Assembly: GCA_963664225.1 (NCBI GenBank)
Contig: OY760937.1
Location: 960,001-1,024,000 of the forward strand
Reading direction: 5' to 3'
Source: Verrucomicrobiia bacterium
Lineage (GTDB): Bacteria; Verrucomicrobiota; Verrucomicrobiia; Limisphaerales; UBA1319
DNA: 64,000 bases
Below the pieces are notes generated by a model that saw nothing but the letters and a program-made list of their open reading frames with translations, made no database searches and was not told where the DNA came from. Below are positions 1-64,000 of this stretch, in pieces. Positions within the stretch are counted from its first letter, which is position 1; each line of letters begins with the position of its first letter. The translations under genes and the position numbers were made by a program.

Positions 1-1
1 G

Positions 2-1321
2 TTTGGAGGCGCCCATCGCGTTGGTGGGGTTGACGGCCTTGTCGGTGGAAATCATGAGGAAGCGTTCGACTCCAAATTCAAGGGCCATTTCCGCCAGAAA
101 TGCTGAACCCATGGAATTATTGCGAACGGCCTCGGTGGGTTGGCGCTCCATCATGGGCACATGTTTATGCGCCGCCGCATGGAAGATCACGGATGGATGG
201 TGCGCCTCGAAAACGGAGCGCATGCGCACCGGATCGAGAATGTTGGCCACCACCGGGACGATGATCCCTTCGAAACCAAGATGGATTAATTCCTGTTCGA
301 TCTGGAATAACTGCACTTCGCAGTGTTCCACGAGTAAAAGCCTTTGTGGTCTAAACGCGGCAATCTGCCTGCACAGTTCGCTGCCGATGCTGCCGCCGGC
401 TCCGGTCACCATGACAACGCGGTTTTCAAAGGTGTGCCGGATGGCGTCTGTTTCCAATTCCACCGGCTCCCGCCCCAGGAGGTCCTCGATGCTTACGGGG
501 TGCAGTTGGCTGACCGACACCGCGCCTGAGGTCAATTGGGCGATGGAGGGAACGGTCACGCAGTTCAGTCCCGCTTCCTGGCCGACGGTGGTGATTTCCG
601 CCAACCGTTTGGCGGTGGCGGAAGGCATGGCAATGATCAAAGTGGAGACATTGTGTTTGCGGGCCACCTTTTTGAGCACTTCCGGGCGTCCAACAATTGG
701 GATGCCGTGAAGCGATGACCGCCATTTCAATGGATCGTCGTCTAAAAAGATGACGGGTTTCATTCTGAGGCCGGGTCGAGAGCGGAGTTCCTCCACAAGG
801 TTGGACCCGACGTCCCCGGCGCCCGCAATGGCGACGCGCTGAACATTGGCTGAAGTGCGTCCATAACCGATCCAGCGGCCTTCGTGAAACATGCGATAAC
901 CGACGCGCATGGAATAGATGCATCCAATGGCCAGGAGCGCATCGATGATGATGACGCCGCGGGGAGGCGAATAATCCATGCCGATCACGTAACGCAGGAG
1001 GAAGAGTAGTATCGCCCCGAAGAGAGTGGCTGCAATCAGGCGCTCCACGTCCGGTAAGCTGAAATAGCGGGTGATGCTGCCGAAATGACCAAAGACAGCA
1101 AGAACGGTCAATTGCAAGCCGACCACCACAAACCAATGCAGGAGAATTTGAACCTGATATTGGCCAGGGATTGCGAAATCAAAACGAAGCTCATAGGCCA
1201 GCCACAAACAGGCGAGCAGCGCCATCGTATAGATTGCGATCAAGGCAGGCCGCCGCACGTAACGCCACCAGGGAGGTGCGCGTCGGGAAAGAAATTTGCT
1301 AAGTTTTGCCGCTCGTTCCAT
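2..1321 (-). CDS. Polysaccharide biosynthesis protein, CapD/PglF-type nucleoside-diphosphate-sugar dehydratase (3' end runs off the window)
   Basis: Not in the ORF track because no stop lies in the window. Manual translation from ATG 1321 gives MERAAKLSK...LWLAYELRFDF (TM N-terminus), the FHAAAHKHVP motif, and ISTDKAVNPTNAMGASK at the window edge. Confidence 0.9.
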   Translation of the reverse strand, partial: MERAAKLSKFLSRRAPPWWRYVRRPALIAIYTMALLACLWLAYELRFDFAIPGQYQVQILLHWFVVVGLQLTVLAVFGHFGSITRYFSLPDVERLIAATLFGAILLFLLRYVIGMDYSPPRGVIIIDALLAIGCIYSMRVGYRMFHEGRWIGYGRTSANVQRVAIAGAGDVGSNLVEELRSRPGLRMKPVIFLDDDPLKWRSSLHGIPIVGRPEVLKKVARKHNVSTLIIAMPSATAKRLAEITTVGQEAGLNCVTVPSIAQLTSGAVSVSQLHPVSIEDLLGREPVELETDAIRHTFENRVVMVTGAGGSIGSELCRQIAAFRPQRLLLVEHCEVQLFQIEQELIHLGFEGIIVPVVANILDPVRMRSVFEAHHPSVIFHAAAHKHVPMMERQPTEAVRNNSMGSAFLAEMALEFGVERFLMISTDKAVNPTNAMGASK

Positions 1322-1671
1322 TTTGATGTGCCCAAGACCGACTCGCCCCACATAAGAGGCTATAATGTCAAAAGAGGCCAGAAATGATCAGGAATCGCAC
1401 GAAATAATGCAGTAAACGAGGGCATGGGTGAAAGTTGGAAGGGAGGGCTTTCAGGTGAGATGCAGGCTTTGAGGCAGACAGACGTTCATAAGTTACTGTG
1501 GTTGTGTGAATTAAGCTGTTAAATCCCGCCCTGCTTTAACGGATTGCGCAAAATGGGTCACTTGAGATGCGAGCGTGGCGGACAGATGGGTTAAGCCCAG
1601 GAACTTCAATTGGTGTACTTTTTCACTCGCCTCCAAGTCGGTAAACCGGTAAACGGTACGGTTCGAGTTAA

Positions 1672-1687
1672 TAACCACCGGTGGTTA
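1672..1687. promoter_or_regulatory. Perfect 16-bp palindrome TAACCACCGGTGGTTA, candidate operator in the divergent capD/wza promoter region
   Basis: Self-complementary sequence in a ~500-bp divergent intergenic region; function is inferred. Confidence 0.35.
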
Positions 1688-1827
1688 ACACCGGGTCCGA
1701 TGACTGTTTAGGCGTTTACAGATGAAAATGTGGCGTTTATTACTAGTTCGTTGATGGGTGGATATGGAGTCATTGAGAATAACGGCATAAGGCTGATCAT
1801 GGCTCGGCCGAATTTGACACGCCACGT

Positions 1828-2541
1828 ATGATACAATTAAATATTTTTCGCTCTTCGTCTTGCGAAGGTTCCAAACCTGAGGATCCAGGTTTACAATCGA
1901 GAGTGGCGCGCAACCTGGTATTTGCGGTTCTGGTCGGGCTCATAGGTTTGTCATCGGTTTGGCCGGTATTTGCGCAACCTGCTGTCGGCCAAACGAATAG
2001 TGCCACGGGGTCCGACACAGCGGTGGCGGCTCCTTTACTGAAGCTTAATGTGCTCAGGCCGAACGATGTGGTTTGGGTAAAGGTGTATCAGGAGGATGAT
2101 TTGGAGACCAAGGCGGCGGTTGACAAGGATGGATTTATCACGATGCCGCTCCTGGGTCCGGTGCAGGTGGGGCAGAAGACAGCAGAAGAGGCCACCGGGT
2201 TGATACGGTCGCTCTATGCCAAGGACTATCTGGTCAATCCACGGGTGAGCGTCACTTTGATTGAGAGGGCCAGATTGCGGTTCACGGTGATGGGCCAGGT
2301 GCAACGGCCGGGCACCTACGAGTTTCCAGATAATGAATCGCTGAATCTGCTTCAAGCCATTGCCATGGCGGGGGGTTACACGCGGCTCGGTGCTCCGAGC
2401 AAGGTCGGGTTGCAGCGAATGCAGGATGGCAAGCCGGTGGTCATACCGTTGAATGCCGAGCTGATGAGCAAAGATAAACAGGCCAAACCTTTCGAGCTGA
2501 TGCCCGACGATATCATCACTGTTGGCGAACGAATTTTCTAA
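1828..2541 (+). CDS. Polysaccharide export protein (Wza/Poly_export plus SLBB domain)
   Basis: Poly_export pattern VDKDGFITMPLLGPV...YLVNPRVSV and SLBB pattern VMGQVQRPG...AIAMAGG; directly upstream of a Wzc-like gene; start uncertain. Confidence 0.88.
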   Translation: MIQLNIFRSSSCEGSKPEDPGLQSRVARNLVFAVLVGLIGLSSVWPVFAQPAVGQTNSATGSDTAVAAPLLKLNVLRPNDVVWVKVYQEDDLETKAAVDKDGFITMPLLGPVQVGQKTAEEATGLIRSLYAKDYLVNPRVSVTLIERARLRFTVMGQVQRPGTYEFPDNESLNLLQAIAMAGGYTRLGAPSKVGLQRMQDGKPVVIPLNAELMSKDKQAKPFELMPDDIITVGERIF

Positions 2542-2549
2542 GATAGCCC

Positions 2550-4793
2550 ATGCAAGATCCCGAATACCCCAATACGCAGAACGGGCCCGAATATTATGGA
2601 GCACCCGAGCCCGGTGGCGAACTCAAGGACTTGATCAGCAAGTTGTTGGACCGCGCATGGCTGATTTCGTTGTGTGTGATTGTCGCCCTCCTTGCGGCGG
2701 CCATTTATTACAAGCGCGCCCCTCGCATTTACCAGGCGACCACGACGGCCCAAGTGGAGCAGGAGGAACAGCGCGTGGTCAAGGTTGAGCAGATTGTGAA
2801 GGAGGATCTGAGAACGGTCGAAGTCCTTAACACCATTGTTCAAAAACTGCGCAGCCAGCCGTTGCTGGAGCTTGTGCTGCAGACCAACGGGATTACGAAT
2901 GCGGCCTCTCTATTTGGCACGAAGCCGCAGACGAACGATGCGGCCATGAGCAGCGAGCAGTTGGTGGGCGCTTTTTCGGGAATGGTCAAGACGAGTTTGC
3001 GGCGCAATACGCGGCTCATCGATGTGACGGTGTCGCACCCCAATCCGGAGTTGGCGGCCAAACTGGCCAATTCGGTTGTCGAGCAGTATCTGACGCAGGA
3101 CTTTCAGGTGCGATCGATTTCGACGAAGGGAGCCTTCACGTTTTTGAACGATGAATCGCAACGTTTGAAGAAGAAGCTGGAAGCTTCCGAGCAAGCCCTC
3201 CAGGCCTACAGGGAAGAAGTCGGCTCGGTTTCGATGCTGCAGGGGGGGGACTTTGTAATGCCCCAACTGACGGAATTGAGTTTGCGTGTGACACAGGCCA
3301 AGAGCGAAACTATTCGCCTGAAGTCTTCTTATGACCAGGTGAATGCCGCGCGCACCAATCTCACGGAGATGCTTACCGCGCCGCAAATTGTGGCTGATCC
3401 GGCGGTTGCGGATGCCCGGGCGCTCCTCGCAAAGCTGGAGAATGATTTTGCGCTGATCCAGCAGCGGTATAAGGCGATGCATCCCAAATACATTCAGGCG
3501 ACGACATCGCTGGAGGAAGCGCGCCGGGGCCTGAACGCCGCAGTCTATAAGGCGGCGGATTCGCTGCGGGTGGCTTACGAGAATGCGGTGACCACGCAGA
3601 AAGGAATGGAAGACAGCTTCCGCGAGGCCCAGGAAAAAGCGCTGAAAGTGAGCCAGCAGGCGATCCATTACAACGTGCTCGCCCGGGAAGTGGAGTCGGA
3701 TCGGGCTTTATTTGACTCAGTGGTCAACCGGTTGAAGGAAACATCCCTGACAACCGATTTGCAGCCTGAAAAGATCCGGGTGGTGGAGCCGGCGACGGTT
3801 CCGAGCGGGCCTGCTTCGCCGAAGTTTAAGATCATTTTTGGCGCGGCGCTGATCGGTGGTTTGATGATGGGCTGCGCGCTTGCCTTGGGCTTGGGCATGC
3901 TGGATTCGTCGATCAAAGGGGTGGACGACGCGGAGCAGTATCTGCAACTGCCGGTATTGGCCTCCATTCCGCGACTCAAGGAAGTCAAAAAGACACACAA
4001 AAATCTGGTGGCGGCCGACGGCAACGCATCACAAGGCGCGGAGGCATTTCGAACCTTGCGAACGGCTTTGGCGATGTTGGGCAAGGAGGAAGTGCGCCGG
4101 ACGTTTGTTTTTACCAGCACATTGCCGCAGGAGGGCAAGTCGTTCACATCGCTTAATTTTGCGGCGAGTCTGGCGCAACAGGGATTGCGCACTTTACTCA
4201 TCGATGCGGATCTGAGGCGGCCGAGCATCGGGGAGTATTTGGAGCCGGATGCGGAGGAGAACGAGGAGCTGCCGGGGTTGACGGATTGCCTGGTGGGTCG
4301 CAAGCAGTTGTTGGAGGTGGTCAGATCGATTGAAAAAGTGGAGCATTTTTTCTGGCTGCCAGCGGGACATTTTGCGCCTAATCCGGCGGAATTGCTTGCG
4401 AATGAGCAGTTTGGAAAATTGATTCAGGAAGCGCTGAAGACCTATGATCGCGTAGTGGTTGATTCGGCGCCGATTCATGCGGTCAGTGACACACTGTTGA
4501 TTGCGGATAAGATCCAGACGACGGTGCTGGTGTTGCATGGTGGCAAAACGCCGCGCAAGCTTGTGGCCCGGTGCGTGCAGTTGCTGCAAGGCGCGGGAGC
4601 CCAGATGGGTGGGATTGTGATGAATCTCCTGTCGAACCGGCGCGGACATGGATATTACGATTCCTACTATTATTACGGGCATTACGGGTATTATGGGAAA
4701 GACGGGAAACGTAAAAAGAAGTCGTCCCGTTCGGGTTCGAAGCAACCGGGCGTTAAATCCGAAATCACGGAGATTGATAAAGTAGTGAAATGA
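2550..4793 (+). CDS. wzc: Polysaccharide co-polymerase / BY-kinase (Wzc family)
   Basis: Two TM segments flank a coiled-coil region. Walker A PQEGKS, LIDADLRRP, VVVDSAP and a C-terminal Tyr cluster GYYDSYYYYGHYGYYG are present. Confidence 0.92.
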   Translation: MQDPEYPNTQNGPEYYGAPEPGGELKDLISKLLDRAWLISLCVIVALLAAAIYYKRAPRIYQATTTAQVEQEEQRVVKVEQIVKEDLRTVEVLNTIVQKLRSQPLLELVLQTNGITNAASLFGTKPQTNDAAMSSEQLVGAFSGMVKTSLRRNTRLIDVTVSHPNPELAAKLANSVVEQYLTQDFQVRSISTKGAFTFLNDESQRLKKKLEASEQALQAYREEVGSVSMLQGGDFVMPQLTELSLRVTQAKSETIRLKSSYDQVNAARTNLTEMLTAPQIVADPAVADARALLAKLENDFALIQQRYKAMHPKYIQATTSLEEARRGLNAAVYKAADSLRVAYENAVTTQKGMEDSFREAQEKALKVSQQAIHYNVLAREVESDRALFDSVVNRLKETSLTTDLQPEKIRVVEPATVPSGPASPKFKIIFGAALIGGLMMGCALALGLGMLDSSIKGVDDAEQYLQLPVLASIPRLKEVKKTHKNLVAADGNASQGAEAFRTLRTALAMLGKEEVRRTFVFTSTLPQEGKSFTSLNFAASLAQQGLRTLLIDADLRRPSIGEYLEPDAEENEELPGLTDCLVGRKQLLEVVRSIEKVEHFFWLPAGHFAPNPAELLANEQFGKLIQEALKTYDRVVVDSAPIHAVSDTLLIADKIQTTVLVLHGGKTPRKLVARCVQLLQGAGAQMGGIVMNLLSNRRGHGYYDSYYYYGHYGYYGKDGKRKKKSSRSGSKQPGVKSEITEIDKVVK

Positions 4794-5084
4794 TAGATTG
4801 GTGGCGCGGGCGAATCGTGACTGCGTCACCTTGTTTCACTGTTCCATTTCACAAGACACCAAAATATTCATTTATTTTGGACGCCAGGTTTCAAGGCGAA
4901 TAGAGACCCAATTGAGCCAGGCCATTCACGTTTAGCAGGCGAATTGGGTTGGAGCATGAAAGGCGGTTTGCAAAACAGGGGTAGGCAAGGTTCGCCGCCC
5001 TTGAATATTTTCGGAATTTCTGCTGCGAGTTAATCGTTATTATTAACAAATAATATAAAGACCCTCCAGACAACGTTTTCTGCC

Positions 5085-6554
5085 ATGCCCCTGCTGAGGA
5101 TCGCTGACCAACTCCTTGGTGCTGCGTTATTGTTTGCTGTGGTGTTTGGTCCATGGGCATTTGGAACCACGGAACCATGGGCTGTTCAGATCATGAATGG
5201 CCTTGGTCTTGCTGTTTGGATTGTGTTGGGAGTCAGGTGGTTGCTGATGAGGGCGCGTTTTTTTGGAATGGTCAGCGACGATCCAGGCAGCAGCCACGGG
5301 CATGGTTCCAAAGAGAGGCTTTTTACCAGGATATTTGGGGTGCTGACGGCCTTGTTCCTTCTGTACTGCATGATGAGTGCCTGGAATGCGCGCGCCACAG
5401 TACACGCCCAATCGTTCAGTTTCGACTACCATGAAATAATAGGATGGCTGCCACATAGTTATGACAGCGAGAGCAGTTGGCAGTCGTTTTGGATGTATTT
5501 GGGAATTGCGGGGCTGTTTTGGGCGTGTCGGAGTTGGATTCTGGCCGGGGCCGCAGCGGAGCGGCGCAGGATGCGAGAGGGCGGTGAGGATTCTCACGAA
5601 CGAAACAGCTCGTTGCTGCCTGAACGTTTGCGTCTGTTACTTTGGGTGGTGAGCATTAACGGCGCAATTCTCGCTTTGGAGGGGATCATTCAACGGATCT
5701 CAGGGAGCAATGAATTGCTCTGGCTGGTGCAGCCGACGATTAACAAGGCTGGGATCGCGCAATTCGGGCCATATGCCTATCGGTCCAATGCGTCGCAGTA
5801 TTTCAACATGGTTTGGCCGGTGACATTGGGATTGTGGTGGACTTATCAGCAAGCTGGTCGCAGCCATGGTCTGGCGCAAATCCAAATGGCAGGCAGGCGA
5901 CATCACTTTCTGATTTCCTTCGCTTTGCTCATGGCTATTTGCCCGATCCTATCGACGAGCCGGGGAGGGGCATTGATCATGGCAGCCAGCGCGGTGCTTG
6001 TTGGGTTTGTGTATTTACTGGCTCAATGGCGCAGCACCTGGAAGGCAAAGCTTGGGGTTTTCGCCCTGCTGGGGGTCATGGTTGGCGGAGGGGTTCTGCT
6101 GGGATGGCAGGAGTTGGGACCCCGGATGGAAATGGAGGCCTTACAGGAGGGGTTGGACGGAAGGGAGGCGCTTTTTACGACGGGCTGGAGGATGGCAGCA
6201 GCTCAACCTTTATTCGGAACCGGGCCGGGCACATTTAGCAGTTTGTTTCCGCTTTTTCGAAGGGCCTCGATTGATGCCTGGCCAGCGCAGCTTCACAATG
6301 ACTGGCTGGAAACGTTTATTACATTCGGCTGGGTGGGCACGTCGATCCTGGTTCTGGGGCTGGCGGCGCTCGTTCTGCGCTGGTTCTTCCGCGGCAGGAT
6401 TTACGGCGAAAGGCATTTTGTCATGCTCATTTGGATCGCGCTGGGAGGATGCCTGATCCACGCCTGCTACGATTTTCCGCTGCAGGTTCATTCCTTGCTG
6501 ACGCTCTTTGTCCTCCATTGCTCGGTGTTGTCCTGTGTTGCCCGCAGGGTGTGA
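5085..6554 (+). CDS. O-antigen ligase (Wzy_C) family membrane protein
   Basis: Multi-TM protein with STSRGG, PLFGTGPGTF and HNDWLE motifs. Confidence 0.88.
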   Translation: MPLLRIADQLLGAALLFAVVFGPWAFGTTEPWAVQIMNGLGLAVWIVLGVRWLLMRARFFGMVSDDPGSSHGHGSKERLFTRIFGVLTALFLLYCMMSAWNARATVHAQSFSFDYHEIIGWLPHSYDSESSWQSFWMYLGIAGLFWACRSWILAGAAAERRRMREGGEDSHERNSSLLPERLRLLLWVVSINGAILALEGIIQRISGSNELLWLVQPTINKAGIAQFGPYAYRSNASQYFNMVWPVTLGLWWTYQQAGRSHGLAQIQMAGRRHHFLISFALLMAICPILSTSRGGALIMAASAVLVGFVYLLAQWRSTWKAKLGVFALLGVMVGGGVLLGWQELGPRMEMEALQEGLDGREALFTTGWRMAAAQPLFGTGPGTFSSLFPLFRRASIDAWPAQLHNDWLETFITFGWVGTSILVLGLAALVLRWFFRGRIYGERHFVMLIWIALGGCLIHACYDFPLQVHSLLTLFVLHCSVLSCVARRV

Positions 6555-6669
6555 AGGCGAGGCGAAGGATTCCGGGCAAGGCGTTTGCTTCTGATTGGCG
6601 AGAGTGGCTTGTGACCCATGGCATTGATGGTCCGTCTTCCGCCATCAGGAAAGTTCCGATGCGGGACCC

Positions 6670-8202
6670 CTACTTCGACTTGATGATGCGCCTGGGACGG
6701 GACTTATTTGTTGGCGCAGCCACGGGGATATAGAGTTCGAATGCAGATCCGGCGCCCCATTGGCTGGACACCTCAATCCAACCTTTATGCTGCCTGACGA
6801 TGTCGCAGACCGTTGGCAATCCAAGACCGACCCCTTTGCCGGGATCCTTGGTGGTGAAGAATGGCTCGAAGATGCGCGGCAAGTGCGCTGGCGCGATACC
6901 CGTTCCGGTATCGATGAAACTCAGGCGCACGAATTCGCCGGCCCGGGCTTCGGGATGGGCCTGCGCGTCGGATTTATCAAAACGGACTTTTTCTGTTTTA
7001 ATGTGCAATTTTCCTCCGGATTGCATGGCGTCGCGTGCGTTGATAACAAGGTTGAGGAGGACCTGTTCAAGCAAGCCGACGTCCGCGAGGACGCGGGGCA
7101 GTGCCGGTGCTGGCTCAAATTGCAGATCGATTTTTTCCCCGAGTATGCGTTGCATTGTCTTTCCCAAGCGCTCAATTTGCGGGTTTAAATCCAGCACTGT
7201 GGCGTGGAAGTTCCTCTTGCGGCCAAAGTCGAGCAATTGGCGCACCATTTTAGAGGCGTTTTCAGTGGCGAGGACCATCTCGGCAACGCACTCGACGGCT
7301 TCGGGGCCAAGTTTATCGCGCTCCAATTGGAGAAGGCTGGCATTCGCACGAATGACGGCAATGAGATTGTTGAAATCGTGGGCCAGTCCAGCGGCAAGCT
7401 GACCGATCGCTTCCATTTTCTGCGATCGGCGCAATTGCTCCTCCAGGCGTTTACGTTCCGTAATATCCCGCACGATGGTTGAAATGCCAATGACCCTGCC
7501 ATCGGAATTTTTTACGGGGGACGCGGTCAGCCAGACATCTATATGCCTCCCATCCTTTGTGACGCGGACCGTCTCAAAAGGTTCCATCGATTCCCCGCGG
7601 GCCACGGCGTTGTGTATGCGCTGAAGTTCCTGGCGGCGGTCGGTTGGAATGACCCGGGCGATTGACTGACCCACAATTTCGGCCGCGGAGTATCCATAGA
7701 TGCGTTCTGCGGCGGTGTTGAAGCTCACCACGATATCATCGAGCGTTTTGCCAATGATCCCGTCATTGGCGGAATCGACAATTGCCGCGAGGCGATCGCG
7801 CTGTTCTTCAAATTGTTTTTGCCGGGTGATGTCACGAACATTGCAGATGATTCCAACGGTCCTGCCCGTGGAGTTGCGCAGCGGCGCGTTCCATTGCGAC
7901 ACCCAGCCGGCGCGCCCCTTCTCAGGAATTCGATATTCAAATGCCAGGCTGGTCGTTTCATTGGTTTTGAGCGTATTAAGCAGTTGTTTTCGGATGGCCA
8001 GATTCCGAAACAATGGGAAGACCTCCACCAAATTGCGTGATAAAACCTCGGAGGCGGCATAGCCTGTGATTTTTTCCATTTCAGGATTCCAAAACCTGAA
8101 ATTGAGCTTTCGATCATAAACGATGATCCCTTCCTGGATGCTGGAAACGATCTGGGCGTTCAGCTGACTGGATTCGCGCAAGGCCTCCTGTGCCTGGGGG
8201 TG
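6670..8202 (-). pseudogene. 3' part of an IS110-interrupted multi-PAS sensor histidine kinase (2 PAS + HisKA + HATPase, no receiver)
   Basis: H-box LAHDFNN, NLVINARDA, DTGTGI, FEPFFTTK, GVGLGL. It is in the same frame as the 5' fragment at 9817-10224. The track ORF start (8235) lies inside the IS end. Confidence 0.85.
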
Positions 8203-8253
8203 AGTTGTTCTCTGTGTTGTAAAATGGTTTTTCATAAAAGTTATTCACCAAAA

Positions 8254-9504
8254 TTACCTGGCGGTTTTGGTCTGCAGACTCAGCACCCACGAACCATGCA
8301 GCTGCTGGTTTTTGGCATGTATTTCCGGATCGTAGGGCGCGTGGGTTTGGAGCATTTTCCAGATGATTTTGAGCCACCGCTGGCCCAGACACCGCAAAGC
8401 GCAAGCGTGGCTTTTGCCCTCTTCCCGTTTTTTCTGGTAGTAAACCTGTGCCCAAAGACATTTCTTGCGACTGCAATCGCTCCACAGATGCACGGCATGG
8501 CGGAGGAACTTGTCGCAGTGGTGGCGGATGCGGACCTTGTCGATTTGTCCCGATTGATAACTCACAGGAGCCGTGCCCGCAATGCCCTGCAGATGCTGTG
8601 CGCTTTCAAACCGGCCCGACCCGCCGCCGATTTCTCCCAGCAGCCGTGGAGCCAAAAACGAGCCCGCTCCGGGCAGCGAACCGAACAAGTCATGGTCGGG
8701 GTGCTGTGCAAACAAGGCCTGGATTTGCGCGTGATAAACATCCAGTTGCTGCTGCAACGTGCGTAACATTTTGGCCAGGCTCACCGCCAGGGTGCCCTTG
8801 GCCGCCGTCAGGGCCGCCGAGCCGCAAAACTGATCGGCCCGTGCAAAAATGCCCATCCGTTTTTCAGCGGTTTCCGGCCGCCAGAGCTTATGAACGTGCA
8901 GGAACTTTTCCCACCGTCGCTTGCCGGCTTTGACCAGCGCACGAGGCGTTGGAAACTCAATGATGAAATCCCACGCCGAGGCCATGGTCCAATCCTCAAA
9001 GGCCTCCAGGGCCGCCGGATAGTATTCCAAGAGAGCTTGTTGCAATTGATTTACGAACAGCGTGCGCTGACCGATGAGATGAACCTCATCCCGGCAGAGC
9101 ATCTGCAACTGGCTGGTCAGCGCGTCCGTTGGGACCAGCGCTTTCCAACCGTGCCCGTCGATCCGCAAGGCATCGGCCAGAGACCAGGCATCCAGAAAAT
9201 CGGTCTTGCTGCCGCTGGGCACCTTGCGATCCCGATACCGCTGGGCGCTCTTGGGATTGACCGGATAGACCGTTGCCTCCCCCCTCAGGAGCTGGTCCAC
9301 AGCCGTGCCGAAGCTCGTCTCAATGGCCACCGCCAAAGGGGCGAAGGGCGCCGTCTTTTTCCGCCATTGCTCCCAGCCCTCCTGGGAATGCTCGAAGCGG
9401 AACTGTTCCACGATCTTGCCCTCTCGATCGACGATGACCACATCGTGATGATCCCGGGCCCAATCCAATCCGGCAAAACAGGATATCTCCAACCATGATT
9501 TCAT
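8254..9504 (-). CDS. IS110 family transposase / bridge recombinase (416 aa)
   Basis: ATG 9504 with GGAGG RBS. RuvC-like DEDD motifs GLDWARDHHD, VAIETS and KTDFLDA; C-terminal Tnp domain with the catalytic-Ser motif APVSYQSG. Confidence 0.93.
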   Translation of the reverse strand: MKSWLEISCFAGLDWARDHHDVVIVDREGKIVEQFRFEHSQEGWEQWRKKTAPFAPLAVAIETSFGTAVDQLLRGEATVYPVNPKSAQRYRDRKVPSGSKTDFLDAWSLADALRIDGHGWKALVPTDALTSQLQMLCRDEVHLIGQRTLFVNQLQQALLEYYPAALEAFEDWTMASAWDFIIEFPTPRALVKAGKRRWEKFLHVHKLWRPETAEKRMGIFARADQFCGSAALTAAKGTLAVSLAKMLRTLQQQLDVYHAQIQALFAQHPDHDLFGSLPGAGSFLAPRLLGEIGGGSGRFESAQHLQGIAGTAPVSYQSGQIDKVRIRHHCDKFLRHAVHLWSDCSRKKCLWAQVYYQKKREEGKSHACALRCLGQRWLKIIWKMLQTHAPYDPEIHAKNQQLHGSWVLSLQTKTAR

Positions 9505-9517
9505 AGATCCTCCGTTA

Positions 9518-9682
9518 CGGGGCATCGGAGCGCTGTCGTCAGTCAACCTGATACAGGAAGCCTCGCGGGCAATAGTTCTCTCAGACTTTTTGACAGGCGC
9601 CGTCGGACGGGCCGGTAAACTCTCCTCAGTCTTCTTAAGACAAGGGGTGTATGACCGTGATCCATCCGGGGCGATGCCGCCA
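9518..9682 (-). ncRNA. Predicted IS110 bridge RNA (target-binding loop plus donor-binding loop)
   Basis: Outer stem GGCAUCG/CGAUGCC. The target loop, closed by CGGAUGG/CCGUCCG, reads CACCCCU - hairpin GUCUU-AAG-AAGAC - UGAGG. The donor loop, closed by CUGUC/GACAG and AGUC/GACU, reads GAGAACUAUU - hairpin GCC-CGCGA-GGC - GUAUCAG. The guides match the target and donor junctions. Ends are approximate. Confidence 0.8.
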
Positions 9683-9687
9683 GAAGC

Positions 9688-9716
9688 ATTATACTCCGGC
9701 GACAAAAGTTTTTCAC
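9688..9716 (-). promoter_or_regulatory. Sigma70-type promoter for the bridge RNA/transposase: GTGAAA-N17-TATAAT
   Basis: Perfect TATAAT at 9693-9688 (minus strand), 17-nt spacer, 4/6 match at -35, immediately 5' of the predicted RNA. Confidence 0.65.
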
Positions 9717-9816
9717 CGCTCGATTTTTTGGCGGCGGCACAGTTATTCACCGTTAGCTGCGGGGAGCTTCCCGGGGCTCTCCTCGCCAACGGATGATTAC
9801 CTGTGGAAACCGTATC

Positions 9817-10224
9817 AGGGGTGATGTCCTCGAATATCCGCAAAATCAAATTTGCCGAATTTTGGTCCGGCATCCAATGTGTAATCTGAAAGACTTTGTT
9901 GTTACAGAGATCGACCGTTTCCAAGATTCCAGAAAACTTCCGCCCCGTCTGTTTTTTAAATGGGCAATTGGGGCATTTAAGTTTGTCGTCCTTATATGTT
10001 TTCCAGCAGGGGCTGCCGGTTTTTGTATTCGGGAAGAGTTTTTCCAGCGCTTTGTTTCTGAAGACGACACGACCCTTCAAATCGATCAGATCGATGCCAA
10101 TCGGAAAAGCATTGAGCAAGTCGCCATTGAACATCAGGTCTGAAAATTGAGACGACTCCTTTCCTATGTGATCCTGAGCGCCATTGGATTTGCGCGGGTT
10201 TCGTGATTTTGGGTCTCGCTTCAT
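9817..10224 (-). pseudogene. 5' part of the interrupted histidine kinase (Cys-containing PAS domain)
   Basis: ATG 10224 preceded by a purine-rich GAGAGGA. PAS pattern LLNAFPIGIDLIDLKGRVVFRNKALEKLF...ILRIFEDIT ends exactly at the IS junction. Confidence 0.8.
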
Positions 10225-10519
10225 TCCTCTCAAGAAAACAGGCCGTTCTGGCTGGTTTGAGGCAAAAATGCCCACACATGAGACAGCGATCAAGGAGAAT
10301 GTTTTCCGATTCAGTGGGAATTGCGGTTGGTGCAATTTGGGTTCGGATGCATGGAATTCGCGTGAATGATTCTGGTGGCGCGTCATTTGGATTGCCACTA
10401 AAGTGGTCCTGCGATGCGGTCGGTCCGGCGTAAATCGGGCGAAATATGGTTCGACCGATGGTGGAGTAAACTGAGAAGGCATGGAAGACCGCCTTTTTTA
10501 TTATAGCGATAGAGATGAT

Positions 10520-11407
10520 ATGAGCTTATACGCGCATCCCGGGGTTTTGGTGGAAACACAATGGGTCAAGGACCACCTGAATCAGCGTGGGCTGAAAGTT
10601 ATTGAAGTTGGACTTAACACACACGCGCATGAGGCGGGCCATATCCCGGGTTCGATTCCCATGAATTGGCATGCGGACCTTCAGGATCCCGTTCGAAGGG
10701 ATTTTATCGGGCGCGACGGTTTTGCACGCCTTGCCGCCGGGGTGGGGATCAGCCCATCGGACACGGTGGTGTTCTATGGCGATCAAAGCAATTGGTTTGC
10801 GGCTTATGGTTTTTGGCTCTTCAAATACTTCGGACATCGGGATGTGCGCCTGATGAATGGAGGCCGGTTGAAATGGTTTAATGAGGAGGATCGCCCGATC
10901 GTGGTGAACGACACCCTGGTGAAGGCCGGTGAATATGAAGTGGCTGACGTGGACGTGTCCATTCAAGCAAATATCAACGATGTTCTGGAGGCCTGCGAAT
11001 CGGGAAATCACAATATCATCGATGCGCGTGTGGCCGACGAATTTTCGGGGAAAATGATCGCCCCGCCCGGATTGAATGAAACCGCAATGCGCGGCGGGCA
11101 TATTCCAGGAGCGATTAATATTACGTGGAACGCGATGGTTCAGCAGGACGGCACCTTCAAATCCGCTCAGGAATTGCGCGCGCTGATGTTCGAGCAAAAA
11201 GGCTTGGACCCTCACAAGCCGACAATCACTTATTGCCGGATTGGCGAACGCTCCTGCCTGACATGGTTTGTGTTGAAGTATTTGCTGGGCGTTAAAAAGG
11301 TGGCCAACTATTACGGGGGATGGGTCGAGTATGGGAATATGATCGGCCTGCCGATCGAATTGCCCGCCAGCGCGTCCAAGACGGAAGAAATACCTGTGAT
11401 GCTCTAA
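10520..11407 (+). CDS. Thiosulfate sulfurtransferase (tandem rhodanese, SseA/CysA-type)
   Basis: GHIPG occurs twice; active-site loop YCRIGERS; C-terminal GGWVEYG. Start moved to MSLYAHP. Confidence 0.92.
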   Translation: MSLYAHPGVLVETQWVKDHLNQRGLKVIEVGLNTHAHEAGHIPGSIPMNWHADLQDPVRRDFIGRDGFARLAAGVGISPSDTVVFYGDQSNWFAAYGFWLFKYFGHRDVRLMNGGRLKWFNEEDRPIVVNDTLVKAGEYEVADVDVSIQANINDVLEACESGNHNIIDARVADEFSGKMIAPPGLNETAMRGGHIPGAINITWNAMVQQDGTFKSAQELRALMFEQKGLDPHKPTITYCRIGERSCLTWFVLKYLLGVKKVANYYGGWVEYGNMIGLPIELPASASKTEEIPVML

Positions 11408-11432
11408 AAGTCACAAGTTTTCGATATCGCGA

Positions 11433-12266
11433 CTACCGGCCAAAGGCCATTTTCAGGCAGGCCAGGCTTTTAGTGGCAATGGCTTCCGGTCCTTCGTCGA
11501 AATTGAATACTTCCACGGAGACAAAACCCTTGTAACCCACGGTGGCGAGGGTGCCAGCGATGGGTTTGAAGTCCACTTGCCCGAATCCCGGGCCTTTCAG
11601 ATTGGGATCGTTGGCGTGGAAGTAGCCCACATGATCGGCGGATTCCTCAATGATTTGTGTGATGGCTTTGGCTTCGGAGCTCATCGCCTTGACGTCCAAA
11701 ATGATTTTGAAATTGGGGCTATTGAGTTGTTTTATGAATCGCACCGCTTCGGCGGCGGTGTTGATGAAATTGGTCTCCACCGGCGATAATGGTTCCAAAC
11801 AAATGGTCACCCCGCGCTTTTCGGCCCGCGCCACCGGTTCGCGAAAGGTATCCAGCGCCCATTGCCAGGCCTGCTCGTAGGAGACTCCGTCCATGACATT
11901 GCGCTGCTTGGGCGATCCCACCACCATGAAGCGCCCCCCGATGTCGGCGCAGAAATCAACCAACTCACAAAAATAATCACGGGTCCGTTCGCGTATGGAG
12001 TGATCCGGATGGTTGATGTAGAGACCGGCTGGTTTGACGAGCACCCAGTGAATGCCGGAGATTTGAATGCCCGCCTGAGCCGCATTTTCGCGAATGGCCT
12101 TGCGCTGGAGCGCCGAAATGTCGGTGACGGTTTCCGCCAGGGTAAACGGAGAGATTTCAACCGCGTCGTAGCCCGTGACCGCCGCAAAACGAAAGGTCTT
12201 GTCGAGGCTCCAACCCTGAAAGATCTCGTTGCAGATCGCAAATTGAATGGGGTGTTGTTCGCGCAT
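11433..12266 (-). CDS. Sugar phosphate isomerase/epimerase (ketose 3-epimerase-like, AP2/TIM barrel)
   Basis: LEPLSPVETNFINT, YFHAND, GPGFGQVDF and VSVEVF motifs. Confidence 0.85.
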   Translation of the reverse strand: MREQHPIQFAICNEIFQGWSLDKTFRFAAVTGYDAVEISPFTLAETVTDISALQRKAIRENAAQAGIQISGIHWVLVKPAGLYINHPDHSIRERTRDYFCELVDFCADIGGRFMVVGSPKQRNVMDGVSYEQAWQWALDTFREPVARAEKRGVTICLEPLSPVETNFINTAAEAVRFIKQLNSPNFKIILDVKAMSSEAKAITQIIEESADHVGYFHANDPNLKGPGFGQVDFKPIAGTLATVGYKGFVSVEVFNFDEGPEAIATKSLACLKMAFGR

Positions 12267-12352
12267 GGACGTGAAGATGGCAAAAGAAACCCTTCAGGGC
12301 AAGATCAGCGCTTGACCCGGAGGCAGGGCCAGCGTCAGATTTTGCTGTGCAA

Positions 12353-13453
12353 ATGACCTCTCAAGAACAAGCAGCCAACGCCCGGCCTTGCCGGGCGGAT
12401 GAGGCGTTCACGCCATTGGTCAGCGTCATCATTCTCAATTACAATGGAAGCAAGTGGCTGGAGCGGTGTCTGGAAACGTTGAAAGCGCAGACCATTTTTT
12501 CCCAATTGGAGGTCATCCTGGCGGACAACCTCTCCACGGATGGCTCGGATGTTTTGGCGGCGCGCCTGATCGAGGGTTGGACCAATGGCCGTTTTGTTCA
12601 AAACGGGGCGAACCTGGGTTTTTGCGAAGGGAATAACCGTCCTGCGTCGCAGGCCCGGGGTGAGTTCTTATTTTTCCTGAATAACGACACATGGCTCGAG
12701 CCGGGCTGCATGGAGATGCTGGTTCGGGAGGTGCGCGCGCATGGGGCCCATGGCGGAGGGCCGTTGGTCCTGAATTACGCGGATGACTCCTTCCAATCGC
12801 TCGGCGCGGATGGTTTTGATGTTTTTGGGCTGCCATCGCCCCGGCGATCATGGTCAGGTGTTCAACCGGTGTTAATGCCGGAGGGCTGCGCCTTTCTGAT
12901 CGAGCGACGGGTATTTGTCGAGATTGGCGGATTCAACGCGGATTTTTTCATGTACGCGGATGAATACGATCTGGCTTTTCGCGCATGGATTGCCGGTTAC
13001 CGTCTGGTGGCGGTACCATCCGCGCGTCTGCATCACAGGGGCGCGGCGAATGTGAATCCCAAGGGGGCTGGCGCGGTCGAGGAGTTCCGCACGAGCGCCC
13101 AGGTGCGTTTCTTTAGCAACCGTAACTGTCTGTTGCTATGGCTGCAGAATGCCCAGCACCTGTTCCTGGTGGTGGCTTTTTTGCAGGTGTCGATGCTCTT
13201 TTTGGAATCCCTGATAGCGCTGGTCCTGATTCGTGACATGACCTTTGTGAGGAAAGGCTATTTTGGCGCGATTGCGGATTGCTGGCGGCTGCGGCGACAC
13301 ATCAAGACAACCCGCCACCGGGTGGCCAGATACCGCCGACGCGGCGACGGGTGGATGCTGCGTTTCCTGGGCTGGCGGTTAAGCCGCTGGCAACAATTTC
13401 AAATGATGCGCGCCATGGGAATCCCCAAGGTGAATACCAATCCAAAAAAGTAA
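12353..13453 (+). CDS. Glycosyltransferase family 2
   Basis: VSVIILNYNG, DNLSTDGS, NLGFCEGNN, FLNNDT and FFMYADEYDL motifs. Confidence 0.9.
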   Translation: MTSQEQAANARPCRADEAFTPLVSVIILNYNGSKWLERCLETLKAQTIFSQLEVILADNLSTDGSDVLAARLIEGWTNGRFVQNGANLGFCEGNNRPASQARGEFLFFLNNDTWLEPGCMEMLVREVRAHGAHGGGPLVLNYADDSFQSLGADGFDVFGLPSPRRSWSGVQPVLMPEGCAFLIERRVFVEIGGFNADFFMYADEYDLAFRAWIAGYRLVAVPSARLHHRGAANVNPKGAGAVEEFRTSAQVRFFSNRNCLLLWLQNAQHLFLVVAFLQVSMLFLESLIALVLIRDMTFVRKGYFGAIADCWRLRRHIKTTRHRVARYRRRGDGWMLRFLGWRLSRWQQFQMMRAMGIPKVNTNPKK

Positions 13454-13469
13454 CCCCGCTCGATGGATC

Positions 13470-13500
13470 GGGGGCTGCTGTAACAAAACAGACAGCCCCC
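13470..13500. terminator. Hairpin between convergent genes, probable terminator
   Basis: GGGGGCTG...CAGCCCCC inverted repeat between two convergent stop codons. Confidence 0.55.
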
Positions 13501-13529
13501 AAGTCGCAGGCGCGCGTTTGAATCAGGAT

Positions 13530-14915
13530 CTATTTCAAACGATACGGCTCGCGCAGCGAGCGCATTTTCAAACGGCTATCAGCTTCGCCATCTTTGACGA
13601 ATTTTTCCCTGACGGGATTCCAGGTCAGTTTGCGTTCCAAACGCGTGGCGATATCGCTGAGATGGCAGAGCGTGTCCGCCTGAACGGCTTCTTCGATGGG
13701 GCAGATCGCGGGTTTGCGACTGAGTACGCTTTCGAGGAAGTTTTTCGCGTGATTGGAGCTTTCGATCAGGTGCAAATCACTGGCCTTGGGTTTCTCCTCC
13801 ACCAGTCCCTCCGGCGATGTGATGATGGTGGTGCGATCCACCAGTACCCATCCGTCCGTACCCTCAAATGCGGTGCCGTGATCGACGATTTTGCCGTATT
13901 TTTTCTGCCATTCGCCCAGATCGTTCATGGGAAGGATTTTGTCATAACCATTGCGGGTGCCGCGGTAGGTCATGCGTACACCGTCGGGGAATTGAAAGTT
14001 AACATCCCAGGCCACGGACGTGTTGCAGGCGCCAGTTGTGGGAATGATGGCCTTGCCTTCCACATCGAAGGGGGCCTTCATCATTTCTGGGCAACCCCAA
14101 AGGGCGATGTCCAGCGGATGCACACCCCAGCCCGCGATGAATCCCAGCGCATAATCGTAATTAAACCACCAGGTTTTATAAGATTGGGCCGGTGGGCTAT
14201 CGACGCATTTGCCTTCTGTGTGCGGCGTTTTGGGCGCCGGACCGAGCCATTTTTCGTAATCAATTCCTTCGGGAACTGGTGCTTCCTTGGTCGAGCCTCC
14301 CGGAGTACTGGCCGAGCACCAGACATTGATCTGTTTCAGTTTTCCGATCCGCCCGTTGCGGACCAATTCGCAGGCCTTCCGAAATTGTTCACTGGAACGC
14401 TGCTGTGTGCCAAATTGAAAAATAAGCTCATTCTTCTGCATGAGTTTGCGCAATATCTGGTCTTCCTGGACAGACAGGCCCATCGGCTTCTCAAGGTAAA
14501 TATCCTTGTTCGCGCGGGCTGCCGCCACGGATACGGGCACATGCCATTGATCGGTGGTTGCGATGAGCACGGCATCGATGTCCTTGCGCGCGAGCAACGC
14601 CTCGTAGTCGTGATAAGTGGCGCAATCCTGGTTTTTATACTGGTCGTTGACCTGTTTGCGGGCGATTTCGAGGTGGTTTTTGTTGACGTCACACACCGCC
14701 ACCACCTGTGCCAGGGGCAGATTCAGGAAGTTGGCCATGTCGCCGCGACCTTGCGGGCCGTTGCCGATGCAGCCTACCACCACGCGATTGCTGGGGGCCA
14801 CTTTGCCCTCCTTGCCAAAGATCGTCGCGGGCAGGATTGTTGGAAATGTGGAAGCCGCCAGGGCCATCGCCAGGTGTCCCTTCAAGAAATGGCGGCGGGT
14901 TATTTTTGTGTTCAT
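13530..14915 (-). CDS. Tat-exported Gfo/Idh/MocA oxidoreductase
   Basis: TRRHFLK twin-arginine signal, CIGNGPQG, YLEKP, FGTQQRS and GWGVHPLD. Confidence 0.9.
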   Translation of the reverse strand: MNTKITRRHFLKGHLAMALAASTFPTILPATIFGKEGKVAPSNRVVVGCIGNGPQGRGDMANFLNLPLAQVVAVCDVNKNHLEIARKQVNDQYKNQDCATYHDYEALLARKDIDAVLIATTDQWHVPVSVAAARANKDIYLEKPMGLSVQEDQILRKLMQKNELIFQFGTQQRSSEQFRKACELVRNGRIGKLKQINVWCSASTPGGSTKEAPVPEGIDYEKWLGPAPKTPHTEGKCVDSPPAQSYKTWWFNYDYALGFIAGWGVHPLDIALWGCPEMMKAPFDVEGKAIIPTTGACNTSVAWDVNFQFPDGVRMTYRGTRNGYDKILPMNDLGEWQKKYGKIVDHGTAFEGTDGWVLVDRTTIITSPEGLVEEKPKASDLHLIESSNHAKNFLESVLSRKPAICPIEEAVQADTLCHLSDIATRLERKLTWNPVREKFVKDGEADSRLKMRSLREPYRLK

Positions 14916-15184
14916 AGGATGTGGGTTGTTCAGGAGAAATAATAGGCAATATTGGCTTCAAAACCAGCCTTTTTTCTGTGCGAAGCGGGCCTTCTTTGGC
15001 ACCTACCTAAACACACTGAATGCCCAAGTCCATTTCCCCAGGAGTCCGGTCGATAATGACCAGAGGCTCATCAGGAGCACAGGCATCACGATCCGTTTGC
15101 TTCAGAAGAATGCCAAAATAAACCCGCTGATGAACGCTCGTGAAACTACAGAATCCCCCAATTGGCCAGGACCATTTCAGTTTT

Positions 15185-15964
15185 TCAACCGATTTTCAGG
15201 CGCTTGAGCAATTCCACGGATAGGACTTCGTAAGCCGCGGACCCGGCGCTGTATTTGTCGTAGTGGATGATCGGCTTGCCGAAGCTAGGCGCTTCGGCCA
15301 GACGCGTGGCGCGCGGGATGACGGTGTCGAATACCAACTCCTTGAAATGCTGGCGAACCTCGCCCACCACCTGCTGGGACAATTTGGTGCGCGCATCGAA
15401 CATGGTCATGACCACGCCCAGGAGTTCCAGCCGCGTGTTCGCGCCCGAATCGCGGAGCTGGCCCAAAAGTCGGGTGATCATCGAGATGCCCTCCAGGGCG
15501 TAATACTCGCATTGCAGCGGAACCAGTAGCCAATCCGCCGAGGCAAACGCGTTCAGCGTGAGAATGCCTAGGGAAGGGGGGCAATCGATCAGGATGAGAT
15601 CGAACTGGCCGCTGTCGCGCACTGGTTGCATGGCCAGATTGAGCCGCTGAAGGTGGTTGTCCATGCGGGACAATTCAATATCCGCGCCACAGAGATCCAC
15701 TTCGCTGGGAATCACATGGAGCCGCTCGAATGCGGTGGGTTTGATTTTGTCCATGAGCGCGCCTTCGCCCAGCAGCACCTGATACACGCTGGCGCCTTCC
15801 ACTTTTTCCACTCCCACGCCGCTGGTGGCGTTGGCTTGTGGATCGACATCCAGGAGCAAAACACGCTGCCCCGCCGCAGCCAGGCATGCGGACAAATTAA
15901 CGGAGGTCGTGGTCTTTCCGACCCCGCCCTTCTGGTTTGCGATTGCGATTACATTCGTTGGCAC
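15185..15964 (-). CDS. parA: ParA/Soj family ATPase
   Basis: Deviant Walker A NQKGGVGKTTT, DVDPQAN, IDCPPSLG and LAEAPSFG. GTG start at 15964 is preferred over the track start, which lies in a repeat. Confidence 0.9.
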   Translation of the reverse strand: MPTNVIAIANQKGGVGKTTTSVNLSACLAAAGQRVLLLDVDPQANATSGVGVEKVEGASVYQVLLGEGALMDKIKPTAFERLHVIPSEVDLCGADIELSRMDNHLQRLNLAMQPVRDSGQFDLILIDCPPSLGILTLNAFASADWLLVPLQCEYYALEGISMITRLLGQLRDSGANTRLELLGVVMTMFDARTKLSQQVVGEVRQHFKELVFDTVIPRATRLAEAPSFGKPIIHYDKYSAGSAAYEVLSVELLKRLKIG

Positions 15965-16032
15965 AGGCCGACATTTAAGAAGATACTTCCCTGAGTGAAC
16001 AGCAAAAACGCGCTGGCTCAAATCGGCGGGAC

Positions 16033-16203
16033 GTAAGACAAGATTCTTCAGCGCCATGAGAACGCCAATAAAAGCGGATGGAAATATAGTCGTAACGATG
16101 ATACCAGGAATTTAACGAAAGTTGTTGCCGAAAACCGGACGTCGCACGAGGGCGCGTGGTATACAACATATTCAGGCGCATCACCTTGTAGGCCCGGTGC
16201 CCT
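16033..16203. repeat. Copy 1 of a ~171-bp dispersed intergenic element (copy 2 at 25950-26121)
   Basis: Manual alignment gives 19 substitutions and 1 indel over 172 positions. Confidence 0.92.
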
Positions 16204-16211
16204 CACCGGGC
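16188..16211 (+). repeat. GTAG-type REP hairpin GTAG-GCCCGGTG-CCCT-CACCGGGC
   Basis: GTAG tetranucleotide followed by a perfect 8-bp stem. Confidence 0.75.
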
Positions 16212-16362
16212 GTCTTCCGTGTTTTCGTCCTTTCTTGCATTTGCCGCCTACCTGAATTTTGTCCTGCCCCAAAATCGCCGGCTTGCATCACTGTCCCGGT
16301 TCGTTCAATCGCCTTTAGGTCATGGACAGTATTTGTCCAAGGGTGCGCGTCATAATGCGCGC

Positions 16363-16581
16363 ATGATGTTGCTTTTTAACAGGCCTGGTGTCGGCAGGCA
16401 AAAGTTGATCGCGTGCTTTGGCAAGGCCCGGCTTATTGAGGAAGCTGATGGAAGTTATACCCTGCGTGGAGGCACGGCCAACGACCAGGTGATGGCCAAC
16501 GAATGGATTTCGCTGTTCCTGCACGAAGCGGTGCCGCGCTGCGAATCAAGATCCAAGGCCGTGTCGGGCTGCTTGCGATGA
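16363..16581 (+). CDS. Small hypothetical protein (72 aa)
   Basis: Fills the intergenic gap; protein-like sequence IACFGKARL...LRGG...EWISLFLHEAV. Start set at ATG 16363. Confidence 0.55.
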   Translation: MMLLFNRPGVGRQKLIACFGKARLIEEADGSYTLRGGTANDQVMANEWISLFLHEAVPRCESRSKAVSGCLR

Positions 16582-16596
16582 TGCGCCGAAGGACGG

Positions 16597-17757
16597 TTAC
16601 AATGCGCGTCTGAGTATTTCCACGACCTCCGCGGTGGTCAGCAGAATCGGATTGGCCTTCATGCTGCTGGCGGCGCTTGCTTTGGAAGCCAGTTTTTCAA
16701 AGTGGCTGGCGGTTACGCCGTAATGAGAAAGGGTTGGAATGGAGAGTTCCCGGGCCGTTTCCGCAGTCCAGGCAACGGCATCGGCCGCTGTGGCACGGGG
16801 ATTTTGGGTCAGAATTTGCGCGATTTCCTCGAAACGATGCGCTGCCGGGTGATTGGGGGCGCGCGCCGAAATGGCGCTGAGATTCACCGCCATGACCTGC
16901 GGCAGAAGCGCGGCGCACAGCGCTCCATGGGGAGCATCAAACATCCCCCCCAGGGGTCCCGCCAGACCATGAACCGCGCCCAGTCCGGCATTGGCAAGGG
17001 CCAGTCCACTCAAGACGGCGGCCAGCGACATGTCCTCGCGCGCCGCAAGGTCGCTGCCATTCTTAAAGGCGGTTTTAAGGGATCGTGCCGCATGCCCAAG
17101 TCCCTCACGACAGAAGCTGTCGGTGATCGGATTGGACCGTGAACAAACGTAAGCCTCCAATAACTGCGTCAGCGCATCCATTCCCGTGCAGGCCGTCAGA
17201 AGCGGCGGCATGTCCAGGGTCAACTGCGGATCGATCAAGGCCACGCGCGGCAACATGGAGACGTGCCGGATGCTTGCCTTGACGCGGTGTTCGGGCGAGG
17301 CGATGACGGCGTTGCGCGTGACTTCCGAGCCAGTGCCAGCCGTGGTGGGAATGGCAATGCAGGGCAGGGCGGGCTTTTGCAGAGGCTGTCCTCGACCCAC
17401 CACTTCCAGATAGTCAAAGAGGTTGCCGTCGTTGGCTGCGATGGCTGCAATGGCTTTGGCCGTGTCAATGGAGGAACCGCCTCCAACCCCTATGATCAGG
17501 TCAACACCCTCGGATTTTGCGCGAGCGGCTCCCTTTGCGATGTTCTGGGTATCGGGTTCGCCGGAAACGGAAAACACGGAACTGGACAGGCCCGCTTCGG
17601 TCAACTGCGCCAATATGGAATCCGCATGGCGTGCTTTGCGCCCGGTGACAATGAGGGCGCGGCGTCCAAGATTATTGGCCGCCGGACCCAATTCCTGGAT
17701 GGCTCCGGCCCCAAAAATAATGCGGCCTGCAGAGGCGAATTCGAACCGTGCGGTCAT
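16597..17757 (-). CDS. Iron-containing alcohol dehydrogenase
   Basis: GGGSSID, PTTAGTGSEVT, GMDALTQ, GAVHGLA and HGALCA. The start overlaps the upstream stop codon (TAATG). Confidence 0.92.
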   Translation of the reverse strand: MTARFEFASAGRIIFGAGAIQELGPAANNLGRRALIVTGRKARHADSILAQLTEAGLSSSVFSVSGEPDTQNIAKGAARAKSEGVDLIIGVGGGSSIDTAKAIAAIAANDGNLFDYLEVVGRGQPLQKPALPCIAIPTTAGTGSEVTRNAVIASPEHRVKASIRHVSMLPRVALIDPQLTLDMPPLLTACTGMDALTQLLEAYVCSRSNPITDSFCREGLGHAARSLKTAFKNGSDLAAREDMSLAAVLSGLALANAGLGAVHGLAGPLGGMFDAPHGALCAALLPQVMAVNLSAISARAPNHPAAHRFEEIAQILTQNPRATAADAVAWTAETARELSIPTLSHYGVTASHFEKLASKASAASSMKANPILLTTAEVVEILRRAL

Positions 17758-18050
17758 TAATCTGGATTCATCCACGCGAATTTCTGGCTGGTGCGCGGAA
17801 TTGCCATCATTGTTTCCACCGTATCGCGCCATATTTTGTAATGCGCGGTTTCCTTGTGGCGGGCGGGATCCTCTGTTGTGCGATAGGCCTCGACCAGCGT
17901 GAACCGGGCCGGATCGTCGGCGCGCTGAAGAACATCAAACCGCGCGACACCGGGTTCCTTTCGGCTGGCGCGCGCATTTTCCATGCTGGCAGTTTGGAAT
18001 GCTTCAATGCACTCCGGTTTGACCTGAATATCCACCAATACCGTTAACAT
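17757..18050 (-). CDS. Antibiotic biosynthesis monooxygenase family (LsrG-like)
   Basis: [21 protein letters not shown] and HKETAHY motifs. Confidence 0.88.
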
Positions 18051-18080
18051 GGGCGTATCCTTTCCTGTTCGCATCACACT

Positions 18081-19115
18081 CTATTTTTGCGCCAGCAAAG
18101 CATTGAGCTTGGACATGACCGCAAAGGCGTCTGCCACATAGAGCACATCGGCCTTGCCGCGCGCCCAGCCGCAATTGGGATCGAGATTGATGGCGCGGCG
18201 TTCGTTAATGAAACGCCAGCCGACAGTGTGCGGTTCCTCGCCGTGGCAGCAAGTGGCCAGTCCCTTTTGATGGCGCGGAGTTGAGCCGGTCTGGCCAATT
18301 TGATTCAAGTGCGTGAGGAAGGGCAGGACTGCCTGACCTTCGCCGCTCAGATCGACCAGCGATTTGCTGCTGCCCAACGAAGCCCGTGTGACATGCAGAA
18401 AATCCATGATCAAGGTTTCCGCCTCTTTGACGTGTGGTTGGCCGTCCGCCTGTTTCTTGGTCCAACCGGCTCCGGTGACGAACAATAACGCCGCCTCGGG
18501 CCGGATGGTTTGCTGATCCGCCGGTGGGGATTGAAATCCCGTCACTCGTGTTCGCTGGGCTTCCGCTCCGAGGGTTAAAGGCAACATCTCAACCACAACC
18601 GGTTTGCCGGTTCCCTGGAAAGGAACGGCGGAACCCGCGTCCATGAGCATGATCCACGGGCGTTGATTGCGTTGCAGTGTTCCCTCAATGCGTTGGCGAT
18701 AATACCAGCGGTTTGTGGCAACCTTGCCATCGTTCACGGGAATGCCGCTCACATGGGTGTCCACGCGACCGTTGAGACGCAATGCCACTCCGGCCATGGC
18801 GCGCGCAAAACGGGAAGTATGCGCGGCAATGACGATGGTCGCCTGTGCGGTGGTGCATAAGGCCTGTGCGGCCGCGGCGTCTGTCGCGTAATGGGCATCG
18901 CGCAGGGATTCATGACGGACACCGATAAACCTGGTGGCGCCGCAGGAAGCAATGCTGTCAGCGGTGGCTTGAACTTCCGGCCCCATCAAACCGACGACCA
19001 GTGGGGCGTTGTTCAGGGATTGTGCCAGCGTCTGCGCAGAGGCCAGGGCTTCCAATGCCGGTTTGGCGAGCGTGCCGTCCGGCTCTGTATGTGCGAGAAA
19101 TAGCAGGGTTTCCAT
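18081..19115 (-). CDS. etfA: Electron transfer flavoprotein alpha subunit (divergent)
   Basis: NQIGQTG, AINLDP and ADVLYVADA C-terminal FAD-domain patterns; follows etfB. Confidence 0.8.
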   Translation of the reverse strand: METLLFLAHTEPDGTLAKPALEALASAQTLAQSLNNAPLVVGLMGPEVQATADSIASCGATRFIGVRHESLRDAHYATDAAAAQALCTTAQATIVIAAHTSRFARAMAGVALRLNGRVDTHVSGIPVNDGKVATNRWYYRQRIEGTLQRNQRPWIMLMDAGSAVPFQGTGKPVVVEMLPLTLGAEAQRTRVTGFQSPPADQQTIRPEAALLFVTGAGWTKKQADGQPHVKEAETLIMDFLHVTRASLGSSKSLVDLSGEGQAVLPFLTHLNQIGQTGSTPRHQKGLATCCHGEEPHTVGWRFINERRAINLDPNCGWARGKADVLYVADAFAVMSKLNALLAQK

Positions 19116-19132
19116 GGTAATAAAGGGAGAAA

Positions 19133-19945
19133 TCAGGCGGTTTTGATCCAGGCGGCGATATCGCGCGCCACATCATCGGCGGACATATCCTTGACGATTT
19201 TGGTCTCGCGCATTTGTTTGGGCAGGGCGACGTTCAAATAAGCGCCTGGTTCCGCCGTCGTTTTTGCGGGTTTGGCCTTTTGGAGCGCCGGCATGATTCC
19301 CCGCATATTCGCCATTCCCACCTGCGGGTTGTTGCGCGGTTCCGGCAAATTCCCTGTGGCCCATCCGAGCACGGCGGGTGGACCCACGCACACGGAGACC
19401 TGATGTTTGGCCCCTTCAACCCGTTCGAGGATTTGCAGGCTGCCATCCGCGTTGACCGTTAATTGATCGACCCCTTGAAATTGATCGAGGATGCCCAGGC
19501 GTTCTCCGACGAGCGCAAGCGTGGTCCCCGTGCCGCGCGAGGCGGATTCCCAACCGCCGAAAAGGAGCAGCCGCGTGTGATCCAATCCGGGCGCGGCCTT
19601 GATTGCTTCGGCGAGCGCTGCGGAGGTTTCCCATGCTTCGGAGAAGCCGCTGGCCGAACCGTCGAGCACGATCAATTCGAAGGGCACCTTTTGGGCCACG
19701 GTCATCATGACCTGTTGCAGCTTGGCCTTTGGTCCCAGACTCACGAGCCAGACTTTGCTGCCCGGCGTATTCTTCGCAAGGTTCGCCGCCTCATACAGGG
19801 CGTGGCTGGCCCAGGGATCCAATACCGCCGGGAGCATCATTTCGTTCTTTAATCCGGGACCGGCAGGGGTGGTCACCGGCTCCAGAGTCTGGAGCGGATC
19901 GGGGACGATGCTGCCGCATACAACAATGTGATAACCGTTACTCAT
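19133..19945 (-). CDS. etfB: Electron transfer flavoprotein beta subunit (divergent)
   Basis: HIVVCGSIVPD, LDPWASHALYEA and EPRNN patterns; paired with etfA. Confidence 0.8.
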   Translation of the reverse strand: MSNGYHIVVCGSIVPDPLQTLEPVTTPAGPGLKNEMMLPAVLDPWASHALYEAANLAKNTPGSKVWLVSLGPKAKLQQVMMTVAQKVPFELIVLDGSASGFSEAWETSAALAEAIKAAPGLDHTRLLLFGGWESASRGTGTTLALVGERLGILDQFQGVDQLTVNADGSLQILERVEGAKHQVSVCVGPPAVLGWATGNLPEPRNNPQVGMANMRGIMPALQKAKPAKTTAEPGAYLNVALPKQMRETKIVKDMSADDVARDIAAWIKTA

Positions 19946-20147
19946 GCGGCCTCATTCATAGAGAAATCCAATGTCTGGTGCAAGTGTCAGGTACGCGCTT
20001 GGGAAAAAAGATTTGGCCGGGTCGGCACGGCCATGAGGTTCCAAACACCCGGTTATTCAGGGAATCTGGGGAAATAATAATGCCCGCGTTCCGGCGAAAT
20101 CTCGCAAGAACCGGGCAGGGAATCGATACCGTACCGACCGGGCGCGG

Positions 20148-20903
20148 TTACTTGACCATGTTCACCAAAGGCGACAGTCCTTGAATGCGCACTTCCAGGC
20201 GGTCGCCGGATTCGATCGGGCCAATGCCGCTGGGTGTGCCGGTCAGGATGATGTCTCCGGGCAGCAGTGTCATATTGGTCGAAACGAAACTCACCAGGTT
20301 GAAACAATTAAAGATCATCTGGCTGGTGTTCGAATTCTGGCGAAGCTGGCCATTTTGGAACAACTGGATGGTCAGATCATGCGGGTCGATCTTGGTTTCG
20401 ACGTAAGGCCCCAGAGGAGTGAAAGTGTCAAACGACTTGCAGCGCGCCCATTGGCCTTCGGCACTTTGAATGGTGCGGTCGCTGATATCCTGGGCGGCGG
20501 TATAGCCAAAAATGTAACGCGCGGCTGCGGCGGGAGTCACGTTGCGCACACGGCGGCCAATCACAATGACCAACTCGGCCTCGTAATCCACCCGATGATT
20601 CGTAAACGGAATCTCGATCTTGGCGCCATCGGCAATAAGCGATGTGGGAGCCTTCAGCCAGAAGAGCGGCTCCTTGGGGAGCGGCTTGCCGGTTTCACGG
20701 GCGTGGTCCGCGTAATTCAGCCCCACGGCGATGATTTTGGACGGTGCCACCGGGGTGAGTGTCTTCACGCCTTTTGAAGGAAGCGGCTTCTTCTCGTAGG
20801 ACGGAGACCCAAATGGATCTCCAATCAAACGGAAAAGCTCGCCATCGACAACCTTCGCATGGAAGATCTCGTCACCCTTTTGGAATCGGCCAATAGCTGC
20901 CAT
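20148..20903 (-). CDS. Fumarylacetoacetate hydrolase family protein
   Basis: VGLNYADH, VDYEAEL, KSFDTFTPLGP and GDIILTGTPSG. Confidence 0.92.
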   Translation of the reverse strand: MAAIGRFQKGDEIFHAKVVDGELFRLIGDPFGSPSYEKKPLPSKGVKTLTPVAPSKIIAVGLNYADHARETGKPLPKEPLFWLKAPTSLIADGAKIEIPFTNHRVDYEAELVIVIGRRVRNVTPAAAARYIFGYTAAQDISDRTIQSAEGQWARCKSFDTFTPLGPYVETKIDPHDLTIQLFQNGQLRQNSNTSQMIFNCFNLVSFVSTNMTLLPGDIILTGTPSGIGPIESGDRLEVRIQGLSPLVNMVK

Positions 20904-21032
20904 ATATTTGCGCTAATAATAACAACAAATTGCCAATGGTCGCAAGCTTAAAGTCAGGAATCGAAAACCAAAAATCGTAGAGACCACATCGTCGGACTCG
21001 ACTTATGCCGTTGCCTGTGTAGTCTTTGGCCC

Positions 21033-22355
21033 ATGTCTGAGCCGTCACAATTCGCACCCTTTGCGCCGGTATTGGGTCTTTTGCTGGGATTGCTCTGCCT
21101 CATGGCGGCCATGCGCGCGGGCAAACGCCGCCGTTTGGTCGATAATCTGCCCACTTCCAGAACGACAGGCGTTTTTATCGGGCTGGTGGAGCTCAAGGGC
21201 ACTGCGGAGGCCGAACAACCACTGGTCAGCTATCTTGCCGGCCAGCCTTGTGTGCAATACGCGTGGTCCGTTCAGGAGCATTGGTCCCGGACCGTCACCG
21301 AGACCTATACGGACAGCAATGGAAAAACCCAGACGCGCACGCGGCATGAGAGCGGTTGGACGACGGTGGCCAGCGGTGGCGAGATGATTCCCTTTTTTCT
21401 GAAGGACACGGAGGGCGTGATTCGCATTTTGCCCATGGGCGCCAATTTGCAGCCGCTGGGAATCTTTGACACCACCTGTGGATTGGGGGACGCCCTTTAT
21501 TACGGGAAAGGCCCTCAAGGAGCCGTGTCGAATTCAGATTTTCGCCGACGTTTTTGTGAAACCGGCATTCCCTTGCACACCCCTCTTTACGTGATGGGAC
21601 AGGCGCGCGAGCGGGACGACATCGTGGCGGCCGAGATTGCCGAGGATAAAAATGCCCCCATGTTTCTGATTTCGACAAAATCCGAAGAGCAGGTCAGCTC
21701 CGGGTTTGCATGGGCGTACATCGGCTGGGGAATTCTGGGCGGAATTCTCGGATTGGCGGGAATTTTTGCGCGGGAACGCATGCTCAACGTCGAATCGCCC
21801 GTTGTGCTGGCCTATGCGCTGGTGGCGTGCGGTTACGCAATGGCCTGGTTTCTGGCGTGGGTTTGGATGGTTTACAACAGCATGGTGGATCTGCGCCAGC
21901 GGGTGAATCAGGGATGGTCGCAGGTCGATGTCCAACTCAAACGCCGGCACGATTTGATCCCCAATCTGGTGCAAACGATCCAGGGTTTGCGGGATTACGA
22001 ACAAAACCTGCAGGTCGAGTTGGCTGCCCTTCGGGCCCAGAGCACGGCGACTCCGCCCGGGGAGCCGGGACCGGATTATCGCGCCTGTTCGCAAACTTTG
22101 GTGGCCATTGCGGAGAAATATCCGCAGATCAAGGCCCAGGAATCGTTTTTAAACCTGCAAAAGAATCTGGCGGATACAGAGCAAAGAATTGCGCTGGCGC
22201 GAGGCTATTTCAACGCCATCGCCACTTTTTACAATACCCGGTTGGAAATCGTTCCCGACCGTTTCATTGCGGTCCTTGCGGGAATGAAGCCCCAGGCCCT
22301 GATGGCGGCCAATGAATTCGAGCGCGCCCCCGTCGTCGTTGAACTGGCCTCGTGA
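21033..22355 (+). CDS. GIDE-domain / LemA fusion membrane protein
   Basis: N-terminal TM and PTSRT..VFIGLVELKG...PFFLKD.EG GIDE-like region, two TMs, then the LemA signature YNSMVDLRQRVNQGWSQVDVQLKRRHDLIPNLV. Confidence 0.78.
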   Translation: MSEPSQFAPFAPVLGLLLGLLCLMAAMRAGKRRRLVDNLPTSRTTGVFIGLVELKGTAEAEQPLVSYLAGQPCVQYAWSVQEHWSRTVTETYTDSNGKTQTRTRHESGWTTVASGGEMIPFFLKDTEGVIRILPMGANLQPLGIFDTTCGLGDALYYGKGPQGAVSNSDFRRRFCETGIPLHTPLYVMGQARERDDIVAAEIAEDKNAPMFLISTKSEEQVSSGFAWAYIGWGILGGILGLAGIFARERMLNVESPVVLAYALVACGYAMAWFLAWVWMVYNSMVDLRQRVNQGWSQVDVQLKRRHDLIPNLVQTIQGLRDYEQNLQVELAALRAQSTATPPGEPGPDYRACSQTLVAIAEKYPQIKAQESFLNLQKNLADTEQRIALARGYFNAIATFYNTRLEIVPDRFIAVLAGMKPQALMAANEFERAPVVVELAS

Positions 22356-22400
22356 CCTGCCATCAAATCACAAGGCCTGGCATTTCGTTGTCTGAGCCGT

Positions 22401-23843
22401 TTAAACCTTTTCAGGCACGACAAAAGGCGGACGATAGATGCGGGTCAGCATCTCGTTGGCCTTGTCGTTCTCGATGAATCGCTCGGTTTTTGGATCCATT
22501 TTCAGAACAACGCCCAGGGTCCCCTTGGTTTTGGTCAGGTCCACCCCATTAGCCTGGAGATGTTCGTGGCAGCGTTCCGCAGTCTCCATGGCGTCAGGAT
22601 CGGATTGCAGCGCTTCGCGAATTTCATCCGGCTCTTTTTGTGCGCCGAGTCGATACGAAATATTTCCCGTGTGGCACAGCGCGCTGGAAAGATGGCCTTC
22701 AAGAATGTCGGCGTTCAGGTCGGTATGCTTCCGGCTGCGAATGGCCTTGATCCAATTCTCGAAATGGTCACCGCCCGCATCAAACGACTTGATGACCTTT
22801 CCGTCGTTGTCGAAGGCCTTTCCGGCGGAGTAGCTGGTGATGACCATGTAGCCGTCTTCGCAATGCACCACCAGACCGATGCTCGCGCCCCGGTATTCAT
22901 CCATTTTTGCATCGGTGGTGCTGCGGGGCAAACCACGCACCTCGAAGATCAGCTTTGCCTTTTCATACTCGTGAAACATGAACATCGTGTTGGGCGTTTC
23001 ACCATCATCCTCGTATCCCAGGCGACCGCCCACACTGAAGATGCGGGGCGAAAGCTCGTTGACCTGGAGCGCCCAACGCGCGAGGTCCATTTGGTGGATC
23101 CCCTGGTTGCCCAAATCCCCGCAGCCGGTGGGCCAGACCCAATGCCAATCGTAGTGGAGTCTTTTGCGGTGCAGCGGTGTCATCGGCGCCGGACCGGTCC
23201 AAAGATCGTAATCGACGGAGGCGGGAACGGGTTGTGGTCCCTCGGTCTTGCCAATACTGGCACGCCGTTTGTAGCACAAGCCGCGGGCTATTTTGACTTT
23301 CCCCAATTTGCCATCGTGCAGGTATTGCATCATTTCGCGCATGCCTTCCGTGGACCGGCACTGAGTTCCCGTTTGGACAATGCGATTGTATTTGCGGGCG
23401 GCCTCCACAATCCTGCGTCCTTCAGAGACATTGTGAGAAACGGGTTTTTCCACATAGACGTCCTTGCCCGCCTGGCAGGCCCAGATGGAAATAAGCGCAT
23501 GCCAGTGGTTGGGCGTGGCCGTGCTGATGGCGTCGATATTTTTGTTTTCCAGCAGCTTGCGGATGTCGGTGTAGGCCTCGACCTTGATGCCCTTGGCATC
23601 CAATTGCTTGACGTTCTTATCCAGGACATCCTTGTCCACATCGCATAGGGCGACGAGCCGGACGCCTTTGAGCTTGGTCAAACTGGCGATGTGACCTGCC
23701 CCCTGGGCATTAAAACCGACGACCGCCACGCGAATATCATCATTGGCGCCCCGCGTCTGGGACCAGGAGGGCAGGGGCAGGGCGAGGCTGGCGCTGGCGG
23801 CAAGCGACGTTTTTAAGAAACCGCGGCGTGAGAGGATTTGCAT
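22401..23843 (-). CDS. Tat-exported Gfo/Idh/MocA oxidoreductase
   Basis: SRRGFLK, ATPNHWH, YVEKP, TGTQCRS and NQGIHQMD. Confidence 0.92.
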   Translation of the reverse strand: MQILSRRGFLKTSLAASASLALPLPSWSQTRGANDDIRVAVVGFNAQGAGHIASLTKLKGVRLVALCDVDKDVLDKNVKQLDAKGIKVEAYTDIRKLLENKNIDAISTATPNHWHALISIWACQAGKDVYVEKPVSHNVSEGRRIVEAARKYNRIVQTGTQCRSTEGMREMMQYLHDGKLGKVKIARGLCYKRRASIGKTEGPQPVPASVDYDLWTGPAPMTPLHRKRLHYDWHWVWPTGCGDLGNQGIHQMDLARWALQVNELSPRIFSVGGRLGYEDDGETPNTMFMFHEYEKAKLIFEVRGLPRSTTDAKMDEYRGASIGLVVHCEDGYMVITSYSAGKAFDNDGKVIKSFDAGGDHFENWIKAIRSRKHTDLNADILEGHLSSALCHTGNISYRLGAQKEPDEIREALQSDPDAMETAERCHEHLQANGVDLTKTKGTLGVVLKMDPKTERFIENDKANEMLTRIYRPPFVVPEKV

Positions 23844-23880
23844 ATCATTAAAGGGTTAAGCTACTGAGTTAAGCGACAAA

Positions 23881-24849
23881 TTATTTGGTGTATTCCCGAT
23901 ACAGACCGGCAATGTCGGAGTCCTTTTCATTGCCCATGTGGAAGATCAGGCGATAGCGAAACGTGACGCTTTGACCCGAGGGAATCTTTAAATCGCCTGC
24001 GCCAACCGGTTTCTTCTCAAAATCATGAAGGCCGAAGGGATTCGCGGCGAAAAGGCCGTAATCACGCACATGCCACGTCGTGGGATAACGCGGATTCTTC
24101 GGATGATCGAAGAACGCCACACCCACAGTTTCATTGTTCACCGGACCGTAATAGTCGCACCAGGCGGCGCGTTTGCCCCAGGTGTCCCCATCCTTTTGCC
24201 CGGCGCTGTTGATGATGTGCCCCTTGCCCGTTTTGCCGGTCAAACGCATCGTTTCCGCCAGGCGTATCCCCATCGAGCCTTCCTTGGTGTCACCAAAGAC
24301 CACATCGCCCTCCGAGGCTTTGATCGTGATCTCAAAATCGATCCAGCGCAGCTTGTCGCTGTTTCCGATGCGCACCACGCGATCTTCTGTGCAAACCGTT
24401 TTTCCAGCGGGGCCAACCCATTTAATCGCCTCCTTAAAGGAACCTTCCTTGGAACCCGACTCGATATCGGTGAACTTTTCATGAACGATGAGGCCCAGGT
24501 CCGGACCCTCATCCGCCCAGAAATTGACTTTGTTCACCTCACCATGGGAGTACCAGAGGGATTTGTGATGGGGATGGTCGTGCTCCTCGCCTTCGGGGCT
24601 TTTCATCGGCCAGTTGCGCGTCATGGCCTGGCCGCCCGGCCCGATGATCGGATACATGTACGGGCGTCGGTCCCCTTGATAGACATAATCCGAGAAAAGT
24701 TGGCCGCCGATTTCAATGCGGAGCCGGTCCTTCTGATCGGTGATTTTAACATCCTGAGCGGGGAGGGGATTTGCGGCCTGCAGCAGGCTTGAGCCCAAGG
24801 CCAGCCAGAGCAACACGCCGCATGAGATGGTTTTTACATGCCGGGTCAT
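23881..24849 (-). CDS. Secreted DUF6807 (PmoA-like annotated) family protein
   Basis: Signal peptide; DHPHHKSLW, GDTKEG and WHVRDYGLFAANPFG motifs; co-oriented with a Gfo/Idh/MocA gene. Confidence 0.8.
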   Translation of the reverse strand: MTRHVKTISCGVLLWLALGSSLLQAANPLPAQDVKITDQKDRLRIEIGGQLFSDYVYQGDRRPYMYPIIGPGGQAMTRNWPMKSPEGEEHDHPHHKSLWYSHGEVNKVNFWADEGPDLGLIVHEKFTDIESGSKEGSFKEAIKWVGPAGKTVCTEDRVVRIGNSDKLRWIDFEITIKASEGDVVFGDTKEGSMGIRLAETMRLTGKTGKGHIINSAGQKDGDTWGKRAAWCDYYGPVNNETVGVAFFDHPKNPRYPTTWHVRDYGLFAANPFGLHDFEKKPVGAGDLKIPSGQSVTFRYRLIFHMGNEKDSDIAGLYREYTK

Positions 24850-25071
24850 GGCTTTGGATTATGCGTTTTAACCCCGCGCAGTCAAAAGGAATTCGCGTGG
24901 AATTTTGGGCCCGCGACCGTGGAATAGCTTGAACCCGCCGCCGTATCTGGTAGGAACATGGCGTATTGCATTATATAAATGTCATGTTATGAGAATCCTT
25001 TTTGCCAGGGCCAATAACCAATTTGCCTCGATGCGCGCCGCATTAAGCCGTCATTCCCTGCCGGTAACGCC

Positions 25072-25953
25072 GTGAAACGTAACTCCCTTCATGCCTGGTT
25101 CCTGGCGGCGCGTCCCAAAACGCTCGCCGCCGGTTCGGTCCCGGTGATCGCGGCCTCTGGATTGGCAGCGCATTTCGGACATTTTCAGCTAGTGCCTGCA
25201 GTGCTCTGCCTGATGTTTGCACTGCTCGCCCAGATTGCCTCCAATTTCAGCAACGACTATTTCGATTTCATCAAAAAGACCGATAACGAAAATCGGTTGG
25301 GGCCGGCACGGGCCGTTGCTTCTGGTTGGATCGAACCCGGGAAAATGCTGATGGGCACGATCTTGACCATTGGTCTGGCCTGCCTCTTTGGACTGGGACT
25401 CGTCTATTACGGTGGATGGGCCATGCTCCTGGTCGGCCTCGCCTGCGTGCTGGCTCTCCTGGCCTATACCGCCGGTCCCTGGCCTTTGGCCTACAACGGC
25501 TTGGGGGACCTGTTCGTCCTGGTGTTTTTTGGGATTGTAGCGGTGGTGTTTTCCTTCTTCGTGCAGACACTCACCTTCAAGCCGCTCGTTTTCGTGGCCG
25601 GTTTCATTATTGGCCTGCCTGCCGTGAACATTCTGGTGCTCAATAATTACCGCGACCGGGAAAACGACAGGGCCTGCCACAAACGCACCACCATCGTGAT
25701 CTTCGGGGAGGCGTTCGGACGGTGGTTCTACCTGTTGAACGGCCTGGCGGCGTGCCTGCTATGTCTGTTTTTCATAAGGGAATCGCTTTGGGCGGCGCTG
25801 CTGCCCTTCCTATACCTGCTGCCGCACTACAAAACCTGGCGTAAAATCTGCGCGATTCGGGAAGGCAAGGCATTAAACAACCTCCTGGGCGAAACCTCCC
25901 GAAATCTCCTGATAATCGGACTGTTGCTTACGGCTGGTTTGTTATGGGAGTAA
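25072..25953 (+). CDS. menA: 1,4-dihydroxy-2-naphthoate octaprenyltransferase
   Basis: AARPKTL, NFSNDYFD, YNGLGD and NNYRDRENDRACHKRT UbiA-family motifs. Confidence 0.92.
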   Translation: MKRNSLHAWFLAARPKTLAAGSVPVIAASGLAAHFGHFQLVPAVLCLMFALLAQIASNFSNDYFDFIKKTDNENRLGPARAVASGWIEPGKMLMGTILTIGLACLFGLGLVYYGGWAMLLVGLACVLALLAYTAGPWPLAYNGLGDLFVLVFFGIVAVVFSFFVQTLTFKPLVFVAGFIIGLPAVNILVLNNYRDRENDRACHKRTTIVIFGEAFGRWFYLLNGLAACLLCLFFIRESLWAALLPFLYLLPHYKTWRKICAIREGKALNNLLGETSRNLLIIGLLLTAGLLWE

Positions 25954-26121
25954 GACAAAAATCTTCAGCGCCAGGAGAAAGCCATTAAAAGCGGATGGAA
26001 ATATATACGTAACGATTGTACCAGGAATTTAACGATGGTTGTTGGTCGGAAACCGGACGCTGCACGAGGGTGCGTGGCATACAACATATTCAGGCGCATC
26101 ATCTTGTAGGCCAGGTGCCCT
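25950..26121. repeat. Copy 2 of the ~171-bp dispersed element; overlaps the menA stop codon and ends in a half REP
   Basis: About 88% identical to 16033-16203 by manual alignment. Confidence 0.92.
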
Positions 26122-26225
26122 GATATGCCGTCCCAGGGATTGGAGTTCTAGCTTCCACCGAACAGACCATCGCTTTATCCGGCGTTTTCACATGTAGTCC
26201 CGACGCCCCCATCGTGCGGCAGCAG

Positions 26226-26270
26226 GTAGCGCAGGTTGCTAACCTGCTGTAGCGCAGATTGCCAATCTGC
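26226..26270 (+). repeat. Tandem GTAG-type REP hairpins (GTAGC-GCAGGTT-GCT-AACCTGC and GTAGC-GCAGATT-GCC-AATCTGC)
   Basis: Two 7-bp perfect stems with a compensatory G-C to A-T change, each preceded by GTAG. Confidence 0.8.
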
Positions 26271-26418
26271 AAGCATTGAAATCCATCCATGGTCCTCAAT
26301 TGAAGTGGCCCGGATCTCCAACTTCACCCGACCAGGCCATCGCATCGCAGAGGCGTTGGAAGTCGAACATCCCTTCGAAAATTAAAGTCGCCCCTACGTG
26401 CGCCACCCATCCTCCGGG

Positions 26419-26512
26419 CAACCCGGAATGGGTTGCATCACTCAGTCCCGGGTTGGCCGCCGAGGACTACCCGGGGTCCCTGTCCATCAGAATTCCAACG
26501 CTGTAAGCGTTG
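26419..26512. repeat. Cluster of three short palindromes (REP-like extragenic element)
   Basis: CAACCC-N5-GGGTTG (26419-26435), CCCGGGT...ACCCGGG (26447-26475) and CAACGC-N5-GCGTTG (26496-26512). Confidence 0.65.
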
Positions 26513-26514
26513 AA

Positions 26515-26652
26515 TCAAATTCTTTTCCCGTCTTGCTCATCCAAAACCGTCCAATACGCATCGCGCACGACCTCGCTGGAGTCGGCGTATCCGCCAACTC
26601 GAACTTTCTGAGCGATGAAGCGCTCCAGGTCTTTTGTCAATGTCACTTGCAT
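26515..26652 (-). pseudogene. ParD-like ribbon-helix-helix antitoxin, truncated/orphan (45 aa)
   Basis: Below the track length cutoff. Manual translation: MQVTLTKDLERFIAQKVRVGGYADSSEVVRDAYWTVLDEQDGKRI. The CC2985/ParD pattern holds up to SEVVRDA and then diverges; no toxin follows. Confidence 0.7.
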
Positions 26653-26699
26653 GACTGTTTTTTCCCGGGTGGTCTGCCTGATGTCAACCGGCTGAATTT

Positions 26700-27953
26700 C
26701 TATTTAGCCTGGACCAGACTGGGCATTGCCCACAACTCCTTGATCGTCGTCTCCGTATTGGAACCTTCGGGACAGGCGGCGCTGCGGGTGTTAGCCCAGT
26801 ACCAACGGGGCGCGCCCGGGGTGCCCGGGGTGATCACGCGGCTGCCCGGCATCTGCAGAAATCCATTGGTATCGTTCTTTCTGACCCAGTCCCACGCATA
26901 ACGCAGCCATTCATTGCGCTTGGCCTCCGGCTGAAGCGCGAACCAGGTGATTTCATCCCAGCCCCAGACAAAGTATGCTTTGCTGGGTTTGCCTGGATTG
27001 CTGCAACCGAAATTATCGAATTCAACGATGTATGGCAGATTCTTGCAGGACCAGCCACTGGGCGTGATGCCGCCTTTGCTCCTGAGGTAGATGGAATCCA
27101 CGTTGCCAACCTTGAGCACACCTTCGAACGGTTTATCGTCAACTTCGGCAATGCGCATGGGGAAGGAATGAAAATCGAAGAGCAATTTTTCTCCGAACAA
27201 ATAACCGCCGGTCGGCACATGGGCATCGCACACCAGGAAATGTCGGCGGGCATGTTGATGCGCGTAGGTTCGCACGTGGCTGAGCATGTCCCACCAATGC
27301 GCGTGGTCCTTGTCATTCCAATCCATGAGCCCCACCTGACCGAAATGGATGGCCTCGATTCCCGCGTCGATATAACTGGTCGCAAGGTGATAAAACCACA
27401 TGCGCGTCTCCAACCGGCTCATGTCCGGCACAGAGGAATCCTTGCCCCAGTGGTTCACCTGTCGTCCGTCCGCATAGATCATTTGGTCGTATTGGAAATT
27501 GCGATTGGTCACCGGCTGACCGAACGCAAGAAACACGCGTTCGGGAATGGTCTGGGTCTCCACGTTTTTGGTGATAATCTCGAACGCCCCTCCCTGCAGG
27601 ACGATGTCCGGATCGGCCTTGTGCAGCAGCTCCGCATAGGGCTTCGCAGTCTGCAAAAAGATGGGAAGGTTCTGCTCCCGGCCCCAGAGCAGGAATGCGC
27701 GCCCCACGAATTTGGCCTTGGTATTGAGAAGAAAACGGATGTTGTCGCGCGGATCCACTCCACGGCTGTTACGCGGTTTGGTCAAATCATCATGCAAAAG
27801 CTCTGTAAAGGAAATGGAGCGGGAGAGATAATTTTCCAGAACCACCCGGGTCATGCAGGAATCAAATTTAAAATCCTGTGAAAACCCCTGGATGCTCCAG
27901 AGCAACCACACCGCAATCATTAAACCCAATCGGATGATTTTCATTCGTTTCAT
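26700..27953 (-). CDS. Secreted hypothetical protein, possibly a glycoside-hydrolase-like TIM barrel
   Basis: Signal peptide; aromatic-rich; YIDAGIEAIHFGQV and YIVEFDNFG motifs; family not recognised. Confidence 0.7.
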   Translation of the reverse strand: MKRMKIIRLGLMIAVWLLWSIQGFSQDFKFDSCMTRVVLENYLSRSISFTELLHDDLTKPRNSRGVDPRDNIRFLLNTKAKFVGRAFLLWGREQNLPIFLQTAKPYAELLHKADPDIVLQGGAFEIITKNVETQTIPERVFLAFGQPVTNRNFQYDQMIYADGRQVNHWGKDSSVPDMSRLETRMWFYHLATSYIDAGIEAIHFGQVGLMDWNDKDHAHWWDMLSHVRTYAHQHARRHFLVCDAHVPTGGYLFGEKLLFDFHSFPMRIAEVDDKPFEGVLKVGNVDSIYLRSKGGITPSGWSCKNLPYIVEFDNFGCSNPGKPSKAYFVWGWDEITWFALQPEAKRNEWLRYAWDWVRKNDTNGFLQMPGSRVITPGTPGAPRWYWANTRSAACPEGSNTETTIKELWAMPSLVQAK

Positions 27954-27980
27954 GGCAATCTGGAGTTGTTTGTCGGGTAA

Positions 27981-28538
27981 CTATGTTCCTTTGTGGGCTT
28001 GCTGCAAAATCCAATCCGCGGCGCCGGATAAATCATCCGCCACCAGCGCCCTCATTATGGCCTGCGGATCTTTCTTCTCGGTTTTAGTTCCGTAGCCCGT
28101 TCGCACCAAAATGCTTTTCTTCACACCCGCATTCCATCCGCATTCCAGGTCGATCAGCTTGTCCCCAATCATATAACTGCCGGACAAATCCACGCCATGG
28201 AAATCTCGCGCATCGAACAAAAACTGCGGGGACGGCTTGCGTCCGCGGCTGGGCTGGTCCGGGGCCTCCGGCGCAATGTAAATCTGCTTGAATCGGACCC
28301 CCTGTTTCTCGAATTCGCTCTCGAGATGCTGATGGACTTTGGCGACATCTTCCATCGTGAAATAACCGCGCCCGACGCCGGATTGGTTTGTCACCATGAA
28401 CAAAAGATAGCCCGCGTCCAAGAGGCGTTTTAGCGCGGGTGCCGTGCCGGGGATGATGACGACCTCCTCGGGCCGATGCAGATAATGCCTTTCCTCAATC
28501 AGGACCCCGTCACGATCCAAAAAAACAGCGCGGCTCAT
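27981..28538 (-). CDS. gmhB: D-glycero-D-manno-heptose 1,7-bisphosphate phosphatase (HAD-IIIA)
   Basis: FLDRDGVL, VTNQSGVGRG, RKP and MIGDK; adjacent to rfaE1. Confidence 0.9.
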   Translation of the reverse strand: MSRAVFLDRDGVLIEERHYLHRPEEVVIIPGTAPALKRLLDAGYLLFMVTNQSGVGRGYFTMEDVAKVHQHLESEFEKQGVRFKQIYIAPEAPDQPSRGRKPSPQFLFDARDFHGVDLSGSYMIGDKLIDLECGWNAGVKKSILVRTGYGTKTEKKDPQAIMRALVADDLSGAADWILQQAHKGT

Positions 28539-29548
28539 TTTCGCAGGTTAAAGCCTTCGAGCAATTCCTTGGGCGTGACTGTCGCGGTGCCGAATTTGCC
28601 AACCACAACCCCTGCGGCGTGATTGGAGAATATGGCCGCTTCGACGGGCGATGCGCCTGAGGCAATCGCGAGTGTGAACGACGCAATGACCGTGTCGCCC
28701 GCGCCCGAGACATCATAGACCTCGCGTGCCATGGTGGGAATGTGGAATGGCGCCTTACCGTGCCGGCAGAGGAGCATGCCTTGATCTCCGAGCGTGATTA
28801 ATAAAACGGCCGGTTTCAGATTTTGCAGAAGGCGGTCCGCCACGGCGAGCAGTTTGGGATCCTGGAGCGGATTGGTCGCGCGGCCATTCTCGACCATCCC
28901 GGCCAATTCGAACGCCTCCTTGCGGTTGGGAGTGATCAGCGATAGGCCCTGCAAATCGAGATGATGCACGGGTTTGGGGTCCATGCTCAACCAGATGCCA
29001 CGTTCCCGGCACCAGGTTTTGACGGTGTCCAGGAGCGCTTGTGTCACAACGCCTTTCCCGTAATCGCCCACGATGATGCCGTCCGCGTTGTCGAGATGAA
29101 CCCGCAATTGGGCCAGCAGGCGGCGCATGCCCGCATCATCCAGGTCCCCACGCGTTTCACGATCGACGCGCACCACTTGTTGCTGGCTGGCGATAATGCG
29201 TGTTTTAACGCTGGTCATGCGGTTGCGAATCGCCACCAGCCCGGAGCATCCCACGGAATTTTCGTTGAGAAGCGCCGTGAGTTGTTTGGCGGACGGGTCA
29301 TGGCCGAGCACGCCGAATAACTCCGTGTGCGTGCCCAATGCGGTAAGGTTGCGCGCGACGTTGGCCGCGCCACCTGGCATTGCGTTTTCATGGTCGAAAT
29401 CAACGATGGGCACCGGCGCTTCAGGCGAGATGCGGCTGACACGGCCCCACAGGAAACGGTCGAGCATCACATCACCAAGGACAAGAACACGGAGTTTTTG
29501 TGCGTCCGCAAGGAGTTGGCGGACGCGCGCCGCTTTGAGTGTGTTCAT
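28535..29548 (-). CDS. rfaE1: D-glycero-beta-D-manno-heptose-7-phosphate kinase
   Basis: [27 protein letters not shown] and DVSGAGDT. Confidence 0.93.
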
Positions 29549-30351
29549 GGCTGGTCCAAAAATGCGGTGAGCGGACTGGTGGGGTTTGCTTCGAAACTTT
29601 CCGACGCCATGCCGGTTTCAAAAGCCATGCGTCCGGCCTGAACTGCCAATTGGAACGCGGCCGCCATCCGGCAGGGATCGGAGGCGACGGCGATGGCCGT
29701 GTTGACGAGGACGGCGTCCGCACCCATTTCCATGGCCTCGGCGGCATGGCTTGGAGCGCCCAAACCGGCGTCCACGACCACGGGAACCGTTGCCTGCTCG
29801 ATGATGATCCGGATTTGGTCCCGCGTCAGGATTCCGCGATTCGAGCCGATGGGCGAACCCAGGGGCATGACTGTTGCCGCGCCCGCTTCCTGGAGGCGTT
29901 TGGCCAGCACGGGATCCGCGTTGATGTAGGGCAGTACCACGAAGCCTTCGCGGACCAGTATCTCAGTGGCCTTGAGGGTTTCTATGGGGTCCGGCAGGAG
30001 ATAACGCGGATCGGGATGAATCTCGAGTTTCACCCAGTTCGGCAATCCGGCCGCCTTGGCCAGCCGGGCCAGTCGCACGGCCTCTTCCGCATTCATCGCG
30101 CCGCTGGTGTTGGGCAGGATGAGATATTTTTGAGGATCGATGAACTCGAGGATGTTGGCAAAAGGATCTTTTTTGCCGGACAAATCCGCGCGGCGAAGTG
30201 CCACCGTCACCAATCCCGTGCCGCTCGCGGCACAGGCATCGCGCATGGCCTCCGGCGAGGAAAACTTGCCGGTCCCCAAAATCAGGCGGGATTGAAACTC
30301 GCGTCCGGCGATCATCAGCGGACGCGAACTTTGCATCGTGGAAAGGCGCAT
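29545..30351 (-). CDS. thiG: Thiazole synthase
   Basis: [30 protein letters not shown] and VLVNTAIA. Confidence 0.96.
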
Positions 30352-30380
30352 GGCGCTTGAAATAAGTCAAATATGCCGCG

Positions 30381-33300
30381 TTAACCGTTCTTTCCGCAGC
30401 ATTGTTTGAATTTCTTGCCGCTGCCGCAGGGACATGGATCGTTGCGACCGACTTTGGGGCCCGTGCGCACCGGTTTGGCCTTGGCAATCGCATCGCTGGC
30501 CTCGGTGACCATGTCGCTGGCTTTGTTGGCTCCGGCGCTGTCGGGGGCAGCGGCTTCAGCCACCACCGACCCATAGGCGGTGGCTTGCTGGTGAACCATG
30601 CTCTTGGGCAGGTTCCGCAGGAATTGCTCAAACGCCAGCAGACTGGAGGCGCTCAGGAAGATGTTGCGGCAGATTTCCGTCTTGATGCTGACCATCAATT
30701 CCTCGAAGGACTTGAACGCCTCCGCCTTGTATTCGATGAGCGGATCCCGCTGGCCGTAAGCGCGCAATCCAATCGAGTTGCGCAGGCTGTCCATGTAGTA
30801 CAAATGCTCCTGCCAGAGTTTGTCGATCGCGCTGAGTATGGTGTAGCGCTCGACATTCTTGATGGCCAGGGGATTCTCAAAACTGGCCTTGAGCTCATAG
30901 GCGTCTGAAACGCTCTTCGAGATGAGCGTGGTCACGGCAAATTGCGCCGGGCTCAGTCCATCATACAGGGAACCCTCAACTGGGGCTTCCTGCGCGGAGC
31001 GGGCCGTTTGGACGATATCCGACTCGCGAAGGCCCACCGGGAACGTGGTGTTCACCCAATCGGAGATGCCACGGACACTCCATCCGTCCACATCAGCAGT
31101 CGGGGAGGAGAGCAGGGCGATTTTCTGGACGACCACTTCTTCCATGATGTCCATGAGGCGTTCGCGCACATCGTCGCTGCGAATGATCTCATTGCGGAAG
31201 CCGTAGATGACTTCGCGCTGCTTATTCATGACATCGTCGTATTCGAGCGTGCGCTTGCGAATTTGGAAGTTGTGCTGCTCGACGCGTTTCTGAGCCGTCT
31301 GGATCGAACGGTTCAGCAGCGGATGGGTCAGCTCCTGGCCTTCTTCCAGACCGACGCGCTCCATGACTTTGCTGATGCGGTCCGAACCAAACAGACGCAT
31401 CAGATCGTCTTCCAGCGAGATGAAGAAATGGGAGGAGCCGGGATCGCCCTGGCGCGCGCAACGTCCGCGCAACTGGCGGTCAATGCGTCGGGATTCGTGG
31501 CGCTCCGTGCCCATGACGTGCAAACCGCCCAGGTCCGCAACGCCTTCGCCCAATTTGATGTCGGTGCCGCGTCCTGCCATGTTGGTGGCAATGGTCACGG
31601 CGCCCCGATGTCCGGCCCGCGAGACAATCTCCGCTTCCTGCTCGTGGAACTTCGCGTTCAGCACGGAATGGACGACGCCCGCTTTTTTCAACAGCCGGGA
31701 AAGGTGCTCGCTGGTTTCCACCGAAATGGTGCCGACCAGGATCGGGCGTCCTTTTTGGTGAATATCCGTGATCTCCTTGGTGACCGCGTCAAATTTTTCG
31801 CGCTTGGTTTTGTAAACCGCGTCGTTTCCGTCTTTGCGCGCAACGGGCTTGTTGGTCGGAATGACCAGGACGCCCAGTTTATAAATATCGAAGAACTCGG
31901 TCGCTTCGGTCTCCGCCGTGCCCGTCATGCCCGCCAGTTTGGCGTATAGGCGGAAATAGTTCTGAATCGTGATGGTGGCCAGCGTCTGGGTTTCGCGCTC
32001 GATTTCGACCCCTTCCTTGGCTTCGACGGCCTGATGCAGACCATCGCTCCAGCGGCGACCCGTCATCAGGCGCCCGGTATGCTCATCGACGATGATGACT
32101 TTGTTTTCCTGGACAACGTATTCGACATCTTTTTCGTAGAGGCAATACGCCTTGAGCAGTTGGGAAATGACGTGAATCTTCTGCGATTTGGTCTCGTAAT
32201 CCGCCTGCATTTTGCTCTTCATTTCCACGCGTTTGCGTGGATCCTGCTCGGGCCCGGTGTCGATCTCATGAAAGGCCGTGGTCAGGTCGGGCAGCACAAA
32301 GCCATCCGGATCCTTCGGGTCCATCAAAGCGCGTCCTTTTTCAGTAAGGTCGGCTTCATGGGATTTCTCCTCGATGGCGAAGAACAACTCTTCTTTTTGC
32401 GCGTAGAGGGTCTTTTTGCTCTGATCCCCGTGCAACTCCAGTTCCGCGCTGTTCATGAGACGGAGGTTTTCAGGAACCTCCAGCACCTTCATCAGTGCGG
32501 TCAATTTGGGCGCGCCCAGCCGGACCTTGTAGAGCAGTAAACCGAGTTCGCGTTCGACTTCTTCGCGATGCGTGGGCTCGGAACCGTCCGTCGGGTGCAG
32601 TTTGTCGATGAGCTTCTGCGCTTCACTCAAATACCGGTTGCACAGACGCTCCTGGGTTTTGACGAGATTTTCGATCTCCGGTTTAAACTGCCCGTAAATG
32701 GCATTATCCGCGTTAACAACTGCGGGTCCGCTGATGATGAGCGGCGTGCGGGCTTCATCGATCAGGATCGAATCCACTTCGTCCACGATCGCGAAGTAAT
32801 GTCCCCGTTGCACTTGTTCCTCGGCGCGCACGGCCATGCCGTTGTCGCGCAGGTAATCGAAGCCAAATTCCGCGTTCGTTCCGTAGGTGATGTCGCAATT
32901 GTACTGTTCGCGTCTGACATCCGGCGACTGATCGTGAATGATGCAGCCCACGGTGAGTCCCAAAAATCTGTAAACTGCTCCCATCCATTCGCCGTCGCGG
33001 GCTGCCAGGTAATCGTTGACGGTCACCACATGCACACCCCGGCCGGTTAAGGCGTTCAAATACACCGGCAGCGTGGCCACCAATGTTTTGCCTTCACCGG
33101 TCGCCATTTCAGCAATGTGCCCAGTGTGAAGGGCGATGCCGCCGATCAACTGCACGTCGAATGGCACCATGTCCCAGACAATGGGATGCCCGCGCACAAT
33201 GACTTCCTTGCCCACGAGACGGCGGCAGGTGTCTTTGACCACCGCAAAGGCTTCAGGCAGGATTTCGTCGAGCTTCGCGGACAACTCGGCCAGATCTTCA

Positions 33301-33470
33301 ATGGCGCCAAGCTGTTGTTTCCATTCCGCCGTTTTTTGGCGCAAAGCATCGTCCGACAGCGACTTGATTGATTCTTCAAATTGTCGAATCTGCTCCACCC
33401 TCGGGCGGAGACGCTTGACCTCGCGATCGTTTTTAGTGCCGAAAATTTTCTTAAAAATGATTCCTATCAT
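30381..33470 (-). CDS. secA: Preprotein translocase ATPase SecA
   Basis: [39 protein letters not shown] and SEC-C motif [13 protein letters not shown]. Confidence 0.98.
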
Positions 33471-33617
33471 GATAATTTGGGATCACCCAAAGGCCACGCT
33501 AAGGGAATCCGGCAAAAGCGTCAAAGATTTTACAACGAATGAAATATGATGATGAGGAGGTGGGACAAAATGGCGCGTTGACGCATTTCATGCCGATTTT
33601 CCCATTCCTCGGGAGGC

Positions 33618-36600
33618 CTATGGACTGCTTTTGGGGTCCGGCGCCCGCGTGCGGGGTTTGGCTGCGCGATGAATTCGCAGCGAGAAGCCGTGCCCGTTTT
33701 CGTAGGGTTCCACGGTTGCGCTGACCTCAAGCACGGGGTAACGCACGGTGACCAGGCCGTAGCTGCGGTAGGTGGGGGCGAACAATTCCGTTTCCACCAT
33801 CCCGGTCCAATCGGTGAGGGTGAGGAATTTCATCGGTTCCCCGGTGATCTGGTGGTGGAGACGCTGTTCAATGACCAGGCCGCATACGACGACCGTCTCG
33901 CCGGGATAGTTTCCCAGCCGTGAGATGGGACAATAGGTTTCCCAGGCCACGGTGTCATAGATTTCCAGGGGATGGCCGGAAACGGTGAACCCCAGCAGGT
34001 CAGTTTCCCATTCGAGTTTTTCGTGGTGTCCCGGTTCCTGGAGTGGCACGGGAAAAAGTGTCTTTTCATTGTGTGGTTCGGGGAAAAGCCAGCCCTGGCC
34101 GGGTTCTGTGCCTGCCTCAAAAAACCTGCGCAACCGTTGGAACTCCCAGAATTGTGCCGTCCGGGTATCTCCAAAGAGATCAAAGGCGCCCACGCGAATG
34201 AGCGCATCCATTTCCTCGACCAGGGGTTGGACACGCTTGTAGAAGTCCCGCAGGGACGTGAACGGGGTGTGATGCCGCTCATTCAGCAATCGTTCAATCG
34301 TCCGGTTGGTCAGTCCCTTCACGCGGGTGACGGGAACGCGGATCGCCTGTTTTTTGGTTTCCGGATTGGTGGTGCAGACCTGAAACATGGGTCCCGGCTC
34401 ATTGACGAATGGCGGCAGGAGAGGGATGCCCAGTCGGTGGCATTCCAGGACATACACCAGCGGATGGTAAAAACCCTTCCCGTTGGAAAGGACGGCGGCC
34501 ATGAATTCGGCGGGGTAATTTTGTTTGATCCAGGCCGACTGCCAGGCTTCCACACCGTAGGCCACGCTGTGCGCCTTGCAGAAGGCATAACCGGCGAACC
34601 CGGCCACTGATTTCCAGACTTCCTCGATGGCGCTTTCCGGACGACCAAGGCGGCGGGCGGAAACGAAAAATTCTCCTTTGATCTGCTCCATCACGGGCAG
34701 GTTGTATTTGGCCAGCGCGCGGCGGAGAACATCGGCGCGTCCCGGAGGCAATCCGGCAAAGGCCTCGCAGATCTGTAAAATGTGCTCCTCATAAACCACC
34801 AGTCCGTAGGTGTCTTTGAGACAGGGTTCCAATGAGGGGTGGGGATAGGTTACGGGTTCCCGGCCTTGATAGCGGCGGACGAAGTTGAGTTTGTTATTTT
34901 CATTGGCCGCGCCGGGCCGGATCACGCTGACGATGGCGACCAGGCCATCGATTTCATGCACGTTGGATTGGCGGCACAGCCCAATCATGGCCGGGCTTTC
35001 GATGTGATGCACGGCGCGCGCGCCGCCGCTGGCGATCAGTTTCCACACTTGTGGATCAGTCCACGGCTCGAGCTGGTCGAGGTGCAGTTCAATGCCGCGC
35101 GCGGAAAGCATTTCGCGGACATCCCGCATCACGGCCAGTCCGCCTTGGGCAAGAATATCCATTTTGATCAGTCCGATCGCTTCCACGGCATCCATGTCGA
35201 AATGGGTGGTCGGATACCCCTTATTGGAAGGAAACGTCGGCGTGAGTTCGCACATGGGCTGACGGGAGAGAACCACACCGCAGGGGTGCATTTTGGGATG
35301 GCGCGGAAAGCCGTCGAGGAACTCCGCCATGCGCAGGGCGGAGCGGTAGGGTTCCTCGGTCAGCGGGGCATCCTGGCACTCCAGGCTTTGCGTCACGGCA
35401 TTCTCGATGCCCTGCACGCGTCCGAACCAGGGGAAGTGTTCCGTGAAGCGGCGGATTTGGAATTCAGACACGCCAAGCACTTTTCCGACATCCGCCACGG
35501 CGCTGCGGGCTTGAAACGTGGAAAAGCCTCCAACGACCGCAGCATGAGAAGGCCCGTATCTCTTGAAGATCAGGTCAATGACATCGTCTTTGCGGTCATG
35601 CGGAAAATCCAGGTCGATATCGGGCAATTTGTTCAACTGCATCCGTTCCCGGTTGAGGAAACGCCGGAAGTAGAGGTTGAAGCGGATCGGGCAGACCCCG
35701 CTGATTTCCAGGCAATAACAGACCAAAGAATCGGCGGCGCTGCCGCGGGTGATCCACTCGATATTCTGCCGACGGCACTCCTGCAAAAGATCCCAGACGG
35801 CGAGGAAATAGGGTTCGTAGCCGACTTCGGCAATGAGGGCCAGTTCCTCCTCGACCTGGGGCTGGACCTGCGCGAAGCGGCTGGGGTAGCGGCGGCGCAG
35901 ACCCTCCAGGGCAATGCGCCGCAGAAACGCGCGGGCCGACGAGCCGTCCGGCGGCGTGAAATCCGGGAATTGCGGTTTGCCCAGCGGCATTTCAAACGAG
36001 CAGCGTTGCGCGATTTCCCGCGTCTGGTCCAGCAGTCGGGGCTGATTGCCAAAAAGGGCGCGCCATTGCGCCGGGGAATGAAAATGAAAATCTCCAGTCA
36101 ATTGTTTGCCGGGATGTTCCTGGCGCAAAAGGGTGCGCGTGCGGATGCTTTGGACAACATCGTATTTCCAACGGTCTTCCGGTGTCGCGTAATGGATGGG
36201 GACCATGGCGATTTGCGGAATCCCGGTTTGCGGGGCGGGCAGGGAACGGCCGTATGGGGGGGGAACGGCCTGATAGAAACGACCCGGAAAAAGCGGGGCG
36301 AGTTTGAGGTTCGAACTTGCGGCCAGGAGCCCGTTGGTGATGCCATCCAGATCGGTCATGGCGCGCGGACGTTGCTGGCGTTGAATGACGGCGTCGCCAT
36401 CGTCCTCCACGGACTGCGGAATGGCAGAGAGAATCTGGCACAGGTTGCGATAACCTTCCGGGTTTTGCACGTAGAGGCACACGGGCGCGCCATCGACAAT
36501 GATCTCGGAACCGATGATGGGTTGGATCCCGGCTTTTTTGGCGGCGGCATGGAATGAAACCGCCCCGTGGAGGTTGCCCGTGTCGGTGATGGCAATCGCT

Positions 36601-37964
36601 GGCATTTCATGTTTTTGGGCCAGTTCGACAATGGCCCCCACGGACAGCGTGGAGTTTAAAAAGGAATAAAAACTGCGAGCCCGCAGGGGCACGGGTATGG
36701 TGTTTAGACCGGTGCGGATGAGAATTTGGAGACCCGGGGTCGGGGTTTCTTTTGGCGGCAGACGCGAAGCCAGCGTCCGGGTTTGGGCCGGATTCAATCC
36801 AGGGCGCAGAATCAGATCGTGGCCGCGCATCACAATTTCCTGGCAATGTGATTCGCGGCGCAGGGTGTCGATGGCAGCCGCCAGCCGCCGCTGGGCGTCG
36901 AGCTTTTGCGCGGAGCGGTCGAGGCAAAGTTCAATGCGAAAAACACCGTCATACACATTGGAAAACCGCAGACAAACCATGCGCAGGCTGACGCGGCGTT
37001 TCCAGGCCTGGCGGAGCAGGGGAGGAATCCGGCTGTAAAGATCCGTTTCCAGGTCCGTGGGTTCGGGCAGGCTCTCGCCGGACTGGTCTTCGGACATGTC
37101 GTTGTAACGGACTTTGACGGTAACCGTGCGAATGCTTTTGCCCTCGGCGCGAACCGTTGCCATGAGCTGGTCGGCCATGCGTCGCAGGATGGCTTGAATG
37201 TATTCCTCGTCGGTGGTGTCGGCGGAGAAGGTTTCCTGTTTGCTGTAGGACTTGGCCGGGGCGCGGACGGGAATGATGGGCCGCTCGTCCAGGCCGTTGG
37301 CGTATTGATGGAGGGTGTGGGCCGCGCCGTCCATGAGCAGTTCCAGGGCGTCGATCGGGGTGGCGGCGATCTGTCCGATGCGGGTCAAGCCGGCCGCATT
37401 GAGGCGAAGGGCGGTTTTGGGACCCACGCCCGGAAGCCAGTGATTGGCCAGGGGTTGCAGGAATGATTTTTCGCAGCCGGGAAGAACGGAGGTAAACGCA
37501 GCGGGCTTGTTGAGTTTGGAGGCGATCTGGCTGACCAGTTTATTGGAGGCAATGCCTTCGCTGACGGTGATCTTCAGGGATTGCCGGATGGCCTGCCGGA
37601 TGGTTTCGGCGACATCGACCGGCGGTTTGCGTCCGCCACTCAAATCAAAATAGCCCTCGTCAATCGAGCAAATCTCGACGTCGGGGGTGAAGTCGTAGGC
37701 GTAACTGAACATCCAGCGGGAGAACTGCTCGTATTTCTCGAAATCGCCCGGCAGGACGATGAGTTTGGGACAGAGCTTGCGGGCGCGCACCGTGGGCATG
37801 GGAGTGTAAACACCCATCTTCCGCGCTTCATACGAGGCGGAGGCGATGATCCCCCGCTTCTCGCCACCCACCGCCACCGCCTTGCCCCGCAGCCTGGGAT
37901 CGGAGGCTTGCTCGACCGAGGCGAAAAACGCATCGGCATCCAGATGGATGATGTCGCGGGGCAT
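33618..37964 (-). CDS. Fused Y-family DNA polymerase (DinB/Pol IV-like) and error-prone C-family polymerase DnaE2 (1448 aa)
   Basis: Residues ~1-385: HLDADAFFASVE, ASYEAR, SIDEGY, KLVSQIASKLNKP, GVGPKT and a little-finger domain. Pro-rich linker. Residues ~423-1448: PHP domain, RGSAADSLVCY, LPDIDLDF, KMDIL, YAFCKAH, HhH and OB fold. Confidence 0.92.
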   Translation of the reverse strand: MPRDIIHLDADAFFASVEQASDPRLRGKAVAVGGEKRGIIASASYEARKMGVYTPMPTVRARKLCPKLIVLPGDFEKYEQFSRWMFSYAYDFTPDVEICSIDEGYFDLSGGRKPPVDVAETIRQAIRQSLKITVSEGIASNKLVSQIASKLNKPAAFTSVLPGCEKSFLQPLANHWLPGVGPKTALRLNAAGLTRIGQIAATPIDALELLMDGAAHTLHQYANGLDERPIIPVRAPAKSYSKQETFSADTTDEEYIQAILRRMADQLMATVRAEGKSIRTVTVKVRYNDMSEDQSGESLPEPTDLETDLYSRIPPLLRQAWKRRVSLRMVCLRFSNVYDGVFRIELCLDRSAQKLDAQRRLAAAIDTLRRESHCQEIVMRGHDLILRPGLNPAQTRTLASRLPPKETPTPGLQILIRTGLNTIPVPLRARSFYSFLNSTLSVGAIVELAQKHEMPAIAITDTGNLHGAVSFHAAAKKAGIQPIIGSEIIVDGAPVCLYVQNPEGYRNLCQILSAIPQSVEDDGDAVIQRQQRPRAMTDLDGITNGLLAASSNLKLAPLFPGRFYQAVPPPYGRSLPAPQTGIPQIAMVPIHYATPEDRWKYDVVQSIRTRTLLRQEHPGKQLTGDFHFHSPAQWRALFGNQPRLLDQTREIAQRCSFEMPLGKPQFPDFTPPDGSSARAFLRRIALEGLRRRYPSRFAQVQPQVEEELALIAEVGYEPYFLAVWDLLQECRRQNIEWITRGSAADSLVCYCLEISGVCPIRFNLYFRRFLNRERMQLNKLPDIDLDFPHDRKDDVIDLIFKRYGPSHAAVVGGFSTFQARSAVADVGKVLGVSEFQIRRFTEHFPWFGRVQGIENAVTQSLECQDAPLTEEPYRSALRMAEFLDGFPRHPKMHPCGVVLSRQPMCELTPTFPSNKGYPTTHFDMDAVEAIGLIKMDILAQGGLAVMRDVREMLSARGIELHLDQLEPWTDPQVWKLIASGGARAVHHIESPAMIGLCRQSNVHEIDGLVAIVSVIRPGAANENNKLNFVRRYQGREPVTYPHPSLEPCLKDTYGLVVYEEHILQICEAFAGLPPGRADVLRRALAKYNLPVMEQIKGEFFVSARRLGRPESAIEEVWKSVAGFAGYAFCKAHSVAYGVEAWQSAWIKQNYPAEFMAAVLSNGKGFYHPLVYVLECHRLGIPLLPPFVNEPGPMFQVCTTNPETKKQAIRVPVTRVKGLTNRTIERLLNERHHTPFTSLRDFYKRVQPLVEEMDALIRVGAFDLFGDTRTAQFWEFQRLRRFFEAGTEPGQGWLFPEPHNEKTLFPVPLQEPGHHEKLEWETDLLGFTVSGHPLEIYDTVAWETYCPISRLGNYPGETVVVCGLVIEQRLHHQITGEPMKFLTLTDWTGMVETELFAPTYRSYGLVTVRYPVLEVSATVEPYENGHGFSLRIHRAAKPRTRAPDPKSSP

Positions 37965-38015
37965 GACTGGGAATTGGAGTGCGCTCGTACAAGACGCTGC
38001 CTGGAATAAGGCGGA

Positions 38016-38636
38016 TTATTTTCGCTTGCGGACCAACGCGATCATCACACCCTGAATGACCAGTTCGCCGACGGGAAAGAGCTTGGGAAAAAGCGGGTTT
38101 TCCGCCCTGAGAAACGGACGTCCATTCTCGATGGCAAAAGTTTTCAGCGTGCTTTCGTTATCGATCAGCGCGGCCACCACATCGCCCGGGCGGGGGGTGA
38201 CCCCGTGTTCGAGAACCACCAGGTCGCCATCCATGATATGACGGCCGATCATCGATTCGCCCCGGACTTCCAGGGCGAAGGTGCGCGCCGTGGGTTTGAT
38301 CCCCAGACTTTCGACATCAATGGACACGCAGCCCGCCGGTTCCTGGCGGCGGTCGGCGGCAAACCCCGCCGGGATGGTGCCATACAGGGGAATGTCGGCA
38401 ATGGGACGGCGCAGGCGTTGGAGCGGAGAGGTGGAGCGCAGGGAACGGGCCTGGCGCGGTTGACCTTCGAGAAAGCCTTTGCGGCGCAGCGCGCGGACAT
38501 GGTCGGCGGCTGCAGTCATGCTGCGAAATCTGAAATGCTCCGCAATCTCCCGCAGCGAGGGCGGGACGCCCTGGGCTTGCTGGCTGGACACAATGAAGTC
38601 CAGCACTTGCTGCTGTCGGCTGGTTAAATCACGCAT
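38016..38636 (-). CDS. lexA: SOS repressor LexA
   Basis: LTSRQQQVLDFI, PPSLREIA, cleavage site IPAG, catalytic GESM and TLK. ATG 38636 preferred. Confidence 0.95.
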   Translation of the reverse strand: MRDLTSRQQQVLDFIVSSQQAQGVPPSLREIAEHFRFRSMTAAADHVRALRRKGFLEGQPRQARSLRSTSPLQRLRRPIADIPLYGTIPAGFAADRRQEPAGCVSIDVESLGIKPTARTFALEVRGESMIGRHIMDGDLVVLEHGVTPRPGDVVAALIDNESTLKTFAIENGRPFLRAENPLFPKLFPVGELVIQGVMIALVRKRK

Positions 38637-38655
38637 AACACACGGTTTTTGAAAC

Positions 38656-38673
38656 ACTGTTCAAATAAACAGT
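38656..38673. promoter_or_regulatory. LexA (SOS) box ACTGTTCAAATAAACAGT
   Basis: Palindromic ACTGTT-N6-AACAGT about 20 bp upstream of lexA; one mismatch from the reported Verrucomicrobia motif TGTTC-N4-GAACA. Confidence 0.75.
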
Positions 38674-38799
38674 ATTCCTTTGCCCCTGCCCGTCAACTCA
38701 CAAACAGGGAAAAAACGAAAAGTCGTGTTCTGGGATTCTATAAGCCATCCGGTTAACTTCAGAAGTGATTGGATTGCAGGCGGTCTCGCGATCGTAACG

Positions 38800-38832
38800 A
38801 AAAACAAAAAAAGCGCCCTTTTCGGGGGCGCT
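38800..38832 (-). terminator. Rho-independent terminator of the CTN-repeat peptide gene
   Basis: Minus strand reads AGCGCCC-CCGAAAA-GGGCGCT followed by TTTTTTGTTTTT, 25 bp after the stop codon. Confidence 0.85.
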
Positions 38833-38857
38833 GTGCAAATTCGATTAATATCAGCCG

Positions 38858-39148
38858 TTAATTGGCCGCCAGACAGTTGGTACAGCTCGTCAAGTCGATG
38901 GAGGAGAACTGGAACACTCCATTGGTGCATGCAATCGGAACGCCATTGGTGCAGGCGATTGCAAAGGCATTGGTGCATGAAGTCGGCGCTCCATTGGTGC
39001 AGGCCAGCGGAACGGAATTGGTGCACAGAATCGGCGCGGCATTAGTGCAGGCGGTCGGGATCGTGGTGGAATCAGTCTTATTGGCAGCCGCCAGAGAGGC
39101 CGCGCCAATGGCCAGCGCCAAACCGAACATCAGAAACAGATTTTTCAT
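38858..39148 (-). CDS. Small secreted Cys-rich repeat peptide (96 aa; six tandem 8-aa xxCTNxxx repeats plus a terminal CTNC)
   Basis: Signal peptide MKNLFLMFGLALAIGAASLAA; 24-bp periodicity with TGCAC(C/T/A)AA conserved; has its own terminator. Confidence 0.8.
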   Translation of the reverse strand: MKNLFLMFGLALAIGAASLAAANKTDSTTIPTACTNAAPILCTNSVPLACTNGAPTSCTNAFAIACTNGVPIACTNGVFQFSSIDLTSCTNCLAAN

Positions 39149-39520
39149 AAACGTATAAACACAGTTAATAACTCGCATACAGTCGCCTAATAGTGTCGAG
39201 GTGTCAAATTCCACCTGGCATGCATCCATTCTCATGGGCTTCTACAATCGACATGAGCGACACGAACGGTTTGCAGCCGCGATCCTTAGCGATAAGCACA
39301 AATATTTACCGCCAGGTTGAAAAAGCTTGAAGTCAGCGGGCCCAGTTTCGAGGAGGCCAGGATCAATTGCGAGGGCAATCTGGCCCCGAGCTGGCAGACG
39401 CTCTTTGACCCGATTACCCGCCTCTCAACCCATGCGCCAAGGATTGAGGTTGGGATTTTTTGAGGTCGATCCTCAAAATCGGTCAAAGACCATCCAAGTC
39501 ATGAAAGTCAGGTTTGTGGA

Positions 39521-40351
39521 TCAGACCACGCCGGGAATATCCGGCGGAGGAATGATGGCGGCGTAGCGCCGGAGGTATTTGACGGCGACGGTCAAATCCT
39601 TGGGCCAAGGCGAAGTTATGGTGATGACGGCGTCGGTGACCGGGTGTTTGACCACCAATTGTTCGGCATGCAGGGCCAGACGACCCATTAAAGGATTCTC
39701 GCTCTGATTGCCCTTGTAATGAAACTTGGGTTTGATTTTTGAAAGAAACAGGTGGCGGCCACCGTACTGGCTATCTGCGACGATGGGCAGATCGATGCTG
39801 CGCAGGTGGACGCGAATCTGATGGGTGCGCCCGGTTTTGGGCTGGCATTTCAAGAGTGTGTAATCGAGAAACCGCTCGAGAGTTTCAAAGTGGGTGAAAG
39901 ATTTTTTCCCGTTTTTCGTGTCAATCCGCATCAAGCCGGGTCTTATCGAGTGTGGGGAGAGCGGCAAGTCCACGTCGAAGACGGGTTCAAGCGGGACCCC
40001 TTCAATAAGCGCGAGGTAGGTTTTGAGCGGTTTATCGGAGCCAAATTGATTGGCCAGAGCGATGAGCGCAGGCTTGTTTTTGGCCAGGAGCATGACTCCG
40101 CTGGTTTCAAAATCGAGCCGGTGGGCATTGGCCAGGTAATCGATATGGCGTTCTTTGCACCAGGGGCTGCCTTTTTTGATGGCATCGTGGAGCAAACGCA
40201 TCAAATTTGGGCGCTCAGGATCGTAGCGGTCTGGTGAACTTAACAGGCGGCTCGGTTTGTCCAACGCAAGCAAACTCTCATCCTCATATAACACGGGAAT
40301 CTCCCAATATTCATGAGTCGCGGGCGAGGATAATTTAATGATGTTTGACAT
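39521..40351 (-). CDS. RluA-family pseudouridine synthase
   Basis: HRLDFETSG, TGRTHQIRVH and ALHA motifs. Confidence 0.93.
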   Translation of the reverse strand: MSNIIKLSSPATHEYWEIPVLYEDESLLALDKPSRLLSSPDRYDPERPNLMRLLHDAIKKGSPWCKERHIDYLANAHRLDFETSGVMLLAKNKPALIALANQFGSDKPLKTYLALIEGVPLEPVFDVDLPLSPHSIRPGLMRIDTKNGKKSFTHFETLERFLDYTLLKCQPKTGRTHQIRVHLRSIDLPIVADSQYGGRHLFLSKIKPKFHYKGNQSENPLMGRLALHAEQLVVKHPVTDAVITITSPWPKDLTVAVKYLRRYAAIIPPPDIPGVV

Positions 40352-40391
40352 GGTGGCCTAGCGGCCTTGTGCAATCTCCATAAACTAATAA

Positions 40392-40419
40392 GGGGCAACC
40401 TTGATGACAAGGCTGCCCC
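40392..40419 (-). terminator. Hairpin terminator downstream of the SurA-domain gene
   Basis: Minus strand GGGGCAGCCTTG-TCAT-CAAGGTTGCCCC followed by a T-rich tail. Confidence 0.65.
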
Positions 40420-40434
40420 CCGGTGACATTCAAA

Positions 40435-42108
40435 TTAGTTTGCCGCCTCTGTTGTCTTGCCGGTGGGAGGGGCGGTCAACCGGGCTTCCGTGATTTGTTG
40501 GTTCAGCCAAGAACCAAAGGCCTCATACATGCGGCTTTGACGCATGGATTTGACGAATTCGGGCAAATCAGTCTTTACAACGGCATCGCTGACAGGCTGT
40601 GTGCCGCGCATATGGAGGACAAATCCGCCATCCCGGCTGATCATAAAGCTGCCAATTTTTCCCGGCTGCAGTCTGGCCGCCTGTTCCTTGATGGAGGGAA
40701 GGTCCAGACGTTCGTCCAAAGTTGCAAGACTGCGTGTGCTGAGCGAAAAATTAGGGACTGTGACGGGCGTCACTTTAGCGTCCTTGCAGATGTCTGCGAA
40801 AGATTTGCCCTGGGCAATGCTGTTGGTTGCCGTCTCGTAAAACTTCTGCCCCTGCTGGCGGGCAATGGACAAGGCCTGGGAGCGGCGGTAATCCTCGGTG
40901 ACCTTGTCTTTGACCGAATCGAAAGAGGGAAACTCGGCGGCGAGCTTCTTGTGCAAGGCCATGATGAAAACGCCATCCTCACCGTTCATCGGGGGCGCAA
41001 AGGGTTCTTCAGGTGTCAGGCTAAACGCCGCGCGGGTAAAGTTCTCCATGACCAGGAGTCCCTTGGGGCCTTCATACTCGCTGAAAGGCTCGGTAACGAG
41101 GACTGGGTATTGGTTGGAAGCCATAAGAGCCAGATTGGCCTCCTTCTGCGGAGCCATTTTGAACAGTTCCACGGCAAAGGCGCCGGCCTTCTTGCGCGCG
41201 GATTGCAGCGCGAATTCGTGGCGCAACTGCTCCTTGATTTTTATCTTGGCCTCAGCCTCAGGGAGGGGTTTGCCATCGGGGCCTGTGAAGTAATTTTCTC
41301 CCTGCTGCAAATAAAGCCCGTTGATGAGTTGAGTCAGGTTGGTCTGTTTGGCCAATTGCTGATCGGCTTCGGCCAATTGGTTGGTCAGGTCGAACTTGAT
41401 GTAGCTTACCTGGACGCGTTCCGGGATCCGATAGGCGGCCAGGCGATTGGAATAAAACTGGGATAGCGCGGCGGGACTGATCGTGACCGACGAAAGATAA
41501 TTCGTTGCGGAAAACACAGCGGCCTCTGTTTGATACTCGTCGTGTTCGTGACGGAACAGGTTTTCAGCTTCCTGCGGGGCGACCAGACGCCCGTTTAAAC
41601 CATAAATGCTCACGAGTTGCTGAATGGCGACTTCGTGACCGGCAAATCGTTCAAAAGCGCGTTCGCTAATGCCCTTTTCAGCAAGGGTTTTCATGACGAA
41701 TTGATTGTAGGAATCGAGCCGGAAGACTTTTTCACGGCGATCACGGAAGGCGTTGGCAATCCATTCCGCAGCGGCCTCGTTGCTGATATGAATGTTATTC
41801 TGTTTAATCAGATCGATGAGAAGTGTGCGGTTGCGCGATTCCCGCTCCAGGTCGAAGCCTGAGCGGTTGGCATCTTCACGGCCGGGCCAGGTGCCATAGC
41901 TGAACAAGTAGCGCATTTCCGCCTCATGATAGGCCTGGGCGAACTCCTCCTGCGATATGGCGCGACCGTTGATCGTGCCGAAATTGGCCTTGCCGCCACC
42001 GCCGCGCGAGGCCGCGTCGGGCGTAAAAAAGACCACAAAACTGGGGATCACGATCGCAATGATACCCGCAAATACCCATTTCTGGTGACGCCTTAATGTT
42101 GCAAACAT
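40435..42108 (-). CDS. SurA N-terminal domain / PpiD-like membrane-anchored chaperone
   Basis: MFATLRRHQK, N-terminal TM IIAIVIPSFV, GTINGRAIS and YRIPERVQVSYI, all typical of PpiD-like proteins. Confidence 0.78.
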   Translation of the reverse strand: MFATLRRHQKWVFAGIIAIVIPSFVVFFTPDAASRGGGGKANFGTINGRAISQEEFAQAYHEAEMRYLFSYGTWPGREDANRSGFDLERESRNRTLLIDLIKQNNIHISNEAAAEWIANAFRDRREKVFRLDSYNQFVMKTLAEKGISERAFERFAGHEVAIQQLVSIYGLNGRLVAPQEAENLFRHEHDEYQTEAAVFSATNYLSSVTISPAALSQFYSNRLAAYRIPERVQVSYIKFDLTNQLAEADQQLAKQTNLTQLINGLYLQQGENYFTGPDGKPLPEAEAKIKIKEQLRHEFALQSARKKAGAFAVELFKMAPQKEANLALMASNQYPVLVTEPFSEYEGPKGLLVMENFTRAAFSLTPEEPFAPPMNGEDGVFIMALHKKLAAEFPSFDSVKDKVTEDYRRSQALSIARQQGQKFYETATNSIAQGKSFADICKDAKVTPVTVPNFSLSTRSLATLDERLDLPSIKEQAARLQPGKIGSFMISRDGGFVLHMRGTQPVSDAVVKTDLPEFVKSMRQSRMYEAFGSWLNQQITEARLTAPPTGKTTEAAN

Positions 42109-42221
42109 ATTGTTTGATGCAAAATATTGAGGTCGTAACTTAACCGAAAACAAAACCCCTGGTCAAACCCAAAACGATAATGATTAAAGGCCGGGGTATT
42201 TTCCACAGCCTTTGCAGGCTC

Positions 42222-42857
42222 TCAAGAGGCCGATAGCTGGGTGTCGGATGGAATCGGTTTGTGGTTTGCGTGGTCCATTCCGATGAATTGAAGGGTTTGC
42301 ACAAATTCATCGACCGCCTTGTCGAATTCACCGGTGTTGTTTTGAATGATTCGCAAAAGACAGCCGCTGCGGGCGGAAAAAGCGGCGGCATAGGCCCTGT
42401 TGATGACCTTGTGCTCCGCAATATCGTCATTGGACTCCACGGTGCGCATCGGACGGCTCTTATCGAGCTTGCGACGTCCGCGTATCTCCGCCTCGTGGGC
42501 ATCGACGAGAATGATGGCCTTGGGTGAAAGTCGTTCCAACATGCGCGAGGTCAATCCGGGTAGATAACTGCCTGAACCGGTCTTGATGGCGCAATGGGTG
42601 TCCAACAGAATATTATCCGGCCTCTCGGCGATCCGTTTTGTGGCGCGCCACTGGATTTCCTCCTGCAAGTCCGCGCTAAGATCGCGCATTTCGTCGCGGT
42701 TTTTTACGAGGCTGGCTTCCTGGCAGAGGGTGAGCATTTCGGTTCCAAATGAAACGATGGTGTATTTGAGGTCCTTTTCCACCCTTTTCCAGGCTTCCAC
42801 CAGTATGGTCGATTTGCCCGCCCCTGGCACTCCGGCGACTATGATCAGCTTGCCCAT
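42222..42857 (-). CDS. adkA: Archaeal-type adenylate kinase
   Basis: VAGVPGAGKST, FGTEM, NRDEMRDL, LLDTHCAIKT and YLPGL: the archaeal AdkA pattern. Confidence 0.85.
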   Translation of the reverse strand: MGKLIIVAGVPGAGKSTILVEAWKRVEKDLKYTIVSFGTEMLTLCQEASLVKNRDEMRDLSADLQEEIQWRATKRIAERPDNILLDTHCAIKTGSGSYLPGLTSRMLERLSPKAIILVDAHEAEIRGRRKLDKSRPMRTVESNDDIAEHKVINRAYAAAFSARSGCLLRIIQNNTGEFDKAVDEFVQTLQFIGMDHANHKPIPSDTQLSAS

Positions 42858-43254
42858 GATGAATGAGGGCACCATCGGCTGAATAAGGAGCCAAGTCAAA
42901 CGTCAAAACTGCGGGATGCTCCACAAAATGGACTTGCGGTTTCAAGATTGGGATGCAACGCGCATGGGAGTATTTTACGGGCCTGGCGGAAAATATGAAT
43001 GGCTATCACTGGTTGACGTTGACAGGGGGGGTGGGTGCATCGAATAGTGTGCTGGATGGTTGCAAATTATGGCGAGGCGGCGGTTTGCGGGTGGAACGCG
43101 GGCGATATATTCATGCCGCGCGAATGCGGCCTCCCTTTATTCGCGATTTTTCGCGTGTCCTATTGGGTGGAATCAGGTTTTTTTTCAGGAAGTCGGCATG
43201 CCAGTGGATGTTCTTTGGCGGAGACGAGAAGTTCGGTCTGGATGGGGAGGCCAA

Positions 43255-44094
43255 ATGATATTTAAGGCCCGATCGTTTGAATTTGAGTTTCCGCGTCCGG
43301 CGTTGGTGATGGGTATTATCAATGTTACTCCGGACTCCTTTTCTGACGGAGGCCAATACTTCGATACCGAGGCGGCCGTCAACCACGCCCTGGAATTGTG
43401 GAAGGCCGGAGCGGATATTCTGGACATTGGCGGCGAGTCCACACGGCCATTTTCTCCGCCTGTGGAGGAAGCCGAGGAATTGCGGCGGGTTCTGCCGGTG
43501 ATTGAGCGGTTGGCGGGCCGTGTGCCAGTGCCCCTGTCGATCGACACTCAGAAGCCTGGCGTGGCGCGTGCGGCCGTGGCGGCAGGCGCCAGCATTGTGA
43601 ACGACGTCGGGGCGTGGCGAGTGGATGCTTCCATGGCGGCTTTGGTGGCTGAAACGGGAGCGGGTTATGTGATGATGCACAGCCAGGGAACGCCGCAGAC
43701 CATGCAGATCGCCCCTTCCTACACGGATGTGGTCGCTGAAGTGGAGCTATTTTTCGAGAATCGGCTGCTGGAGTTGGGAAAATCGGGAGTGCGCGCGGAA
43801 CAAGTGATTTTGGATCCGGGCATCGGATTTGGGAAGTCGATGGAGCATAATTTGGAGTTGCTGGCGGCGATGGGCCGTTTTAAAAAGTTTGGGCGGCCAT
43901 TGCTGGTTGGTGTTTCGCGTAAATCTTTCATCGGCAAATTGCTGGGTGTGGAAGTCAATGGGCGGCTTCCGGGCGCGCTTGCCTGCGCGTGTTGGGGGGC
44001 GATGGAAGGCATTCAGATTGTGCGGGCTCATGATGTGGCTGAAACGGTGCAGGTGTTGCGAATGACAGAGGCTTTGATGACCCGGAAGTGTTAA
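43255..44094 (+). CDS. folP: Dihydropteroate synthase
   Basis: MGIINVTPDSFSDGG, DIGGESTRP, DPGIGFGK, SRKS and RAHDV. Confidence 0.96.
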   Translation: MIFKARSFEFEFPRPALVMGIINVTPDSFSDGGQYFDTEAAVNHALELWKAGADILDIGGESTRPFSPPVEEAEELRRVLPVIERLAGRVPVPLSIDTQKPGVARAAVAAGASIVNDVGAWRVDASMAALVAETGAGYVMMHSQGTPQTMQIAPSYTDVVAEVELFFENRLLELGKSGVRAEQVILDPGIGFGKSMEHNLELLAAMGRFKKFGRPLLVGVSRKSFIGKLLGVEVNGRLPGALACACWGAMEGIQIVRAHDVAETVQVLRMTEALMTRKC

Positions 44095-44939
44095 TGAATT
44101 GGTCCTTGATCATGCAGATCTGGCGACCCCTTTTGGAGATTGGGATTCTCACATTGGGGTATTACTACATTTTTGTATTGCTCCGGGGCACGCGCGGCGC
44201 GGCGGTGGTGACGGGTTTCTTGATTTTGCTTTTAACTCTGACCTTGGTGGCGACTGTTCTGGAGTTGGAGGTGTTGAGCTGGCTGCTGCGGGCTTTTTCG
44301 GCTTTTCTGGCCCTGGCGATCCTGGTCCTGTTTCAACCTGAATTGCGGCATTTGCTGGCCAAGGTGGGGCATCAGCCCTTTCTGAGCAACGCACAGCAGC
44401 AGCGCGAGAACATCGAGGTGGTGATTCAGGCCGCGGCGCGCATGTCGGAAATGCGTATTGGGTCGCTCATTGCGCTGGAGCAATCGCTGCATCTGCAGGA
44501 AACGGTTGAATCGGGCATTGTGGTGGATTGCGAGGCAACGCCGGAGATGCTGGAGTGCATTTTTTTTCCAAATAACGCAATTCATGACGGCGGGGTGATC
44601 ATTCGCGGGAACCGGATCTTGTGCGCGGCGTGTATTTTTCCGCTCACACAGCGGCAGGATTTGCAGAAGTCGATGGGCACGCGGCACCGGGCGGCAATCG
44701 GCATGACCGAGGAGACGGATGCCGTGGTGGTCGTCATCTCGGAAGAAACAGGCTCGATTTCCTGCGCGCATCAAGGGCATCTGGCGCGCGGTTTGACGGA
44801 GGAAGAGCTGCGGTCGTTTTTAACGACGGTGTGTGTGAAACGAGTGCGGTCCAAGTCTTTTTTGGAATGGCTACGGGCCTGGCGGCATGAACAACTTAAA
44901 AAAGCGGAGGCCCGCACGGCTCCGCCCAGCTCCCAATGA
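44094..44939 (+). CDS. cdaA: Diadenylate cyclase (membrane-bound)
   Basis: Three N-terminal TMs, FQPELR, HDGG, GTRHRAA and SEETG. Confidence 0.94.
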   Translation: MNWSLIMQIWRPLLEIGILTLGYYYIFVLLRGTRGAAVVTGFLILLLTLTLVATVLELEVLSWLLRAFSAFLALAILVLFQPELRHLLAKVGHQPFLSNAQQQRENIEVVIQAAARMSEMRIGSLIALEQSLHLQETVESGIVVDCEATPEMLECIFFPNNAIHDGGVIIRGNRILCAACIFPLTQRQDLQKSMGTRHRAAIGMTEETDAVVVVISEETGSISCAHQGHLARGLTEEELRSFLTTVCVKRVRSKSFLEWLRAWRHEQLKKAEARTAPPSSQ

Positions 44940-45376
44940 CCATGTCTGTGCGCCAATTCATCGAACACAACTTCTGGCTGAAGGTTTTTGCACTGATTCT
45001 GGCCTTGCTGACCTGGATTACGGTGCGGTTTGCGATTTCCCGACAAATCGCCTTCGGCTCGGCTCCGATTACGTCGGTGACCCGTGCGTTCCCAAAATCA
45101 CCGGTGCGTCTGCTTACGGGGGCGAATATGGCGGGGCGATTCCATGTGGTTCCCAACGAAGTCACGGTGACCTTAAGCGGGGATGCGACCATTCTTGAAA
45201 AACTTTCTGGAAAGGAAATCACTCCTTTTGTAAACATATCGAAGGGAATCGCGGAGTCTGGTCGTTTGGGCAAGGTGGAAATATTTGCCCCTGCCGGAAT
45301 GTCGATTGTGAAGATCGAACCATCGGAGGTGGCGGTGGAGCGCGCAGAAGCGGAGCCGGACGCTCCAAAATATTAG
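44936..45376 (+). CDS. CdaR/YbbR-like regulator (single domain)
   Basis: N-terminal NFWLKVFALILALLTW anchor and PNEVTVTLSG; lies between cdaA and glmM. Confidence 0.75.
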   Translation: MTMSVRQFIEHNFWLKVFALILALLTWITVRFAISRQIAFGSAPITSVTRAFPKSPVRLLTGANMAGRFHVVPNEVTVTLSGDATILEKLSGKEITPFVNISKGIAESGRLGKVEIFAPAGMSIVKIEPSEVAVERAEAEPDAPKY

Positions 45377-45386
45377 GAAAAAACTT

Positions 45387-46778
45387 ATGGCTGTGGAAAA
45401 AAAGATATTTGGAACGGACGGGGTCAGGGGTACGGTTAATATTGAACCGGTAACGGCGGAGACGGCACTGAAGCTGGGACGGGCCGCCGCCCATGTGTTC
45501 AAGAACCTGGAGTCCAAGCCGCGGGGCGTTGGGCGCCATAAAATCGTGTTGGGCAAGGACACACGGCTTTCGGGGTATTTGCTTGAGAATGCGATTTCCT
45601 CGGGAATTCTGTCGATGGGCGCGGATGTATTGTTCATTGGGCCGCTGCCCACGCCGGGAGTGGCTTACGTGACGCGCAGCCTGCGCGCCGACGCCGGCAT
45701 TGTCATCACTGCCTCCCACAATCCTTATTCCGACAACGGGATCAAGTTTTTTGGGCCGGACGGGTACAAACTCGACGACGAGATTGAGGGACGGATTGAA
45801 CGGCTCGTTTTTAACGGTGAGATCGAGAGCATTCGTCCGACAGCCGAGGAAATTGGCAAAGCCGTGCGCATCGATGACGCCCTCGGACGCTACATCGAAT
45901 ATGCAAAGTCTTCCTTTCCGCGAGGCATGACCCTGGACGGTTTGCGCATCGTGGTGGATTGCGCGCATGGTGCTGCGTATAAATCGACTCCCTGCGTCTT
46001 GCGGGAACTGGGCGCCGAGGTCTTCGTTTTTGGCAATGCCCCCGACGGGACGAATATCAACAAGGACTGCGGATGCATGCACCCGGAGAGCATGTGCCAG
46101 AAGGTGTGGGAGCATCGGGCGCATATCGGCATTGCCCATGACGGCGACGCCGACCGGGTTCTGCTATGCGACGAGACCGGTCGTTTGATCGACGGGGACG
46201 ATGTCATGGCCATAGCCGCACTGGACATGCTGGAGCAGGGGACTCTGGTGAAAAAGACGCTGGTCAGCACGGTGATGAGTAACGCCGGTCTGGATGCGGC
46301 TTTGACCCAGGCGGGCGGGCGGATGCTTCGCACGCCGGTGGGAGACAAGAATGTCATCGATGAAATGCAGCGCGGGGACTACAACCTCGGCGGCGAACAG
46401 AGCGGGCATTTGATTTTCAGGGATTATACGACGACTGGGGACGGCCTGGTGAGCGCGCTGCAGATTTTGCGGACCATGAAGGCGAAAAATGCGTCCCTTT
46501 CGCAATTGGCCAAATGCTGGACCCGTTTTCCCCAATTAGTGACCAACGTGCGTGTCCGCGAGAAGCGGCCTTTCGAGGAAATGGAAGGTTTGCTTGAGAT
46601 GGTGGCGCAGGCCGAGGCGGCCGTCAAACCTCAGGGCGGACGGGTGTTTCTGCGGTATTCGGGCACGGAACCCAAGGCGCGGTTGCTCATGGAAGGCCGG
46701 GAAATGGCCGTTCTCAAGCATTGGAGCAAAACGATCTGTGACCGAATTCAAAAAGAAGCGGGCGCGCAGGTGTCCTGA
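45387..46778 (+). CDS. glmM: Phosphoglucosamine mutase
   Basis: FGTDGVRG, TASHNP, DGDADR, GGEQSGH and RYSGTEP. Confidence 0.96.
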   Translation: MAVEKKIFGTDGVRGTVNIEPVTAETALKLGRAAAHVFKNLESKPRGVGRHKIVLGKDTRLSGYLLENAISSGILSMGADVLFIGPLPTPGVAYVTRSLRADAGIVITASHNPYSDNGIKFFGPDGYKLDDEIEGRIERLVFNGEIESIRPTAEEIGKAVRIDDALGRYIEYAKSSFPRGMTLDGLRIVVDCAHGAAYKSTPCVLRELGAEVFVFGNAPDGTNINKDCGCMHPESMCQKVWEHRAHIGIAHDGDADRVLLCDETGRLIDGDDVMAIAALDMLEQGTLVKKTLVSTVMSNAGLDAALTQAGGRMLRTPVGDKNVIDEMQRGDYNLGGEQSGHLIFRDYTTTGDGLVSALQILRTMKAKNASLSQLAKCWTRFPQLVTNVRVREKRPFEEMEGLLEMVAQAEAAVKPQGGRVFLRYSGTEPKARLLMEGREMAVLKHWSKTICDRIQKEAGAQVS

Positions 46779-46827
46779 GTGGGTTGAGCCGGACCACAGG
46801 CGGTGTGCCGTGTGATTTGGCGGAAGA

Positions 46828-47202
46828 TCACTGCATGATTTCAATTTCGTAGCCTTCGGGAGCGTCCACGAAGGCGAATCCGCCGCCTTGCTGATTATAG
46901 TGGGGGCCATCCGAATACTGGAGACCGAGCCTGGCCAGGTGCGCGGCGAATTCTTCAAGGCTGTCCACCTGAAACGCAAGGTGCGTCAAATCGGGTTGGA
47001 CCTTTACTGGTCCGCTGGTGGGATAATGGCAAAGCTCGATTAATTCCTCACTTTCGGGCGCTTTGAGGAAGACCAGTTCCGAGCCGCGCGGGGATTTGTG
47101 TCGGCGTACCTCTTCGAGTCCCAACACGTCCTTGTAAAAGCGCACGGACCGCTCCAAATCGTCGAGCCTGTAACGGGTGTGTAATAATTTACGAACCAAC
47201 AT
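46828..47202 (-). CDS. VOC family protein (lactoylglutathione lyase-like)
   Basis: LHTRYR, FYKDVLGL, HLAF and APEGYEIE. Confidence 0.88.
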   Translation of the reverse strand: MLVRKLLHTRYRLDDLERSVRFYKDVLGLEEVRRHKSPRGSELVFLKAPESEELIELCHYPTSGPVKVQPDLTHLAFQVDSLEEFAAHLARLGLQYSDGPHYNQQGGGFAFVDAPEGYEIEIMQ

Positions 47203-47514
47203 GACACGTCTAATCTGACAGAAATTCGATCGAGTTCAACTGGAGGCGTCGTTTTCATCCTGGCCTTCGCGATTTCGCCAAGGCCGGAATTCATGAAGTC
47301 GGATGAATTCCGACCCGATTGCCTATGGCATAGCGCTACGACGCAATTAAATAACCGTCATGTAAATGGTGGGTCGCTGGTTTTAATTATTCAAAACTTC
47401 TTGATGTTATCGAGGAATGGGCAAAAACTTAAATCAGATGTTTATTGTCACGGATTGGACATTCTAAATTTGAAGCGGCACATTGTGGTGTTGATGAACA
47501 TTGGAGGAAGAAAT

Positions 47515-48756
47515 ATGAGCTGCCGGATGATTTTCGGCGGGCAAAGGATTTGCCTCGCGTTGATGCTGGTTTGTTTCTGTTGCCAAACGTCCAGGGCGCA
47601 ACTGGATCCTGAAAAGCGGCGACTATTGCAATTCGGTTATAACCAGCCGTTGGAAGGCAGAGGACCGACGGCGGGCTATGCTTTTTTCTATTTGAACGAG
47701 CCCGATTTCGGTCGGACGAATCTGGTTTTGCGGTTGGTGCTTGCGCCGGTGTATCTGGACTCGGAGTTGGGGATCCGCCAGGTGCTGGGTCCGAATACGG
47801 ACGTTGGGATTGGTGTCAGTGGAGGTGGATTTGCCGACAGCTACTCCGAGGTCAGGAAGGGCTTTCTGGAGCGTGGAGAATCGTTCACCGGGCATGGTGC
47901 GGAAGTCAACTCGAGCATCTATCATCGCTTTAATCCCGAGGCGCTCGTTCCATTGACCGGCATATTCAGGCTGGGATTGAGGCAAACTTACTATTCGCGC
48001 GATGACAAGACGGGCAACGGATTTGTCCTGCCGGATGACCAGAACCGGGGATTTGTTCGGGCCGGGTTACGCTGGGGTGGGAAGGAGCCTTTGATTTTAC
48101 CGGAGTTGGCCATGGAACTTTCCGTGTGGTACGAGGGGCAGTTTCGTTCTTCACCTGGTTCTTACGGATATGCGAATGACCGGGAATTGAACCAGGATTC
48201 ACATTTGTTTTGGGCGCGGGCCTTGTTTGCTTACACGCTGCCGGAGTCCCGACACAATTTCAGCGTGAGCGTTACCAGCGGCGCCAGCTTGCACGCAGAT
48301 CGGTTGAGTGCCTATCGCATTGGAGGGGTGCTGCCCATGGGGGCGGAATTTCCACTGAGTCTGCCCGGTTATTATTATCAGGAACTGACCGCCGAGCGTT
48401 TTCTGCTCCTGGATGCTCAATACACACTGCCTCTGGACAAGGCCAAATGCTGGAATATCACCAGTTTTGCTGGAACAGGGCTGGTGGACTATCTTTCGGG
48501 ACTGGAGCAACCGGGGCACTGGCATTCGGGATTGGGCGGGGGGATCACTTATGAATCGCCACAACGGTCCTGGATGGTGATCCTGGGCTATGGGTACGGA
48601 TTTGACGCAATCCGCGGCAATGAGCGTGGCGCGCAGTCTGTGGGATTGTTTTGTCAATTCGATTTGGAGGCGCTTTACGGCCATCCGGCAGGGGCAGGCC
48701 AACCCCGGCTGAATCCCACCAGGTTCCGTGGTTTCGACTGGTTGCTGGGACGCTGA
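47515..48756 (+). CDS. Putative outer-membrane beta-barrel protein
   Basis: GGAGG RBS before ATG 47515; signal peptide; alternating Gly/aromatic beta-strands; LPGYYYQEL loop. Confidence 0.65.
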   Translation: MSCRMIFGGQRICLALMLVCFCCQTSRAQLDPEKRRLLQFGYNQPLEGRGPTAGYAFFYLNEPDFGRTNLVLRLVLAPVYLDSELGIRQVLGPNTDVGIGVSGGGFADSYSEVRKGFLERGESFTGHGAEVNSSIYHRFNPEALVPLTGIFRLGLRQTYYSRDDKTGNGFVLPDDQNRGFVRAGLRWGGKEPLILPELAMELSVWYEGQFRSSPGSYGYANDRELNQDSHLFWARALFAYTLPESRHNFSVSVTSGASLHADRLSAYRIGGVLPMGAEFPLSLPGYYYQELTAERFLLLDAQYTLPLDKAKCWNITSFAGTGLVDYLSGLEQPGHWHSGLGGGITYESPQRSWMVILGYGYGFDAIRGNERGAQSVGLFCQFDLEALYGHPAGAGQPRLNPTRFRGFDWLLGR

Positions 48757-48827
48757 GAAACAGACCCCCGGCGAAAGATACGTTGCAAGGAACGCCGACC
48801 TGGGGTTAAAGATACTCTCTGCGTTTT

Positions 48828-49880
48828 ATGACGACGAACACTACTGCCAAACGGCACTTTGCAAGTGACAACTACGCTGGGATTTGTCCTGAGGCGTGGC
48901 TGGCGATGGAACAGGCCAACACGGGCCATGTCCCGGGTTATGGAGAGGATGTCTGGACAAGTCGCGCGTCGGACATGATTCGCGAGGTCTTCGAGAAGGA
49001 TTGTGAGGTGTTCTTTGTTTTCAATGGCACATCGGCCAATTCGCTGGCACTGGCCTCCCTTTGCCAGTCGTACCACAGTATTTTGTGCAGTGAAACTGCG
49101 CATGTGGAAACCGATGAGTGTGGGGCGCCTGAGTTTTTTTCCAACGGCACCAAGGTACTGCTTCTGCCCGGCACCCATGGAAAATTGGATCCAAGGGCGA
49201 TTGCGCCCATGGTAAAACGGCGCACGGATATTCATTTTCCGAAACCCAAAGCACTCAGTGTCACCCAGGCGACAGAATTGGGCACGGTGTATTCAGTGAG
49301 CGAACTGCAGGCGATTGGAGAACAGTGCCGTTCGCTTGGATTAAAATGGCACATGGACGGCGCCCGGTTCGCCAATGCTTTGGTCTCCCTGGGGGTGACT
49401 CCGAAGGAAATCACATGGAAGGTGGGGGTGGATGTCCTCTGCCTGGGCGGCACGAAAAACGGCTGCTCGGTGGGGGAAGCGGTGATTTTCTTTAACCGCG
49501 AATTGGCCCATGAGTTTGACTATCGCTGCAAGCAGGCCGGGCAATTGGCGTCCAAAATGCGTTTTCTTTCGGCTCCGTGGGTGGGCATGCTGGAGAAAGG
49601 CGCCTGGCTGCGCAACGCAACTCATGCGAATGCGATGGCAAAACTGCTTGAAACCGGTATCCGGACATTGCCTCAAATGGAAGTGATGTTTCCCTGTCAG
49701 GCCAACTCGGTGTTTGTGAAAATGCCGCTCAAAATCGCTGATGCTCTTCACGAGCGAGGCTGGCGCTTCTATACGTTCATTGGCGAGGGAGGATGCCGTC
49801 TGATGTGCTCCTGGGATACTCAGGAGTCGGATGTTCACTCATTTGTCACGGATGCGCGTGCCGCGCTGGGGGCGGCCTAA
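48828..49880 (+). CDS. ltaE: Low-specificity L-threonine aldolase
   Basis: FASDNY, NGTSAN, HMDGAR, GGTKNG and [11 protein letters not shown]. Confidence 0.92.
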
Positions 49881-50653
49881 GGTACGGCGGAAAGCCCCGT
49901 GTTACGCCATGCCGGAGTCACAGCCCATAGATTGATGGGGCTCACGGTCCGGCCAAATTTCACAAAGCGCGCGCTGCCATCGGCGAAGATGTAGTTGGAA
50001 CCTCCGCCTCCGTTCCCTTGCGCATCCTTGCGACCGGTGCCGTGACGGCTCTGGTCGAGCTGAGTGATGTCTTCGGCGGATTCGTAATCGAAATACCAAT
50101 GCATAGATTCGCTGTATTTTTCGCCGAACGTGACCGTGTCTGATGGCAACCGAATATCCTGCTCCTTGATCGAGAATTCGTTGGTGGCGGCAATGGCGCG
50201 CCAACCGGGAATGCCGTAATAAGGGCTATAAAAATCGTTGAAGGCGTTGTAGATGTAACTGCGCGGCGCGGCGTCCGCCGGCCATAGGGAGTTGTTGGAT
50301 TCGCCGGTTTTTGGATTGGCTGTGTCGTTGGGGCACCTTAGCAATTTAAGATCGCGATACCCATAGCGAAGGCGCGTGGGCCAGCGATTGGGGTGGGAGC
50401 GGGGCGGCAGCGAGCCTCGATTGTCGTCCGTATAAAGGATCAGGGAGAGGCCGATTTGACGCATATTGTTCAAGCACTGAATGCGTCGGCCAGCGTCCTT
50501 GGCGCGAGACAGTGAGGGAAGCAACATGCCCGCAAGGATGGCAATGATCGAAATGACCACAAGCAACTCAATGAGAGTGAAGCCTGAGGCTTTCAATGGT
50601 CTTTGCCTGGAAGGCAATGCGCAAATGAGAAACATCTGACCGGTTAGACGCAA
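49877..50653 (-). CDS. Prepilin-type N-methylation domain protein with H-X-DG C-terminal motif (PVC-expanded family)
   Basis: [32 protein letters not shown] and RH...SNYIFADG. Confidence 0.9.
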
Positions 50654-50720
50654 AAGGAAGGGGAAAAGTTACAGTCTCCAGAGGTTCGCGCGTTAAGAAC
50701 AACCCGGGTTCAGAACCGCA

Positions 50721-51296
50721 TCAAGCAAGTTCCATGAAGCGCATAATGGAGTCTCCATGCTTGAGCACCTTGCGGTCACGCCATTCGACGGGAATGGTCA
50801 GTGTGTCGCGCTTTGAATGCCCCAGAACAAGCAATCCATCCCTCTTCAACACGGCGCGCAGATCGGCCAGATCGAGCATCTGCTGTGCGAGTGATTCGGA
50901 CCGGCAATTCACGTTTTTTTGTCCGTAGGGCGGATCGGCGAGGATGAGGTCAAATTGTTGTCCAGCATGGGCTAACTGGCTTAACGCGGGAAAGACATCC
51001 TGGGTGCGGATTTCGAGGGCGCCTGCGGGAAGTTTTGTGACGGCCAGGTTTTTGCGAATGAACGTCGAGTGATGAGGATTAAGTTCCACACACACGGCAT
51101 GGGTGGCGCCACGGCTCAGGCTCTCGAGGCCCAGCGCGCCGGAACCGGCGAATAATTCCAGGATGTTCGCGCCAACAACACGCTCCCCGAGGCTGTTAAA
51201 AACGGCCTGCCGAACGATGTCGGGTGTGGGCCTCACGGCCAGGCCTTTTGGAACGAAAATGGTTATACCCGAGGCAAGGCCGCCAATGATGCGCAT
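50721..51296 (-). CDS. rsmD: 16S rRNA m2G966 methyltransferase RsmD family
   Basis: MRIIGG, RPTPD, ELFAGSGALGLE and DPPY. Confidence 0.9.
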   Translation of the reverse strand: MRIIGGLASGITIFVPKGLAVRPTPDIVRQAVFNSLGERVVGANILELFAGSGALGLESLSRGATHAVCVELNPHHSTFIRKNLAVTKLPAGALEIRTQDVFPALSQLAHAGQQFDLILADPPYGQKNVNCRSESLAQQMLDLADLRAVLKRDGLLVLGHSKRDTLTIPVEWRDRKVLKHGDSIMRFMELA

Positions 51297-52771
51297 ATTT
51301 GTTCCACTTTTCTTTCGATGGCCGCATCCATTTTTATGAGCGGCGGCCACTGACGTTTAAAACCTTCACCGGGCATTTTTCTTGTGGCATCAATGCCCAT
51401 TTTTGTTCCGATGGCCAGTTCGCTGGTCGCGTGGTCGAGTACGTCGGCAGGACCCTTTGAAAAAATACAGTCCCGCTGCGGATCGGTATTCGCACACAAG
51501 CGGAAAAGCACTTCACTGGTGTTCTGGACATTCACGTCCTCATCCACAATGACGATGTATTTGGTGAACATCATCTGCCCCATGCCCCAAAGACCATGCA
51601 TGATTTTGTAGGCCTGCATGGGGAAGGTCTTTTTGATGCTGACAAAGACGAGGTTGTGAAAAACGCCTTCAGCGGGAAGGGCGATATCGACGATCTCGGG
51701 GAAATTCATCCGAATGATCGGCATGAACAGGCGCACGCTGGCGCAGCCAATGTAAAAATCCTCCATTGGGGGAATGCCAACAATGGTGGCGGGATAGACG
51801 GCATCCCGGCGGTGTGTGATGCAGGTCAGGTGAAAGGCCGGGTATTGATCGGCCAGGGAGTAATAGCCGGTGTGGTCGCCAAAGGGCCCTTCCGTGCGCA
51901 ACGGCTCGGTGGGGTCCACATAACCTTCGAGAACGAAATCGGCGTTTGCTGGAACTTCCAGATCGCAGGTCTCGCACTTGACGAGTTCGACGGATTTTTT
52001 CCGCAAATAGCCCGCGAGGAGAAATTCATCCAGACCGTCTGGTAGCGGGGCTGTGGCACAAAATGTATAAACCGGATCTCCTCCGAGGAACACGGCCACA
52101 GGCATGCGCTGGCCGGTTTCATAATAGCGGCGTCCATGCCGGGCCCCGACTTTTTGAACCTGCCAATGCATACCTGTGGTCTGGGTATCGAAGACCTGCA
52201 TGCGATACATGCCGACGTTGCGCGCGCCGTTGTCCGGATCGCGGGTGACCACGCAGGGCAGAGTGATGTAGCGTCCTCCATCCATGGGCCAGCATTTGAG
52301 GATGGGCAACTCGAGCAGTGTGGGGAGTTCGCCGGTTGAGGAAATGACCGGCGGAACATCAAACCGGTTTATGACTTCCTTGCAAGGACCGCCTTGAACC
52401 GTTTTGGGCCTGGCGTGGCGCAGATCCAGCGCAGTGCCAAGCAAGCTGACGGCTTCACGCAGGCTGGAAGGGGGTTTCGCCTGAACCAGGCTGGCCAGTT
52501 CGGCGGCAACGTCCTCCACGGATTCGGCTCCCAAACTCAAGGCCATGCGCCGCATGGAGCCGAGGGCATTTATGGCGAGGGGGAATGGGGAAGGCTTGCC
52601 GTTGATGGTCGGATGCTCGAAGAGGAGTGCCCGGCCGCCATTGGGCTTTTTCATTTCCCGGTCGGCGATGGCGGTGATTTCCAGCTCCGTGGCAACCGGT
52701 TCGACAACACGAGCCAGTTCACCCTGTCGCTCGAGTTCTTCCAGAAATTGCCGATACGCCTGAAAAGCCAT
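51263..52771 (-). CDS. UbiD-family decarboxylase (menaquinone biosynthesis, futalosine-pathway type)
   Basis: RNVGMYR, MHWQ, EGPFGDHTGYY, GIPPMED, LWGMGQMMFTK and GIDAT. Confidence 0.88.
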   Translation of the reverse strand: MAFQAYRQFLEELERQGELARVVEPVATELEITAIADREMKKPNGGRALLFEHPTINGKPSPFPLAINALGSMRRMALSLGAESVEDVAAELASLVQAKPPSSLREAVSLLGTALDLRHARPKTVQGGPCKEVINRFDVPPVISSTGELPTLLELPILKCWPMDGGRYITLPCVVTRDPDNGARNVGMYRMQVFDTQTTGMHWQVQKVGARHGRRYYETGQRMPVAVFLGGDPVYTFCATAPLPDGLDEFLLAGYLRKKSVELVKCETCDLEVPANADFVLEGYVDPTEPLRTEGPFGDHTGYYSLADQYPAFHLTCITHRRDAVYPATIVGIPPMEDFYIGCASVRLFMPIIRMNFPEIVDIALPAEGVFHNLVFVSIKKTFPMQAYKIMHGLWGMGQMMFTKYIVIVDEDVNVQNTSEVLFRLCANTDPQRDCIFSKGPADVLDHATSELAIGTKMGIDATRKMPGEGFKRQWPPLIKMDAAIERKVEQICASLAALPRV

Positions 52772-52846
52772 AACGACGGCAGGTTAGCACATAGCCAGCG
52801 ACAGCTCCAAAGAGAAAAACATTTATCTGAGGGCGGCGCCGGGCGA

Positions 52847-53383
52847 TTAGTAATCGTAGAGGCCCGCATCGCGGGTATAACTGCCGCCGCCAGCTCCCAT
52901 TCCTCCCATACCGCCCATGCCCATGCCATCCGGGTCGTCCATGCCATCCATCATGCCTCCGAAGATATCACCCATGTCCTGTTCCACTTTTTCGGGATCC
53001 TCGCCTTTTTCAAGGCGCTTAATGGCGTCATCCATTTCTTTGGGCATGGTGTTGGCGGGCAAAATATCCTTCATTTTGCGCATCATCATGGCCATGTGCC
53101 GGGGGTTGTTTTCGTCCATGTGGGACATGTCCCGCTCGATCTCGCCCATGGCGCGCATGATCCTGGGATCGTCCATATCCGGCATGGCCGGTCCTTCGTC
53201 CTCTCCAGAGGTTTTGGGGGCGGATTCGGCCAGTCCCTTGGGCGTGGCGAAGGCGCTCATTTGCCTGTCCAGTTTTGTGTGGCCGCACTTGGGGCAGACC
53301 GGCGAATGTCCGGGATTCACTTTCTTGGAGAGAAAGCTGAAAACGACCCGGCATTTCGGACAGGCAAATTCGTAGATGGGCAT
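52847..53383 (-). CDS. FmdB-family zinc-ribbon protein
   Basis: MPIYEFACPKC...CPKCG and a Met/Gly-rich tail. Confidence 0.88.
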   Translation of the reverse strand: MPIYEFACPKCRVVFSFLSKKVNPGHSPVCPKCGHTKLDRQMSAFATPKGLAESAPKTSGEDEGPAMPDMDDPRIMRAMGEIERDMSHMDENNPRHMAMMMRKMKDILPANTMPKEMDDAIKRLEKGEDPEKVEQDMGDIFGGMMDGMDDPDGMGMGGMGGMGAGGGSYTRDAGLYDY

Positions 53384-53398
53384 AATCAGTTCAGGTGA

Positions 53399-54829
53399 TC
53401 ACCATTGACCCGTAGTCAGGTATTCATCGATGGACCGGGCGGCTTTGCGACCCGCGCCCATGGCGAGAATGACGGTGGCTCCGCCAGTGACGATGTCACC
53501 GCCTGCGAACACTCCGGGCTTGGATGTTTTCATGGTGTTATCATCGGCTACGATGTAACCCCATTGATTGGTTTTAAGATCCGGGGTGGTGGATTGAACG
53601 AGCGGATTTCCTCGGTTGCCCGCCGCAATGACCGCCATGCTGATGGGCAGCACAAATTCGGAGCCGGGGATGGGCATGGGGCGGCGGCGGCCGGAGGCAT
53701 CGGGTTCGCCAAGACCCATTTTAATGCACTTGGCGGCTGTAAGCCGTCCCTTGTCGTCGCCCTGGAATTCCACCGGGTTGGTGAGCATCATGAATTGGAT
53801 GCCTTCCTGTTGGGTGTGGTGGACTTCCTCGCGCCGCGCGGGCATCTCGGTTTCGGAACGCCGGTAGATGAGATAAGCTGTTTTGGCTCCCAGCCGAACG
53901 GCTGTGCGCACGGAATCCAGCGCGGTGTTGCCGCCACCGATGACCGCGACGTCTTTGCCGCGGCAATCATAGACGGGCTGATCGAAATCAGGGAAGCGGT
54001 AGGCCTTCATCAGGTTCACGCGGGTAAGGAATTCGTTGGCGGAATAGACGCCACAGAGATTTTCACCCGGGATGTTCAGGAAATTCGGCAGGCCTGCACC
54101 GGTGCAAACGAGGATGGCGTGGTAACCTTCTTCCTTGAACAATTCATCGACGGTGATCGTGCGCCCAACGACGACATTCGTTTTGAATTCGACACCCATG
54201 CGGCGCAGGTTGTCCACCTCTTCGCGCACGATTTGTTTGGGGAGCCGGAATTCGGGAATGCCGTAAAGCAGCACGCCACCGATATCATGCAGGGCTTCGA
54301 AGACCGTGACCGAATGACCGCGTTGAATGAGGTCTCCGGCGGCGCTCAGGGCGGTGGGGCCGCTGCCGACGATGGCCACCTTTTTGCCGGTGGCAGGGGC
54401 GTTTTTCGGCAGCCCAACCTGACCATGTGCCCGCTCATAATCCGCAACGAAGCGCTCCAGGTAGCCGATGGCGAGGGATTCGCCTTTTTTGGTGAGAATG
54501 CAGACGCCTTCGCATTGTTCTTCCTGGGGACAAACGCGGCCTGTGATGGCGGGCAGGACGTTGTCTTCGCGCATTTTGGCGGCGGCGCCCAAAATGTCGC
54601 CGGCAACGATCAGCTCGACAAATTCACGGATTTTGACTCCAACGGGACAGCCGCTGACACAATGGGCGGCCTTGCATTCGAGGCACCGGGAGGCTTCCTT
54701 TTGGGCGATGGCGATATCCAGCCCCAGGTTGACTTCCTTGAAATTCATGCGTCGCACATCGGGGGCCTGCTCCGGCATGCGCTGCCGGGCGATCTTCATG
54801 CGATCTTTGAGGGGGATGGGATTGGTCAT
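53399..54829 (-). CDS. nfnB: NADH-dependent reduced ferredoxin:NADP+ oxidoreductase large subunit (NfnB/SudA, GltD-like)
   Basis: RCLECK..CVSGCP, GRVCPQEEQCE, YGIPEFRLP, IGGGNTALD and AGGDIVTG. ATG overlaps the nfnA stop codon. Confidence 0.92.
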   Translation of the reverse strand: MTNPIPLKDRMKIARQRMPEQAPDVRRMNFKEVNLGLDIAIAQKEASRCLECKAAHCVSGCPVGVKIREFVELIVAGDILGAAAKMREDNVLPAITGRVCPQEEQCEGVCILTKKGESLAIGYLERFVADYERAHGQVGLPKNAPATGKKVAIVGSGPTALSAAGDLIQRGHSVTVFEALHDIGGVLLYGIPEFRLPKQIVREEVDNLRRMGVEFKTNVVVGRTITVDELFKEEGYHAILVCTGAGLPNFLNIPGENLCGVYSANEFLTRVNLMKAYRFPDFDQPVYDCRGKDVAVIGGGNTALDSVRTAVRLGAKTAYLIYRRSETEMPARREEVHHTQQEGIQFMMLTNPVEFQGDDKGRLTAAKCIKMGLGEPDASGRRRPMPIPGSEFVLPISMAVIAAGNRGNPLVQSTTPDLKTNQWGYIVADDNTMKTSKPGVFAGGDIVTGGATVILAMGAGRKAARSIDEYLTTGQW

Positions 54830-55731
54830 TTGACTGGAGAGTTGAGATTGGTTAGTGCGGAAACGGCAGCCGTGAGTTTGCATTCTTGCGGCTCACATGG
54901 CTTTTGAAGGGAGTCAGTGAAATGTTTGAGGGACAATTGCTCGGCGTCGCGATACATGGAGTTGCGCGCGATCAGGACCCCAAAGTCCACTTTGTGGCCG
55001 TCGAACTCGGGACCATCGACACAGGCAAACTTGCTTTTATTATCGACCACGACACGGCAGCCGCCGCACATCCCGGTGCCGTCCACCATGATGGGGTTGA
55101 GAGAGACCATGGTTTTAATGCCATAAGGACGTGTGGCTTCGCAAACCGCCCGCATCATGGGGATGGGACCGATGGCCAGGACGAAATCGATCTTGCGGCC
55201 TTGCTGGATGAGACCCTTAAGTTTGTCAGTGACAAAACCTTTTTCGGAGTAGGAGCCGTCGTCCGTGGTGAAAAAGGCTTCGCTGCTGATGGCGCGCATT
55301 TCTTCCTCGAGGATGACGAGGGATTTGGTGCGCGCGCCGACGATTGAAATGACGTGGTTGCCGGCTTCTTTGAGGGCTTTGGCTGTGGGGTAGGCGATTG
55401 CGGTGCCCAAACCTCCGCCAATGACCACGGCGGTGCCATAATTGTGAATTTCGGAGGGCATTCCCAAGGGGCCGACGACGTCGCAGATGAAATCGCCTTT
55501 ATTCATCGTGTTCAGGAGGCGCGTGGTTTTTCCAACGCTCTGCACGATGATGGTGATGGTCTGGTCCGTGAGATCGGAGTCAGCGATGGTCAGAGGGATA
55601 CGCTCACCCTGGTCGTGGACGCGCAGAATGACGAATTGCCCCGCTTTGCGTTTTTTGGCGACTGCCGGGGCCTTGATCTTGAATAGTTTAACATCGGGCG
55701 CCAAGAGTCGCGCTTCCACTATTTCATACAT
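54826..55731 (-). CDS. nfnA: NfnA/SudB small subunit
   Basis: GQFVILR, GERIPLT, DGTGMCGGCRV and ACVDGPEF. Confidence 0.93.
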   Translation of the reverse strand: MYEIVEARLLAPDVKLFKIKAPAVAKKRKAGQFVILRVHDQGERIPLTIADSDLTDQTITIIVQSVGKTTRLLNTMNKGDFICDVVGPLGMPSEIHNYGTAVVIGGGLGTAIAYPTAKALKEAGNHVISIVGARTKSLVILEEEMRAISSEAFFTTDDGSYSEKGFVTDKLKGLIQQGRKIDFVLAIGPIPMMRAVCEATRPYGIKTMVSLNPIMVDGTGMCGGCRVVVDNKSKFACVDGPEFDGHKVDFGVLIARNSMYRDAEQLSLKHFTDSLQKPCEPQECKLTAAVSALTNLNSPVK

Positions 55732-56065
55732 AAATTAGCAAAAAAACTGTTCAATCCGCTGCAGATCAAGCGCTTAATGCTTGATTCACCGCATGCATTC
55801 GTGCCGTTTTCAGATTCCTTTGAAAACTACGAACATATAAATCCTAACGGGAAGCGGGATTTCGTGCAAGAGGGTCGTTTGGGTCGTTGGGCTGATCTCC
55901 CAGCGAAAGAATCAGAATCGAAGCAACCAATTGCAGTTCAGTGTCTTGCTCAGGTATGGGGGGTAATCGATTGAGAATGGGGATTTAACAAGAGATCGAA
56001 GCCACATCAAAGACAGAGACTCTTCCCGATAAATCGTTTTCCATGACGACTTGTTTTTGGCGCAA

Positions 56066-59000
56066 TTAATTGCCTTTCTGGAGTCGGTAAAAGCGGACTG
56101 CGGAGTGGGCCAGGGAGTTGTCTTCGAAATAAAAAGTGTCATTAGCGGAGTTGGTCATCAGAAGTGTAGTCCAGTTGACGAAGTTTTCTGAAATTTGAAT
56201 GAGGCAGTTTATTCCTGCAACGCCCATTGCCATGAGAAGAAAACCGCCGGTGTCCTGGTATCCCAAGGCCTGAAGGCGCATGGGAGCGGGGGCATCGACG
56301 ATGAGCGTGTATGTCTGTTCGAGAGTGTGTCCCTGGGAATCGCTGAGAAGCAGTATGAAAGGGAACGTTCCAGAGCCGGTGGGAATACCTGAGAGGACGC
56401 CATCGGCGCTTAACTGGAGAGCGGGTGGCAGAGGATTTGAAGCGCTGGCGAGCGCCCAGATATATGGGGCATTTCCCCCATAGGCCGTCAGAGTCTGGTT
56501 AAAGGGTAATCCTGAACGCGCCTCATCGAGGAGAGTGGTTGTGATGGTGAGAGGCGTGAAGACTATCCTATAATTTTCGATGACATCCCCATTATCAACG
56601 AGGACTTCACGAGGGTCCGGTGTGATATAAAATAACGGGTCCAGGTCGGGAAATTGCAGGCGCCAGAGACCGCTGCTGACCGTGATGGCATATTGGCCGT
56701 TCGAGTCCGTGACGCCGAGTCCATAGTATGTGGCGTTGGTTTTGGAGTTGTAATTCAGTGTGGCCAGCACATGCATTCCTGTGATGGGTTGATTGAGTCC
56801 ATCGAGAACGGTTCCAGATATTTGTCTAGAAAACCGATGGAGTACCATTTTAATGTCAGATAGGTAATCTCCATCAACCACTTGAAGGGTGAGGAATGGA
56901 GTGGCGTAGTCAACCGCCTGTGGGGCGGAAGAATCGACACGGAGTGTCCACTCGCCCGAAGAAACGCCGATTTGAAAGGCGCCGGTGGCATCCGTGACGG
57001 TGGAGATGGCGTAATGGGAGGAATCAACTGCGTTGACGGCTAGCCCCTGGATGGGGTTGCCGGAATCGTCCACAAATGCACCTGCCAAAAAGGCAGTGGC
57101 TCGAATCGCGCTGTATTGGTAATAGATGGCCTCACCGTGGGTGGGGGAAATAATGGGCCAATCACCCACGACGAAACCATTGCGAAAAAGATCCGTTGGG
57201 TTGGGTCCTGCAGTCCAGTCCCCGGCAGTTATACCAACGGCATAGAAACCGCTGAAATCGCTCCGGACAGAAGCTGAGGACCAGGGAAGGTCGATGGCGG
57301 AGGCATTGATCGTGATTCCAGGGATTGGCTTTAAGAAAGCATCCTTGATGGTTCCAAAGACGACTGCATCGGGTCTGCCGAGGGAGATTGCCAGGCCGGA
57401 GACATCGCCCGTATAGGTGTTCACCACCGGGTTGGATTTCAAGCCAAGGCAGCCGGTCATGCTCAAACCTTTTGAACTTAATTGAAGGGTATTGGTGGCA
57501 GCCAGGACGGAGAGCTTGAAATTTCCCTGTGAGTCCGAGGCCGTGATCGCGGCCCAACCTTCGGGGGATTTCGCAATCAACTGCTGGCCGCCCAGTCCCG
57601 AGGTCGCATCGCCAATGGTTCCCTGTATTAGTCGGTCGGCCGCCAGGAGGCCTGGATTTACGATGGCATTTTGCCCCGGACTGACAAAGGCCATGGGGGG
57701 CCAATCGAGATTGCCAACGAAACCCTCCTTGAAAGCGACTATGGCATAAACACCCGGCTGGCAGGAAATCTCATAATGCCCCGTGGAATCGGTCACCACC
57801 CCGCCAATCCAATTAGTGTTCGGCGGGGAGGAATAAAAAACAAGGGCGTTGCCCACGACAAGGCCTCCGGATGTCACCTGCCCGGAGATTTTCTGCCCCG
57901 ATTCCCGGGGGAGGATATGCATGGGAAGGATGATGGGGCTGAATTGGCCGTAGAAATCGGTGACGCGCGTGATGTAACCCGCAGTCAGTCGGTTTAGATC
58001 GGATTGGGACCTGTAATCGAACGCCGCAAAGATCTGACCGTTGGTCTGGTAATCTTCGTCGCCTGGAACCGCGGGGAACGGGATTCCCGCCACCGAAAAT
58101 GCCGCGCCATCCGTAATTGAAATGCTCTGACAAAGCAGGTCGCCGTCATCGATGACTCCGCTGCCATTGGCATCGAGAAACTTTTCAAATAATACCGGCT
58201 GACCAAAGGCTACGCCATTCACTTTCAATGACAGCAAACCGGCATAATCATCCGTGAAGGTGTTCGGGCTAACGCTCACCGTGTTGGTGTGCGCCAGGTT
58301 GATGACGATGATGTTTGTGATCGTGGTATTGGTGAAGACGTCCGTGGCGCGGATCGAAACCAGGTTCCTGCCGACATTTTTCAAGGTCAACATTGCAGTC
58401 CAAACGCCGCCAGTTCCTTGATAGGTCATATTTTGCAAAGTGGCGTCCCCGCCAATTTGAAGTTTGAGGTGGCTGTCATCTTTGACTGTTCCGGAGATGG
58501 TGGTGTTGGAACTCCAGGAATAAATGGCCTGGAATCCCGGCGTGAGCGGAGTGGCTGGCATTACATCGCTTGTATAATTAACGGAAACAACGGGTGGACG
58601 GTTGTCTCCTGAAACTATTGCTCCCGTTGAAAAAGTAAGGGTTATAGATTCGGAATTCGTCTCCATAGTGGAGTTGGTCACCACGCCGCACACGGATGCA
58701 CAACCAAAGATGTAGGTTGTGCCAGGGTCCAGATCCGAAAAGGTGTAGGTGTAATCCTGATCGGGAGAATGATCTGGTACGAATGTCTGGGTCAAATCGG
58801 GTTTGCCGGGAATGGATCGTGTGAGCAAATACCCTTTATTGAAATAAGGCGGGGGTTGGGGGGGCGCCATTTTCCAGGAAAGAGTGACAGGGATATTGAC
58901 CGGCCCGGGAACCTGGGCCGAGGCGGACCAGGCGCCAAAAGAAAGGCCCAACCAGAATAAAAAACAGCAGAGCCAATCGCTTCGCTGGAATAATCCAAAG

Positions 59001-59098
59001 CGTGGCGCACGCAGAGGCTGCATAATGGTGACAAGCCTTTTCATCAACCTTAGATTCAGGTTAAATCCCTGGTCTGGCTGAACCTGATGGGAGCGCAA
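56066..59098 (-). CDS. Large secreted beta-rich surface protein (Fn3/Ig-like, repeated carboxypeptidase-regulatory-like domains, putative Ig, C-terminal ...FYRL domain)
   Basis: Signal peptide; repeated ISG.V.D...TD..G.Y/F units; LPPALQLSADGVLSGIPT; terminal IQISENFVNWT...RFYRL. Start uncertain. Confidence 0.8.
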   Translation of the reverse strand: MRSHQVQPDQGFNLNLRLMKRLVTIMQPLRAPRFGLFQRSDWLCCFLFWLGLSFGAWSASAQVPGPVNIPVTLSWKMAPPQPPPYFNKGYLLTRSIPGKPDLTQTFVPDHSPDQDYTYTFSDLDPGTTYIFGCASVCGVVTNSTMETNSESITLTFSTGAIVSGDNRPPVVSVNYTSDVMPATPLTPGFQAIYSWSSNTTISGTVKDDSHLKLQIGGDATLQNMTYQGTGGVWTAMLTLKNVGRNLVSIRATDVFTNTTITNIIVINLAHTNTVSVSPNTFTDDYAGLLSLKVNGVAFGQPVLFEKFLDANGSGVIDDGDLLCQSISITDGAAFSVAGIPFPAVPGDEDYQTNGQIFAAFDYRSQSDLNRLTAGYITRVTDFYGQFSPIILPMHILPRESGQKISGQVTSGGLVVGNALVFYSSPPNTNWIGGVVTDSTGHYEISCQPGVYAIVAFKEGFVGNLDWPPMAFVSPGQNAIVNPGLLAADRLIQGTIGDATSGLGGQQLIAKSPEGWAAITASDSQGNFKLSVLAATNTLQLSSKGLSMTGCLGLKSNPVVNTYTGDVSGLAISLGRPDAVVFGTIKDAFLKPIPGITINASAIDLPWSSASVRSDFSGFYAVGITAGDWTAGPNPTDLFRNGFVVGDWPIISPTHGEAIYYQYSAIRATAFLAGAFVDDSGNPIQGLAVNAVDSSHYAISTVTDATGAFQIGVSSGEWTLRVDSSAPQAVDYATPFLTLQVVDGDYLSDIKMVLHRFSRQISGTVLDGLNQPITGMHVLATLNYNSKTNATYYGLGVTDSNGQYAITVSSGLWRLQFPDLDPLFYITPDPREVLVDNGDVIENYRIVFTPLTITTTLLDEARSGLPFNQTLTAYGGNAPYIWALASASNPLPPALQLSADGVLSGIPTGSGTFPFILLLSDSQGHTLEQTYTLIVDAPAPMRLQALGYQDTGGFLLMAMGVAGINCLIQISENFVNWTTLLMTNSANDTFYFEDNSLAHSAVRFYRLQKGN

Positions 59099-59243
59099 TT
59101 GGTCCCACCTTCCTTAAAGGCAAGCTAACACACGAACGGCGGGCGTCGAGGGACTATTTTTGCGCCCGCTTGTTCAGGAAATCCACCAGTCAAGAAACGG
59201 CGTGCCCGGTTGTGTTTGCGGAGTCGATGTCGATATTCAATGT

Positions 59244-61508
59244 CTATTGGTTTTCGAGCGTGCGCTGGTTCAATAAACGATAACGATAGAGTGATTGCCC
59301 AATGAGACGGCTTCCTTCGATGGTTTCCCGATACGGAGTGTCGGCAACATCGATGAATCCGATCTGGTAATTCTCCTCATCATAGACACGTCCGGTTACC
59401 GGTTCGTCCTGATATTGGAACCAGTGGCAGCCGACAAAGGAGGGGTGATTCAAAACGCCGCGCACATAGCTCGCATAGGCTTCCGCGCGGGCCTTCTGGC
59501 TGGGTGTGGAAACCAGACCTGTATGGAACATGCCCCGATCCAACGCGCCAAAATGGAACTCTCCGATGATGAGCGGGACATCGGCGTTACCATTGAATTT
59601 GAAGTCGGCAACGCTGCGTTGATAAAGGTTGTAGCTCACAACATCGCAAAACTCAGCCGCTGCGGCCGCCGCATTGGAGTTGACCCATGCAAAACGGCAG
59701 CCCAGATAGAGTTGATTGGGCGCGGCTTCCTTGATGGTGTCCCGGACGGTTTTGAAGTATAGCCGGGCGATTCTGGAATAAAAGCTAAGCAGGTCCACTT
59801 TTGCCTTCTCCTTGTCTGGAGTTGTGCGGCCTTCCAGCAAGGCATTCCATGAGTCAAACGTGGTTCCCCAAGTTTCGTTGAGCTTCGCAATTCCAGTGTA
59901 TTTGGTTTTTAGATCCGAGATGAAAGCGATTTTGGCAGGTTGACCGGCCGGACAACGCAGAGTGGCCAGCGCCAGGGAGGACTCATCGCCCCAGGACATT
60001 TCGTTGTCGGCGAAATAGCCCAGGCACCAGGGATCGCCGGCGCTGCCGCCGACCTTCCCGGCCATCGCTTTGCGCAAGCCTTCCTTGAATTGAGACGCGA
60101 ATACGTCCGGGAACTGTCCCCAATAGCCTTCGCTGGCGGCAATTCTTGGGGTGTCGTGCGTGCCTATGGCATCCACGTAGGGTGTGCGTTTCGGCCGATT
60201 TACATCGTTTTGGCCGGAAGTTGCGGAGCGGACCGGCCGGAACAGTGCGCCATCGGACCACATGCCGATGGTGTTCAAACCCCAACTCCGAAGACGGGTG
60301 TGAACGATGGGAATGAGGGCGCTTTTATAGTCGGTTCCGTATTTACGTTGGGAATTGGCTCCAGAGAATGAAAAGCATGCGGGTGTTTTACCTGCATAAT
60401 GTCCTTTGAGCGCATAGCCTTTGCCAAGGAATGCGGTGAATTCCGGCTTGTCGCCCGGAAACTCTTCGAACCAAGAGGCGCGTTCGTCGATGGGTGTGGT
60501 ATCTCTGGACAGCACGCAGTCGATGCCTTGGGAGAAAAAGAGTCGTCCATCGGGATCCACCAGCCACCATTTTTCCTTGTATTTTTCAGTGCGGAAGAAG
60601 CCGGTGCCTTTGAGCTGAGGGCCGGAAATCCATCCGCCGTATTGATCCCAATCCGATGGGCCTGGATTGGCGTTCAATTCCGCGGCTTCACGTTGTCGCC
60701 GTTCGATGAGTTCCTTCTCAGAATGTGTTTTGCCCGGCCAGTCCTTGTGGCGGTATTGTCCAAAAGTATCAATGAAAGGGAAGAATGGCGTCGAGTCGTT
60801 GATCCCTGCCGTGGGCGATGTGTAAACGCCTGAGGCCTGAACGGAAACCACTTCAAAAGTTTGGTTCACGGTCGGGTTTGACACGAAGAGCAGCAACTGG
60901 GTGATGTTGGCCGGATCCACGGTGTCTTCACCGCCATAACCCACAGGGTATCCCCGCATTCCAAAGAGTTTTCCGCCGAGCTTGTCGGAGCTGTTGCGCT
61001 TTAATTCGACATGGATTGCGCCGGTTTTGCCGGGATCCAGGCTGACCGAGTCGGTGCGACAGTTTTTGGTGCCATCTGCGCCGGGATTATCGACACGGCA
61101 ATTCAAAGTGGCCCGGTTCGTGCCAGTGTTCTTCACAGAAACGCTGATTTGTGCAAAGGAGGAGAGGTTCCAGTGGCCTTCAGGAGCCTTGAGTGTGATG
61201 CCCGGCCAGGTGGTCTTATGGCCCAGTTCCATTTTCAAGGCTGTGCCCTGAGCCGATTTTTCCAGTGAATAACCCGCATCATTGGTGAGAATGTTGCCCG
61301 GGCTAATCGAATCAAACGCAAAGAGGTTTGTGACGCTGATGGCGCGGGACGAGGATGTTTCATTGGCTTGCTCGCTTTGTGCCTGTGCCGTCCCGGACCA
61401 CAGCGCGGCTGTCAACGTTCCCATGACGAGTATTCGGGCAGGCCGGGTGTGAAGTCGGGGGGGCACGGAATCAAGCCAGGACCGGGCGACGGAAACGAGG
61501 ATGTTCAT
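59244..61508 (-). CDS. GH50-family glycoside hydrolase (beta-agarase-like) with N-terminal CBM-like domain
   Basis: IDTFGQY, KWWLVDPDG, RSWGLNTIG, FADNEMSWG, IIGEFHFGALDRG and HWFQYQD. Confidence 0.82.
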   Translation of the reverse strand: MNILVSVARSWLDSVPPRLHTRPARILVMGTLTAALWSGTAQAQSEQANETSSSRAISVTNLFAFDSISPGNILTNDAGYSLEKSAQGTALKMELGHKTTWPGITLKAPEGHWNLSSFAQISVSVKNTGTNRATLNCRVDNPGADGTKNCRTDSVSLDPGKTGAIHVELKRNSSDKLGGKLFGMRGYPVGYGGEDTVDPANITQLLLFVSNPTVNQTFEVVSVQASGVYTSPTAGINDSTPFFPFIDTFGQYRHKDWPGKTHSEKELIERRQREAAELNANPGPSDWDQYGGWISGPQLKGTGFFRTEKYKEKWWLVDPDGRLFFSQGIDCVLSRDTTPIDERASWFEEFPGDKPEFTAFLGKGYALKGHYAGKTPACFSFSGANSQRKYGTDYKSALIPIVHTRLRSWGLNTIGMWSDGALFRPVRSATSGQNDVNRPKRTPYVDAIGTHDTPRIAASEGYWGQFPDVFASQFKEGLRKAMAGKVGGSAGDPWCLGYFADNEMSWGDESSLALATLRCPAGQPAKIAFISDLKTKYTGIAKLNETWGTTFDSWNALLEGRTTPDKEKAKVDLLSFYSRIARLYFKTVRDTIKEAAPNQLYLGCRFAWVNSNAAAAAAEFCDVVSYNLYQRSVADFKFNGNADVPLIIGEFHFGALDRGMFHTGLVSTPSQKARAEAYASYVRGVLNHPSFVGCHWFQYQDEPVTGRVYDEENYQIGFIDVADTPYRETIEGSRLIGQSLYRYRLLNQRTLENQ

Positions 61509-61605
61509 GGAACTCAGAGTAATATTCCAACTGGCGGGGGAACAGTCCAAAATTTGTCTGACGGAACTTTTTTGACACCCGGGCTGTGGTATCTATGGTG
61601 TGTTC

Positions 61606-62709
61606 ATGCGCAGTGTTAAAGTGCCCTTGGGGAAACGCAGTTATTCCATAGAAATCGGACCGGACCTCCTGGCGGGGTTGGGTGCGGAGTGTGTTCACCT
61701 TGGAATGGGTCGGCGCTGCGCCATTATCGCCGATGCACATGTGGCTCCGCTTTACGGTGAATTGGCGCGCACTTCGCTGTTTAAGGTGGGATTTGAGGTT
61801 GAATCCATTGATATACCGGCAGGGGAAACGGCCAAACAGTTGAAGACCGTTCATGCGTGTTATGACCGTCTGGCCGAACACCGGATCGAGCGCAAATCTT
61901 TCATCGTGGCCTTGGGCGGTGGGGTTACGGGGGACATGGCGGGCTTTGTTGCGGCCACCTATTTGCGCGGTATCGATTTTGTGCAAGTCCCCACGACGCT
62001 GCTGGCCCAGGTGGATAGCTCAGTGGGTGGAAAAGTGGGTGTCAATCTCAAGGCCGGGAAAAATCTCGTGGGTGCCTTTTACCAGCCGCGCCTGGTGCTG
62101 TGCGATTTGTCCACTCTGAAAACTCTGCCGGAACGCGAGTTTCGGGCTGGCATGGCCGAGGTGATCAAATACGGGGTGATTTACGACGCGGCCTTTTTTG
62201 AACGGCTGGAAAAGTCGCTACCACAAATCATGGCCCATGAACCGGCGATCATGGCCGAAGTCATCGCGCGCTGCTGCGAAATCAAGGCTGAGGTGGTGGG
62301 GCAGGATGAAACGGAGAGCGGGTTGCGGGCCGTTTTGAATTTCGGTCACACCGTGGGACACGCCCTGGAGGCGATCACCGGTTACGGCACCTATCTTCAC
62401 GGGGAGGCGCTATCCATCGGCCTCGTTGCCGCCTCTAAAATATCAGAAAAGCTGACCGGTTTTTCGTCGGCGGATACCGCACGTCTTGCCCGTTTATTGC
62501 AGCAAGTTGGACTGCCGGTTTCAGTGAGGCTGACTGCCGCGCGACAAAACCGCCTGTTGGCGGCAATGCAACTCGACAAGAAGGTCAGCGGTGGCGAGGT
62601 GAAGTTTGTTCTGGCGCAGAAAATCGGCCAGGTCAGTCATGGACAGCGCGTTCCCCAGGATGTGTTGATCGAAGTTCTCAAAAACATCAGTGCGAGCGCG
62701 GGACGATAA
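61606..62709 (+). CDS. aroB: 3-dehydroquinate synthase
   Basis: GGGVTGD, PTTLLAQVDSSVGGK, LNFGHTVGHALE and HGEA. Confidence 0.97.
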   Translation: MRSVKVPLGKRSYSIEIGPDLLAGLGAECVHLGMGRRCAIIADAHVAPLYGELARTSLFKVGFEVESIDIPAGETAKQLKTVHACYDRLAEHRIERKSFIVALGGGVTGDMAGFVAATYLRGIDFVQVPTTLLAQVDSSVGGKVGVNLKAGKNLVGAFYQPRLVLCDLSTLKTLPEREFRAGMAEVIKYGVIYDAAFFERLEKSLPQIMAHEPAIMAEVIARCCEIKAEVVGQDETESGLRAVLNFGHTVGHALEAITGYGTYLHGEALSIGLVAASKISEKLTGFSSADTARLARLLQQVGLPVSVRLTAARQNRLLAAMQLDKKVSGGEVKFVLAQKIGQVSHGQRVPQDVLIEVLKNISASAGR

Positions 62710-62791
62710 TGGCGGACACTTTGACGATGCAAAGTTTTTGGATTGCAGTTGGGCATTTAATAAAAAACTCAAAAGGATGACAATGAGAGGC

Positions 62792-64000
62792 ATGAATATA
62801 CTGAGGATTGTTGCAGTGCTGCAACTGGGTTGGATGGCGGTGACTCAGACGATGGCGGCGGACGCACCGCTCTACAAGGAAATCTACCGTCCGCAATTTC
62901 ATTTTACCGCGCAGTCGAACTGGCTCAACGATCCCAATGGGCTGGTGTTTTACAAGGGCGAGTATCATTTGTTTTTTCAACACAATCCCAAAAGCACGGA
63001 GTGGGGGAACATGACCTGGGGCCATGCGATCAGCCCTGATCTCGTGCATTGGAAGCAGCTCGATCACGCGCTCATGCCCGACCGGTTGGGGACCATGTTT
63101 TCAGGTTCCGGCGCTGTGGATGTGAACAACAGCGCCGGATACCAGACCGGGCGCGAGAAGACCCTTGTTTTTCTTTATACTGCGGCGGGTGGCACATCGC
63201 CCGAGTCTCAAGGACAGCCATTCAGCCAATGTCTGGCTTATAGCACCGACCGGGGTCGCACCCTTGTGAAGTATGAGGGCAATCCAGTTCTGACGGTGCG
63301 CGCGGATCATCGCGATCCCAAGGTGTTCTGGCATCAACCCACAAAAAAATGGATCATGGCGCTGTATGTCCCGATGCCGGATGAGAGCCGGAAAAATGCC
63401 AAGGGCGAGCCTGAAACCGTTCACACACTCCAGTATTTCTCATCCGATAATTTGAAGCATTGGACCTTTTTGAGCCGGATGGATGGAATTTTTGAGTGTC
63501 CGGATACCTTTGAGCTGGCTGTGGATGGCAAGAAGAGCAACACCCGCTGGGTGGCGTTTGGGGCCGATGGCGAATACGTGGTTGGCACCTTCAACGGCCG
63601 GGAGTTTATCCGTGAAGGCGGAAAATACATTGGCGATTACGGCGCGAATTTCTACGCCGCCCAGACTTACAGCGATATTCCCGCGCGCGATGGACGACGC
63701 GTCCTTGTCGGCTGGATGCGCGGTGGGAGGTATCCCGGAATGCCGTTCAACCAGCAGATGGCTTTTCCAAGCACATTGACATTGCGCACGACGCCAGAAG
63801 GCATCCGCCTATGCAAGTGGCCAGTCAAGGAGATCTCAAACCTCGTTACAAAGAAGCATGACTGGAAGAACCTGAACCTGGAGGGAACCGTCAATCCATT
63901 GGAGAAAATCCAGGGCGATTGTTTCGATATCGAGGCTGTCATCGAGCCGGGCAAAGCGAGCGAAGTGTGGTTTGACGTTCGCGGCACTCCAGTTGTCTGG
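62792..64000 (+). CDS. GH32 glycoside hydrolase (levanase/beta-fructosidase), runs off the window
   Basis: Not in the ORF track. Manual translation shows a signal peptide, YRPQFHF, WLNDPNG, WGHA, FSGS, RDPKV, FECP and FYAAQ. Confidence 0.92.
   Translation, partial: MNILRIVAVLQLGWMAVTQTMAADAPLYKEIYRPQFHFTAQSNWLNDPNGLVFYKGEYHLFFQHNPKSTEWGNMTWGHAISPDLVHWKQLDHALMPDRLGTMFSGSGAVDVNNSAGYQTGREKTLVFLYTAAGGTSPESQGQPFSQCLAYSTDRGRTLVKYEGNPVLTVRADHRDPKVFWHQPTKKWIMALYVPMPDESRKNAKGEPETVHTLQYFSSDNLKHWTFLSRMDGIFECPDTFELAVDGKKSNTRWVAFGADGEYVVGTFNGREFIREGGKYIGDYGANFYAAQTYSDIPARDGRRVLVGWMRGGRYPGMPFNQQMAFPSTLTLRTTPEGIRLCKWPVKEISNLVTKKHDWKNLNLEGTVNPLEKIQGDCFDIEAVIEPGKASEVWFDVRGTPVVW

Follow-up and report, generated by a model that had tools for sequence, protein, structure and literature searches.

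The stretch examined here (9518..9716) is part of the left end, on the minus strand, of an IS110-family insertion sequence of 1,614 bp (9816..8203, one CT core counted) within the window, the 64,000-nt stretch of Verrucomicrobiia DNA that we analysed. The minus strand reads ...GAGGACATCACCC-CT-GATACGG... at the left boundary (9830-9810) and ...CAGAGAACAA-CT-CACCCCCAGG... at the right boundary (8214-8193), and between these lie a 312-nt non-coding left end (9816-9505), a 416-aa open reading frame and a 49-nt right end (8253-8205). A CT core is found at both ends, there are no long terminal inverted repeats, and the insertion is precise, in the form LT-CT-element-CT-RT, as in an IS621-type system. 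The features of the element are collected in Table 1, and every string that the initial annotation quoted was found on the minus strand where it had been placed.

Table 1. Observed and predicted features of the insertion sequence and its flanks in the window, listed along the minus strand.
Feature	Position	Strand	Basis
Left target flank CATCACCC, part of host PAS/histidine-kinase gene	9819..9826	-	Sequence; empty-site contigs join 9817 to 8202
Left copy of CT core	9817..9818	-	Copies; 2-letter overlap at joint
Right donor arm GATAC, first bases of left end	9812..9816	-	CTGATAC conserved at relatives' left end; complementarity to right donor guide
-10-like TACGGT of possible junction promoter	9814-9809	-	Junction scoring
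Long conserved 5' stem-loop, outer stem AGGTAATCA ... TGAATAACT	9738..9805	-	Alignment A2, 24 sequences
Possible internal sigma-70-like promoter, GTGAAA-17-TATAAT (TATAAT 9693-9688)	9688..9716	-	10/12, consensus match only
Predicted target-binding arm of bridge RNA (outer stem, internal loop, hairpin), 74 nt	9599..9672	-	Helices 1-3
Predicted left target guide UACACCCCU	9643..9651	-	Covariation with own left flank
Hairpin GUCUU-AAG-AAGAC closing target loop	9629..9641	-	Helix 3, both-side changes in 4/4 pairs
Predicted right target guide UGAGGAG-AG, reverse complement of CT-CTCCTCA	9620..9628	-	Family register; copy 4 flank
Predicted target-loop handshake guide UU, complementary to donor positions 6-7 (AA of GAGAACAA)	9618..9619	-	Covariation
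Predicted donor-binding arm of bridge RNA, 68 nt	9531..9598	-	Helices 4-6
Predicted left donor guide GAGAACUAUU	9571..9580	-	GAGAAC matches right-end terminus GAGAACAA-CT
Hairpin GCC-CGCGA-GGC of donor loop	9570-9560	-	Sequence
Predicted right donor guide GUAUC-AG, reverse complement of CT-GATAC	9548..9554	-	Conserved; varies with left end
Predicted donor-loop handshake guide GU; G complementary to target position 7 (C)	9546..9547	-	Covariation
Recombinase gene, 416 aa (P0001), GGAGG upstream at 9513-9509	8254..9504	-	Pfam, NCBIfam, PDB matches
Short right end, 49 nt	8205..8253	-	Alignment of right ends; holds GTGAATAACT, TTTACA, GAGAACAA
Motif GTGAATAACT	8248-8239	-	Within right end
-35-like TTTACA of possible junction promoter	8223-8218	-	Junction scoring
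Left donor arm GAGAACAA	8212-8205	-	End of right end
Right copy of CT core	8203..8204	-	Copies; empty-site contigs
Right target flank CACCC, host gene goes on in frame	8198..8202	-	Empty-site contigs

The genome, a single contig of 5.78 Mb, holds four near-identical full copies of the element, which correspond to one another from CT-GATACG through GAGAACAA-CT and diverge beyond these limits. The window copy (copy 1) equals copy 2 over 1,616 bases, copy 3 carries one difference and copy 4 nine, none of them within the two RNA arms, and all four copies encode the same protein. Their flanks are CATCACCC-CT-CACCCCC for copy 1, CCGCACCC-CT-CGCCTTG for copy 2, TTGAACCC-CT-CTCTTGT for copy 3 and TGGAACCC-CT-CTCCTCG for copy 4. 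Contigs assembled from public runs X1, X2 and X5, compared over 7900-10100, run straight from 8202 to 9817; 1,614 bases are absent from them, and the joint has a two-letter (CT) overlap. Because the ends are common to all copies and the empty-site joint is exact, the boundaries and the target CATCACCC-CT-CACCC that the initial annotation had reconstructed are confirmed; ends, empty site and copy number are direct observations.

The same runs bear on the age of the insertion. The empty joint of X2 lies on a 13,687-base contig at flank depth (10.4), with the element itself at depth 29.5, or about three copies. X1 holds, on short contigs, filled junctions (depth 16 and 13.4) alongside an empty junction (depth 11), with a flank depth of about 20-22 and an element depth of 67; contig depths are coarse, so these filled and empty proportions are rough. 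From these joints, the window insertion is missing in one data set and apparently polymorphic in another. The window copy is the youngest of the four and is identical to copy 2. The element is recently mobile, and it appears to be mobile at present, because filled and empty alleles of one site occur in one run and the empty allele in another. No joint running from the right end back to the left end (the RE-LE circle junction) was found in the contigs of X1, X2, X4 and X5, which drop rare forms. The public runs listed for the organism number 23, and no RNA run is among them. In the window, the copy splits an in-frame PAS/histidine-kinase gene whose downstream part carries two PAS domains, HisKA and HATPase_c, and for annotation the element explains this split gene.

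The encoded protein matched Pfam DEDD_Tnp_IS110 (PF01548) at 4e-30 over the full length of the model (1-155 of 155) and Transposase_20 (PF02371) at 6.5e-14, so that it has both the DEDD RuvC-like and the Tnp domain of an IS621-type recombinase. It scored 176.7 bits, against a cut-off of 140, with the NCBIfam model NF033542, 'IS110 family RNA-guided transposase', and its family was thus seen as directly as the ends. Among solved structures in the PDB, the IS621 and ISCro4 transposases matched at E about 2e-6, the relation to IS621 being distant (E 2.4e-6) and significant over the Tnp domain only. The GlD, iE, TDxxDA and SG columns of the PDB alignment are common to the window protein and ISCro4, and we take them to be the catalytic residues. 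The serine intermediate of the recombinase is treated in the available text of PMC11208158.

To compare the element with its relatives, we searched one genome per species and obtained 36 related loci with 30-68% protein identity, 27 of which are labelled Verrucomicrobiota or Planctomycetota. A PVC-lineage host, as the initial annotation had it, is named by no tool and is consistent with these labels. A match at E <= 1e-40 was present in 4 of the 40 relatives searched, and the clade of 416-aa recombinases is patchily distributed. The left ends of 29 loci and the right ends of 31 align with those of the window element, and 26 sequences in which both loops could be anchored entered the structure alignment. 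The guide counts omit L022 and, in part, L015, L024, L029, L030, L036 and L043, in which the contig stopped short of the flank or anchoring of a loop failed. Three pairs of relatives are near-duplicates (L018/L025, L016/L019 and L035/L037); the set is thus not one of independent elements, and the permutation figures given below overstate the evidence.

From the 26 sequences, RNAalifold predicts a pair of neighbouring stem-loops, both of which contain a large internal loop that a short hairpin closes. The conserved structure lies entirely in the left end, and both this fold with its covariation and the pairing of a long left end with a short right end are those of an IS621-type system. Over 32 pairs in the 26 sequences, 90.4% of cells were paired, against 75.2% in column shuffles, and the value fell to 31-48% when the partners were slid by 1-3 columns; compensatory (both-side) changes occur in 25 of the 32 pairs, and none of 500 shuffles reached the observed values on any of five measures. 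Helices 1-3, which form the target arm (88-94% of cells paired), show both-side changes in 12 of 17 pairs, and helices 4-6 of the donor arm (87-96%) in 13 of 15. Four invariant pairs between the left and right donor guides (GAAC with GUAUC), also proposed by RNAalifold, were excluded from the counts, since they show no variation and overlap with the two guides. The fold of the single sequence (9683-9522) is not significant, with a z of -1.08 and 29 of 200 shuffles folding as well, and is therefore uninformative by itself; the two-loop fold that the initial annotation had drawn from it stands by the comparison of 26 sequences.

Further towards the 5' end, 12 outer-stem pairs of a long stem-loop were predicted from alignment A2 (24 sequences), 7 of them with compensatory changes; here RNAalifold recovers the outer stem only, the variable inner part being poorly aligned by MAFFT. 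An Rfam 15 scan of 8000-10100 with E up to 10 found no relevant family, and the hits ES036, sR46 and TUG1_3 were rejected as chance level (E 2-7, far below gathering scores). A 12-nt motif of the window RNA, in DNA and in RNA letters, was not found in the searchable text of the supplements of PMC11208160; the tree table of that paper, in its available form, has 10 Verrucomicrobia entries.

The loop segments follow the flanks of each element. CACCCCU (9649-9643) equals the top-strand left target and core of the window copy, as first proposed, and in 23 elements the identity run between the left target guide and its own flank averages 5.8, compared with 1.9 for non-own flanks; none of 10,000 permutations reached the observed value, a figure that near-duplicate elements inflate. 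Real sites seldom match bases 1-3 of this guide (UAC). In the alignment of relatives, the first loop invariably has AG at the end of its 3' side, directly before (U/A)NNACCGG, and the five to seven bases before this AG are the reverse complement of each element's right flank, for example CACAG-AG against CT-CTGTG (L012), GUCAAG-AG against CT-CTTGAC (L020) and CAAGCUC-AG against CT-GAGCTTG (L027). In the 27 elements for which a right target guide and a right flank were both available, the guide agrees with the flank of its own element at 4.30 of 5 positions and with non-own flanks at 1.71 of 5, and none of 10,000 permutations reached the own-flank value (again inflated by near-duplicates); 15 elements match at 5/5, 7 at 4/5, 3 at 3/5, the window included, and 2 at 2/5 (L034 and L040). 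Both first-loop segments thus covary with the left and right target flanks, core included, in the IS621 manner, and the comparison of guide segments with insertion sites across homologues that had been suggested as a check came out in favour of the guides (0/10,000 permutations).

Because the invariant AG, which reads the CT core, sits at 9621-9620 in the window, the right target guide here is predicted to be UGAGGAG-AG, reading CT-CTCCTCA. The initial annotation had instead assigned it to UGAGG (9628-9624), pairing with C-CT-CA across the core, which would make the window site CACCCCTCA the cognate target. As a string, UGAGG is indeed the exact reverse complement of CCTCA in the window copy, and C-CT-C stands at these positions in all four genome copies, but the register does not carry over to the relatives: the window alone reaches 5/5, 9 of 22 elements score 0/5 and the mean is about 1.6/5, well below that of the AG-ending register. 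In the IS621 layout, moreover, every guide includes the core, and the right target guide reads core plus right arm (available text of PMC11208160), and copy 4, inserted at CT-CTCCTCG, matches the corrected guide at 8/8 positions over CT-CTCCTC. We therefore regard the earlier register as very unlikely. Since it is 3 nt out, the predicted cognate target is (U)ACACCC-CT-CTCCTCA and not CACCCCTCA.

The second loop would read the element itself, its two guide segments matching the element's own right-end and left-end termini, as they do in IS621-type RNAs. An 8/10 match of the left donor guide to the left donor had been noted; it is literally present, but consistent matching across the family is confined to the first six bases, (G/U)AGAAC, with positions 6-7 often unmatched; the first base, G or U, changes together with the G or T of the right end. 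The reading of GUAUCAG (9554-9548) as the exact reverse complement of CTGATAC holds: the right donor guide is GUAUCAG in most relatives, and in the 3 of 29 tabulated elements that differ (AUAUCAG, GUACCAG and CUACCAG) the left ends vary to match.

According to the available text of Hiraizumi et al. 2024 (PMC11208158), the two bases 3' of each right guide, target and donor, pair with positions 6-7 of the opposite DNA; this handshake forms once the strands have been exchanged, and the same bases must be unable to pair with their cognate DNA. The base after the right target guide is Watson-Crick complementary to donor position 7 in 27 of 27 elements, with UU/AA and AU/AT covarying, and the base after the right donor guide to target position 7 in 20 of 24, neither value being reached in 10,000 permutations. 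Towards the cognate DNA, Watson-Crick matches were found in 0/24 and 0/27. For the second handshake position, a match is present in 17 of 27 elements in the target loop and in 1 of 24 in the donor loop. The handshake bases thus fit the IS621 rule. The handshake test does not depend on the matches of the guides, and its outcome favours a clade that would work like IS621.

The IS621-type layout first proposed, with guides reading the element's own target and donor, held in every sequence-level test that we ran (recombinase domains, CT core, empty site, covarying helices, covarying guides and handshake guides). We consider it highly probable that 9816..8203 is a complete IS110-group insertion sequence whose 312-nt left end encodes an IS621-type bridge RNA. 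The helix, guide-flank and handshake covariation was seen directly, whereas transcription of the RNA, its binding and use, and the promoter that drives it are inferred. An extremely unlikely alternative is that the left end is a mere leader controlling translation or stability of the recombinase mRNA, and that the flank matches are by-products of a site preference set by the protein. The region does lie directly upstream of the ribosome-binding site, and regulatory roles of IS110 ends were proposed in earlier literature (cited in the available text of PMC11208160); yet a leader function predicts neither loop segments that change with the flanks across relatives while the helices are kept, nor handshake positions that follow the opposite DNA partner, and the leader reading is accordingly disfavoured.

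With a bridge RNA encoded in the left end, GAGAAC.. and GUAUC-AG of the donor arm would recognise the right and left termini of the element itself, around the CT core, and the two bases after each right guide would act as handshake guides for the opposite DNA. The complex of recombinase and RNA would then recombine the circular RE-LE junction (GAGAACAA-CT-GATACG) with sites like ACACCC-CT-CTCCTCA. Guide-like sites of this kind would be offered by the REP-like repeat family of the genome, and partly matched sites would also be used, such as the PAS/histidine-kinase gene of the window.

Copies 3 and 4 sit in this repeat, which has a palindromic core (CTCTCCCCGCTCGTGCC...GGGGCGAGAG) and at least 43 members in the genome (up to 2 mismatches of the 19-mer), 22 of the 43 with CCCCTCTC just upstream. 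Of the 43 members, 30 contain a CT site whose arms match at 8 or more of 14 positions, against 207 of 26,970 sampled CT sites genome-wide, which shows the repeat family to be the predicted preferred landing site of the element. The best unoccupied site, TGAACCC-CT-CTCCTCA, matches 12 of 14 arm positions, including the right arm at 7/7. The guide-predicted 14-mer target ACACCC-CT-CTCCTC itself has no exact match in the genome; one site lies within one mismatch (core T), 25 within two and 372 within three. None of the four insertion sites matches the guides in full (9, 9, 9 and 10 of 14 arm positions), and the window insertion is partly mismatched, at 9/14, with a good left half and a weak right half. 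Since the predicted cognate target lies in the repeat, the window copy sits at an off-target site, and its insertion into the gene is, judged by the guides, an off-target event; it would serve as a clean natural example of insertion at a site only partly matching the guides. In the available part of a 2026 preprint, IS621 is reported to insert off target where only half of the site matches. Other IS110 members insert into repeated extragenic sequences (available text of PMC11208160), and as guide-matching sites lie in the repeat, the element would behave like them.

We compared the element, known from sequence alone, with IS621 of E. coli as the known working system, as described in the available text of PMC11208160 and PMC11208158. 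Both have a recombinase with DEDD RuvC-like and Tnp domains, a CT core, a long left end and a short right end, a variable first loop that reads the target and a conserved second loop that reads the donor, with the left guides reading the bottom strand and the right guides the top strand, core included. Handshake bases 3' of both right guides, a left donor guide that stops at the C of the core and insertion into repeated extragenic sequences are also common to the two. They differ in protein size (416 aa here, 328 aa in the PDB chain of IS621) and in the left end, which at 312 nt has a 5' stem-loop much longer than that of IS621 and a spacer that holds the internal promoter-like site. Past the core, the right target guide matches 5-7 bases, whereas that of wild-type IS621 matches 2 (4 when the core is counted), and in about 10 relatives the second core base is unread by the left target guide, unlike in IS621. 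The target and donor arms measure 74 and 68 nt, compared with 65 nt (TBL) and 68 nt (DBL) in IS621 (PMC11208158).

Other IS110-group systems resemble the element in part. The ISCro4 transposase (PDB 9t56) is the best solved-structure match (E 2e-06), with the D, E, D..D and SG columns in common; in the available entry it is 341 aa long, and the alignment of its N-terminal domain to the window protein is weak on its own (i-Evalue 33). ISPpu9 and ISPpu10 of Pseudomonas putida, as far as the available texts of PMC12288879 and bioRxiv 10.64898/2026.03.19.712850 describe them, are IS110-family elements with copies in REP sequence, as here, where two of four copies lie in a repeat family with at least 43 members; the two cases involve different host lineages and different repeat families, and the other two copies of our element lie outside the repeat, one of them in a gene. 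IS1111-group or seekRNA elements have a recombinase of the same superfamily and the same two-guide logic, but carry their RNA in a long right end, with 7-17-bp subterminal inverted repeats beside the donor (available text of PMC11208160). Membership of that group was considered and rejected, the right end here being 49 nt long and the predicted RNA lying in the left end. A 10-nt segment, GTGAATAACT, is present at -44 of the right end and its complement at about +18 of the left end, and the donor is not abutted.

Bridge recombinases are under development as programmable DNA-insertion tools, and mechanistic knowledge comes mostly from IS621 and a few close relatives. The mechanism proposed here is already known and no new one is revealed; the NCBI family model (NF033542) already labels such proteins RNA-guided transposases. 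On the comparisons above, this is a distant IS110-group clade of 416-aa recombinases with a genuine IS621-type bridge RNA as predicted from covariation. The element is a distant orthologue, about 90 aa longer, and despite this distance, sequence comparison alone recovers all guide rules, for both target guides, both donor guides and the handshake, and suggests that a long right target guide would be used naturally. Being such an orthologue, with its guide rules recovered and with apparent present mobility, the element is a reasonable candidate for bench testing.

Two promoter-like sites can be read in the element. The internal one, GTGAAA-17-TATAAT, is the sole sigma-70-like site in 8150-9900, where shuffles average 0.6 such sites (sd 0.7). 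In the window, 36 nt separate the end of its -10 from the left target guide, and in 11 of 24 elements the best internal match, mostly at 7-9/12, ends 36-37 nt before that guide. Joining of the right and left ends gives TTTACA-17-TACGGT, an 8/12 match to the consensus only, and a TTGAAA/TTTACA/TTGCAA hexamer begins 20-21 nt from the right-end terminus in 17 of 24 elements; the junction -10, TAC(C/G)GT, is also constrained as a donor arm, and the internal site is the stronger match. The conserved 5' stem-loop (9805-9738) lies between the RE-LE junction and the internal site.

The initial annotation had held that the promoter lies wholly inside the left end and that none forms on circularisation. 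On that account the bridge RNA would come only from 9716-9688, with a start near 9681 and without the 5' stem-loop, and the predicted start, about 10 nt before the first helix, would fit, as would the spacing to the left target guide and a site that at 10/12, with a perfect TATAAT, is the best sigma-70 match in the element and the only one in 1.75 kb. The internal match is, however, weak in most relatives (6-8/12), and all of these are consensus matches only. In IS621, excision reconstitutes a promoter at the RE-LE junction and the RNA has a 5' stem-loop (available text of PMC11208160); the junction layout here, if it serves as a promoter, would be the same arrangement, and the conserved stem-loop upstream of the internal site is like that of the IS621 RNA. 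Because the junction-spanning site keeps its position in 17 of 24 elements and the 5' stem-loop lies upstream, we do not accept the 'wholly inside' claim, of which the internal TATAAT site itself stands, and we judge transcription from the internal promoter alone to be unlikely.

Internal and junction promoters may both be present. Tentatively, and with considerable doubt, we suggest that the Verrucomicrobiota/Planctomycetota-associated clade of 416-aa recombinases runs on two promoters, one at the junction and one autonomous and internal (9716-9688). An IS621-like junction promoter on the circle would make a long RNA that includes the 5' stem-loop, the internal promoter, placed between this stem-loop and the target arm, would make a short bridge RNA from integrated copies, and the repeated GTGAAWAACT motif could be the switch. 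Excision of IS621 depends on read-through transcription (available text of PMC13626964); if the internal promoter is real, integrated copies could make RNA without the host read-through that IS621 needs, and if both promoters operate, the element would have self-sufficient control of its excision. GTGAAWAACT has two copies in the left end and a third in the right end, and one copy overlaps the internal -35.

The 1,614-bp IS110-family element splits a PAS/PAS/HisKA/HATPase_c sensor kinase gene that is otherwise continuous, and the kinase reading frame runs unbroken across the reconstructed CT site. Among the public sequencing runs whose assembled contigs we compared with the window, run X2 carries the kinase gene without interruption, while the contigs of run X1 include both the filled and the empty allele of the site.

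Within the set of related elements, two pairs combine the same guides with different loci and a common target: L018 and L025, which lie in one metagenome-assembled genome, and L035 and L037, which come from two. The common targets of these pairs are GACACCGCCG-CT-ACAGC and CCGTGGA-CT-GCGG, so that nature has here repeated the experiment of letting one set of guides direct the choice of site.

The element ends share a 10-nt motif, GTGAA(T/A)AACT. Of its two occurrences in the left end, one makes up the 3' arm of the 5' stem-loop, whereas the other overlaps the internal -35. The right end has a single occurrence, and in about 15 of 24 relatives its position relative to the terminus is exactly -44. 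With the complement of the motif lying near +18 in the left end, an inverted repeat would flank the circle junction.

Three solo left-end remnants (L005, L006 and L007; 157, 60 and 39 nt; 85-87% identity) each start at ...C-CT-GATA and have the appearance of leftovers from related copies of greater age. In L005, elsewhere in the host genome, both the internal promoter-like site and the 5' stem-loop are retained, and the sequence ends after about 12 nt of the bridge RNA.

The palindromic-core REP-like repeat, the predicted preferred landing site of the element, forms a local array in which five copies, spaced roughly 100-1,070 nt apart, occupy 1.6 kb; all five of these potential landing sites are unoccupied. 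Two members of the repeat read GAACAACT in place of the GAACCCCT of other members, and GAACAACT exactly reproduces the final eight bases of the element's right end together with the core. The difference may have arisen by chance, or it may mark a recombination scar or hybrid site.

Coordinates of the interrupted gene, the end motifs and the related genomic features (G000:C1, host genome contig)
Feature	Location	Strand	Remark
Sensor kinase gene	window 6670-10482	minus	split by element
GTGAA(T/A)AACT	window 9752-9743, 9718-9709, 8248-8239	minus	
L005 remnant	G000:C1:5568848-5569005		157 nt
REP-like array	G000:C1 3529554-3531110		
REP-like members with GAACAACT	G000:C1 ~445710, ~3214711

Follow-up and report, generated by a model that had tools for sequence, protein, structure and literature searches.

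Two DNA polymerases of different families joined in one reading frame downstream of lexA raise the question of whether the product is a single translesion enzyme or two independent enzymes that share a start codon. We analysed such a gene in a 64,000-nucleotide stretch of the genome of a soil-type Verrucomicrobiia bacterium (contig OY760937.1, positions 960,001 to 1,024,000; hereafter the window, to which all coordinates refer). The fusion gene occupies 33618..37964 on the minus strand and comprises 1448 codons plus the stop, with an ATG start and no internal stop; its uninterrupted frame and its position 51 bp downstream of lexA, both proposed in the initial annotation, were confirmed by the ORF coordinates and the lexA profile match. 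The product consists, in order, of a DinB-type Y-family polymerase, a motif resembling the RecA N-terminus and, after a variable linker, a C-family DnaE paralog that lacks the C-terminal domain. Pfam matches cover IMS (residues 8-150, E 5.8e-45), IMS_C (238-337), PHP (427-549), DNA_pol3_alpha (680-939, E 3.5e-69), finger (943-1104) and HHH_6 (1179-1269). The motifs DADAFF (9-14), SIDEGY (100-105), PLRARS (426-431), PDIDLDF (781-787) and KMDIL (934-938) are located within these regions, and the fold model of the fusion protein has a mediocre mean pLDDT of 69.3. The initial annotation was right about the fusion, the motifs and the lexA linkage; its canonical DnaE2 identity does not hold, and it overlooked the RecA-N-terminus-like motif, the promoter box and the GQGWLF motif.

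The covalent joining of the two polymerases is real and conserved. Logan contigs from runs X1 (25,510 nt) and X3 (33,944 nt), which belong to two studies and one of which may be the source of the present assembly, span the interval 33500-38800 and show neither a difference nor a gap. Among 40 same-order genomes, 19 gave a single-frame match across the junction, 2 carry high-identity pieces on separate contigs and 19 lack the fusion. The fusion is in one frame in 49 of 80 named loci, mostly from Verrucomicrobiota, and in 4 of 401 genomes of a wider phylum sample, 2 of them outside the order. A search with the junction region yielded 1287 matches, and the best 120 all possess IMS_C, PHP and DNA_pol3_alpha. 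Thus close homologs are not consistently two genes, the situation that had been named as speaking against a genuine fusion. That two genes were joined by misassembly or by a read-through peculiar to one strain is refuted by the identical contigs, the spanning matches in relatives and the named fused loci. The frame recurs in dozens of genomes and in over 100 protein clusters, nothing was found in favour of such an artefact, and its probability is negligible. Since the same fusion is kept in so many relatives, the two polymerases very probably act as one unit. Split forms also occur, as standalone genes of the P0125/P0126 type and as relatives divided near residue 966, indicating that the covalent link is not indispensable.

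The Y-family half (residues 1-345; 36930..37964, minus strand) has the hallmarks of an active DinB-type enzyme. IMS (153.3 bits, cut-off 23.2) and IMS_C (68.8 bits, cut-off 20.7) both pass the curated cut-offs, the DNA polymerase IV model NF002677 is just reached (257.7 versus 256), and the best solved-structure match is DNA polymerase IV (7yll_A, E 1.9e-57). The catalytic carboxylates of DADAFF and SIDE are retained as originally described: D9, D11, D102 and E103 are invariant in 62/62 aligned fusions. The steric-gate position is F13/F14, with F13 invariant and F14 present in at least 90% of the 62. We take D9, D102, E103 and F13 to correspond to E. coli D8, D103, E104 and F13. The region shows 74.5% mean identity to 59 distant fusions, and its tail showed no recognisable canonical clamp motif.

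The C-terminal half fits the C-family (DnaE type), with PHP, DNA_pol3_alpha, finger and helix-hairpin-helix domains and an Asp triad. In the degenerate PHP domain (residues 426-700; 35865..36689, minus strand; Pfam and ligand alignment), only two of nine metal-ligand positions, as listed in the supplement of PMC12926913, are retained (E487 and H591), and RAR stands where DnaE1 has HxH, bearing out the earlier description of this site. The polymerase core of palm, thumb and fingers (residues 680-1104; 34653..35927, minus strand; Pfam and alignment) contains D782, D784 and D936, equivalent to Eco D401/D403/D555 in the header of the same supplement; these Asp residues of the previously noted PDIDLD and KMDIL motifs are invariant in 62/62 aligned fusions and throughout the 49 rows, which represent five groups. 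Residues 701-1104 are on average 74.3% identical to the distant fusions. Downstream lie the HHH_6 helix-hairpin-helix domain (residues 1179-1269; 34158..34430, minus strand) and GQGWLF (residues 1289-1294; 34083..34100, minus strand), a candidate internal beta-clamp-binding motif that aligns with GQxSLF of DnaE1 proteins and whose Q1290 and L1293 are present in 90% or more of the 62 fusions. The OB-like region that follows (residues about 1320-1432; 33669..34007, minus strand) gave no Pfam match to a separate OB domain; no DnaE1-type C-terminal domain comes after it, and the protein terminates in ...KPRTRAPDPKSSP. Thus, the DnaE paralog combines an intact polymerase site and a clamp-type motif with a dead PHP exonuclease and the lack of the tau-binding C-terminal domain.

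Neither established DnaE class accommodates this half. A replicative DnaE1 identity was rejected by 655 bits on NF004226 (cut-off 1002) and by the two of nine PHP ligands; the NF004226 alignment goes no further than model position 1057 of 1146, leaving the C-terminal domain missing. A canonical DnaE2/ImuC identity was rejected as well, with 541 bits on the error-prone DNA polymerase model NF004225 (cut-off 939), on which the true DnaE2 proteins of four relatives score 1134-1366 bits. All four of these end in an S-x-D-[FS]-H tail; comparison of C-termini showed no SxDFH-type tail in this fusion, two other fusions and seven near relatives, in agreement with the initial annotation. In a quick, unrooted IQ-TREE analysis of 49 rows with three fusions left out, the fusion C-halves formed one clade with 100% support, joined by the standalone P0126 and P0128 and apart from the four NF004225-positive reference DnaE2. 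The degenerate PHP domain, the missing C-terminal domain and the separate 1215-aa DnaE of the genome, which groups with DnaE1, point to an error-prone polymerase.

We also looked for canonical mutasome partners in the same genome. Besides the fusion, the IMS search found one gene, a separate dinB, and both have active-type matches; the PF00154 search found one RecA and a 585-aa two-domain KaiC-like ORF. Neither search turned up ImuA, whose absence had been claimed for this locus, or ImuB. Canonical DnaE2 occurs in 4/41 genomes and in none with a fused or high-identity copy.

The third partner appears to be RecA rather than ImuA, as indicated by the RecA-N-terminus-like motif at residues 350-387 (36804..36917, minus strand). 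It follows the little finger and precedes the linker, its pattern of a helix followed by a conserved RGHDxxLR strand resembles the N-terminus of the genome's own RecA, and a helix is predicted at residues 350-371. The predicted complex of this motif with the RecA core scored 0.79, a mark that 116 of 157 solved complexes attained, as did 2 of 215 mismatched pairs, versus 0.01 for the best of three controls; the interface involves residues 350-385, at least 61% of the contacts agree between runs, and the partner pLDDT is at least 61 with the alignment made in this analysis. The prediction supports binding of residues 350-387 to the RecA core, but the score may stem from likeness to solved RecA-RecA interfaces or filaments and not from binding by this copy. 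The motif is followed by an Ala/Pro/Arg-rich variable linker (residues 388-425; 36690..36803, minus strand), 24-130 aa long (median 35) in 104 fusions, and pLDDT is below 50 across residues 377-419. Linker identity among distant fusions averages 9.6%, compared with about 74% for each catalytic core; together with the invariant catalytic residues, this argues that both enzymes are under selection.

We next consider expression. The lexA gene (38016..38636, minus strand; likely start ATG 38636) matches Pfam LexA_DNA_bind and Peptidase_S24 as well as TIGR00498 (141.9 bits, cut-off 110.95), by which model it is the sole lexA of the genome. The cleavage residues, numbered in the printed frame, are Ala-Gly in PAGF 96, Ser in GESM 133 and Lys in TLKT 170. 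A -35-like hexamer of the lexA operon promoter, TTGACG (38691..38696, minus strand), was read from the sequence and is not among the sites listed by a consensus promoter scan; a -10-like hexamer, TACTGT (38669-38674, minus strand), lies 16 nt downstream. The latter is overlapped by a putative LexA box, ACTGTTTATTTGAACAGT (38656..38673, minus strand), an ACTGT-N8-ACAGT-type palindrome within which a longer lexA frame (38016..38657, GTG 38657) would start. An equivalent palindrome covers the lexA promoter in 18/18 related upstream regions by eye and 17/18 by a strict script, most of them likewise with a TTGAC element upstream of the box, and its arms co-vary among relatives (ACCGT..ACGGT, ACTAT..ATAGT, ACTGG..CCAGT). 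The box also resembles what we take to be the published Verrucomicrobia LexA motif, and its conservation suggests that LexA binds there. The lexA gene lies directly upstream of the fusion in 17/20 same-order relatives and 39/43 named fused loci, so the linkage first noticed in the window is conserved, and two fusions without an adjoining lexA have a box of their own. The 51-bp spacer between the two genes (37965..38015, minus strand) contains no terminator-like site on the minus strand. These observations argue for LexA control of the fusion, and lexA and the fusion form one predicted transcription unit behind the box-overlapped promoter. The putative box is the sole site of at least 20 bits in the 5.78-Mb genome, so LexA has perhaps shrunk to a private switch of this mutagenesis operon.

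Comparison with known systems places the fusion closest to a mutasome predicted in Bacteroidetes, PolY-DnaE2B-RecA (noted from 2019 on, PMC6511836; Timinskas et al. 2026, PMC12926913), which lacks ImuA, ImuB and ImuB-C and is frequently linked to lexA. The features shared with the DnaE2B definition in PMC12926913, namely no ImuA or ImuB found and a PolY with a RecA-NT-like motif, constitute a likeness by association. The polymerases are separate genes and proteins in that system, whereas here they form one polypeptide. The main texts of PMC12926913 and PMC6511836 do not mention a two-polymerase fusion, and among the entries of their genome set covered here at least nine are Verrucomicrobia and none is named Limisphaera or Pedosphaera; in the literature we found no description of a Y-family/DnaE fusion. 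The ImuA-ImuB-DnaE2 (ImuC) cassette is similar in its LexA linkage, Y-family fold, proofreading-less DnaE paralog without a C-terminal domain and RecA-type partner, but there ImuB is catalytically inactive and bears ImuB-C, with a RecA paralog as ImuA, whereas the Y-family site of the fusion is intact; the C-half of the fusion stays below the NF004225 cut-off, has no SxDFH tail and stands in a clade of its own, and ImuA and ImuB were not found. E. coli Pol V (UmuD'2C-RecA) is likewise an SOS-induced Y-family polymerase with a RecA-NT-type RecA contact (PMC6511836), but it lacks a C-family partner, and the fusion system in turn has no UmuD'. Among unfused relatives, the nearest are polY and dnaE genes lying side by side at eight loci (L043, L044, L094, L099, L103, L109, L111 and L116), assigned to Planctomycetota, Acidobacteriota and Verrucomicrobia subdivision 6 by MAG record titles that may be wrong. 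They share the order S24/LexA, polY, dnaE with the fusion locus, and their products share 41-58% (PolY) and about 38-86% (DnaE) identity with the respective halves; they differ in having two genes, separated in four loci by a small ORF of no assigned family. The gene is thus a Rosetta-stone fusion, and the adjacent polY and dnaE genes, together with the lack of canonical DnaE2 in those of the 41 genomes that hold a fused or high-identity copy, indicate functional coupling of the halves.

In one chain the fusion unites an intact DinB-type site, a motif like the RecA N-terminus, a disordered linker as tether and a DnaE paralog. It is, in our judgement, probably a damage-inducible single-chain two-polymerase translesion enzyme, a mutasome of the PolY-DnaE2B-RecA type in one polypeptide. 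Another reading, which we regard as unlikely, assigns all synthesis to DnaE and makes the Y-family module an ImuB-like scaffold that brings in RecA and the clamp and places DnaE in position, its catalytic residues kept yet unused in bypass. The Y-family member of ImuA-ImuB-DnaE2 is indeed a non-catalytic adaptor (PMC6511836, PMC12926913), and the RecA-like motif is located in the Y-family part. However, ImuB-type proteins have lost the Y-family catalytic residues (PMC6511836, PMC12926913), whereas the fusions keep the four carboxylates without exception along with F13/F14, their Y-family core is conserved to the same degree as that of DnaE, and the DNA polymerase IV cut-off is reached.

Slightly less probable still is that the fusion simply secures 1:1 synthesis of two independent enzymes, which may be cleaved apart at the linker or serve different lesions. 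The unconserved linker of variable length would suit this, as would the unfused adjacent genes in other phyla and the standalone genes in a few close relatives. Against it, the fused state is kept across several families at 51-70% identity, a separate dinB is already present in the genome, and in 90 of 104 fusions the 15 residues preceding the PHP start contain no Met, which makes an internal start unlikely.

If the single-chain translesion reading is right, activated RecA would drive LexA self-cleavage upon DNA damage and the operon would be de-repressed. The fusion protein would then dock through residues 350-387 on RecA and through GQGWLF on the beta clamp; the Y-family module would insert opposite the lesion, the proofreading-less DnaE module, kept in reach by the tether, would extend the distorted terminus, and the replicase would return afterwards. 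This hand-off from inserter to extender within the fusion is what we infer from its make-up. The stricter version, in which both sites act sequentially on one primer terminus while docked on RecA and the clamp, possibly with LexA as a private operon switch, is one we put forward tentatively, as a possibility rather than an expectation. If true, it would make the fusion a bacterial counterpart of eukaryotic Rev1/Pol zeta, which also keeps inserter and extender in one assembly; there the extender is a B-family enzyme, the polymerase families being unrelated, and the assembly is non-covalent.

The make-up and cooperation of non-canonical DnaE2 mutasomes have so far been known from gene neighbourhood and structure prediction. 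PolY-DnaE2B-RecA was already recognised as a predicted mutasome of separate proteins (PMC12926913), and what appears to be new is the covalent joining of the polymerases. A one-gene system of fixed stoichiometry would allow the long-debated polymerase hand-off to be dissected by single active-site mutations. The record title of one fused locus (L087) names a Limisphaera isolate, and a cultured carrier of the fusion therefore appears to exist.

The fusion of a DinB-type Y-family polymerase (PolY) to a C-family DnaE paralog is a real, conserved and apparently LexA-controlled polymerase pair in one chain. Its ORF (33618-37964, minus strand) starts with ATG and runs for 1448 codons without a stop, as initially annotated, 51 bp downstream of a lexA gene on the same strand. 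The latter was identified by Pfam matches to LexA_DNA_bind and Peptidase_S24 and by the LexA model TIGR00498 (141.9 bits against a cut-off of 110.95). Every motif quoted in the initial annotation was located at its position. Pfam assigned IMS (residues 8-150) and IMS_C (238-337) to the N-half, followed by PHP (427-549), DNA_pol3_alpha (680-939), the finger domain (943-1104) and HHH_6 (1179-1269). The best solved matches were DNA polymerase IV (7yll, E 1.9e-57) for the N-half and Thermus Pol III alpha (2hpi, E 9.7e-126) for the C-half, and no chain among the solved-structure matches spanned both. Database annotations of the fusion proteins read either 'DNA polymerase III subunit alpha' or 'DNA polymerase IV'. 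The chromosomal context is ordinary, with secA downstream (30381-33470) and a pseudouridine synthase and a SurA-like gene upstream of the lexA-fusion pair. The window's own genome, G000, also has a standalone DinB (G000:C1:2398448-2399383; 411-aa frame, 40% identity to the fused DinB) and a DnaE of 1215 aa whose PHP start, HLHLH, is complete (G000:C1:1998470-2001109); the fusion therefore adds a third set of polymerase domains.

The possibility that the two halves were joined by the assembly is ruled out by identical contigs from two studies and by the single frame kept across relatives. Logan contigs of two runs (25.5 and 33.9 kb) matched 33500-38800 with no differences and no gaps; one of these runs may itself be the source of the assembly, and conservation is the stronger argument. 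Of 40 same-order genomes, 19 have an uninterrupted frame (about 1400-1630 aa) whose match, at 55-70% identity, crosses the junction, and two further genomes (G012 and G031) carry high-identity pieces of the fusion on separate contigs. A database query with residues 250-650, which cover the junction, returned 1287 protein clusters; IMS_C, PHP and DNA_pol3_alpha occurred together in all of the best 120, with IMS in 117 of these. Source names of the clusters pointed to Verrucomicrobia, Limisphaerales and Pedosphaera. In a scan of one genome per species, 49 of 80 loci had the PolY and DnaE matches in a single frame, which reached at least 1300 aa in 44. The record titles of the scanned loci included Limisphaera, Pedosphaera, Chthoniobacteraceae, Terrimicrobiaceae, Prosthecobacter and Opitutaceae, among others, a few bins bearing implausible taxon labels. 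Across 401 evenly sampled genomes of the phylum the fusion was found in four, two of them outside the order with 51-52% identity over the full length.

Both active sites are preserved. Across 62 aligned fusions there is no variation at D9, D11, F13, D102 and E103 of the Y-family half or at D782, D784, D786 and D936 of the C-family half, in agreement with the catalytic carboxylates originally noted in the two halves. Mean identity of the window's fusion to 59 distant fusions is 74.5% in the Y-family core and 74.3% in the C-family core, compared with 51.7% in the PHP domain and 9.6% in the linker. Because purifying selection appears equal on the two cores, we infer that both active sites are most likely used, one after the other. 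The linker, which follows a conserved RGHDxxLR motif, spans 24-130 aa (median 35) and abounds in Ala, Pro and Arg; its modelled pLDDT is below 50. The PHP site is degenerate, as first described: two (E487 and H591) of the nine metal ligands, whose columns are invariant in seven DnaE1 references, are kept in the window and at most three in the fusions as a group, so that proofreading is lost. At the other end, the DnaE-model match stops at position 1057 of 1146, so that the DnaE1-type C-terminal domain is absent. DnaE1 has an internal clamp motif, GQxSLF, and GQGWLF (1289-1294) falls exactly on it in the alignment; inspection of the Y-family tail by eye revealed no canonical Qxx[LM]xF clamp motif.

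Relatives carry 23-53 extra residues at the boundary between DNA_pol3_alpha and the finger domain (residue ~966, window ~35067), an insertion hot-spot. In G036 (loci L025 and L125) the fusion gene is divided near this residue into two ORFs on different contigs, and database proteins also end or start there, namely P0096 (1015 aa, on a 398-kb contig) and the C-pieces P0140 and P0247. A split intein was considered and rejected: in G036 the N-piece stops 6 residues past the break and some 25 residues are added to the C-piece, too short for an intein, while the break in G025 (L026 and L126) is a mere overlap of two contigs. No intein-sized insert was seen near residue 966 of the relatives.

The C-half had been identified as DnaE2; the comparisons set it apart from the canonical DnaE2/ImuC. 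On NF004225, the model for canonical error-prone DnaE2, it scored 541 bits against a cut-off of 939, as opposed to 1134-1366 bits for the standalone DnaE2 of four same-order genomes. The C-terminal S-x-D-[FS]-H present in those four proteins is absent from the fusion, confirming the reported lack of an SRDF-type tail. In a quick, unrooted maximum-likelihood tree of 49 rows, from which a motif cut had left out three fusions, the fusion C-halves formed one clade with 100% support, separate from the NF004225-positive references and from DnaE1. Its sisters were the standalone database proteins P0126 and P0128, followed by other proteins of ~1000 aa lacking the C-terminal domain. Judged from sequence, the C-half is thus no canonical DnaE2/ImuC. 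Canonical DnaE2 was found in four of 41 genomes, all of them free of a fused or high-identity copy, so that no genome of this set held both systems; as the genomes are kin, the count does not amount to a statistical test. Some same-order genomes without the fusion have a Y-family homolog of ~500 aa, presumably ImuB, before canonical DnaE2; at L037 (G040) this weak homolog (2124-3623, 23% identity) precedes DnaE2 at 3421-6762. Another C-half homolog, L091:2218-6426, carries a 370-aa N-terminal extension with neither a Pfam match nor a tblastn match to the PolY half; the extension may represent another kind of fused partner or a highly diverged one.

In eight of the 80 named loci, a standalone C-half homolog is immediately preceded by a polY frame (~390-470 aa, with IMS and IMS_C); the record titles of these loci give Planctomycetota, Acidobacteriota and Verrucomicrobia subdivision 6. 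Since polY and dnaE are adjacent yet separate at these loci, the fusion unites a pair of genes found elsewhere as operon partners, the change being either fusion or fission. An S24 gene lies ahead of polY in two of the eight. In the Planctomycetota-labelled operons L111 (4116-4574) and L116 (2972-3385), the upstream gene matches S24 only in Pfam, in frames of 138-153 aa, and would be UmuD-like rather than a full LexA. Four split loci have a small ORF of 123-197 aa without a Pfam match between polY and dnaE (L043:5507-5956, L044:5608-5976, L094:5189-5725 and L116:5361-5951), which could be a standalone ImuB-C-like adaptor.

The fusion had been compared with the imuA-imuB-dnaE2 cassette. It is closer to PolY-DnaE2B-RecA, a mutasome predicted by Timinskas and colleagues for Bacteroidetes (PMC6511836, PMC12926913), in which an active PolY with a RecA-NT motif is associated with a non-canonical DnaE2 without ImuA, ImuB or ImuB-C. 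The module composition matches this type: no ImuA, ImuB or ImuB-C was found alongside the fusion, and its C-half is non-canonical. Residues 350-387 form a helix followed by a strand, and their pattern L-x3-[VI]-x2-[LI]-x4-G-x2-[VI]-[VM]-R-G-x-D is matched by the N-terminus of the single RecA in the genome. The fold model of residues 1-700 (mean pLDDT 69.3, pTM 0.45, palm poor) was used only for helix 350-371 and the low-confidence linker. When residues 335-400 were modelled in complex with the RecA core, the prediction scored 0.79 against 0.01 for the best control; 116 of 157 solved complexes reach this mark, as do 2 of 215 mismatched pairs. The interface comprised residues 350-385, at least 61% of contacts agreed between runs, and partner pLDDT was at least 61. 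The prediction favours binding of the 350-385 segment to RecA, although the good score may simply mirror likeness to the solved RecA-RecA interface. The fusion is most aptly classed as a covalent PolY-DnaE2B-RecA-type mutasome rather than as an ImuABC cassette. The main texts of PMC6511836 and PMC12926913 do not mention a fused form, and the part of the 2026 genome list consulted (PMC12926913) contains nine Verrucomicrobia genomes, none from fusion-bearing genera. The literature searched, including PMC3919608 and PMC3765255, yielded no description of such a fusion.

The linkage to lexA is conserved: of 20 same-order relatives, 17 have lexA immediately before the fusion, as do 39 of the 43 named fused loci having enough upstream sequence. 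A TACTGT hexamer resembling a -10 element, with a TTGACG hexamer 16 nt upstream of it, is overlapped by a putative LexA palindrome, ACTGTTTATTTGAACAGT (38656-38673). Equivalent boxes occupy the same position in all 18 lexA upstream regions examined (17 by a strict script), and their arms co-vary between relatives (ACCGT..ACGGT, ACTAT..ATAGT, ACTGG..CCAGT). G005 and G018 have no adjacent lexA, yet carry their own box before the fusion. No terminator-like site was found on the coding strand of the 51-bp spacer. Among the sequencing runs containing this stretch, none was listed as RNA. These features suggest that LexA binds the box and that the operon is damage-inducible, the fusion apparently being under LexA control.

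LexA is single-copy in G000. We scanned this genome (5.78 Mb) with a matrix built from 19 boxes, all from lexA promoters, using reversed sequence as the control. The lexA-fusion promoter (27.5 bits) was the sole site of at least 20 bits; one further site of at least 18 bits lay inside typA/bipA and the next at lnt, neither above the control, nor did counts at 16 bits or less exceed it. No recA box was among the top 30 sites, and no wider regulon could be defined with this lexA-promoter-only matrix. LexA may govern little besides its own operon in G000, or other operators may deviate from the matrix. The longest lexA frame opens at a GTG (38657) within the operator palindrome; translation more probably starts at the ATG at 38636, which coincides with the beginning of the LexA_DNA_bind match.
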